Origin: an uncultured Pseudomonadota bacterium
Lineage (GTDB): Bacteria; Pseudomonadota; Gammaproteobacteria; Methylococcales; Methylomonadaceae
Length of the DNA stretch: 38,105 bases
Direction of reading: 5' to 3'
NCBI GenBank assembly: GCA_903904275.1
Contig: CAIVBX010000147.1
Span: forward strand, 1 to 38,105
Shown: in pieces, positions 1 to 38,105 of the stretch
Layout of the letters: every line of letters begins with the position of its first letter
Position numbering within the stretch: position 1 is the first letter of the stretch
Translations under genes and position numbers: made by a program
Notes under the pieces: model-generated
Database searches by the model: none
Told to the model about the DNA's origin: nothing
The model's input: the letters and a program-made list of their open reading frames with translations, nothing else

Positions 1-6
1 GAAACC

Positions 7-1407
7 ATGTCTGAAAGTTATTTACTTGAACGCGATCCTGCCCTTGATTCTTTAAAATCTCCGCCTAATTCCATTCACGCAGAACAATCTGTTTTAGGGT
101 CATTGATTATTGAAAATGGTGCGTGGGATGTTGTTGCAGATAAACTTTCTGAAGTCGATTTTTATCTCCGTTCGCACAAACTTATTTTCCGCACCATTGC
201 ACAATTGGCCGAACAACAAATTCCATTCGACATTATTACGTTGTCCGAATCGTTGAAATCTTTGGGGCAATTAGACGCGGTTGGTGGTTTAGCGTATTTA
301 ATTGTGTTGTCAAAAGACACACCTTGCGCGACAAATGTTGAGGCTTACGCTAACATCGTGCGTGAAAAATCTGTTTTACGTCAATTGATTAGCGCAGGAA
401 CAACGATTGCAAATTCCGTTCATCAAACCGAAGGGCGCAGCACACAAGAATTACTCGAAAATGCTGAACAGTTGGTTTTCAAAATCGCAGAACAAACTCA
501 AAAAAGCACAGAAGGCGGATTCGTCAATATTCGTTCGTTGGCAAAAAAAACCATTGAAAAAATTGAATTACTCGCAGAAATGGACGGTTCAATTACAGGC
601 GCATCAACAGGTTTTGATGATTTAGACACCTTAACTTCTGGCTTACAACCTGCGGATTTAGTGATTGTTGCAGGTAGACCGTCAATGGGTAAAACCACAG
701 TGGCAATGAATATCGCTGAAAATTTCGCTATTAAAAATCAAAAACCTGTCGCTATTTTCAGTATGGAAATGCCAGGTGATGCGATTGTGATGCGAATGAT
801 GTCGTCGCTCGGTGGTATTGAACAACAGCGCGTGCGTTCAGGCGATTTAGACGACAACGATTGGCCTCGTTTGACCACAGCGTTGACGATGCTTAACAGT
901 ACAAAATTATTTATCGATGATAGTGCAGCACTTTCACCAACTGAAGTTCGAGCGCGTTCACGACGTTTAGCGCGTGAACATGGGCAATTAGGTTTAATTG
1001 TGATTGATTATTTGCAATTGATGCAATCACCATCGAGCGGTGATAATCGCGTCCAACAAATTTCAGATATTTCACGCGGTTTGAAAGCGTTGGCGAAAGA
1101 ATTAAATGTTCCCGTAATTGCACTTTCACAGTTGAATCGTAATTTAGAACAACGCCCAAACAAACGTCCTGTGATGTCCGACTTGCGTGATTCGGGCGCG
1201 ATTGAACAAGATGCTGATTTGATTTTGTTTATTTACCGTGACGAAGTGTATAACGAACAAAGTCCCGACAAAGGCACGGCAGAATTGATTATCGGCAAAC
1301 AACGAAATGGTCCTTTAGGTACAGTGCGGTTAATGTTCCAAGGTGCATTTTCACGATTCCAAAATTGTGCGAATCCTAGTCATTACAGTTCTTACAACGA
1401 CGAATAA
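7..1407 (+). CDS. dnaB: Replicative DNA helicase DnaB
   Basis: 466-aa ORF with ATG at 7. It has the DnaB N-domain motif 'PPNSIHAEQSVLGSLI', Walker A 'AGRPSMGKT', Walker B 'LIVIDYLQLM', and the RecA-fold motifs 'ALSQLNR' and 'LRDSGAIEQDADL'. The ORF is uninterrupted, so there is no intein. Confidence 0.95.
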   Translation: MSESYLLERDPALDSLKSPPNSIHAEQSVLGSLIIENGAWDVVADKLSEVDFYLRSHKLIFRTIAQLAEQQIPFDIITLSESLKSLGQLDAVGGLAYLIVLSKDTPCATNVEAYANIVREKSVLRQLISAGTTIANSVHQTEGRSTQELLENAEQLVFKIAEQTQKSTEGGFVNIRSLAKKTIEKIELLAEMDGSITGASTGFDDLDTLTSGLQPADLVIVAGRPSMGKTTVAMNIAENFAIKNQKPVAIFSMEMPGDAIVMRMMSSLGGIEQQRVRSGDLDDNDWPRLTTALTMLNSTKLFIDDSAALSPTEVRARSRRLAREHGQLGLIVIDYLQLMQSPSSGDNRVQQISDISRGLKALAKELNVPVIALSQLNRNLEQRPNKRPVMSDLRDSGAIEQDADLILFIYRDEVYNEQSPDKGTAELIIGKQRNGPLGTVRLMFQGAFSRFQNCANPSHYSSYNDE

Positions 1408-1435
1408 TCAATGTAAAAAATTTTCGGTAACAAAC

Positions 1436-2413
1436 ATGATTCAATTTCTTTCGCCATGGTTATTCGTTTTATTACTGCTTCCATTTTTTGTTTATTGGTT
1501 CGCGCCTACAAAACAAAACGCCAATCAAAGCGCATTGCGTGTGCCTTTTTTAACTGATTTTACAAAAAATCAAACCACCACAATTTCAACGAAAATAAAT
1601 CGCACACGTTTGTATTTAGCAGCATTGGCTTGGATTTTTCTGGTTTTAGCTTCAACACGTCCACAATGGTTAGGCGAACCGATTGAACAAGCGATGAATG
1701 GACGTGATTTGATGTTAGCGGTGGATTTGTCGGCGAGTATGCAAGAAAAAGATTTTATTTTAGGTAAAGATTACGTTGACCGTTTAACCGCAATTAAAGC
1801 AATTGCGACAAATTTTATTGAACGGCGTGTTGGCGACAGAATTGGATTGATTTTGTTTGGTTCAGAAGCCTATTTGCAAACACCGCTCACATTTGATCGC
1901 AAAACGGTTTCAACTCTTTTGGATGAATCTGCAATTGGTTTGGCTGGCGACAATACAGCGATTGGTGACGCTATTGGTTTGGCGGTAAAACGATTACGAA
2001 ATGAATCCCAAAACAGTCGCGTTTTAATTTTACTAACAGATGGTGCAAACACAGCTGGAGAAATTTCACCGTTAAAAGCCGCTGAACTCGCCGCCGCAAA
2101 TCATTTAAAAATTTACACAATCGGTATCGGCGCAGATGAAATGTTGGTGGGAAGTTTTTTTGGTTATCGAAAAGTGAATCCTTCAGCGGATTTAGATGAA
2201 AAAATGTTACTAAAAATCGCTGAAAGCACAGGTGGTTATTATTATCGAGCTAAAAATATAGACGATTTAAACAACATTTATATGCGTATTGACGAACTTG
2301 AACCCGTTGAAAAAGATAAACAGTATTTTCGCCCACACCGTGAATTGTATTTTATCCCATTAGCGACAGCGTTATTTTTAGCCAGTTTGTTAAGTTGGAG
2401 AAAATTGAAATGA
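1436..2413 (+). CDS. batA: BatA-like von Willebrand factor type A (VWA) membrane protein
   Basis: N-terminal TM helix 'FLSPWLFVLLLLPFFVYWF', VWA MIDAS motif 'AVDLSASM' (DxSxS), 'LLTDGANT', and C-terminal TM 'FIPLATALFLASLLSW'. I moved the start from the track's 1343 to the in-frame ATG at 1436 because 1343 lies inside dnaB. Confidence 0.8.
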   Translation: MIQFLSPWLFVLLLLPFFVYWFAPTKQNANQSALRVPFLTDFTKNQTTTISTKINRTRLYLAALAWIFLVLASTRPQWLGEPIEQAMNGRDLMLAVDLSASMQEKDFILGKDYVDRLTAIKAIATNFIERRVGDRIGLILFGSEAYLQTPLTFDRKTVSTLLDESAIGLAGDNTAIGDAIGLAVKRLRNESQNSRVLILLTDGANTAGEISPLKAAELAAANHLKIYTIGIGADEMLVGSFFGYRKVNPSADLDEKMLLKIAESTGGYYYRAKNIDDLNNIYMRIDELEPVEKDKQYFRPHRELYFIPLATALFLASLLSWRKLK

Positions 2414-4155
2414 CTACTTTTTTGGCAAATTTCCATTTTTTAAAACCGTATGCGTTTTTTGCTTTGTTGCTGTTGATTTATTTAATGGTAAAAAATTATC
2501 GTCAACAAGCGGGTTCTACAACGCATTGGTCAAAAATTTGTGACCGTGAATTATTGCCTTACTTACTTGAAAATGGCAGCGTAAAAAATTCACGATTTGC
2601 CTTTTGGTTATCAAGTTTTATCGCTTTTTTAGCTATTTTCGCGCTTGCTTCTCCAACATGGCAACGCTCACCTGCTCCCGCTTTTCGTAACGATTCATCA
2701 TTAGTGATTGCACTAAATTTATCCGAATCGATGAATGCACAAGATGTAAAACCCAGCCGTTTAATTCGAGCGCGTTACAAAATCTCTGATTTGCTTGCCC
2801 AACGCAAAGATGGTCAAACTGCTTTATTGGTTTATTCAGGTGCAGCCTTCACCGTCACGCCGCTAACAAATGACATTCAAACAATTAACAGCCAATTAGA
2901 AGCCTTAACAACAGACATCATGCCGAGTTCAGGTAATAATCCTGTTACTGGTTTGCAAAAATCGGTTGAACTTTTAAAACAAGCTGGACTGCCAAAAGGG
3001 CATATTTTGTTAATTGCAGATGGTGCAGATGTTGAAGCAATAACCTTTGCCAAAAAATTGGGTGGTTATCAATTATCTGTTTTAGGTGTTGGCACAAATG
3101 ACGGTGCGCCAATTGCCTTACCAGAAGGGGGATTTGCAAAAGATGAATCTGGGCAAATTCTTATTCCAAAATTACAAAGTGCTGAATTAAGCGAATTAGC
3201 AAAAGTAGGAAATGGACATTTTCAATTGATGACCGACGACGATACGGATATTCAACATTTACTCAAAACATTTGATACGCCTTTGACGCAATCACCAACA
3301 GACAAAACTAATTTATTTTTAGAACAATGGGAAGATAATGGCTATTGGTTGATTTTGCTGATTTTACCTTGGGCAGCATGGCAATTTCGTAAAGGTGCGT
3401 TTTATTTGGCGATTTTGTTTTTTTTACCGTTGCCAAAAAATAGTTATGCGTTAGATTTGCAAAATTTATGGAAAACGCCAGACCAACAAGCACAACGCGC
3501 TTATGATAAAAAAGACTATTCAAAAGCTGCCGAAAAATTTGAAAATCCCGAATGGAAAGCCGCTGCAAATTACCAAGCTCAAAATTACGACAAAGCTGCC
3601 GAGCAATTTCAGCAATTAAGTAAATTTTATAATTTAGGAAACGCGCTTGCTAAAAAAGGACAATTACAAGAAGCCTTAGCCGCTTATGAACAAGCAATTA
3701 AAGAAAATCCATTTGATAAAGACGCAAAAGCGAATAAAGAAATTGTCGAAAAAGCATTAGAAAAACAAAAACAACAGCAAGAAAATAAACCGCAAGATTC
3801 ACAAAAATCGGATTCTCAAAAAAACGAAAAATCGGATAACGATTCGCAAAAAAAAGGCGGTGAAAACAAAGAATCTGAATCAAAACCTGAACAAAAAGAA
3901 GAACATAAAACAGGTGAAAATCCCGATAAAAAAGAAGATTCAAAAAAAGAAGAACAAGCGAAAAAAGAATCTGAACCGCAAAAATCAGATGAATCGAAAG
4001 AAAAATCTAAAAATGAACAGAAAAAAGAAGTTGAAGCGCAAAAATTAACCACTGAACAACAACAAGCAAATGAACAATGGTTAAAACGAATACCCGACGA
4101 CCCCGCAACGCTTTTGAAACGAAAATTTAAATATCAATACAGCCAGCAACAATAA
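2410..4155 (+). CDS. BatB/BatC-like VWA plus TPR membrane protein with a K/E/S/Q-rich tail
   Basis: ATG at 2410 overlaps the batA stop (ATGA). The protein has TM helices, VWA-like 'VIALNLSESM' and 'LLIADGAD', and TPR-like repeats ('YDKKDYSKAAEKFENP', 'NLGNALAKKGQLQEALAAYEQAIKENP'). A low-complexity tail of about 110 aa precedes the C-terminal 'WLKRIPDDPATLLKRKF'. Confidence 0.75.
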   Translation: MTTFLANFHFLKPYAFFALLLLIYLMVKNYRQQAGSTTHWSKICDRELLPYLLENGSVKNSRFAFWLSSFIAFLAIFALASPTWQRSPAPAFRNDSSLVIALNLSESMNAQDVKPSRLIRARYKISDLLAQRKDGQTALLVYSGAAFTVTPLTNDIQTINSQLEALTTDIMPSSGNNPVTGLQKSVELLKQAGLPKGHILLIADGADVEAITFAKKLGGYQLSVLGVGTNDGAPIALPEGGFAKDESGQILIPKLQSAELSELAKVGNGHFQLMTDDDTDIQHLLKTFDTPLTQSPTDKTNLFLEQWEDNGYWLILLILPWAAWQFRKGAFYLAILFFLPLPKNSYALDLQNLWKTPDQQAQRAYDKKDYSKAAEKFENPEWKAAANYQAQNYDKAAEQFQQLSKFYNLGNALAKKGQLQEALAAYEQAIKENPFDKDAKANKEIVEKALEKQKQQQENKPQDSQKSDSQKNEKSDNDSQKKGGENKESESKPEQKEEHKTGENPDKKEDSKKEEQAKKESEPQKSDESKEKSKNEQKKEVEAQKLTTEQQQANEQWLKRIPDDPATLLKRKFKYQYSQQQ

Positions 4156-4166
4156 ATTAGTTGCTG
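4144..4166. terminator. Hairpin spanning the two convergent stop codons (possible bidirectional terminator)
   Basis: Perfect 7-bp inverted repeat CAGCAAC-aataaatta-GTTGCTG. The 9-nt loop contains the stop of the batB-like gene (4153-4155) and the stop of the minus-strand gene (4157-4159). No adjacent T-tract is present, so terminator function is uncertain. Confidence 0.3.
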
Positions 4167-4633
4167 CGAAAACCTGTTTTTTTCAAAATTTTGGTGCTGT
4201 AAAGCACATCGCTTCCTAAATTAAAATCGCCGAGCAACACGGAAATTTGTTGAATTTGTTGGTTCACGTCAGCTTGTGTTTTGCCGTGAACCATTGCAAA
4301 TAAATTGTAATTCCAATCAGGTAAATGGCGCGGACGATGATAGCAATGGCTCACAAATGGCAAACCGCCAATAATTTCACCTAGCAAATCCACCCTTTCA
4401 TCGGGAACATTCCAAACGGTCATGCCGTTGAATTTATAACCTAATTTGTAATGATTCGGCACTGCACCAATTCTGCGAATCACGCCATTTTCTTGCATCG
4501 TTTCAAAACGCGCCATCACCATTTCAACAGGCAAATTTAATTCTTCTGCAACGGCGTGATAAGGTTTTGAAACTAATGGCAAACCTGCTTGAGTGGCTCG
4601 CATAATTTTTAAATCAATTTCTGAAAAATCCAT
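4157..4633 (-). CDS. Siroheme decarboxylase subunit (AhbA/AhbB, NirD/L/G/H family; AsnC-like fold)
   Basis: 158 aa with an N-terminal HTH-like 'DLKIMRATQAGLPLVSKPYHAVAEEL' and the family-typical 'VSHCYHRPRHLPDWNYNLFAMVHG'. Its start overlaps the stop of the upstream paralog by 1 nt (TAATG). Confidence 0.7.
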   Translation of the reverse strand: MDFSEIDLKIMRATQAGLPLVSKPYHAVAEELNLPVEMVMARFETMQENGVIRRIGAVPNHYKLGYKFNGMTVWNVPDERVDLLGEIIGGLPFVSHCYHRPRHLPDWNYNLFAMVHGKTQADVNQQIQQISVLLGDFNLGSDVLYSTKILKKTGFRSN

Positions 4634-5088
4634 TACGCCTCCAATTTCAAACCCACAAAATACTCGTTAATTTTTGGCATATTAAAAACGTGAAATCCTG
4701 TTTGTTGTTCAATTTTTTCAAGCGTTTCGGCAAGCTGTTCAGGCGTTTCCGTTGCCACGACAAACCACATATTTAATTCATGATTTCGCTGATAATTGTG
4801 CGCGACTTCTGGAAATGAATTTATAATTTCAGTGATTTCTTCAAAATCCTTTTCAGGCACTTTTATCGCCGCTAACGTCAACGCACCGCCCATTTTTTCG
4901 GCATGATATAACGCGCCAAATCGTGAAAGCGTTCCGTTTTCAAGCAATTTTTTTAACCGATTTAAAATGTCATCTTCAGTTAAATTTAATTCATTGGCGA
5001 CTTGCAAATAAGGCGAATCACAAATCGGAAAACCATTTTGCAAATGGTTAATCAACTTCGCATCAATATCGTCGTAAGATTTAGTCAC
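4633..5088 (-). CDS. Siroheme decarboxylase subunit, second paralog (AhbA/AhbB, NirD/L/G/H family)
   Basis: Motifs 'DAKLINHLQNGFPICDSPYLQVANEL' and 'VAHNYQRNHELNMWFVVA'. The track ORF runs up to 5160, inside rbgA. I prefer the in-frame GTG at 5088, which overlaps the rbgA stop (cGTGACTAA) and gives 151 aa, similar to its partner. The start remains uncertain. Confidence 0.65.
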   Translation of the reverse strand: MTKSYDDIDAKLINHLQNGFPICDSPYLQVANELNLTEDDILNRLKKLLENGTLSRFGALYHAEKMGGALTLAAIKVPEKDFEEITEIINSFPEVAHNYQRNHELNMWFVVATETPEQLAETLEKIEQQTGFHVFNMPKINEYFVGLKLEA

Positions 5089-5989
5089 GTTTTTTTCTCG
5101 CCAATTTTTTTGCGGCTTTTTCTGCACGAATAATTTCGAGTGCGGCAAGTTCAACTTCAATCATTTCAGGCGTTTCAAGCGTGATTTTGCCGATTGTCGT
5201 GGTTCTTAATTCGCCAATTAAAATTTTCGACACTTGGTCTAAATTGACTTTGCCACCTGATTTTAAACAACCGCGTTTTCTGCCAATAATATCGAGCAAC
5301 TCATTTTCATTTGCAGGTACTGATTCAAGTTGATAACGCGCTTTGACGAGTTCAGGATAATCACGCAACAAAAATTCTGCTGTCCACGAAGCCACGTCTT
5401 CATGCGTGAAAGCCGTGTCTTTAATCGCGCCCGTTGCAGCTAAACGATAACCGCTATTTTGATTTTCGATATTCCCCCAAAGTACACCTGGAGTATCAAA
5501 TAAAACCAATCCATCGCCTAAATCAATGCGTTGTTGATGTTTTGTAACGGCAGGTTCATCCCCTGTTTTGGCAATCGTGCGACCCGCGAGAATGTTAATA
5601 ATCGTCGATTTCCCAACGTTTGGAATACCTGTAATCAAAGCGTGTAACGGTTTTGAACGACTTTCTAAACGTGGTACTAATTTATGACAAAGCGAATTGA
5701 GCTGTTTAATTTTATCGATTTGACTCATCGCAACTGCGAGCGTTTTCACGCCGTTTTCACGTTCCAAATATTCCTGCCATTGTTGCGTGCGCGAATCATC
5801 CGCTAAATCGCATTTGCTTAACACTTTGATACAAGGTTTATCGCCACGAATTTTGGCTAACGCGGGATTTTGACTGCTGAATGGAATTCGCGCGTCGATA
5901 ATTTCAATTGTTAAATCGATGTGTTCCATTGCCGCTTTGATTTCGCGGCTGGCTTTGTGCATGTGTCCTGGATACCACTGAATGAGCAT
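5081..5989 (-). CDS. rbgA: Ribosome biogenesis GTPase A (YlqF/RbgA)
   Basis: N-terminal 'WYPGHMHKA'. The GTPase motif order is circularly permuted: G4 'SKCD', then G1 'GIPNVGKST', then G3 'DTPG'. 302 aa. Confidence 0.85.
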   Translation of the reverse strand: MLIQWYPGHMHKASREIKAAMEHIDLTIEIIDARIPFSSQNPALAKIRGDKPCIKVLSKCDLADDSRTQQWQEYLERENGVKTLAVAMSQIDKIKQLNSLCHKLVPRLESRSKPLHALITGIPNVGKSTIINILAGRTIAKTGDEPAVTKHQQRIDLGDGLVLFDTPGVLWGNIENQNSGYRLAATGAIKDTAFTHEDVASWTAEFLLRDYPELVKARYQLESVPANENELLDIIGRKRGCLKSGGKVNLDQVSKILIGELRTTTIGKITLETPEMIEVELAALEIIRAEKAAKKLARKKRD

Positions 5990-6288
5990 TTTTTGACCTA
6001 TAAAAAATTTTGTACAGCTATTTAAACATAAATTGGATTTTTACAGCCAAATGGCTTCTTGCTTCAGCGTTGATTTTTAAAAAGTGAAAACATCCTCAAC
6101 AGAGCAGTGATTTTTGGAACGAATGGATTTGAATTGTGCCCACTTATGTTCGATGGAGTGATTGGCATCGATGTTAGCTCGAAATACTTTCTTTATGAAC
6201 TGGTGGGTTGAGAACGTTTTTGCACCAACGCCCCATCATGTACAATATTTTCTGATGAAGGTTTTTGAATTACGCCTGGCTTCCAGAA

Positions 6289-7863
6289 TCAAATTTTGTT
6301 TGTCAAATACAATTCAATATCTTCTTTAGAAAATCCTATCTTCTTTGCAACGCGTTCAGCATGGCTAACTCGTGAAATACCATCGATAATTTTATGAGTA
6401 GGTTTATCAGCCAAAAATTCTACTTGCTTGGGAATTCCAAGCTGTTTTTTGACTAATTCATCAACTAATTGATGATTATGCGTAATTAAAATAGTGCTAT
6501 TTCCCTTTCGATAAAATCCATGCAACGTATTAAATGAAGATTCCATTTTTTCTTCAAATGTAGTGCCTTCAGATAATTCATCCAAAATCACCAAACTTCG
6601 CGCACTGCTAGCTAGAAAAATGTCTTTGGTGCGTTTTAATTCAGCTCCAAAACGTCCTTCACCATCATTTAATCGACCAATTTCAGATGCTTGGTAAAAA
6701 ATTCTATCTGCTACGCTCATGGTGGCAGACCGCGCGGGAACAAAACAGCCTATTTGTGCGAGTAATTGCAATTGAGAAATTGTTTTACAAAAAGCCGTTT
6801 TTCCACCACTGTTTGGTCCAGTAATCAATAAAACTTTTTCATGATCCAATGCCAAATCATTACCCACATAATCAGGATTATTTTTTCCCAAAATGGGATT
6901 TCTTGCGTCATGTAACACAATTCGATGATATTCACTGTCAATCAACGATGGCATGACAGTGTCATTAGGGAAATTTTCTGCAAATTTTAAAAATGATAAT
7001 AATTCATCTAACTGTCCTAGCGCATCTAAAGTAGCAGCCAATTCATCAGAATCTTTAAACATTTCACGCAAAGGAATGATGAAATTGTCTCTATCAAAAC
7101 CACCAACAATCGGAAAATAAATCAGTAATAATGGAAATGCTAAGATGACTTCCATCAAAATGGACGGTAAGAACAAAAGAATTGCTACACCAATCGCAAA
7201 TAGAAAAAAGAATAACAAAGGCTTGAAAACACGGGGTTGAAAAACGATAGCAGGCAACCACCACGTTTTACGATGTTCTTGTTTAGTTTGTAAAGTTGTT
7301 TCTGTTAAGTACACCGCATTGGTCATCAAATCATAAATTCGACTACCTGAAAATGCTTTGATACGACCAAACAATTCCTGTAAATACTCACTTTCTGGTT
7401 GAGGACTGTTTTGAATTTGAGCAACTAAATTTGTTACAAAATGAACGCCACGTCTGTATTGTAAATAGCCGTAACCTTCAATTTCTCTATTACTTTTGGC
7501 CGTACCAAACATTGGTAAAAACTCGCCAAATAATAAACAATATAAATTATTTTCATGGTTTGCTGCTGTGGCAACTACATTTTGAATTGCATTTTTCAAT
7601 TCTAAATTATTGCGTAATTCTTCAACCGCATATTGCTTACTTTCTATTTCATGTCGTTTATTTAGTGGTTGTACAAGTGATCGAAACAATACACTTTGTC
7701 CAATTACAGTCTCAGCATGATTAACTACCGTGAATAAATTATCAATTTCTAGTGCCAAAAATCCATTTTGGTCTAAAACCCCCTCGCTAATTGGCAATGG
7801 CAGGGCGCTTTTAGTTTCAATCCAAGCCAGTTTTTTCCATATACTGAGTAAATATGCTTTCAT
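6289..7863 (-). CDS. Membrane-anchored MutS-family paralog (core plus ATPase domain V only; no mismatch-binding domain)
   Basis: 524 aa. MutS core-like 'TVIGQSVLFRSLVQPLNKRHEIESKQYAVEEL', two adjacent hydrophobic helices at about aa 213-255 ('PLLFFFLFAIGVAILLFLPSILMEVILAFPLLLIYFPIVGG'), Walker A 'GPNSGGKT', Walker B 'LVILDELSEGT' and 'ITHNH'. There is no N-terminal MutS domain I and no Smr domain. A hand count of a 60-nt sample (7081-7140) gives 19 G+C, against 27 of 60 in rbgA (5521-5580). Confidence 0.7.
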   Translation of the reverse strand: MKAYLLSIWKKLAWIETKSALPLPISEGVLDQNGFLALEIDNLFTVVNHAETVIGQSVLFRSLVQPLNKRHEIESKQYAVEELRNNLELKNAIQNVVATAANHENNLYCLLFGEFLPMFGTAKSNREIEGYGYLQYRRGVHFVTNLVAQIQNSPQPESEYLQELFGRIKAFSGSRIYDLMTNAVYLTETTLQTKQEHRKTWWLPAIVFQPRVFKPLLFFFLFAIGVAILLFLPSILMEVILAFPLLLIYFPIVGGFDRDNFIIPLREMFKDSDELAATLDALGQLDELLSFLKFAENFPNDTVMPSLIDSEYHRIVLHDARNPILGKNNPDYVGNDLALDHEKVLLITGPNSGGKTAFCKTISQLQLLAQIGCFVPARSATMSVADRIFYQASEIGRLNDGEGRFGAELKRTKDIFLASSARSLVILDELSEGTTFEEKMESSFNTLHGFYRKGNSTILITHNHQLVDELVKKQLGIPKQVEFLADKPTHKIIDGISRVSHAERVAKKIGFSKEDIELYLTNKI

Positions 7864-8197
7864 TCATGACCTTTTAAAATAGTATTTAAATGTTGCAGTT
7901 AAGCGTATTGAAATTTGTCACTTTTAGGATACCCGTTGCTAAATGCCTAAATTTACTCGTCACACAGATGCTAAAAAAAGTCTTACTCTGCTTTGTGTAT
8001 GTTTAAAGTTATAACATGTTCGACTGTTTTTAACAGTTACAAAATGTAACTGGATTTTTTAACGTGAAATGTGGTTTTCGCTCTACGAAAAGCATTATAT
8101 GAACAATAACTTGTGATAAAATAACAAATCATATCTGGTTTTAATTGATTCTATATGCACTTTCAGAGTTTTTTGGATGAGACTGTGTTGAAAATTT

Positions 8198-8274
8198 TGG
8201 GGTGAACGATGGGGCTCGAACCCACGACAACCGGAATCACAATCCGGGACTCTACCAACTGAGCTACGCTCACC
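8198..8274 (-). tRNA. tRNA-His (anticodon GTG)
   Basis: The reverse complement folds as a cloverleaf: GGTGAGCGTAGCTCAGTTGGTAGAGTCCCGGATTGTGATTCCGGTTGTCGTGGGTTCGAGCCCCATCGTTCACCCCA. It has the extra G-1 typical of tRNA-His, anticodon loop TTGTGAT, a TTCGAGC T-loop and an encoded CCA. Confidence 0.9.
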
Positions 8275-8311
8275 ATAGCGTATGTGTAACTTTGTAAAAC
8301 GAGGTAATTAT

Positions 8312-8388
8312 TGGTACGCTTGGCAGGACTCGAACCTGCGACCCCCAGCTTAGAAGGCTGGTGCTCTATCCAGTTGAGCTACAAGCGC
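8312..8388 (-). tRNA. tRNA-Arg (anticodon TCT)
   Basis: Reverse complement: GCGCTTGTAGCTCAACTGGATAGAGCACCAGCCTTCTAAGCTGGGGGTCGCAGGTTCGAGTCCTGCCAAGCGTACCA. The anticodon stem is CCAGC/GCTGG with loop CTTCTAA, and CCA is encoded. Confidence 0.9.
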
Positions 8389-8393
8389 AAAGT

Positions 8394-8470
8394 TGGTCGG
8401 GGTAGAGAGATTCGAACTCCCGACATCCTGCTCCCAAAGCAGGCGCGCTACCAGACTGCGCTATACCCCG
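8394..8470 (-). tRNA. tRNA-Pro (anticodon TGG)
   Basis: Reverse complement: CGGGGTATAGCGCAGTCTGGTAGCGCGCCTGCTTTGGGAGCAGGATGTCGGGAGTTCGAATCTCTCTACCCCGACCA. The anticodon stem is CCTGC/GCAGG with loop TTTGGGA, and CCA is encoded. Confidence 0.9.
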
Positions 8471-8517
8471 AATAATCTTTGTTTGAAATGACTTAGTTCG
8501 CAGAACCAAGAGCGCAC

Positions 8518-8546
8518 ATGATAATCAGCTAGCATATTAACGTCAA
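8518..8546 (-). promoter_or_regulatory. Sigma70-type promoter of the tRNA Pro-Arg-His operon
   Basis: On the minus strand: TTGACG (8546-8541), a 17-nt spacer, TATCAT (8523-8518), then a GC-rich discriminator GTGCGCT. An A/T-rich tract lies upstream. The predicted start is about 40 nt before the tRNA-Pro 5' end. Confidence 0.55.
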
Positions 8547-8613
8547 TTTTTATTTAAATAATTTTCATTATTTTCTGACCGACGAAAAGGACTTTTTTTT
8601 CAAAAACAAATAA

Positions 8614-9633
8614 TTAAATCATTTTCCAGTGAAGAACTTCACCTGCTTTTAACGGTATTAAATCGTCATAGCTTGCGGGAATTTGCCAATCTATTTTTTC
8701 TAACATGATAGTTTCAACATTTCGCGACAAACCATAAAAATCTGACCCATAAAAACTCGCAAAACCTTCCAATTTATCTAACGCATTCTCACTTTCAAAA
8801 GCATCTATATAAAGTTCTAACGCGCCAAATGCGCTGTAACACCCAGCACAACCACAACTATTTTCTTTTAAATGCGTGTAGTGTGGCGCACTATCCGTAC
8901 CTAAAAAAAATTTCGAATTACCACTAATAGCTGCTTTAACTAAGGCTTTACGGTGAATTTCACGTTTCAAAATTGGCAAACAATAATAATGCGGTTTAAT
9001 ACCACCTGCTAAAATTACATTACGATTAAACAACAAATGTTGAGGTGTAATTGTTGCGGCAATTTTATTACTTGTTGATTCAACAAATTGAACGGCTTCT
9101 TTTGTTGTCACATGCTCGAATACAATTCTCAAGCATGGAAAATTTTTAACTATATCAATTAGATGGCGTTCAATAAACACATGTTCTCTATCAAAAATAT
9201 CACAATTTTCATCTGTGACTTCACCATGAATTAACAGCGGTAAATCGTATTTTTCTAGTGCTGCAAACAATGGATAAATCTTTGTCACATCTGCAACTCC
9301 CGCATCGGAATTTGTCGTTGCACCTGCAGGATAAAGTTTGAATGCGTAAATATGTTCACATTGTGCAGCTTGTTGAATATCATCAATCGTTGTTGCTGTA
9401 GTTAAATATAAAGCCATCAACGGTGTAAAATTCACACCGTCAGGAATTGCTTGCAAAATTTCTTCTCGATAGACTAAAGCCTGCGTAACGGTTATTACAG
9501 GTGGTTTTAAATTTGGCATAATCATTGCTCGCGCAAATTGCCGTGCTGTATGAGGTAAAACCGTTTTTAAAATTGCGCCATTTCTAACGTGTAAATGAAA
9601 ATCGTCGGGGCGTGTAATCGTTAAGGTTTTCAT
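8614..9633 (-). CDS. pyrC: Dihydroorotase (class II, homodimeric type)
   Basis: 339 aa. Motifs 'RPDDFHLHVRNG' (HxH metal ligands), 'AFKLYPAGATTNS' and 'GTDSAPH'. It is collinear with E. coli PyrC as I recall it. Confidence 0.9.
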   Translation of the reverse strand: MKTLTITRPDDFHLHVRNGAILKTVLPHTARQFARAMIMPNLKPPVITVTQALVYREEILQAIPDGVNFTPLMALYLTTATTIDDIQQAAQCEHIYAFKLYPAGATTNSDAGVADVTKIYPLFAALEKYDLPLLIHGEVTDENCDIFDREHVFIERHLIDIVKNFPCLRIVFEHVTTKEAVQFVESTSNKIAATITPQHLLFNRNVILAGGIKPHYYCLPILKREIHRKALVKAAISGNSKFFLGTDSAPHYTHLKENSCGCAGCYSAFGALELYIDAFESENALDKLEGFASFYGSDFYGLSRNVETIMLEKIDWQIPASYDDLIPLKAGEVLHWKMI

Positions 9634-9733
9634 AAATTCATTCCTAAAGTCTGTAAAATACGCACATTCTATAGGTTATCACCTTGAAAAATGAATAATT
9701 CGCGTCATCTTTTTTATTGTTGGAGTTACGAAA

Positions 9734-9952
9734 ATGCCCCTTTACGAATATCTCTGCAAAGCATGTGGTAATGAACACGAAGCCTTGCAAAAATTGAGTG
9801 CTGAACCACTTAAAAATTGTCCAAAATGCCAACAACCCGAACTTGAAAAACGCATTTCTGCTGCGGCTTTTCGACTAAAAGGCAGTGGTTGGTATGAAAC
9901 GGATTTTAAAAGCGGAACGAAAAAAAATGTTGTGAGTGATTCCACAAGTTAA
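9734..9952 (+). CDS. FmdB-family putative regulatory zinc-ribbon protein
   Basis: 72 aa. 'MPLYEYLCKACG...NCPKCQ' supplies the two CxxC pairs, followed by 'GSGWYETDFK'. Confidence 0.8.
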   Translation: MPLYEYLCKACGNEHEALQKLSAEPLKNCPKCQQPELEKRISAAAFRLKGSGWYETDFKSGTKKNVVSDSTS

Positions 9953-9973
9953 TTATTGAACACCAAAATAAAA

Positions 9974-10011
9974 AGGTCTCTGCTATTTTTTAATAGCAGA
10001 GGCCTTTTTTT
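9974..10011 (+). terminator. Rho-independent terminator after the fmdB-like gene
   Basis: 14-bp stem AGGTCTCTGCTATT / AATAGCAGAGGCCT with one G-T pair, a 4-nt loop, and then TTTTTT. Confidence 0.75.
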
Positions 10012-10084
10012 GCATTTTATAAACTTCATGTTGTAAATACGCTTCAATTTAACAAAATGACCACAAATCATTACCTTTGTTGCG

Positions 10085-10124
10085 CTGTCACTAAAATGTC
10101 ATACAAAAGTAATTATATTGTCAT
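10085..10124 (+). promoter_or_regulatory. Two tandem Pho boxes (PhoB binding sites) upstream of the porin gene
   Basis: Four 7-nt direct repeats at 11-bp periodicity: CTGTCAC-taaa-ATGTCAT-acaa-AAGTAAT-tata-TTGTCAT. Compare the E. coli consensus CTGTCAT-4 nt-CTGTCAT. A -10-like TAACCT (10135-10140) lies exactly 10 nt downstream, which is the spacing known for Pho promoters. Confidence 0.75.
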
Positions 10125-10178
10125 TTAATTTTCTTAACCTTTGGGCAATTTTTATTTCTCCCCAATTTTGGAAACCTC

Positions 10179-11834
10179 ATGAAATTATCAAAACTCACTT
10201 TTGCTATTGCAACGGCTTTGACTGCCAGCGTTACAACATCGGCGTTTGCGCTTGATTTGTATGTCGATACAAAAACGAAACAAATTTATACCGAAGCGGG
10301 TGTAGGTAGACAAAGACTTGGTTCATTTGAACAAGTACAAGAAGGCGTGCCTGTTAAAAATGGCGGTGAAGTTTCTGAATTACGCAGCAAATTGGAATTG
10401 CAAGATAATCAAATCAAAGCATTAGAAGAACACGCGAAAGCAGGTGAAGAAGAAGGCGTTGTTGAAATCAAAAAAGACGGTGGCATTGAATTCAAAAGCC
10501 GTGATGGTAATTTCAAAATGGCAATCAACGGACGTATGCAAGTTGATTCACAAATGAACGTAAATCAAGATTTGCCTAATTCAGGTGGTGGCGCTGCAAA
10601 TAATCCGTTAGGCAGTGGATATGCAGCTGGTGCTGCTGGAATGCCTGCGACACTGAACGATGGTGCAGGACTTCGTCGCGCTCGTTTAGGTGTTGAAGGA
10701 ACATTCTTTAAAAATACCGATTATAAATTTGAATACGATTTCACTCGCGGCAATGGTTTGAATGCAGGTGGTATTACAGATGCATATATCAGACAAAATT
10801 TTTCAAAACCATTTTCAATTAAATTTGGTGCTTTCAAAGAACCGTTTAGTATGGAAGAAGCAACGAGTAACCGTTACACCACTTTCATCGAACGCAATAT
10901 GTCAACAAATACATTTGTTGATAATTTGAATACCTACAAAGTAGGTATTGGCGCTAACTATGCGGAAGAACTTTGGCAAGCGGGAGTATCGTTACAAACC
11001 GAAGGTGTTGGTGGTTACAATAATGCGTATGGTTCAAATAACAAATTTGATTCTGCAACAACAGGTAGTGCAATTAACTCTAACGGCGGCGTGAATCGTA
11101 ATGGCGGTGGTGGCGATACAGGTTGGGAAGTAAATGCGCGTGTAACAGGTATGCCTTGGATGGAAAGCAAAACGAAATTTTTGCATATCGGTTCTTCAGG
11201 TTCATACATAAACATAAACAACAATTACAAAGCTGATGGCACTTTCAGTAATGGTGGTGTCGTTTTCGCTAATGGTCTTGGAAGTAACATAGACCGTTCT
11301 GGTGTATTAAGTACAGCTAATTTGACATCAGGTACAAAAGGTACAGCGGCATACCGTCAAGCTGAATACTTAACACGTTACGGTGCAGAATCCGCATTGG
11401 TTTATGGTCCATTCTCTGCACAAGGCGAATATATTCAAACTGATATTTCTGGAAAAGGTTATAAAAACGAATCGTTAAGTGGTTACTACGGTTATATGAC
11501 TTATTTCTTAACAGGTGAATCTCGTAACTACAAAAGTTCAACGGGTGCATGGGATAGAATTACACCTGCTCATAAATTTGACATGAAAGGCGGTTGGGGT
11601 GCATGGGAACTCGCGTCTGGTTATGATTCAATCAATTTAAATGATGGTTTAATTAAAGGCGGTCGTGTATCAACTGCAAAATTAGGTGTAAATTGGTATC
11701 CGAATCAACACGTTCGTGTTATGACTAACTATATTCATGCGTTAGACATCAACACGGCTGGTGGCACTGGCAACAAAGCCTTCAATAATGCTGATTTCGA
11801 TATTATTGAAACGCGCGTCCAATTAGATTGGTAA
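10179..11834 (+). CDS. Phosphate-selective porin O/P family outer-membrane protein
   Basis: Signal peptide 'MKLSKLTFAIATALTASVTTSAFA', a short coiled-coil segment, and a Gly/Asn/Tyr-rich beta-barrel-like body ending in 'ETRVQLDW'. 'GLRRARLGVEGTFFKNTDYKFEYDF' resembles the OprO/OprP family. The Pho boxes upstream fit this call. Confidence 0.75.
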   Translation: MKLSKLTFAIATALTASVTTSAFALDLYVDTKTKQIYTEAGVGRQRLGSFEQVQEGVPVKNGGEVSELRSKLELQDNQIKALEEHAKAGEEEGVVEIKKDGGIEFKSRDGNFKMAINGRMQVDSQMNVNQDLPNSGGGAANNPLGSGYAAGAAGMPATLNDGAGLRRARLGVEGTFFKNTDYKFEYDFTRGNGLNAGGITDAYIRQNFSKPFSIKFGAFKEPFSMEEATSNRYTTFIERNMSTNTFVDNLNTYKVGIGANYAEELWQAGVSLQTEGVGGYNNAYGSNNKFDSATTGSAINSNGGVNRNGGGGDTGWEVNARVTGMPWMESKTKFLHIGSSGSYININNNYKADGTFSNGGVVFANGLGSNIDRSGVLSTANLTSGTKGTAAYRQAEYLTRYGAESALVYGPFSAQGEYIQTDISGKGYKNESLSGYYGYMTYFLTGESRNYKSSTGAWDRITPAHKFDMKGGWGAWELASGYDSINLNDGLIKGGRVSTAKLGVNWYPNQHVRVMTNYIHALDINTAGGTGNKAFNNADFDIIETRVQLDW

Positions 11835-11868
11835 GTTCAAAAATTAAGTTTCATTAGCTACCTCAAAG

Positions 11869-11901
11869 CCTCGCTGTGTAAAATCAGCGAGGTTTTTTTT
11901 A
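11869..11901 (+). terminator. Rho-independent terminator after the porin gene
   Basis: Stem CCTCGCTG / CAGCGAGG, an 8-nt loop, and then a run of 8 T. Confidence 0.8.
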
Positions 11902-11913
11902 TGGTTAAAATTT

Positions 11914-12963
11914 ATGACACAACAATTGGTTAATAAAATCAAAACATGGGGAATCGAATTAGGTTTTCAACAAGTCGGTATTACTGACACCAATTTAACG
12001 CAAGCCGAAGAGCGTTTAGCAAAATGGTTAGCAAACGGTTTTCATGGCGAATTGGACTACATGGCACGACATGGTTTGAAACGCAGTCGCCCTGCCCTAC
12101 TTCATGAAAATACAAAAAGTATTATTTCCGTCAGAATGGATTATTTGCCTGAAAATGCGGTTGAAATGAAGCAGGTTTTAACGTCACCGACAGCCGCGTA
12201 TATTTCACGTTACGCGCTGGGGCGTGATTATCACAAATTGATGCGTCAACGTTTGCAAAAATTAGCCGACAAAATTCAAGCTGAAATTGGCGAATTTGGT
12301 TATCGTACATTTGTTGATAGTGCGCCTGTTTTAGAAAAAGCGATTGCTGAAAAAGCAGGTTTAGGTTGGATTGGCAAACATTCCAACTTAATCAATCGTA
12401 AAGCGGGGTCATGGTTTTTTTTAGGTGAAATTTACACCGATTTAAATTTACAAATTGATGCGCCAACGACTTCGCATTGTGGCGCGTGTGAAGCATGTTT
12501 AACAGTTTGTCCAACACAAGCGATTGTTGCGCCTTATCAAGTTGATGCGCGGCGTTGTATTTCGTATTTGACGATTGAATTGCATGGCGCGATTCCCGAA
12601 AAATTCCGTTCACTAATTGGAAATCGAATTTATGGTTGTGATGATTGCCAATTGGTTTGCCCGTGGAATAGATTTGCAAATTTAACAAAAGAGCCTGATT
12701 TTCACCCGCGCAAATGTTTGAATACGCAGCAACTTTTAGAGGTTTTCGCGTGGACAGAAACGGAATTTTTGAGAAACACGGAAGGCTCGGCAATTCGACG
12801 AATTGGTTATGAACGTTGGCTGCGAAATATCGCAATCGCGTTGGGAAATTCGCCTGTAAATGATGAAATTTTGAATGCACTAAACGCGCGATTACATACA
12901 GTTTCAGACTTAGTGAAAGAACATATTTTTTGGGCAATTCAACAACAAACACGTTCCAAATAA
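11914..12963 (+). CDS. queG: Epoxyqueuosine reductase
   Basis: 349 aa. 4Fe-4S motifs 'CGACEACLTVCPTQAI' and 'CDDCQLVCPWN', plus 'RRCISYLTIE'. Confidence 0.9.
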   Translation: MTQQLVNKIKTWGIELGFQQVGITDTNLTQAEERLAKWLANGFHGELDYMARHGLKRSRPALLHENTKSIISVRMDYLPENAVEMKQVLTSPTAAYISRYALGRDYHKLMRQRLQKLADKIQAEIGEFGYRTFVDSAPVLEKAIAEKAGLGWIGKHSNLINRKAGSWFFLGEIYTDLNLQIDAPTTSHCGACEACLTVCPTQAIVAPYQVDARRCISYLTIELHGAIPEKFRSLIGNRIYGCDDCQLVCPWNRFANLTKEPDFHPRKCLNTQQLLEVFAWTETEFLRNTEGSAIRRIGYERWLRNIAIALGNSPVNDEILNALNARLHTVSDLVKEHIFWAIQQQTRSK

Positions 12964-13060
12964 TTTACTTTTCAATCAACAATCTCCTTCATTAAATCGG
13001 ATTGGTGGGACATTTGTGTTCTCTAAAATAACTTAAATCGGAATAAGGTACGGACACGAA

Positions 13061-13522
13061 CTAATAATCAGGGGTTTCATTTTCATTTGAAGATAGCCAT
13101 TTTTGATAATCTTGATAAAGATTTTCTAATTTACCCAAATCACCATCATTTGAGCATAATTCAAGCTCATTACATTTAGCAGTTGCAAGATGAAAGACAT
13201 CAAAACTTCGTTTATCAACAATAGAGTTTTTTCCCTCTTCTTTTTTTGAACGAGCAAAACGAAACAAATCGGCAGATAACATTGCAATCTTATTGTTAAT
13301 CTCAAACTCTTGATAATCATTGAGAAGATTGTTTAGTCTTTCATATTTTTCATTATCGGAAAAATCTACACCTCTCAACACCTCATAACGAATTAACGAA
13401 CTAATTGCTAAAGCAACATCATCATCATTTAGTAATGCGTCTAACTGAATCATGGCTTCTAAATTTCGCGTATCTAATGCTGCAATAAGTAAATTGGCAT
13501 CTAATAATATTATCTTGTCCAT
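13061..13522 (-). CDS. PIN-domain (VapC-like) ribonuclease
   Basis: 153 aa. The four conserved acidic PIN positions are present: D8 ('IILLDANLLI'), E47 ('RYEVLRG'), D108 ('RSFDVFHLATA') and D126/D128 ('SNDGDL'). Its ATG immediately follows the stop of the upstream ATPase (TAAATG). A hand count of 13081-13180 gives 28 G+C per 100 nt. Confidence 0.75.
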   Translation of the reverse strand: MDKIILLDANLLIAALDTRNLEAMIQLDALLNDDDVALAISSLIRYEVLRGVDFSDNEKYERLNNLLNDYQEFEINNKIAMLSADLFRFARSKKEEGKNSIVDKRSFDVFHLATAKCNELELCSNDGDLGKLENLYQDYQKWLSSNENETPDY

Positions 13523-14635
13523 TTACTGCGACCTTTCTTCTTTTAAAAATTCAAGAAGTTTCTTTTTGGCATTTTTCTGCTGTTCAGCTGACATGCTTTC
13601 ACGTTTCATTTTATTCAAATCAACATCAAAAGCATCGTTAAGAACGTCTATTAACGCTATTTTATTTGGTGCAGTAATCTTTTTTGAACTCACAATCCCA
13701 TTATCACCACGCTCCAATCTATACGCTTCACCTTCTTCGAGCTGAGTCAAAACAATAGATGAATGTGTCGTAATGTAAAATGTAGTGTTTGGAAATAGTT
13801 GTTTCAACAAAGGAATAATTTTAGCCTGCCAAGAAAGGTGCAAATGACTTTCTATTTCATCAATTAAAACAATTCCTTTCACCTTTTGTAAGTTTTGCTC
13901 ATTGGTGAAATTTCCATAACCCGAAATGATGGATTGTATGATTTTCAAGATGGATGCAAAACCTGTACTTAATTGAGATAACTGTCTTTTCTCATCATTT
14001 ATTTTGATTGAAACTCGATTATCACCACTAATTTCCAGAAATTCAGTATCAATTCGTTCGTCAAGTTCATGTAAAAGCATAAGAACTGTTTTCAATTCTA
14101 CAACACGATTATCTTCTTGTTTTTGGTAAGAATTTGAAGATTGAGCGCGACTAATAAACCATTGTTCAATATCATTCTCCATATTCAAATTAGAGAAATT
14201 ATTCTCCATTCCTTGAAATAAGGAGCGAATATAATTACTTTTCCTTTCTGAAAAAATACCGATTGGTTTAACATCCTGTTGTTGATGTTTTATAAATCCT
14301 CTGTTTTGTGATGCCATATAAACAACAGGTAAGCTGTGACTAGAAACTCCTTTAAAAACGTGACGAACCAAAAAATCGAGGTTAGAGGGGGTGTATTCCA
14401 CACCGTCTATATTCGCTGAATTAAAAACGAATAAGCTAGAGTTGTATTCATTTTGTATTACTTCACGAAATGCTTCATGTGAACCTAAAAAAATTTGAAA
14501 TAGCGATTCCAAAAGTTTAGTTTTTCCAAGACCATTTTCGGCAATGAAGGTGTGAACTTTTTTTTCAGGCGAAAGATTCAACTCTATCGTACCGACACCT
14601 TTTACACCTTCTAGTTTAATTTTAGAAAATACCAT
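13523..14635 (-). CDS. ABC/SMC-type ATPase (AAA_15/AAA_21-like), with no fused nuclease domain
   Basis: 370 aa. Walker A 'AENGLGKT' (aa 32-39, nt 14519-14542), ABC-signature-like 'LSTGF' (aa 222-226), Walker B 'IVLIDEIESHLH' (from aa 255, nt 13856-13873 for IVLIDE) and H-loop 'ITTHS' (aa 288-292). The C-terminal tail is charged. A hand count of 14041-14100 gives 18 G+C per 60 nt. Confidence 0.8.
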   Translation of the reverse strand: MVFSKIKLEGVKGVGTIELNLSPEKKVHTFIAENGLGKTKLLESLFQIFLGSHEAFREVIQNEYNSSLFVFNSANIDGVEYTPSNLDFLVRHVFKGVSSHSLPVVYMASQNRGFIKHQQQDVKPIGIFSERKSNYIRSLFQGMENNFSNLNMENDIEQWFISRAQSSNSYQKQEDNRVVELKTVLMLLHELDERIDTEFLEISGDNRVSIKINDEKRQLSQLSTGFASILKIIQSIISGYGNFTNEQNLQKVKGIVLIDEIESHLHLSWQAKIIPLLKQLFPNTTFYITTHSSIVLTQLEEGEAYRLERGDNGIVSSKKITAPNKIALIDVLNDAFDVDLNKMKRESMSAEQQKNAKKKLLEFLKEERSQ

Positions 14636-14650
14636 GATTATTCCAAGAAA

Positions 14651-15559
14651 TTAAAAATACCCTTCACGTTTTTTCTGTTCCATCGAACCTGCTTGGTCAT
14701 GGTCGATTAAACGTCCTTGCCGTTCAGATGTGGTAGTCAAAAGCATTTCTTGAATAATCTCTGGCAAGGTCGTGGCTTCGGATTCGACAGCCCCTGTCAA
14801 TGGATAACAACCTAACGTACGGAAACGCACTTTTTTCATTTCGACTTTTTCATGTTCACCAATTGGCATACGGTCATCATCCACCATAATCAACATGCCA
14901 TCACGTTCCACAACAGGACGTTCTTTTGCAAAATACAACGGTACAATCGGGATATTTTCCAAATGAATGTATTGCCAAATATCCAACTCCGTCCAATTCG
15001 ACAACGGGAAAACACGGATACTTTCGCCTTTATCGATTTTGCCGTTATAGATATTCCATAATTCAGGACGTTGATTTTTGGGATCCCAACGGTGATTTTT
15101 GTCACGGAATGAATAAACACGTTCTTTTGCGCGAGATTTTTCTTCATCACGACGTGCGCCACCGAATGCTGCATCAAATTGATATTTGTTTAACGCTTGT
15201 TTCAAACCGTCGGTTTTCATGACATCGGTGTGTTTTTTACTGCCATGCACAAACGGACTAATGTCCATATCCACGCCATCTTGATTGACGTGAACAATTA
15301 AATCTAACCCCAGCTCTTTGACCATTTTGTCGCGAAATTCAATCATTTCTTTGAATTTCCACGTCGTATCAACGTGCATCATCGGAAACGGTGGACGCGC
15401 TGGATAAAACGCTTTCATGGTCAAATGCAGCATCACCGCTGAATCTTTCCCAATCGAATACAGCATCACAGGGCGTTCAAATTCTGCCGCCACTTCACGA
15501 ATAATATGGATACTTTCCGCTTCGAGTTGTTTTAAATGGGTTAATTTATAGTCTGTCAT
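14651..15559 (-). CDS. cysD: Sulfate adenylyltransferase subunit 2
   Basis: 302 aa and nearly collinear with E. coli CysD as I recall it. Motifs '[21 protein letters not shown]', PP-loop '[15 protein letters not shown]', '[21 protein letters not shown]' and C-terminal '[12 protein letters not shown]'. Confidence 0.95.
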
Positions 15560-15740
15560 TAAAAAGTCCGTGGAATTTAAAGGCTTGAATGATGGCTATT
15601 CTAATTTGAACCGTGATTTATTACCAATGTTGGATTTCGATTTAGCATCTATTTGAAGAATTTTTTAATTCTGTACCAGCTTGCTTGCAAACTAATAGAA
15701 ACCTATAATCCGCCCTTTTTTTGTTGTCAGGCAAAAACTT

Positions 15741-16913
15741 ATGACCAGTCACATTATGCCCACTTATGCACGACTTGCCGTTACCTTTGAAAAAGGCGAA
15801 GGCGCATGGCTTTGGGATGATAAAAATCAACGTTATTTAGATGCACTTTCAGGAATTGCAGTGTGTAATTTAGGACACGCCCACCCCGCCGTTCACACAG
15901 CGATTTGTGAGCAAAGTGCAAAATTACTGCACACGTCAAATCTTTACCAAATAAAATCACAAGAAAAACTTGCCGATAAGCTCATTGAAATGAGCGGTAT
16001 GACAAACGTTTTTTTCAGTAATTCAGGTGCAGAAGCGAATGAAGTGGCGATTAAATTAGCGCGTAAATTTGGACATTCAAAAGGTATCGAAAAACCCGCT
16101 ATTATCGTGATGGACAAAAGTTTTCACGGTCGCACGCTGGCGACATTAAGCGCAACAGGTAATGCGAAAATTCAACACGGTTTTGAACCGCTCGTTGAAG
16201 GCTTTGTGCGCGTGCCTTATAACGATATTTCGGCAATTAAAACGGTGCTTTCAGAAAATAAATCGATTACTGCGATTTTGGTTGAACCCGTGCAAGGTGA
16301 AGGCGGTGTGAACATTCCCGCGTCAGATTATTTAAATCAAATCCGCACGCTTTGCGATGAATACGATATTTTGATGATGCTTGATGAAATTCAAACAGGC
16401 ATCGGACGCACAGGAAAATTTTTAGCATTCCAACATAACAACATTTTGCCTGACGTTTGCACACTCGCAAAAGCATTAGGAAACGGCGTGCCGATTGGCG
16501 CGTGTTTGGCAAGTGGAAAAGCGGCAGACATTTTCACCGCAGGAAATCACGGTTCAACCTTTGGCGGAAATCCGCTTGCGTGTAGCGCAGGATTAGCGGT
16601 TTTAAACACATTAAGCGAAAGTGATTTAATTACTCAAGCTGCTGAAAAAGGCGACGTAATTTGCGCGGCATTCAAAGAAAAATTACAAACCAATTCACAC
16701 GTTTTAAACATTCGCCATTTAGGCTTAATGATTGGCATCGAATTAGACATAACTTGCACTGAACTTGTTGGTAAAGCATTAAATACTGGTTTGTTAATTA
16801 ACATCACGCAAGACAAAGTGATTCGATTATTGCCACCGCTCGTTATTGATAACGACCAAATAACCCAACTCGTTGATACGCTATCAACGTTAATTCAAGA
16901 GTACACCCAATGA
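15741..16913 (+). CDS. argD: Acetylornithine aminotransferase
   Basis: 390 aa. Motifs '[21 protein letters not shown]', '[11 protein letters not shown]' and '[12 protein letters not shown]', with the PLP-lysine region '[12 protein letters not shown]'. The gene lies directly upstream of argF. Confidence 0.85.
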
Positions 16914-17839
16914 AACAACCAAGACATTTTATAAGTTTGCTAGATTTGACCCGTGACGAATTTCGGTCGTTGATTGCACGCGCGACGATGTTAAAACACG
17001 TTCGTGACCATGATTATCAACCATTGAAAGGGCAAGTTTTAGGGATGATTTTTGAAAAATCCTCAACACGAACTCGGGTTTCATTTGAAACAGGCATGGC
17101 ACATTTTGGCGGACACGCACTGTTTTTATCGCCGCGTGATACGCAACTCGGACGCGGTGAACCGATTGCCGACAGCGCGAAAGTGATTTCTCGCATGGTG
17201 GATTGCGTGATGTTACGAACGCATACGCATGAAACCGTCACAAAATTTGCAGAAAACTCGCGGGTGCCTGTGATTAACGGTTTGACCGACAAAGAACATC
17301 CGTGCCAATTGCTTGCGGATATGCAAACCTATTTTGAACATCGTAGCGATATTCGCGGCAAAATAGTTGCGTGGATTGGTGACGGCAATAATATGTGTCA
17401 CTCTTACATTCATGCCGCAATGGTGTTAGATTTCACATTGCACATTGCCGCACCACAAGGTTATTTGCCAGATGCTGAAATTGTTAAAATGGCTGGTGAA
17501 AGGGTTAAATTTTTCGACACCACCGTTGAAGCGGCAAAAAATGTGGATTTAGTTGTCACCGATGTTTGGGCAAGTATGGGGCAAGAAGATGAACAAAAGC
17601 TGCGCGAAATAGCGTTTAAAAATTATCAAGTCGATGTAAATGTGATGGCGGTGGCAAAATCAGATGCTTTATTTATGCACTGTTTGCCAGCGCATCGTGG
17701 CGAAGAAGTCAGCGCAGAAGTCATTGACGGAATGCAAAGTGTTATTTTTGACGAAGCCGAAAACCGCTTACACGCGCAAAAAGCTCTTTTAGAATTACTC
17801 ATGTGTGGCAACGCAAAAATTTCTTTACTCAATGATTAG
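16910..17839 (+). CDS. argF: Ornithine carbamoyltransferase
   Basis: 309 aa. Motifs '[13 protein letters not shown]', 'HPCQLLAD', 'DVWASMG' and '[10 protein letters not shown]'. An ATGA start/stop overlap links it to argD. Confidence 0.9.
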
Positions 17840-17849
17840 TGAGCGATTT

Positions 17850-18524
17850 ATGAAAAAACAACTGTTTGCCTTGTTGATGTTTGTAAGTTCAACAGCAATT
17901 AGCGCACAAAATGACATTGTGTATGTTGCTGATGATTACAATTTAACGTTGTGGAGTGCGCCGAATTATGCGGGAAAAATTAAATCATTGCCGACTGGAA
18001 CACCATTAACGCAAATTGGTGAAGTTTCGACACATACAGGTTTTGTCAAAGTACGAACTATCGAAGGAACAGAAGGTTTCATTAAAGCAAAATACACCAA
18101 AAAAGAAGCTCCTGAACATGACCGCGACGATATTGCGGCAAAAAATATCGCGGCGTTGCAAGGTCAAATTGCTAAATTAGAAGGCGACTTGAAAGCCGCA
18201 AAAGAAACTATTACGCCAGGCACAACGCTTGAACAGTCGCTAGCAACGGAACGCGATAAACTCAGCCGTGAACTGAACGAACTGAAAAAAATATCAGGCG
18301 GTGCAGTTCAACTTAAAACTGAGCGAGATGAATTACAAGAACGTTTCGTAACCGTTGAACGCGATTTACAACAAGTGAAACTCGAAAATCAAGCCTTGCT
18401 CGACACCGCAAATCAAGATTGGTTTTTATATGGCGGAATGTTGGCGTTGGTTGGCGTTTTACTCGGATTCATTTTGCCAAAATTGAGCTGGAAACGCAGT
18501 CGCGGCGGTTGGGATAGTTACTAA
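17850..18524 (+). CDS. ygiM: YgiM-like SH3-domain, coiled-coil, tail-anchored membrane protein
   Basis: Signal-like 'MKKQLFALLMFVSSTAISAQ', an SH3-like segment, a long coiled coil, and C-terminal 'DWFLYGGMLALVGVLLGFILPKL' followed by a basic tail. This is the same layout as E. coli YgiM. I moved the start from the track's 17805 (inside argF) to the ATG at 17850. Confidence 0.7.
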   Translation: MKKQLFALLMFVSSTAISAQNDIVYVADDYNLTLWSAPNYAGKIKSLPTGTPLTQIGEVSTHTGFVKVRTIEGTEGFIKAKYTKKEAPEHDRDDIAAKNIAALQGQIAKLEGDLKAAKETITPGTTLEQSLATERDKLSRELNELKKISGGAVQLKTERDELQERFVTVERDLQQVKLENQALLDTANQDWFLYGGMLALVGVLLGFILPKLSWKRSRGGWDSY

Positions 18525-18551
18525 ATTTTTCAAACACACACAAAAACTCTT

Positions 18552-20237
18552 ATGACAGACAATAAAAATACACGCACATTTTCATCTTTAGTTGTTGACG
18601 GCATGGAACGTGCGCCAAGTCGCGCAATGCTTCACGCAGTGGGATTTACCAACGAAGATTTCAAAAAACCACAAATCGGTGTTGCTTCAACATGGAGCAT
18701 GGTTACGCCGTGCAATATGCACATTAACAAACTTGCAGACGAAGTTGCCCAAGGCGTAAATAGCGCGAACGGTAAAGCCGTTATTTTCAATACGATTACC
18801 ATTTCTGACGGCATTTCGATGGGAACGGAAGGGATGAAATATTCGCTTGTTTCGCGCGAAGTAATTGCCGATTCAATCGAAACGGTTATCGGTTGCCAAG
18901 GTTTTGATGGCGTTGTGGCAATTGGTGGTTGCGACAAAAATATGCCTGGCTGCATGATGGCAATTGCGCGATTAAATCGCCCTGCAATTTTCGTTTATGG
19001 AGGTACGATTTTGCCAGGTTGCCATAAAAATCAAAAACTCGACGTAGTTTCTGTTTTTGAAGCCGTTGGCGCACGCGCAAATAACAAAATTGACGATGCA
19101 GAACTCGCTGAAATCGAAGCTAAAGCGATTCCTGGTGCGGGTTCATGTGGTGGAATGTACACCGCAAACACAATGGCTTCGGCGATTGAAGCATTAGGCA
19201 TGAGTTTGCCAAATAGTTCAGCTCAAGCCGCCGTTTCAAATGATAAAAAACTCGATTGTGAACGTGCTGGTGCGGCGGTTTTAAATTTGCTTGAAAAAGG
19301 CATTTTACCTAGCGACATTATGACCAAAGAAGCGTTTGAAAATGCGATTACCGTTGTGATTGCGTTGGGCGGTTCGACGAATGCGGTGTTGCACATTTTA
19401 GCGATGGCGAATGCGTCAAAAGTTGATATTACCCTAGACGATTTCACCCGAATTGGCAAACGTGTGCCGATGCTTGCGGATTTAAAACCTAGCGGTCGTT
19501 ATCAAATGGCGGAATTGATTGAAATCGGCGGTATTCAACCGTTGATGAAAATTTTGCTCGATAAAGGTTTGTTGCATGGCGATTGTTTAACCGTGACAGG
19601 CAAAACGCTTGCAGAAAATTTAGCGAACGTACAACCGTATCCAGTGGGTCAAGATATGATTCACGATTTGGAACATCCAATCAAAAAAGACAGTCATTTA
19701 GTTGTGTTATACGGAAACTTAGCGGCAGAAGGTTCAGTTGCAAAAATCACTGGCAAAGAAGGTTTGCTTTTCACAGGCTCTGCAAAAGTTTTCGACGCAG
19801 AAGAACAAGCGTTACAAGCGATTTTAAACGGTGAAATAGTGAAAGGTGACGTAATTGTGATTCGTTACGAAGGACCAAAAGGCGGACCTGGAATGCGCGA
19901 AATGTTGTCACCAACCTCAGCAATTATGGGAAAAGGTTTGGGCAAAGAAGTCGCGTTAATTACCGACGGACGTTTTTCAGGCGGCACACACGGTTTTGTT
20001 GTTGGTCACATTACGCCAGAAGCGTATGTCGGCGGTGCGTTGGCAATCGTTGAAAATGGCGATTCGATTACGATTGATGCTGAAAATAATCAACTCACTT
20101 TGCACGTTGACGAAAACGAAATCGCACGCCGTTTAGAAAAATGGCAACAACCTGCGCCCCGTTATACAAGAGGCGTATTGGCAAAATATGCAAAATTGGT
20201 AAATTCTGCTTCACTTGGCGCAGTGACCGACAATTAA
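18552..20237 (+). CDS. ilvD: Dihydroxy-acid dehydratase
   Basis: 561 aa. Motifs '[11 protein letters not shown]', 'GGCDKNMPG' and '[12 protein letters not shown]'. Confidence 0.95.
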
Positions 20238-20245
20238 ATATTTTT

Positions 20246-20282
20246 GGCGTGGATTTACTTTGTGAGTTCACGCCATTTTTTT
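20246..20282 (+). terminator. Rho-independent terminator after ilvD
   Basis: Stem GGCGTGGA / TTCACGCC (8 bp with one G-T pair), a 13-nt loop, then A followed by 7 T. Confidence 0.65.
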
Positions 20283-20292
20283 GTGAAAAATT

Positions 20293-20907
20293 ATGCTAAA
20301 AATTGGTTTAACTGGCGGAATTGGCTGCGGAAAAACAACTGTTTCAAATCTATTTCAACAATTAAATGTTCCTATTATTGACGCTGATGACATATCACGT
20401 CATTTAGTGAAATCTGGAACACCCGCATTAAAGAAAATTGAAACGGTTTTTGGTTCAGAAATACTTTTAGGAAATGGCGAATTAAATCGCGTTTATTTGA
20501 AAAAATGTATTTTTGACGATTCAACTGCAAAACAAAAACTTGAAGCAATTTTACATCCGTTAATTTTTCAAGAAATTTCAAATCAACTCAATGCAATTTC
20601 TGCGGATTATTGCATCGTCGCCATTCCGTTATTATTTGAAACACATGCCGAATTTTTATTCGATAGAATTCTGGTAATTGATTGCGATGAAAAAACACAA
20701 ATTGAGCGCGTTCAAATACGCGATAATTTGTCATTAACAGAAATTCGAGCGATTTTAGCGGCGCAAGTTTCTTCGGAATTTAGACAAAAACACGCTCATG
20801 ATATTGTCGATAATTCAAAAAATAATGACCAACTTGCAGAGCAAGTTAAAAAATTGCACAATTTCTACATCTCTTTAAGTCAGAATCAGGACGCGCTACC
20901 GCTGTGA
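20293..20907 (+). CDS. coaE: Dephospho-CoA kinase
   Basis: 204 aa with P-loop 'GLTGGIGCGKTT' and 'ILHPLI'. It is followed by zapD, as in E. coli. Confidence 0.9.
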   Translation: MLKIGLTGGIGCGKTTVSNLFQQLNVPIIDADDISRHLVKSGTPALKKIETVFGSEILLGNGELNRVYLKKCIFDDSTAKQKLEAILHPLIFQEISNQLNAISADYCIVAIPLLFETHAEFLFDRILVIDCDEKTQIERVQIRDNLSLTEIRAILAAQVSSEFRQKHAHDIVDNSKNNDQLAEQVKKLHNFYISLSQNQDALPL

Positions 20908-21680
20908 ACACCCCTATTAGTTATGAATTTCCACTCAACGAACGTATTCGCATTTTTATTCGCTTAGAACAACTTTTTCAACAGTTTAACCATCATTTAC
21001 AACGTGTTTCGACGTTCGATAAACGCGCTGCAATTAGCGTGTTACTTGATATTGTTGCTATTTTTAAACGTAATGATTTGAAATCCGAAGTGTTGAAAGA
21101 ATTGGACAGGCACGCAAATGTATTAAACAAGCTCACCAACAATCAAAATGAAAATGTAGATGCGCAAAAAATACAAGAATTGCTCGCGCAACTTAGTGAA
21201 ATGAGCCAAAAACTGTATGCCAAAACGGGAAAAATTGGCAATCACATTGTAGACAGCGATTTGTTTCAAAGTATTTCGCAACGCTGCACAATTCCAGGCG
21301 GAACGTGTTCGTTTGATTTACCTGAATTTCATTTCTGGTTGATGCAAGATGACGCGGAAAGTTTCGAGGATTTAATGAAATGGAGTCGCCCATTCACGGA
21401 AATTTTTGAAGCAATTACATCAATTTTAGAATTTATTCGTCACAGCCAAATTACAACAGAAGAAATTGCACCAAGTGGTTTTTTTCAAATCACGTTAGAC
21501 AGTAATTTGCCACATCAATTACTTTGCGTTGAAGTTGAAAAAAACCAGCCTTATTTTGTCGAAATCAGCGGTGGAAAACACCGCTGTACAATTCGATTTA
21601 TGCAGCCATCACAAGATAATCAACGTCCAAAACAATGTGCCGAAAACGTACCATTTGTTTTGACACGTTGTGTAATTTAA
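20904..21680 (+). CDS. zapD: Cell division protein ZapD
   Basis: 258 aa with the N-terminal 'YEFPLNERIRIFIRLE' typical of ZapD/YacF. An ATGA-type 4-nt overlap links it to coaE. Confidence 0.85.
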   Translation: MNTPISYEFPLNERIRIFIRLEQLFQQFNHHLQRVSTFDKRAAISVLLDIVAIFKRNDLKSEVLKELDRHANVLNKLTNNQNENVDAQKIQELLAQLSEMSQKLYAKTGKIGNHIVDSDLFQSISQRCTIPGGTCSFDLPEFHFWLMQDDAESFEDLMKWSRPFTEIFEAITSILEFIRHSQITTEEIAPSGFFQITLDSNLPHQLLCVEVEKNQPYFVEISGGKHRCTIRFMQPSQDNQRPKQCAENVPFVLTRCVI

Positions 21681-24037
21681 AAATTATCGAAAAAAGTTTC
21701 TTCAGCAGGTGAATCTGTCGAATTATCCGTATTTAAATCATCAGGAACAAAATAACCACCGCTGCTTTCACAGTTTGAAACATGCGGTTCAGAACCTGAA
21801 ATATACGGATATTGACGCGAACCAGAACAACCGCTTGTCGCCATTTTGATGTTGTCAGGGGCAATTAAATTTACAGGCTGAATTGAAATTTGTTTCATAA
21901 TCGACAACCAAACAGGCAATGCGCCTGTTGCACCTGTTAATCCCATCGGTTTATTGTCATCACGTCCTACCCAAACTACCGATAAATAATCACCCGAATA
22001 ACCTGCAAACCAACTATCTTTCGCGTCGTTCGTTGTGCCTGTTTTTCCCACTAAACCGTAACTTTTCGGAAAAATATCGTAAGCCTTATGTCCTGTTCCT
22101 TCGGTCATCACTTCTTGCAACATCGTATTAACGATATACGTCACCGCTGGATCAATCGCTTGTTTCACAATAAATGGATAACTTTGCAAACGTTCACCTT
22201 TTGCCGAAACCACCGCACGAATCGCTTTTAAACGGCTTAAAAAGCCATCGCCTGCAAGCGTTTGATACATTTGCGTCACGTCCATCGGTGTTAATTGTGC
22301 TGAACCAAGTAAAAAGGACGGGAACGATTCCACTTCACGAGTTACGCCCATACTTCGCAACGTTTCAATCACATTATCAACGCCTACATCCATTCCAACG
22401 CGCACCGTTGCTAAATTGTAAGAATGCGCTAACGCTTGATGCAAACTGACGCTGCCATGTTCACGATGATCATAATTTTTGGGAATCCATGCTTCACTGC
22501 CTTTATTTGGCACAACGATTTCAGTATCACTAACTGACGTTGTAATTGTGTATTTTTTGGGATTATTTAACGCCGTTAAATAAATCACAGGTTTAATCAA
22601 CGAACCAATCGGACGAACTGCATCTAAAGCACGATTAAAACCAGAAGAAACAACCTCGCGTCCACTTGTCAATGCAGCAATTTCACCGCTATCTCGACGA
22701 GTTATCACTGCTGCGGCTTCTAAATTGTTTGTTGATTTTGGTAATTTTTCGAGCTGTACGAGTTGCGATTTAATTGTTTGTTCAAGCGTATCTTGAACCC
22801 GTGTGTCCAATGTCGTAAAAATACTCAAACCTTCGGATGTTAAATCTTCTTCGCGGTATTCTTGGCTTAACTGGCGTTTTACCAAGTCCAAAAAGTATGG
22901 ATACGCATTGGCTGTTCGATTGATATTTACAATTACGCCGAGTGGTTTTGCTTTTGCGTCAGTCGCTTGTTTTTCAGTAATTGTTCCAGCCGTTGTCATT
23001 TCATCGAGAATTAAATTTCGACGATGTAAAGCTCGTTCGGGCGAACGACGAGGGTCGTAATATGAAGGTCCTCGAACCAATGAAACTAAGGAAACGACTT
23101 GATGCAATGGCAAATCTTTTAATGTGCTGTTGAAATAAAATTCACTCGCCAAACCAAAACCATGCACCGAATTACTGCCATTTTGTCCTAGATAAATTTC
23201 GTTTAAATAGGCTTCTAAAATTTCATTTTTGCTGTAGCGATATTCCAAAATTAACGCCATAAACGCTTCATTGACTTTGCGCGTCAAACTGCGTTCTGAG
23301 CTTAAATAAAAATTTTTAACCAATTGTTGCGTAATCGTACTGCCGCCTTGAACCATGCTGCCCGCTTTTAAATTCGTTAACATCGCTCGCGCGATGCCAC
23401 GAAATGACAAACCAAAATGGTGGTAAAAATCACGGTCTTCTGAGGCTAATAAGGCATCAATCAACGATTTTGGTGCGTCACTCAATTTAATTAAAACACG
23501 GTCCTCTTTTAATCGAGGATATAACGAGCCAATTTGAGCAGGGTCTAAACGCAATAACGCCACGTCTGTGCCTTGTTTATCTAAATCAGCGATATTTTCG
23601 ACAGTCGATTCCGTAAAATTTAAACGAATTAAACGACTTTCTTGAGGCGAATCCCAAAAATTGAACGGGCGCGTTTTTAATAAAATTTGTGAACCTTTTC
23701 TGACGTAAGTACCTTCGGCTGTCAACGTAGAATCGACGCGATAATGTAACGTTTTTAATTGTGTTTCAAATTGTGCGGCGTTGATGTTGTAACCCGCGTA
23801 AAGTTCGAGTGGACTGGCATAAACTCGCGCGGGAATCGCCCAACGTTTGCCTTCAAATTGTTTGCGGACGTTGTAATCTAATACGCCTAAATAGCCAAAC
23901 AAGAAAAATCCACCAATACCAAGTCCAATCAAAAATAAGCTACTGAACCAAGGAAAAGAAGATTTTTTTTTGTTTCTACGATTACGAGAAGGTTGTTGAT
24001 CGTAGCGTGAGCTGCTACGTTTTCTTATATCTGCCAT
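21677..24037 (-). CDS. mrcB: Penicillin-binding protein 1B (bifunctional glycosyltransferase/transpeptidase)
   Basis: Basic cytoplasmic tail, TM 'FSSLFLIGLGIGGFFLFGYLGVL' and a UB2H-like 'GKRWAIPARVYASPLELY'. GT51 motifs are 'EDRDFYHHFG' and 'GGSTITQQLVKN'. Transpeptidase motifs are 'SLIKP', 'SYN' and 'KTGTT'. The track start at 24049 is a TTG; I use the ATG at 24037. Confidence 0.9.
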   Translation of the reverse strand: MADIRKRSSSRYDQQPSRNRRNKKKSSFPWFSSLFLIGLGIGGFFLFGYLGVLDYNVRKQFEGKRWAIPARVYASPLELYAGYNINAAQFETQLKTLHYRVDSTLTAEGTYVRKGSQILLKTRPFNFWDSPQESRLIRLNFTESTVENIADLDKQGTDVALLRLDPAQIGSLYPRLKEDRVLIKLSDAPKSLIDALLASEDRDFYHHFGLSFRGIARAMLTNLKAGSMVQGGSTITQQLVKNFYLSSERSLTRKVNEAFMALILEYRYSKNEILEAYLNEIYLGQNGSNSVHGFGLASEFYFNSTLKDLPLHQVVSLVSLVRGPSYYDPRRSPERALHRRNLILDEMTTAGTITEKQATDAKAKPLGVIVNINRTANAYPYFLDLVKRQLSQEYREEDLTSEGLSIFTTLDTRVQDTLEQTIKSQLVQLEKLPKSTNNLEAAAVITRRDSGEIAALTSGREVVSSGFNRALDAVRPIGSLIKPVIYLTALNNPKKYTITTSVSDTEIVVPNKGSEAWIPKNYDHREHGSVSLHQALAHSYNLATVRVGMDVGVDNVIETLRSMGVTREVESFPSFLLGSAQLTPMDVTQMYQTLAGDGFLSRLKAIRAVVSAKGERLQSYPFIVKQAIDPAVTYIVNTMLQEVMTEGTGHKAYDIFPKSYGLVGKTGTTNDAKDSWFAGYSGDYLSVVWVGRDDNKPMGLTGATGALPVWLSIMKQISIQPVNLIAPDNIKMATSGCSGSRQYPYISGSEPHVSNCESSGGYFVPDDLNTDNSTDSPAEETFFDNF

Positions 24038-24193
24038 GAGGATACGCAAGTGTTTTTGAATTGTTTAATCATAGCATTTTGCAGAAATGTCACAAAATCG
24101 AACTGTTCAACGTACCTTCTTTATTTCAAATTTGCCGCGCAAGATACAATAAGCTTTATAATTGATAAAAATAATTTCTGTTTTAATTTCTCT

Positions 24194-25222
24194 ATGACGT
24201 GGTTTAAACCAAAAAATCAAGCCGCCTATTTGTTAGGTTTTAATTTACTTTGTTGTTCACCCATGATTTTTGCGGAAGAGGCAAAAACGTCGTGGATGGA
24301 TTCTGTTAATTTATCAGGCTACGCAAAATTTGCCATTAGCGCACCAAATAATAAATCAACCTCCGTTGATTTAGATGATTTAAGTCTTTTTGTTTCAGGT
24401 AAATTTAACCGCTGGCTAAATCCATTTTTGGAAGCAGAATCTTACAATATCTCACTTTGGCAATCAGGAAGTGGCTTCCAATTTAATAACATTCATTTTG
24501 CAATCGAACGAATTTACAACGATATGCAGGTAACAGACGAAGATACGGTGCGTGTTGGTAAAATGCTTGCTTCAATAAACCACTGGAATATCGTTCATGC
24601 TGCGCCGTTAGTTTGGACAACAAATCGCCCTGTTACGTCAACCTATTCGCGTGCAAATTACATTACAGGTTTGCAACTTCGTCACGAATTCGATGCACTT
24701 TCTGGTCAAGCCCTAGAAGTTTATGTTCAACCTGCTCAAGATTTTAATCATAAAACCATGGACACACATGAACGCCAATACAATACCATTGCAGGTGGTC
24801 GATGGATTGCTCATGAAGATTTAGATTATTATGTCGGTATAGCATTTCAACACGCGAACGTCAGATATACAGACGAAGTACGCGATGCAATCAGTATTGA
24901 TGGAAATTGGCAGCATGAATTTTTCGAATTAGAAAGCGAATTGCTCTTTACACATGTTGATACAAAAGAATTTCGTCAACATGGCAATGACTGGGGCGGT
25001 TATGTGCAAATGGTTGTGCCTATTGTCGATAAATTTAGTCTTATAACGCGCTACGAACACTTTGAATATGCAAATAAAATTGAACCAACAAATACAGAAT
25101 TAGGCGGCTTAGTTTATCGTCCTGTTCCCAGTTTATCGTTCAAAATGGAATGGCAACAAACGCAAGGCAGCGTATTTCATAATGAAACGGGACTTTATAG
25201 CTCAGTGGCGGTGTTATTCTAA
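24194..25222 (+). CDS. Putative outer-membrane beta-barrel (porin-like) protein
   Basis: Start taken at ATG 24194 ('MTWFKPKNQAAYLLGFNLLCCSPMIFAEE', signal-like). The body has an alternating beta-strand-like pattern and the C-terminus is aromatic ('YSSVAVLF'). The family was not recognised. The 48 codons that the track adds upstream look non-coding. Confidence 0.5.
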   Translation: MTWFKPKNQAAYLLGFNLLCCSPMIFAEEAKTSWMDSVNLSGYAKFAISAPNNKSTSVDLDDLSLFVSGKFNRWLNPFLEAESYNISLWQSGSGFQFNNIHFAIERIYNDMQVTDEDTVRVGKMLASINHWNIVHAAPLVWTTNRPVTSTYSRANYITGLQLRHEFDALSGQALEVYVQPAQDFNHKTMDTHERQYNTIAGGRWIAHEDLDYYVGIAFQHANVRYTDEVRDAISIDGNWQHEFFELESELLFTHVDTKEFRQHGNDWGGYVQMVVPIVDKFSLITRYEHFEYANKIEPTNTELGGLVYRPVPSLSFKMEWQQTQGSVFHNETGLYSSVAVLF

Positions 25223-25632
25223 TGAAAAAATTACTTATTTTATTAGCCGCTTTATTGTCGCACACAGTTCATGCTGATTTATACATCATCGCAAACAAAG
25301 ATTTGCCAATTTCTCAACTTGAAAAAACTGACATTTCAGCGATTTATTTACTCAAAAAGAAACATTGGGAAAATGGTGATGACATTATGCCAATTAACCT
25401 GCCTGCAACCGCTGACGCAAGAGCGCGTTTTACAGCGCAAGTTTTCGACAGTACACCCGAAAAATTAGGTAGTTATTGGGACAAAATGCTTTTTAAAGGT
25501 GAAACGCCACCTATGACGCAAAACTCAGAACAAGCCGTTGTGATGTTTGTCGAACGTATTAAAGGGGCAATTGGTTACGTCGAAACGAAGCCACAAAGTT
25601 CTCAAATTAAAATTTTACAACAATTTAAATAA
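25222..25632 (+). CDS. Small periplasmic PstS-like (phosphate-binding-protein-like) protein
   Basis: 136 aa with signal peptide 'MKKLLILLAALLSHTVHA'. 'ISAIYLLKKKHWENG' and 'AIGYVE' resemble the PBP_like_2/PstS fold, but the protein is less than half the length of a full PstS. Its ATG overlaps the upstream stop (TAATG). Confidence 0.5.
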   Translation: MKKLLILLAALLSHTVHADLYIIANKDLPISQLEKTDISAIYLLKKKHWENGDDIMPINLPATADARARFTAQVFDSTPEKLGSYWDKMLFKGETPPMTQNSEQAVVMFVERIKGAIGYVETKPQSSQIKILQQFK

Positions 25633-25641
25633 CGGAATTTT

Positions 25642-27570
25642 ATGTCACGCTTTTCGTTGTCAGTACGTTTAACCCTATTTTTTAGTTTGATTGTCTTACT
25701 AGTGACAGTGACATTAAGCACCGTGGTTTTTTACCAAGTTGGTGAAAAAATTAATCAGCAAATTAGCCGCAATTTAACCGAACTTGCTGACCACAAAGCC
25801 GCTGAAATTAGTAACGTACTTTTGTTTGAACGCACAAATTTATTATCTTGGCGAGCATCTTCAGTGATGCTTGATGTTGTGGTCGATGATTTAGATAAAC
25901 GCATCAATACCGAATTAAAAAATTTAAAACAGTATTACCCATTGGCAGGTGATTTGTATGTTTTTAATGATAAAGAGGAGTTGATTGCATCCACACAACA
26001 GACCACTTTAAAAACTAAATTGCCAGATGCGTGGAAAACGCAAAAAGATTATCAGCTTGTTTTTAAACATGACGTGCCATTCATAAAAGGTAGTATTCTC
26101 GCTCATCTCACGGCATTAAAATTGCCGCAATTAAAAAAGCAAGGGTATTTAGTGATTACCCATCCATGGGATGATATTACTCAATTGCTTGCACCAACTG
26201 ACAGTAATTTTGCATTGCGTAAAAACAGCGAAACGAGTGCAGAATTATTTATGAAAAATAGCGTTCAAGACATTACGTTAAATGATGATTTTACGCAAAA
26301 GCCGTTGTGGTTTTTTGGCGATGAAAGCTATTTAGGTTCGATTTCAAAACCCATTACGATTGGCGATTTTAATTTTCAAATTGCCGCATTTATGCCTGAA
26401 AAGTTAGCACGCGAACCGCTATTAGAATTAACGCAAAAATTGTTAATTGCCGCCACATTAGTAGGTATTCCGATGATTCTTTTTGTAAGTTTTCTAAGCC
26501 ATCATTTAGTGACACCGATTAAAAAATTAACCGCCACTATTCGCAGCATCGAAGATTCCAATGATTTATCAATTCAAGTGAAAGTTTCTGGTCGTGATGA
26601 AGTGGCAGATTTAGGAAATGCGTTTAATCGTATGACTTCACAACTTGGCGATTTATTTCACAAAAATGCGATTGTTGAAAAAGAGCTTGAGGATTTAAAT
26701 GCGAATTTAGAAAATCAAGTTGTTGAACGTACCGCACAATTGCAAGACACATTGCAAAAATTGAAATCAGCGCAAACACAACTTGTGCAATCTGAAAAAA
26801 TGGCTTCATTAGGGCAATTAGTAGCGGGTATTGCACATGAAATTAACAATCCGATTGGCGCAATTTACGCAAATATGCCGCCGCTTGCTGAATATATTGA
26901 TGATATTAAAACGACCGTCAACATTGCAGAAAATTGTTTGGATGAATCGGGCTTAAAAATTTTGAATGAACACAAAACGGAAATAGATTACACGTTTGTT
27001 ATCGATGATTTAACACAATTACTTAATAGCCAAAAACAAGCAGCCAATCGTATTCGGAACATTGTTTTAGCGTTACGCAATTTTTCACGTCTTGACCAAG
27101 GAGCGGTGAAACAGGTTTTACTTGAAGAAGGGATTGATTCAACGTTGCAGATGCTTTTACATAATTATAAAAATCGGATTGAAATCGAGAAAAATTACAC
27201 GCTCAATGAAATGGTGGAATGTTATGCAGGCGAATTAAATCAAGTCTTTATGAACATTTTAGCCAATGCCATTCAAGCCATTCCTGACACCGGTTCGATT
27301 TTTATCACGTCAGCAAAAATCAATGAAAACGCAGTAATTACTATTGCAGATACAGGAACGGGAATGCCAGATGATGTGAAAGCGAAAATTTTTGATCCAT
27401 TTTTTACAACAAAAGATGTTGGAGAAGGAACAGGTTTAGGATTATCCATTTCTTATGGCATCATTGAAAAACATCATGGCACATTAACTGTCGAATCAAA
27501 TCAATCGCCCGATAATCATGGCACACGTTTTATTATTGCAATCCCAATTAAGTTAGTTAAGGAAATTTAA
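25642..27570 (+). CDS. Sensor histidine kinase (periplasmic domain, HAMP, HisKA, HATPase)
   Basis: 642 aa. TM1 is '[19 protein letters not shown]', followed by a periplasmic region of about 230 aa and TM2 '[19 protein letters not shown]'. HAMP is '[13 protein letters not shown]', followed by a coiled coil and the H-box '[11 protein letters not shown]'. ATPase motifs are N-box 'NILANAIQA', G1 'DTGTGM' and G2 'GTGLGLS'. Confidence 0.85.
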
Positions 27571-27574
27571 AAAA

Positions 27575-28564
27575 ATGCACACATTATTACTTGTTGACGA
27601 TGATGACGATGTTTTAGCAACACTGACACGCAGTTTTCGAAAAGGCTATAAAACGCTTTCAGCAAGTGGAGGGCAAGCTGCCATAGATATTTTAAATTCA
27701 CAAACTGTTGACTTAATTATTTGTGATCAACGAATGCCAAATGTGGGTGGTGTGGAAGTTTTAATGCACGCTTTAACGGTTCAACCTCAAGCCATTCGGA
27801 TTTTATTAACAGGTTATACAGATGTTGATTCGTTGCTTAGCTGCGTGAATGACGCACATATTTACAAATATGTTACTAAACCATGGATGCCAGATGATTT
27901 GAATTTTACAGTGATTCGCGCATTGGAATCCCTTGATTTACAACGACAATTAGATGAAGCACGAATACAATTAGAAATAGCGTATAAAGAAACAGTTGTG
28001 ATGCTTTGTTTGGCAGCCGAAGGTAAAGACCAAGATACAGCGAGCCATTTACACCGTGTTCAACATTACACAACCGCATTGGCAATGGCTGTAGATGTTA
28101 ATGAAAAAGAAGCTATACACATGGGTTTAATGAGTATGTTGCACGATATTGGCAAACTCGCCACGCCAGATGCTATTTTAAAAAAGCCTGATAAATTGAC
28201 CGATGAAGAATGGCTTGTGATGCGAGAACATCCCCTCGCGGGTGCGCGAATTTTAGGTGAAAATCCGTTTTATGAAATGGCGCGAGAAATTTCAGCAGGA
28301 CATCATGAAAATTTTGATGGCACAGGTTATCCAAATCAATTAAAAGGCGAGGATATTCCGTTAGCAGCACGAATTGTAAAATTAGCTGACGTGTTTGATG
28401 CACTAACAACAAAACGCCCTTACAAAGAACCTTGGACAATGCAAGCTGCGCTTGACTTAATTGATTCACAGGCTGGAACATCATTTGATCCCAAAATTGT
28501 GACGGAATTTAAAAATTTATTTGCAAACGGCACGCTTGCAAAAATTAAAGAAACATACAATTGA
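27575..28564 (+). CDS. Response regulator with an HD-GYP domain (RpfG family; putative c-di-GMP phosphodiesterase)
   Basis: 329 aa. The receiver domain has 'LLVDDDDD', a phospho-acceptor-like 'LIICDQRMP' and 'KP'. The HD-GYP domain has 'MLHDIGK' and 'HHENFDGTGYP'. Confidence 0.85.
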   Translation: MHTLLLVDDDDDVLATLTRSFRKGYKTLSASGGQAAIDILNSQTVDLIICDQRMPNVGGVEVLMHALTVQPQAIRILLTGYTDVDSLLSCVNDAHIYKYVTKPWMPDDLNFTVIRALESLDLQRQLDEARIQLEIAYKETVVMLCLAAEGKDQDTASHLHRVQHYTTALAMAVDVNEKEAIHMGLMSMLHDIGKLATPDAILKKPDKLTDEEWLVMREHPLAGARILGENPFYEMAREISAGHHENFDGTGYPNQLKGEDIPLAARIVKLADVFDALTTKRPYKEPWTMQAALDLIDSQAGTSFDPKIVTEFKNLFANGTLAKIKETYN

Positions 28565-28626
28565 CACAAATTTTCGTTAAACTAATCGCGAAATTATCCC
28601 ATTTTTAACACTTTATTAGGCTTTTT

Positions 28627-29469
28627 ATGAATTCAAACGAATGGTTCACAGAACAAATGCTGTCAACTGGCACGGCATTTTCACTCAAAATCAAATCAAA
28701 ACTTCACGAAGAACAGTCTGATTTTCAAAAATTGGAAATTTACGATACTGAAACGTTCGGTAAATTGATGGTGATTGATGGTTGTACGATGGTTTCAACG
28801 CGCGATAACTTTTTTTATCACGAAATGATGAGCCACCCTGCCCTGTTTTTACATCCCAATCCAAAACGTGTTTGGATTATCGGTGGCGGCGATTGCGGCA
28901 CATTGCGCGAAGTTTTAAAACATAAAAATGTTGAAGAAGCGGTGCAAATCGACATCGACGAGCGCGTAACACGTTTGGCTGAAATTTATTTCCCCGAATT
29001 GTGCGAATCAAATAACGACCCACGCGCAGATTTGAAATTTATTGACGGCATTAAATGGTTAAAAGATGCTGCGCCGAATTCTGTTGATTTAATTATTGTT
29101 GATAGCACTGACCCTGTTGGCGTTGCTGAAGGCTTATTTGGCGAAGCATTTTATCGCGATTGCGTAGCGTGTTTGGCAGAAGATGGCATGTTGATTCAAC
29201 AAAGTGAATCAGCTCTTTTACATTTAGATTTAATTAAAGATATGCGAGCTGCAATGAAAACTGCAGGTTTTGCACATCAACAAACGCTATTTTTTCCACA
29301 ATGTATTTATCCATCAGGCTGGTGGAGCGGAACAATTGCGAGCAAAAAAGCCTTAACTTTCCGCGCAGACGATTGTGCAAATAAAGATTTTGAAACTATT
29401 TATTACAACCTCGACATTCACAACGCGGCAATGGCACAACCTGAATTTTTCAAAAAGGCGTTTGCGTAA
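28627..29469 (+). CDS. speE: Polyamine aminopropyltransferase (spermidine synthase)
   Basis: 280 aa. Motifs 'YHEMMSH', 'IIGGGDCGTLREVLKH' and 'IIVDSTDPVG'. Confidence 0.9.
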   Translation: MNSNEWFTEQMLSTGTAFSLKIKSKLHEEQSDFQKLEIYDTETFGKLMVIDGCTMVSTRDNFFYHEMMSHPALFLHPNPKRVWIIGGGDCGTLREVLKHKNVEEAVQIDIDERVTRLAEIYFPELCESNNDPRADLKFIDGIKWLKDAAPNSVDLIIVDSTDPVGVAEGLFGEAFYRDCVACLAEDGMLIQQSESALLHLDLIKDMRAAMKTAGFAHQQTLFFPQCIYPSGWWSGTIASKKALTFRADDCANKDFETIYYNLDIHNAAMAQPEFFKKAFA

Positions 29470-29472
29470 TCG

Positions 29473-30036
29473 ATGCAGAATTTATCTACTTTTAAATTGA
29501 TTGAACGCATCAGCACGCTTGTTCGTGCTGAAGAGCGCAAAAAATACGCTGTATTAGGTTTGCAACCTATTCATATTCAAGTTCTGGATTATCTAAGTTC
29601 GTGCAATAGTTACAGCAATACGGCTGTTGGTATTACTGAGTATTTCGGATTAACAAAAGGCACTGTGTCACAAACGCTGCAACTTTTAGAGCGCAAAGGC
29701 TATCTCGAAAAACAAATGGATGAAGAAGATGCGCGTGTAACGCATTTGTTGTTATCCAAAAATGGTGAAGTCCTGCTCGAAGAAGCAAATCACGACAATA
29801 TTTTTGAACAAGCACAACAAGCTGTTTTGTCGAAACAATACGCGAGTTTAGACGATGCGTTAAAAATGACACTTTTCACGCTACAAAAAGGTTGTGACGT
29901 GAAAAGTTTTGGCTCGTGTAATTCGTGTATCAATTTTAACATCGAAGACAATCACTACATTTGCACCGAAACCAATTTGCCAGTTTGGCAAATTGAAACC
30001 TACAAAATTTGCCGCGAACATCGATTTGCGGCGTAA
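29473..30036 (+). CDS. MarR-like winged-helix regulator with a Cys-rich C-terminal extension
   Basis: 187 aa. The wHTH is 'ITEYFGLTKGTVSQTLQLLERKGYLEK...DARVTHLLLS'. The C-terminus is 'CDVKSFGSCNSCINFNIEDNHYICTETNLPVWQIETYKICREH', with 5 Cys and 1 His. The gene starts 3 nt after the speE stop. Confidence 0.6.
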   Translation: MQNLSTFKLIERISTLVRAEERKKYAVLGLQPIHIQVLDYLSSCNSYSNTAVGITEYFGLTKGTVSQTLQLLERKGYLEKQMDEEDARVTHLLLSKNGEVLLEEANHDNIFEQAQQAVLSKQYASLDDALKMTLFTLQKGCDVKSFGSCNSCINFNIEDNHYICTETNLPVWQIETYKICREHRFAA

Positions 30037-30051
30037 CTTTTAGAGAAATTT

Positions 30052-30300
30052 ATGTTTGATACAAAAACCATAGACGATATGGCAAATAAATTAGCTGGCG
30101 TTTTGCCGCCTGCGTTGCATACCGTAAAAGAAGATTTAGAAAAAACCTTTAAAGCGATTTTGCAAAGTGCGCTCGGAAAAATGGATTTAGTGACGCGCGA
30201 AGAATTTGAAGTACAAAAATTGGTGCTGGCGAAAACTCGTGCGAATTTAGACGCTCTCGAAAAACGTGTTGAAGCGTTAGAAGCGGAAAAAGCTGAGTAA
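30052..30300 (+). CDS. ubiK: Ubiquinone biosynthesis accessory factor UbiK (YqiC/BMFP family)
   Basis: 82 aa. 'DLVTREEFEVQKLVLAKTRANLDALEKRVEALE' forms a coiled coil, as in YqiC. The gene lies upstream of comM. Confidence 0.8.
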   Translation: MFDTKTIDDMANKLAGVLPPALHTVKEDLEKTFKAILQSALGKMDLVTREEFEVQKLVLAKTRANLDALEKRVEALEAEKAE

Positions 30301-30304
30301 CTGC

Positions 30305-31813
30305 ATGGGATTAGCCGTCCTTTATTCTCGCGCACGTTCTGGCATTGACGCGCCACTTGTCACTGTCGAAGTTCACGTTGCGAATGGTTTGCCTGCATTA
30401 AATATCGTCGGCTTGCCTGAAACAGCGGTGAAAGAAAGCAAAGACCGTGTGCGTGGTGCAATTCAAAATTGCCGTTTTGATTTTCCCGCGCAACGCATTA
30501 CGGTGAATCTTGCGCCAGCAGATTTGCCCAAAGATGGCGGACGGTTTGACTTGGCAATTGCGCTCGGAATTTTGGCGGCAAGCGGTCAAATTTCGAGTAA
30601 AAACTTAGACCAATTTGAATGCGTTGGTGAATTGTCACTCGGCGGTGAATTACGTCCGATTCAAGGCGTGTTGCCAATTGCAATCGCGGCGCGAGATTGC
30701 AAACGACAGTTGATTTTACCAAAAGAAAATACGGCTGAAGCTGCACTTGTTAAAAATGTTGAAATTATTCCTGCCGCACATTTGCTGGAAGTTTGCGCTC
30801 ATATGAACGGACACGCGCAAATTGAAACCACGTTTCAGCAACCACAACCAATTGAATTAAAACATGATGTCGATTTTTCGGATGTTCACGGACAATATCA
30901 TGTTAAACGTGCGTTTGAAATTGCGGCAGCTGGCGCACACAACTTACTAATGCTAGGACCTCCAGGAACGGGAAAATCAATGTTGGCGTGTCGAATGCCA
31001 ACGATTTTACCGTCACTTACCGAAGAACAAGCCCAAGAAACCGCTGCAATTGCGTCTATTAGCGATCAAGGTTTGGACGTAGTAAATTGGTTACGTCCAC
31101 CTTATCGTGCGCCACATCACACCGCATCGGCTGCAGCTTTGGTTGGCGGTGGAAGCAATCCAAAACCTGGTGAAATTTCACTTTCTCATCACGGCGCATT
31201 GTTTTTAGACGAATTGCCAGAATTTGACCGCAAAGTGTTAGAAGTTTTACGCGAACCGCTTGAAACAGGGCATATCACAATTTCCAGAGCAGCGCGGCAA
31301 GTCGATTTTCCTGCGCGATTTCAATTGATTGCGGCAATGAATCCGTGTCCATGTGGTTATTTGGGCGATGCCTCAGGACGCTGTCATTGCACATCTGAGC
31401 AAGTTGGACGTTATCGTGCGAAAATTTCTGGTCCTCTTTTAGACCGAATTGATATGCACCTTGAAGTGCCTCGTGTGCCACATGATGTTCTACGCAAAGG
31501 TTCGCCCGATGGTGAAGAATCTAGTTCGATCATTCGGGCGCGTGTGATTACGGCGCGAAATTTGGCAATTGCACGAAGTGGCAAAGCGAATGCGTTGCTC
31601 TCTGCGAAAGAAGTGAAACAATTTTGTCTGTTGTCAGAAGCGAGTCACCGTTTGCTTGATCAAGCAATGGAGAGGTTTGGCTTGTCGAATCGCGCCTATC
31701 ATCGGATTTTGAAATTAGCACGAACAATTGCCGATTTAGCCGCTTCGCCTGATATTGAAATTCAACATTTAAGTGAGGCGATTGGTTATCGCAAATTGGA
31801 TAGAAAGAGTTGA
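30305..31813 (+). CDS. comM: YifB/ComM family Mg-chelatase-like ATPase
   Basis: 502 aa. Lon-like N-domain 'VEVHVANGLPALNIVGLPETAVKESKDRV', Walker A 'GPPGTGKS', Walker B 'LFLDELPEF' and zinc-finger-like 'MNPCPCGYLGDASGRCHC'. Confidence 0.9.
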   Translation: MGLAVLYSRARSGIDAPLVTVEVHVANGLPALNIVGLPETAVKESKDRVRGAIQNCRFDFPAQRITVNLAPADLPKDGGRFDLAIALGILAASGQISSKNLDQFECVGELSLGGELRPIQGVLPIAIAARDCKRQLILPKENTAEAALVKNVEIIPAAHLLEVCAHMNGHAQIETTFQQPQPIELKHDVDFSDVHGQYHVKRAFEIAAAGAHNLLMLGPPGTGKSMLACRMPTILPSLTEEQAQETAAIASISDQGLDVVNWLRPPYRAPHHTASAAALVGGGSNPKPGEISLSHHGALFLDELPEFDRKVLEVLREPLETGHITISRAARQVDFPARFQLIAAMNPCPCGYLGDASGRCHCTSEQVGRYRAKISGPLLDRIDMHLEVPRVPHDVLRKGSPDGEESSSIIRARVITARNLAIARSGKANALLSAKEVKQFCLLSEASHRLLDQAMERFGLSNRAYHRILKLARTIADLAASPDIEIQHLSEAIGYRKLDRKS

Positions 31814-31859
31814 ATAGTGGCTCAATAATGTCAAAATTATCTAAATTCTGACGTTTTGC

Positions 31860-31887
31860 TTGCAAAAAAGGACTTTATCGCTATAAT
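31860..31887 (+). promoter_or_regulatory. Sigma70-type promoter of tRNA-Ser
   Basis: TTGCAA (31860-31865), a 16-nt spacer, then a consensus TATAAT (31882-31887). The tRNA 5' end lies 19 nt downstream. Confidence 0.6.
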
Positions 31888-31905
31888 AAGAAAGGTAAGT
31901 TTTGA

Positions 31906-31993
31906 GGTGGACTGGCTGAGCGGTCGAAAGCAACGGTCTTGAAAACCGTCGAACCGAAAGGTTCCTGGGGTTCGAATCCCTAGTCCATCGCCA
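31906..31993 (+). tRNA. tRNA-Ser (anticodon TGA)
   Basis: 88 nt. Acceptor stem GGTGGAC/GTCCATC, anticodon stem ACGGT/ACCGT with loop CTTGAAA, a long variable arm CGAACCGAAAGGTTC, a T-loop TTCGAAT and an encoded GCCA end. Confidence 0.9.
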
Positions 31994-31998
31994 AAAAC

Positions 31999-32403
31999 TT
32001 ATTTGTCTGCCGTATCTTCTAGCTCAATCTTCTGATCATTGTCTTTATCTACCTCAGTGAACCACTTCAAACGCGATTGCGTATATTCTAATTCACTAAT
32101 TTTGTCATCCCTATTTTCATCTAATTTTCCAAAAACACGTTGCCCAACTTCCGCCGCCGAATCTGCTGTGGTTGAATGAGAATGCTCCGTATAACGCTGT
32201 AAAAATTCTGTTTTTTCAATGGTTTTATCACCATCAATATCCATCGTTTTAAAACGTTCCTCTGCTGATTTCAAAAACTCCTCTTGTGTTACAACGTGAT
32301 CACCATTTTGATCAAATTTTTCAATCATATATACCTTATTGCTCGTTTCATTTGCATGAATAACGCCCGAAAATAAAACCATCAACATCACTATTTTTTT
32401 CAT
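31999..32403 (-). CDS. Secreted four-EF-hand calcium-binding protein
   Basis: 134 aa with signal peptide 'MKKIVMLMVLFSGVIHA'. It has four DxDxD-type 12-residue loops: 'DQNGDHVVTQEE', 'DIDGDKTIEKTE', 'DENRDDKISELE' and 'DKDNDQKIELED'. Confidence 0.75.
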   Translation of the reverse strand: MKKIVMLMVLFSGVIHANETSNKVYMIEKFDQNGDHVVTQEEFLKSAEERFKTMDIDGDKTIEKTEFLQRYTEHSHSTTADSAAEVGQRVFGKLDENRDDKISELEYTQSRLKWFTEVDKDNDQKIELEDTADK

Positions 32404-32429
32404 AAAATATCCCTGATTGATTAAGAATT

Positions 32430-33551
32430 TTAATTATCGAGTAACTCGATATTTAGTTTAGATTTCATGATTTGTTTATCAATTGTCGAATCTTTGCCAT
32501 TCAAACTAATTTTTAAACGTAAATTATTCGGTGAATCCGAATTTGCAAGCGCATCTTCTAACGAGATTTTGCCTTGTTCATAAAGACGTTGTAAATGTGA
32601 ATCAAATGTTTGCATTCCGATATTTTCAGATTTTTCCATTGCTTCTTTTAAACCATGAATTTCACCTTTCAAAATTAAATCACTCACATAATGCGTATTT
32701 AATAAAATCTCAATTGCCGCAGTACGTTTATTATCAACGGTTGGAATAAGTCGTTGCGAAACAAAGGCTTTTAAATTCAATGACAAATCCATTAACAGTT
32801 GTGAGCGACGTTCTTCAGAAAAAAAGTTGATAATTCGGTCAAGAGCTTGATTTGAATTATTTGCGTGCAAAGTTGATAAACATAAATGCCCTGTTTCAGC
32901 AAACGCGAGCGCGTGCTCCATGGTTTCACGGCAACGAATTTCACCAATCAAAATTACGTCAGGAGCTTGGCGAAGTGTATTTTTCAGTGCATCTTCATAA
33001 CTCAACGTATCAACACCGACTTCACGTTGATTTACAAGTGATTTTTTATGCGAATGAATAAACTCTATAGGGTCTTCAATTGTAATAATATGACCTGACG
33101 CATTGCTATTTCGATAATCAATTAAACCTGCCAGCGAGGTTGATTTACCTGAACCTGTGCCACCAATAAATAAAATCAACCCGCGTTTTTCCATAATTGT
33201 TTTTTTCAAAATCGGTGGCAATCCCAATTCATCGACATTGGGAATTTCCATTTTGATGTTACGAATAACAAGTGAAATACTGTTTCGTTGCCGAAAAATG
33301 TTTACTCGAAAACGTCCAATGCCGTGTTCTGAAATCGCTAAATTCATTTCGGGTTGATGTTCAAAAATCACTTTTTGGTCGTCATTCATTAAGCTATAAG
33401 CAATTTCCTCCAATCGGGGCGGTAATAGTTTGATATTTTCAAGTGGTTTTAGAATTCCTTGAAATTTGGCGGCAGGCGGTGCACCTGCGGTTAAATATAA
33501 ATCTGAACCGTCATTTTTAGCCAGAATGTGCAAATAATCTTTAAATTCCAT
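32430..33551 (-). CDS. pilU: Type IV pilus retraction ATPase, PilU type (PilT family)
   Basis: 373 aa and collinear with P. aeruginosa PilU as I recall it. Motifs 'MEFKDYL...GSDLYLTAGAPP', Walker A 'GGTGSGKST', 'IITIEDPIEF', 'LRQAPDVILIGEIR' and 'AETGHLCLSTLHAN'. Confidence 0.85.
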   Translation of the reverse strand: MEFKDYLHILAKNDGSDLYLTAGAPPAAKFQGILKPLENIKLLPPRLEEIAYSLMNDDQKVIFEHQPEMNLAISEHGIGRFRVNIFRQRNSISLVIRNIKMEIPNVDELGLPPILKKTIMEKRGLILFIGGTGSGKSTSLAGLIDYRNSNASGHIITIEDPIEFIHSHKKSLVNQREVGVDTLSYEDALKNTLRQAPDVILIGEIRCRETMEHALAFAETGHLCLSTLHANNSNQALDRIINFFSEERRSQLLMDLSLNLKAFVSQRLIPTVDNKRTAAIEILLNTHYVSDLILKGEIHGLKEAMEKSENIGMQTFDSHLQRLYEQGKISLEDALANSDSPNNLRLKISLNGKDSTIDKQIMKSKLNIELLDN

Positions 33552-33783
33552 AAATGTGCCGTCATAAATTAAAGCGGAAAGGTTTGCACAGTTTCGTTTG
33601 TGTGACGCGAACTTTTAATATTTTTTTGTCATTCTACGCAAATTTAATTAAAAACATACCGTCACGAAAGCGGATGCTAGCCTGCGATGATTTGTATATA
33701 CTACCCAAAAACCGCGTCTTGCGCGGATTTGGTTGTCTTAAATGCTTAAAACCCCTCCCTTTTCACACAACTAGGATTACTTT

Positions 33784-36456
33784 ATGAGTAGCACTTTTTT
33801 TTCAGATATTACGGGTCAAACAGATGTTGATCCAGTCGAAACTCAAGAATGGATTGAAGCGTTGCAATCGGTTTTGGAAGCCGAAGGCAGTGAACGCGCC
33901 CATTTTTTAATTGAACGTTTAGTTGCTGTCACGCGCCACGCGGGTTTTGATATTCCTTTCAGCGCGAATACCGCTTATTTGAATACGATTCCAGTTGAAC
34001 GCCAAGCACAATTCCCTGGTGATGCAACGCTTGAACACCGTATCCGTTCTTATGTTCGTTGGAATGCGATGATGATGGTTTTGCGTGCCAATAAAGACAC
34101 CAATGTCGGCGGTCACATTGCCAGCTTTGCCTCAGCGGCGACTTTATATGACGTAGGTTATAACCATTTTTGGCACGCGCCTTCTGAAAAACACGGCGGG
34201 GATTTAATTTACACGCAAGGTCATTCTTCACCAGGCGAATATGCACGCGCATTTTTGCTAGGACGTTTCACCCATGAACAAATGGATAATTTCCGCCAGG
34301 AAGTTGGTGGCAATGGTTTGTCTTCGTATCCACATCCTTGGCTTATGCCTGAATTTTGGCAATTCCCAACGGTTTCAATGGGGTTAGGACCAATTTGTGC
34401 GATTTATCAAGCGCGTTTTATGCGTTATTTGCGCGACCGTGGGTTGGCAAATACGGATGGACGCAAAGTTTGGGCATTTTTAGGCGATGGTGAAACCGAC
34501 GAACCCGAATCTCTCGGCGCAATTGGTATGGCGGGACGCGAAAATTTAGACAATTTAATTTTCGTGGTGAATTGCAACCTGCAACGTCTTGATGGACCTG
34601 TGCGCGGTAATGGAAAAATTATTCAAGAACTCGAAAGCGAATTCCGTGGTGCGGGTTGGAATGTCATTAAATTGGTTTGGGGCAATCGTTGGGATAGCTT
34701 GTTGGCACGCGATAAAGATGGAATTTTAGCCACACGCATGATGGAATGTGTCGATGGCGATTTCCAAACATTCAAAGCCAAAGATGGCGCGTATGTGCGC
34801 GAACATTTCTTTAACACACCTGAACTGAAAGCGATGGTTTCAGATTGGTCAGATAGAGATATTTGGCAACTCAATCGCGGTGGTCATGATCCCTCGAAAA
34901 TTTTCTCAGCTTTTCAAGCAGCAGTAAATCACAAAGGTCAACCGACGGTCATTTTAGCCAAAACCATTAAAGGTTATGGCATGGGGTCATCGGGCGAAGC
35001 GCAAAATACCTCGCATCAACAGAAAAAAATGAATGACGTGGATATAAAACATATCCGTGATTTGTATCAATTGCCTGTAACCGATGAGCAATTACACGAT
35101 TTACCGTACATTACCTTTGAAGAAGGTTCAAAAGAATTGACCTATATGCGTGAACGTCGCGCGGCTTTGGGCGGTTATTTGCCAGCACGTCGCATGAAAT
35201 CTGACGCGCTTACCGTTCCAACTTTGCAAGATTTCAAAGCCTTACTTGAAGTGAATGATAAAGAAGCCTCAACGACAATGGCGTTTGTGCGAATTTTGAA
35301 TATTTTGGTGAAAGACAAAACCATCGGCAAACGGATTGTGCCGATTGTACCAGATGAATCGCGCACCTTTGGGATGGAAGGCATGTTCCGTCAACTTGGT
35401 ATTTGGTCGCAAGTTGGGCAGCTTTACACACCGCAAGATGCAGATCAATTGATGTTCTACAAAGAAGACAAACACGGTCAAGTTCTACAAGAAGGTATCA
35501 ACGAAGCGGGTGGTTTAGCAGATTGGATTGCGGCAGGTACAGCGTATTCAACCAGCGACACGCCGATGATTCCGTTCTATATTTTCTACTCGATGTTTGG
35601 TTTCCAACGGGTTGGCGATTTAATTTGGGCAGCCGCAGACCAACGTACTCGCGGTTTCTTATTAGGTGGCACAGCAGGTCGTACAACTTTAAACGGTGAA
35701 GGTTTGCAACATGAAGATGGTCATAGTCATTTAATGTCTGCAACCATTCCGAATTGCATTTCTTACGACCCAACTTATGCGTATGAAGTTGCAGTCATTA
35801 TTCAAGATGGTTTACGTCGAATGTACGCAGAGCAAGAAGACGTTTTCTATTACTTAACGGTAATGAACGACAACTACACGCATCCAGCAATGCCCGCAGG
35901 AATTGAACAAGACATTTTGAAAGGCATGTACTCGTTCAAAAAAGGCGACCAAGCGGCAAAATTGAAAGTTAATTTACTCGGTTCAGGCGCAATTTTCCGA
36001 GAAGCTGAATTTGCCGCAGAACTTTTGAAAAATGATTGGGGCGTGGAAGCCGATTTATGGAGTTGCCCAAGTTTCACCGAATTGGCGCGTGATGCAAAAA
36101 CGTGTGAACGTTGGAATCGTTTGCATCCAACTGAAACACCAAAACAATCACACGTTAGCAAATTATTACCGAATTCAAACGTTCCCGTAATTGCTGCAAC
36201 GGATTACATTCGTGCATTCGCAGAGCAAATCCGCAGCGAAATCAAAGCACCGTACACGGTTTTAGGTACTGATGGTTTTGGACGTTCTGACACTCGCGAA
36301 CATTTGCGCCATTTCTTTGAAGTTGACCGTTTCCACATTACCGTTGCCGCGCTCAAAAGTTTGGCAGATAACGGGCAATTTGAACTTAGCAAAGTGGAAG
36401 TTGCGATTGCGAAATACGGCATCAATGCTGACGTTAAAGCCCCTTGGTTGAAATAA
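33784..36456 (+). CDS. aceE: Pyruvate dehydrogenase E1 component (homodimeric type)
   Basis: 890 aa. Motifs 'GGHIASFASAATLY', ThDP motif 'LGDGETDEPES...NCNLQRLDG' and 'TFGMEGMFRQ'. Confidence 0.95.
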   Translation: MSSTFFSDITGQTDVDPVETQEWIEALQSVLEAEGSERAHFLIERLVAVTRHAGFDIPFSANTAYLNTIPVERQAQFPGDATLEHRIRSYVRWNAMMMVLRANKDTNVGGHIASFASAATLYDVGYNHFWHAPSEKHGGDLIYTQGHSSPGEYARAFLLGRFTHEQMDNFRQEVGGNGLSSYPHPWLMPEFWQFPTVSMGLGPICAIYQARFMRYLRDRGLANTDGRKVWAFLGDGETDEPESLGAIGMAGRENLDNLIFVVNCNLQRLDGPVRGNGKIIQELESEFRGAGWNVIKLVWGNRWDSLLARDKDGILATRMMECVDGDFQTFKAKDGAYVREHFFNTPELKAMVSDWSDRDIWQLNRGGHDPSKIFSAFQAAVNHKGQPTVILAKTIKGYGMGSSGEAQNTSHQQKKMNDVDIKHIRDLYQLPVTDEQLHDLPYITFEEGSKELTYMRERRAALGGYLPARRMKSDALTVPTLQDFKALLEVNDKEASTTMAFVRILNILVKDKTIGKRIVPIVPDESRTFGMEGMFRQLGIWSQVGQLYTPQDADQLMFYKEDKHGQVLQEGINEAGGLADWIAAGTAYSTSDTPMIPFYIFYSMFGFQRVGDLIWAAADQRTRGFLLGGTAGRTTLNGEGLQHEDGHSHLMSATIPNCISYDPTYAYEVAVIIQDGLRRMYAEQEDVFYYLTVMNDNYTHPAMPAGIEQDILKGMYSFKKGDQAAKLKVNLLGSGAIFREAEFAAELLKNDWGVEADLWSCPSFTELARDAKTCERWNRLHPTETPKQSHVSKLLPNSNVPVIAATDYIRAFAEQIRSEIKAPYTVLGTDGFGRSDTREHLRHFFEVDRFHITVAALKSLADNGQFELSKVEVAIAKYGINADVKAPWLK

Positions 36457-36467
36457 GGAAGGAACCC

Positions 36468-37763
36468 ATGAGTACAACAATTGAAATTAAAGTCCCAGAC
36501 ATTGGCAACGTGCATGATGTGGAAGTGGTGGCAGTTGAAATTCAAACGGGCGATGTGATTGAAATCGATCAAACGTTGATTACACTCGAAACCGATAAGG
36601 CAAGCATGGACGTTCCTTCGTCAGCAGCGGGAACGGTTCAGCAAGTTCATATCAAAGTTGGTGATAAAGTGAACGAAGGTTCATTGATTATCACGGTTTT
36701 GGTCAGTGACGAAGTGGCAACACCTGCGCCCGTTGCTGAAACGGCCCCCGCATCCGAGCCTGCGCCTGTCGTTGAAGAAGTGAAAGCGGTTGACGTTGTC
36801 GCGCCAAAATCTGCTGCTCCTGAAATCCCCCCCGCCCCTCTTTCCAAGGGGGGAGAAACCAAAGGCAAAGCACACGCTTCGCCAGCCGTAAGATTATTTG
36901 CGCGTGAATTAGGCGTTGATATTAGCCAAATTTCGCAAGGCAACGGTCGTAAAGGTCGCATTTTAAAAGATGACGTGAAAGCGTATGTCAAAAAAGCATT
37001 GACCGAAGGCATCACCGTCACAGGTGGCGCAGCATTGCCAAAAATTGCCGTACCTGATTTTGCTGTTTTTGGTGACATCGACACTCAGCCACTCAGCAAA
37101 ATTAACAAACTCACAGGTCAGCACATGACCAGTGTGTGGTTGAATTTGCCGATGGTGACGTATCACGACGACGCAGACATTACCGAAATGGAAGCGTTCC
37201 GTGTGTCGCTCAATTCTCAAAAAAATGTTGATGTTAAATTCACAGGCTTGTTATTCATCATCAAAGCGTTATCCGCTGCGATGCAACAATTCCCACGCTT
37301 CAATTCGTCGCTTTCTAGCGATGGTCAAAGTTTGATTTTCAAAAAATATCTTAACATCGGCATTGCGGTTGATACGCCGAATGGTTTGGTTGTGCCTGTT
37401 TTGCGTGATATTCCGAATAAATCGTTGAAACAATTAGCGGCTGAACTCGGTGAAAAAAGCGAAAAAGCACGCGCTGGAAAACTCACTGCCGCTGATATGC
37501 AAGGCGGTTGTATGAGTATTTCAAGTTTGGGCGGCATCGGTGGCAAAGCGTTCACGCCAATCGTCAACGCGCCCGAAGTTGCCATTTTGGGTGTAACAAA
37601 ATCAACGATGCAACCTGTTTGGAATGGTAGCGAATTTGTACCACGTCTGATATTACCGCTGGATTTAACTTATGACCATCGCGTGATTGATGGTGCAGAA
37701 GGCGCACGGTTTATGGAAGCGTTGAAATACTATTTGAGCGACGTACGTCGTTTGTTGGTTTAA
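36468..37763 (+). CDS. aceF: Dihydrolipoyllysine-residue acetyltransferase (PDH E2) with a single lipoyl domain
   Basis: ATG at 36468 behind AAGGAAGG; the track start at 36444 lies inside aceE. There is one lipoyl motif 'LETDKASMDVPS', an Ala/Pro-rich linker, the E3-binding segment 'ASPAVRLFARELGVDISQI' and the catalytic 'DHRVIDGA'. Confidence 0.9.
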   Translation: MSTTIEIKVPDIGNVHDVEVVAVEIQTGDVIEIDQTLITLETDKASMDVPSSAAGTVQQVHIKVGDKVNEGSLIITVLVSDEVATPAPVAETAPASEPAPVVEEVKAVDVVAPKSAAPEIPPAPLSKGGETKGKAHASPAVRLFARELGVDISQISQGNGRKGRILKDDVKAYVKKALTEGITVTGGAALPKIAVPDFAVFGDIDTQPLSKINKLTGQHMTSVWLNLPMVTYHDDADITEMEAFRVSLNSQKNVDVKFTGLLFIIKALSAAMQQFPRFNSSLSSDGQSLIFKKYLNIGIAVDTPNGLVVPVLRDIPNKSLKQLAAELGEKSEKARAGKLTAADMQGGCMSISSLGGIGGKAFTPIVNAPEVAILGVTKSTMQPVWNGSEFVPRLILPLDLTYDHRVIDGAEGARFMEALKYYLSDVRRLLV

Positions 37764-37773
37764 GGAGAGAATT

Positions 37774-38105
37774 ATGAGCGATAGTTACAATACAGAAGTT
37801 CTCGTTTTAGGCGGTGGCCCTGGTGGTTATACGGCGGCATTTCGTGCGGCGGATTTAGGCAAAAGCGTTGTGCTAGTTGAACGTTATGGCGTTTTGGGCG
37901 GCGTGTGTTTAAACGTGGGTTGTATTCCGTCAAAAGCGTTATTGCATTTAGCGCATACGATTCATGAAGCCGAAGAATCTGAAAACTTCGGCGTAACATT
38001 CGCCAAACCACAGCTCGACATCGACAAAATTCGGGCATGGCGCATGAGCGTTACCAAAGGGCTGAATGACGGTTTAGGCGCGTTGGCAAAACAACGCAAA
38101 GTCAC
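37774..38105 (+). CDS. lpdA: Dihydrolipoyl dehydrogenase (E3), 5' part only; runs off the window
   Basis: ATG at 37774 behind GGAGAG. 'VLVLGGGPGGYTAAFRAADLG' is the FAD GxGxxG motif and 'GGVCLNVGCIPSK' is the redox disulfide. The frame stays open to the window end, so it is absent from the ORF track. Confidence 0.9.
   Translation, partial: MSDSYNTEVLVLGGGPGGYTAAFRAADLGKSVVLVERYGVLGGVCLNVGCIPSKALLHLAHTIHEAEESENFGVTFAKPQLDIDKIRAWRMSVTKGLNDGLGALAKQRKV

Follow-up and report, generated by a model that had tools for sequence, protein, structure and literature searches.

A putative conflict module coupling a PtuA-like ATPase to a VapC-type PIN nuclease beside cysD

We describe a pair of adjoining genes, encoding an ABC ATPase and a PIN-domain nuclease, in a 38,105-nucleotide stretch of DNA from an uncultured Pseudomonadota bacterium (the window, by which we mean the whole stretch that was analysed). 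On balance we favour reading the pair as a two-gene chromosomal conflict module of the Septu/ABC-ATPase-nuclease class, in which a VapC-type PIN RNase takes the place of the HNH nuclease PtuB. It is most likely an uncharacterised variant of known ATPase-plus-nuclease anti-phage or toxin modules and not a new kind of system, and a recent paper may already name the exact family. The conflict-system reading is supported by strict linkage of the two genes, patchy distribution, a hypervariable insert, allele exchange, a genomic slot that also holds HEC-02 and Doc modules, and embedding in restriction-modification (R-M) operons.

Results

Layout and surroundings of the gene pair

The 370-aa and 153-aa open reading frames occur exactly as the first-pass annotation had described them, both on the minus strand (Table 1). 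The stop-start junction between them was confirmed in the sequence and suggests that ATPase and PIN are translationally coupled. Upstream, a spacer of only 15 nt separates cysD from the ATPase start, and a scan for promoters and terminators found nothing above shuffled expectation and none convincing between the genes; the pair is probably co-transcribed with cysD. The other flank is queG (QueG_DUF1730 and Fer4 Pfam matches); both flanks had been described as housekeeping genes. The PIN and ATPase genes have the two lowest GC values of all genes in the window (0.31 and 0.33, respectively, against 0.395 for the whole window), with other genes reaching 0.34–0.36, and the four earlier hand counts of G+C (28 per 100, 18 per 60, 48 per 100 and 40 per 100 nt) were all exact. 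PADLOC matched none of the low-GC MutS-like and VWA/TPR genes that the window carries at other positions.

No VapB-like ORF is present in the window's ORF list, as had been claimed for the immediate neighbourhood, and no third gene, VapB-like or otherwise, is conserved in 80 related loci, where only the ATPase and PIN are kept. An Rfam search of positions 12,700–15,900 gave no match at E ≤ 1, and the whole window holds four tRNAs only. The search for a hidden antitoxin or RNA partner thus yielded none. Around the pair we found no direct or inverted repeats of note and no mobile-element genes.

Table 1. Positions of the ATPase–PIN pair, its motifs and its upstream neighbour in the window.
Feature	Position	Strand	Basis and remarks
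PtuA-family ABC ATPase, 370 aa	13523..14635	-	ORF list, Pfam; would serve as sensor and regulator
VapC-like PIN-domain nuclease, 153 aa	13061..13522	-	ORF list, Pfam; proposed effector
TAAATG junction	13520..13525	-	Sequence: TAA stop of the ATPase abuts ATG of the PIN
cysD (context), upstream co-oriented gene	14651..15559	-	PAPS_reduct Pfam match
Walker A AENGLGKT (K38)	14519..14542	-	G35, G37, K38 and T39 invariant in 20 homologues
ABC signature-like LSTGF	13958..13972	-	S223 and G225 invariant in 20 homologues
Walker B IVLIDEIE (D259, catalytic E260)	13850..13873	-	D259 and E260 invariant in 20 homologues
H-loop TTHS (H291)	13760..13771	-	T290, H291 and S292 invariant in 20 homologues
ATPase hypervariable insert, residues 51–100	14336..14485	-	Column entropy, 120 homologues
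ATPase C-terminal extension, predicted to be helical, residues 323–370	13526..13669	-	AF2; proposed PIN-binding tail

Family assignment of the two proteins

Sequence comparison and predicted fold together place the ATPase in the PtuA family of Septu and retron I-A systems. Pfam detected AAA_21 (2.5e-10) and AAA_15 (5.9e-9) and no nuclease domain, which agrees with the layout proposed from the letters alone, and translation confirmed all four ATPase motifs that had been picked out; the Q-loop residues are likewise invariant in 20 homologues. PtuA models of PADLOC matched at up to 6e-36 and covered residues 1–322. The best 25 PADLOC matches consisted of 24 PtuA models and one retron I-A ATPase model, the HEC-03 and AriA models being absent from these 25. 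A PDB profile search returned only PtuA chains (Septu, retrons Ec78 and Ec83) at about 1e-17, and for the AF2 model (pTM 0.79) the best 50 Foldseek matches were all PtuA (E about 3e-15, TMq about 0.6). The likeness to Septu that had been suggested for this ATPase-plus-nuclease module can hence be narrowed to a specifically PtuA-like ATPase, one that scores far below the NCBIfam PtuA cut-off (95 vs 500 bits) and is not an equivalog of retron PtuA. PADLOC models flag only an orphan PtuA-like ATPase here, and therefore such loci are probably under-counted in defence censuses.

Beyond the PtuA-matching region, AF2 predicts helices at residues 323–336, 340–345 and 350–369 with low confidence, and eight tail positions (D330, F336, D339, N341, K344, Q353, K357, L360) are conserved in 20 homologues. 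This extension may bind the PIN. Both the Septu analogy and a tail that holds the effector would fit a PtuA-like ATPase, because PtuA binds PtuB via its C-terminal extension (PMC12819146).

The second protein matches Pfam PIN (PF01850, 7.9e-9) and has, judging by its residues and its model, a VapC fold with the catalytic residues intact. Indeed, the acidic set read off earlier (D8, E47, D108, D126/128) is present, with D8, E47, D108, D126 and D128 invariant in 29 homologues, and the AF2 model (pLDDT 87.5) found VapC toxins as its best Foldseek matches (TM about 0.6–0.7). It falls below the NCBIfam VapC cut-off (36 vs 80 bits); some sources annotate it as a VapC family toxin. Searches against PADLOC models gave no match of any kind. 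The PIN subfamily is small and discrete, with 201 matches at E ≤ 1e-3 among 1.84 billion representatives. Rosetta-stone support through gene fusions was also sought, and no fused ATPase–PIN protein occurred among the matches listed (120 for the ATPase, 119 for the PIN and 150 representative matches), the longest PIN match being 201 aa.

Linkage and distribution

In all 77 informative loci, which come from about 30 genera of Gamma- and Betaproteobacteria, the PIN gene lies directly downstream of its ATPase gene (80 related loci were sampled, of which three were cut by contig ends). The pairing is far beyond chance, and co-occurrence in other genomes, which had been put forward as a check on the module, is thereby established. 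In a collection that represents each of 185,579 species by one genome, only 275 loci were confirmed. Throughout whole genera the location stays the same, as seen in 13 Psychrobacter loci, seven Neisseria species and about nine Enterobacterales loci; in N. gonorrhoeae the pair has decayed to pseudogenes, and 5,426 complete E. coli genomes gave no DNA match to it. Phage GenBank records yielded only a distant ATPase, and IMG/VR likewise one distant ATPase only. Plasmid carriage was considered and rejected: the sole plasmid match was a record of 2.17 Mb that is in fact a mislabelled N. gonorrhoeae chromosome. Phages, IMG/VR contigs and plasmids are essentially devoid of the family.

Genomic slots

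The pair is accessory. It is missing from all 80 loci of CysD relatives (77–94% identity) that were compared as the annotation had proposed, and cysD adjoins cysN in most of these. The cysD–cysN slot is occupied in some relatives by HEC-02 (5e-160 and 3e-52) and in some by a Doc/Fic module; a more distant Methylococcales genome carries the pair, likewise linked to cysD. Elsewhere, the pair lies between hsdS and hsdR of type I R-M operons in Thiothrix (L009, L172) and Glaesserella (L036), and between carA and carB or nuoL and nuoM in other lineages, with ibpAB also among the core genes that are co-oriented with it and tightly packed against it. A PD-(D/E)xK gene adjoins the pair at one locus (L091). 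Most homologous loci sit among housekeeping genes, outside defence islands, and the Pfam families that are commonest in the genes right next to the pair include no integrases or transposases. Core operons, into which the pair has inserted repeatedly, are an unusual niche for a module that resembles defence systems.

Allele variation and exchange

Variation in the ATPase is concentrated in residues 51–100, where column entropy reaches 3.0–3.5 bits compared with 0.25–2.3 elsewhere (120 homologues). This insert is a candidate trigger-recognition surface. The same segment stood out when the window was compared with the related locus L001, in which cysD, ATPase and PIN form the sole homologous block (15610–13034 in the window). 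Identity along this block falls from 98.7% in CysD to 86% in the ATPase and 68% in the PIN, and the differences are arranged as mosaic tracts of high dS and dN. One tract is the insert (61% identical, dS 0.79, dN 0.33), beside a neighbouring core that is 94–96% identical; the other is contiguous and comprises ATPase residues 296–370, which diverge jointly with PIN residues 1–104. These patterns indicate that the insert, and the ATPase tail together with the N-terminal part of the PIN, have been swapped between close relatives.

dS of the ATPase core does not exceed that of cysD, so the pair already stood beside cysD before the lineages of the window organism and L001 parted. The first-pass annotation had called the pair horizontally acquired; its accessory nature agrees with this, but the ancestral position next to cysD, and the cysD linkage in the distant Methylococcales genome, do not.

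Discussion

Proposed mechanism

Under the conflict-module reading, both proteins would be translated from a single mRNA, which in the window would arise by read-through from cysD, and a dimer or oligomer of the PtuA-like ATPase would hold the PIN inactive via its helical C-terminal extension, as PtuA does with PtuB in the analogy drawn above. A phage-derived trigger might be sensed by the insert at residues 51–100, whereupon the conformational state of the ATPase, set by ATP binding or hydrolysis, would free or activate the PIN. The PIN would then cut cellular RNA, most likely a tRNA or an rRNA loop, stopping translation and aborting the infection. tRNA is a target class typical of VapC PINs. 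Several observations count against a conflict module: the loci lie mostly among housekeeping genes, with a location that is stable throughout whole genera, and defence genes tend to turn over more rapidly; the PIN has no PADLOC match; neither protein is homologous to HEC-03; and the family is nearly absent from phages and plasmids.

Alternative explanations

It is unlikely, in our view, that the pair is purely an addiction toxin-antitoxin (TA) system, with the PIN as toxin and the ATPase as antitoxin, that persists selfishly by stabilising the surrounding DNA and plays no part in phage defence. A PIN with VapC fold and intact catalytic residues would suit the role of toxin, and the ATPase is in the upstream "antitoxin" position and translationally coupled to it, but an ATPase of 370 aa whose catalytic motifs are invariant and which carries a single hypervariable insert resembles a sensor and not a simple neutraliser. 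NetFlax did validate AAA ATPases as antitoxins of nuclease toxins (PMC10440598); the architectural relatives that it names for such ATPase-nuclease pairs (PARIS, AbiL and Septu; PMC10440598), and HEC-03 as well, are however phage-defence systems. Stable retention inside essential operons (carAB, nuo, cysDN) in several genera and the decay seen in N. gonorrhoeae, which resembles that of many TA loci, speak for addiction, whereas embedding in type I R-M operons and the slot common to HEC-02 point to defence. TA and abortive-infection roles can moreover coexist.

VapC-type PINs are autonomous RNase toxins and the best structural matches of this PIN are all TA toxins, which makes the opposite logic quite improbable, namely a PIN that is inert alone and an ATPase that acts as its obligatory activator or substrate loader in an ATP-driven complex on target RNA or DNA. 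The invariant Walker B glutamate and H-loop do suggest that hydrolysis matters, and DNA nicking in vitro by PtuAB of retron Ec78 needs the PtuA ATPase active site (PMC12819146), yet in the models proposed for Septu, retron Ec78 and PARIS the ATPase releases its effector (PMC12819146). Evidence from HEC systems is likewise two-sided: defence by both HEC-03 and HEC-02 requires both genes, but HEC-03 is toxic on induction (bioRxiv 10.1101/2024.01.29.577857). Furthermore, NetFlax assays show AAA ATPases neutralising the toxins with which they are paired (PMC10440598).

A housekeeping RNA-processing or quality-control pair, tied to its host operon and without a conflict role, is very improbable, for although the pair is co-oriented and tightly packed with core genes (cysD here; carA/carB, nuoL/nuoM and ibpAB elsewhere), shows no mobile-element genes or flanking repeats and is absent from phages and plasmids, its host operons have no function in common, only 275 loci were confirmed across 185,579 species, it is missing from all 80 loci of CysD relatives, and its low GC, hypervariable insert, mosaic allele exchange, pseudogenisation in N. 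gonorrhoeae and presence inside R-M operons in some lineages all argue otherwise.

A bolder version of the conflict-module reading, which we offer as speculation with rather little chance of being right, is that the pair is the founding member of an undescribed "PtuA-PIN" defence family that lives inside core operons (cysD|cysN, carA|carB, nuoL|nuoM, hsdS|hsdR) and has no dedicated promoter. Such siting could allow spread between taxa by recombination in the highly conserved flanking genes. Expression would be tied to host transcription, so that host shut-off by a phage, or a phage protein read by the insert, would unleash a PIN that cleaves tRNA or rRNA, and the family would diversify through the exchange of two cassettes, one being the sensor insert and the other the ATPase tail together with the PIN interface. 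The system is compact (370 + 153 aa), its insert is sharply delimited and its ATPase-tail-plus-PIN cassettes are naturally swapped, and because of this questions of specificity and interface are directly testable.

Comparison with known systems

PrrC and RloC, anticodon nucleases that an ABC ATPase regulates, lie in type I R-M loci; their ATPase and nuclease form one polypeptide, and the nuclease is not a PIN. The pair shares with them an ABC ATPase beside an RNase, and its homologues between hsdS and hsdR are placed as prrC is in the prr locus; the window copy instead follows cysD, its genes are separate, and the R-M setting is that of the three loci in Thiothrix and Glaesserella. PARIS (AriAB) uses a TOPRIM nuclease, and Pfam found no TOPRIM domain here. 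VapBC systems have a PIN of the same fold with the full acidic catalytic set, but the small upstream VapB is replaced here by a 370-aa ATPase.

The gene architecture, an ATPase adjoining a nuclease, is also that of the NetFlax hub D29, in which AAA_21-type ATPases neutralise adjacent nuclease or RNase-like toxins (for example AarT:AAA and the AbiL-like TOPRIM_OLD:AAA) and which its authors link to PARIS, Septu and Gabija (PMC10440598). No PIN partner is reported there for D29, PIN being linked to ImmA-type antitoxins (PMC10440598). ATPase "antitoxins" of nuclease toxins were thus already described, and the novelty first claimed for this pair was overstated.

HEC-03 has the same domain content. 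This ABC ATPase (DUF3696) and PIN pair from Pseudomonas cichorii (Payne et al. 2024) protects against phage only when both genes are present and is toxic on induction, and HEC-02, found in the cysD–cysN slot of some relatives, is a validated defence system that also requires both of its genes (bioRxiv 10.1101/2024.01.29.577857). HEC-03 and the window pair both join, in two genes and without VapB, an ABC ATPase and a VapC-like PIN, with the same presumed logic. Orthology was tried and rejected (BLASTP E = 20 between the two PINs and 4.7 between the two ATPases, hhalign probability 0.4%), while as a positive control the HEC-03 proteins matched their own PADLOC models at 9e-86 and 5e-231. AriA and NsnB stand near the HEC-03 ATPase, and PtuA near that of the window; the two domains seem to have been joined independently in each pair. 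The statement that the combination could not be assigned to any named system accordingly fails in its letter, HEC-03 having been named as an ABC ATPase with a PIN, and holds insofar as the present pair is not homologous to it.

Closest by ATPase is Septu (PtuAB, including retron I-A Ec78/Eco7 and Ec83), which has the same ATPase family, a two-gene unit in the order ATPase then nuclease, and a helical C-terminal ATPase extension, the last being predicted here with low confidence. The systems differ in the effector (the HNH nuclease PtuB in Septu, a PIN domain with no HNH neighbour here) and in ATPase length (370 aa versus about 460–550 aa for PtuA), and unlike retron I-A PtuAB this locus has no retron partner. 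Septu and retron Eco7 are reported to act through tRNA-Tyr damage (PMC12819146). Confirmation would give the Septu/PtuA family a branch with a PIN effector and, following HEC-03, a second and independent example of a PIN nuclease under the control of an ABC ATPase; it would also strengthen the view of such ATPases as interchangeable sensor modules wired to many nucleases.

Identity and layout of the gene pair

Both minus-strand genes are present between cysD and queG as the first-pass annotation described, the ATPase starting 15 nt past the cysD TAA and its own TAA directly abutting the ATG of the PIN gene. All motifs quoted there were found by translation (AENGLGKT, LSTGF, IVLIDEIE and TTHS in the ATPase; D8, E47, D108, D126 and D128 in the PIN protein), its four GC hand counts were each exact on recount, and Pfam returned the claimed domains, AAA_21 and AAA_15 with no nuclease domain for the ATPase and PIN for the second protein. 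The pair has the two lowest GC values in the window (PIN 0.31, ATPase 0.33; window mean 0.395), a deviation which is moderate because several housekeeping genes are also at 0.34–0.36.

The best PADLOC matches of the ATPase were PtuA models (6e-36, residues 1–322), and in a PDB search with a 20-homologue profile every match was a PtuA chain, belonging to Septu (8ee4) or to retron Ec78 or Ec83 (~1e-17). The best 50 Foldseek matches of its AlphaFold model (pLDDT 77, pTM 0.79) were likewise all PtuA structures. Equivalence to retron PtuA was rejected (95 bits, cut-off 500), the window ATPase being ~100–180 residues shorter. Residues invariant in the homologue alignment include Walker A G35, G37, K38 and T39, Q110, S223, G225, Walker B D259-E260 and H291, and on this basis ATP binding and hydrolysis look intact.

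The PIN model (pLDDT 87.5) resembles VapC toxins (e.g. 3zvk, 4chg, 6a7v; TM 0.6–0.7), and its acidic residues do not vary across 29 homologues, nor do the RYEVLRG motif, K104, R105, H111 and S124. A PIN profile searched against 1.84 billion representatives gave only 201 matches at E<=1e-3, the longest of 201 aa among the matches listed, hence the subfamily is small and sharply delimited.

Locations of features (window positions unless a locus is named)
Feature	Location	Strand	Source
ATPase ORF, 370 aa	13523-14635	-	ORF call
PIN ORF, 153 aa	13061-13522	-	ORF call
Block homologous to L001	15610-13034
tRNA-His/Arg/Pro cluster	8198-8470
Region of tRNA cluster and MutS-like gene	6289-8470
SLT-domain gene	L085:6884-7900
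PD-(D/E)xK nuclease gene	L091:9384-9998
Type I R-M operon with pair, Thiothrix	L009:5229-15577
Type I R-M operon with pair, Thiothrix	L172:6544-16404
Type I R-M operon with pair, Glaesserella	L036:44-8740
cysD-cysN slot cargo	L102:5930-7491
cysD-cysN slot cargo	L105:5930-7554
cysD-cysN slot cargo	L107:5922-6977
cysD-cysN slot cargo	L095:5957-6298
N. gonorrhoeae locus (L173)	NZ_CP119142.1 1705418-1716350

Linkage and host range

The first-pass annotation had proposed surveying whether the two families co-occur. Scanning one genome per species for ATPase relatives found 275 loci, 80 of which were fetched for neighbourhood study; in 77 the next gene downstream, on the same strand, encodes a PIN homologue, and the other three end at a contig edge. 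Clustering of neighbouring ORFs in these 80 loci showed that the ATPase and PIN genes alone are conserved across genera, with no conserved VapB, as had been claimed, or any third partner.

Hosts are Gamma- and Betaproteobacteria, including Methylococcales, Thiothrix, Leucothrix, Enterobacterales, Pasteurellaceae, Neisseria, Psychrobacter, Moraxella, Comamonadaceae and Lysobacter, and the family is essentially absent from the plasmids, phage records, IMG/VR contigs and complete E. coli genomes searched. One N. gonorrhoeae record tagged as a plasmid in PLSDB (L173) is 2.17 Mb and evidently a chromosome. Close homologues of Thiothrix-/Thiomicrospira-type pairs also occur on two MAG contigs (L004, L032) whose labels, Borreliella garinii and Francisella tularensis, look like mistakes of binning or taxonomy.

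The cysD-cysN gap as an insertion site

The window stems from a metagenomic organism resembling Methylococcales. The pair follows cysD in three Methylococcales lineages, the next gene being queG in the window, rdgC in the homologous locus L001 and cysN in L091, a Methylococcales MAG. In L091 a gene for a 204-aa PD-(D/E)xK nuclease (PADLOC PD_DExK 7e-42; Pfam search without match) separates cysD from the pair, and the entire insert sits between cysD and cysN. At 80 of 80 metagenomic loci with CysD 77–94% identical to that of the window (L092–L171), a comparison also proposed in the first-pass annotation, the pair is missing, and in most cysN lies ~50 nt beyond cysD. The 38-kb window contains no cysN, which means that cysD has parted from it in this lineage.

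Some of these loci carry other cargo in the gap: HEC-02, an ATPase and NERD pair, in L102 and L105 (PADLOC 5e-160, 3e-52), a DUF2281/Doc(Fic) pair in L107, 113-aa 23S-rRNA-IVP four-helix proteins, Excalibur/DUF4124 secreted proteins, a DHH-family protein, and two ORFs of 197 and 262 aa, putative cysC and cysQ. The pair is therefore accessory cargo at a small hot spot, one that also takes up a TA module and a defence system already validated.

Elsewhere in the window, a tRNA-His/Arg/Pro cluster adjoins the low-GC (0.347) gene of a 524-aa protein with MutS_III and MutS_V domains only and no PADLOC match. L085, a different contig from that population, has an SLT-domain gene there instead, so this spot is strain-variable.

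Contexts in other lineages

In a neighbour-joining (NJ) tree the ATPases grouped by insertion context, some groups cutting across taxonomy. carA and carB flank the pair in Betaproteobacteria, Xanthomonadales and Kushneria (L040, L041, L056, L070, L074, L075, L077, L079, L080), and the ATPases of these loci form a single clade spanning classes, which suggests transfer along with, or via, conserved flanking genes. Neisseria has the pair between nuoL and nuoM, and Enterobacterales have it downstream of ibpAB-like genes. In Hafnia alvei its neighbours are housekeeping genes only. Thiothrix and Glaesserella carry it inside type I R-M operons, between hsdS and hsdR, where start and stop codons abut, a position which recalls prrC. 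The R-M operons also embed genes for a YhcG/DUF1016 PDDEXK nuclease, Fic, DUF6933 and a DpnII/MboI-like REase, with a YgjP-like metallopeptidase after hsdR. The pair's position within them matches the 'guilt-by-embedding' signature by which HEC systems were discovered (bioRxiv 10.1101/2024.01.29.577857).

Allele replacement and decay

Across 120 homologues the ATPase is highly conserved except at residues 51–100, where column entropy reaches 3 bits or more versus 0.25–2.3 elsewhere. The window and L001, a close relative, share homology only over the cysD-ATPase-PIN block, both flanks differing, with identities of 98.7% for CysD, 86% for the ATPase and 68% for PIN, and divergence is mosaic along the pair.

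Divergence between the window and L001 by segment
Segment	aa identity	dS	dN
cysD	99%	0.43	0.01
ATPase 1-50	96%	0.13	0.017
ATPase 51-100	61%	0.79	0.325
ATPase 101-295	94%	0.19	0.026
ATPase 296-370	77%	0.62	0.125
PIN 1-104	60%	1.2	0.277
PIN 105-153	91%	0.26	0.037

This pattern shows that the pair already stood beside cysD in the common ancestor of both organisms, and so is not a recent arrival, and that divergent alleles have displaced two segments. One is the insert at 51–100, the other a contiguous tract running from the C-terminal extension of the ATPase through the first two-thirds of PIN. The second swap would be expected if the ATPase tail and PIN form a co-adapted interface. Horizontal acquisition, as first proposed, thus holds in that the pair is accessory and missing from CysD relatives, but not as a recent event.

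Both genes are broken in N. gonorrhoeae L173, between nuoL and nuoM (ATPase split into 332 and 103 aa, PIN into 74 and 77 aa). Partial PIN matches at L019, L026, L049 and L077, comprising C-terminal remnants (Halomonas, Pseudescherichia) and truncated matches (a Granulosicoccaceae and a Comamonadaceae locus), suggest that the effector gene is decaying while the ATPase is still intact. Judging by the pseudogenes and the Halomonas and Pseudescherichia remnants, the pair is dispensable.

Predicted function and relation to known systems

The reading with the most support, which we consider fairly probable, makes the pair a Septu-like module whose effector is PIN. The analysis directly established the families, motifs, linkage, context and variation. 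In the predicted scheme of binding, trigger, substrate and phenotype, C-terminal helices of the ATPase would hold PIN, its hypervariable insert would read the trigger, and an ATP-dependent change of state would free PIN to cleave tRNA or rRNA, stopping translation. AAA ATPases neutralise nuclease toxins (PMC10440598), HEC-03 defence requires both ATPase and PIN and is toxic upon induction (bioRxiv 10.1101/2024.01.29.577857), and Septu and retron Eco7 are described as acting on tRNA-Tyr (PMC12819146). As rivals, the pair may be a purely selfish TA module, or the ATPase may activate rather than inhibit PIN. A housekeeping function for the pair fits the data poorly. The pair is real and belongs to a coherent family; as a conflict module it has good comparative support, but is conceptually expected.

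Membership was rejected for Septu (HNH nuclease lacking), VapBC (VapB lacking), HEC-03 (no homology, the positive control of the test working) and PARIS. The first-pass statement that this combination could not be assigned to any named system is nevertheless overstated: an ABC ATPase and PIN architecture is already published and validated as HEC-03 (bioRxiv 10.1101/2024.01.29.577857), and it is well established that such ATPases pair modularly with diverse nucleases (bioRxiv 10.1101/2024.01.29.577857; PMC10440598), therefore the novelty is at variant level. PtuA-PIN is a previously uncharacterised family, with the literature covered incompletely and a recent description possible, and PADLOC-DB v2 would miss it. 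In its predicted function, the pair would work like all of Septu, VapBC, HEC-03 and PARIS.
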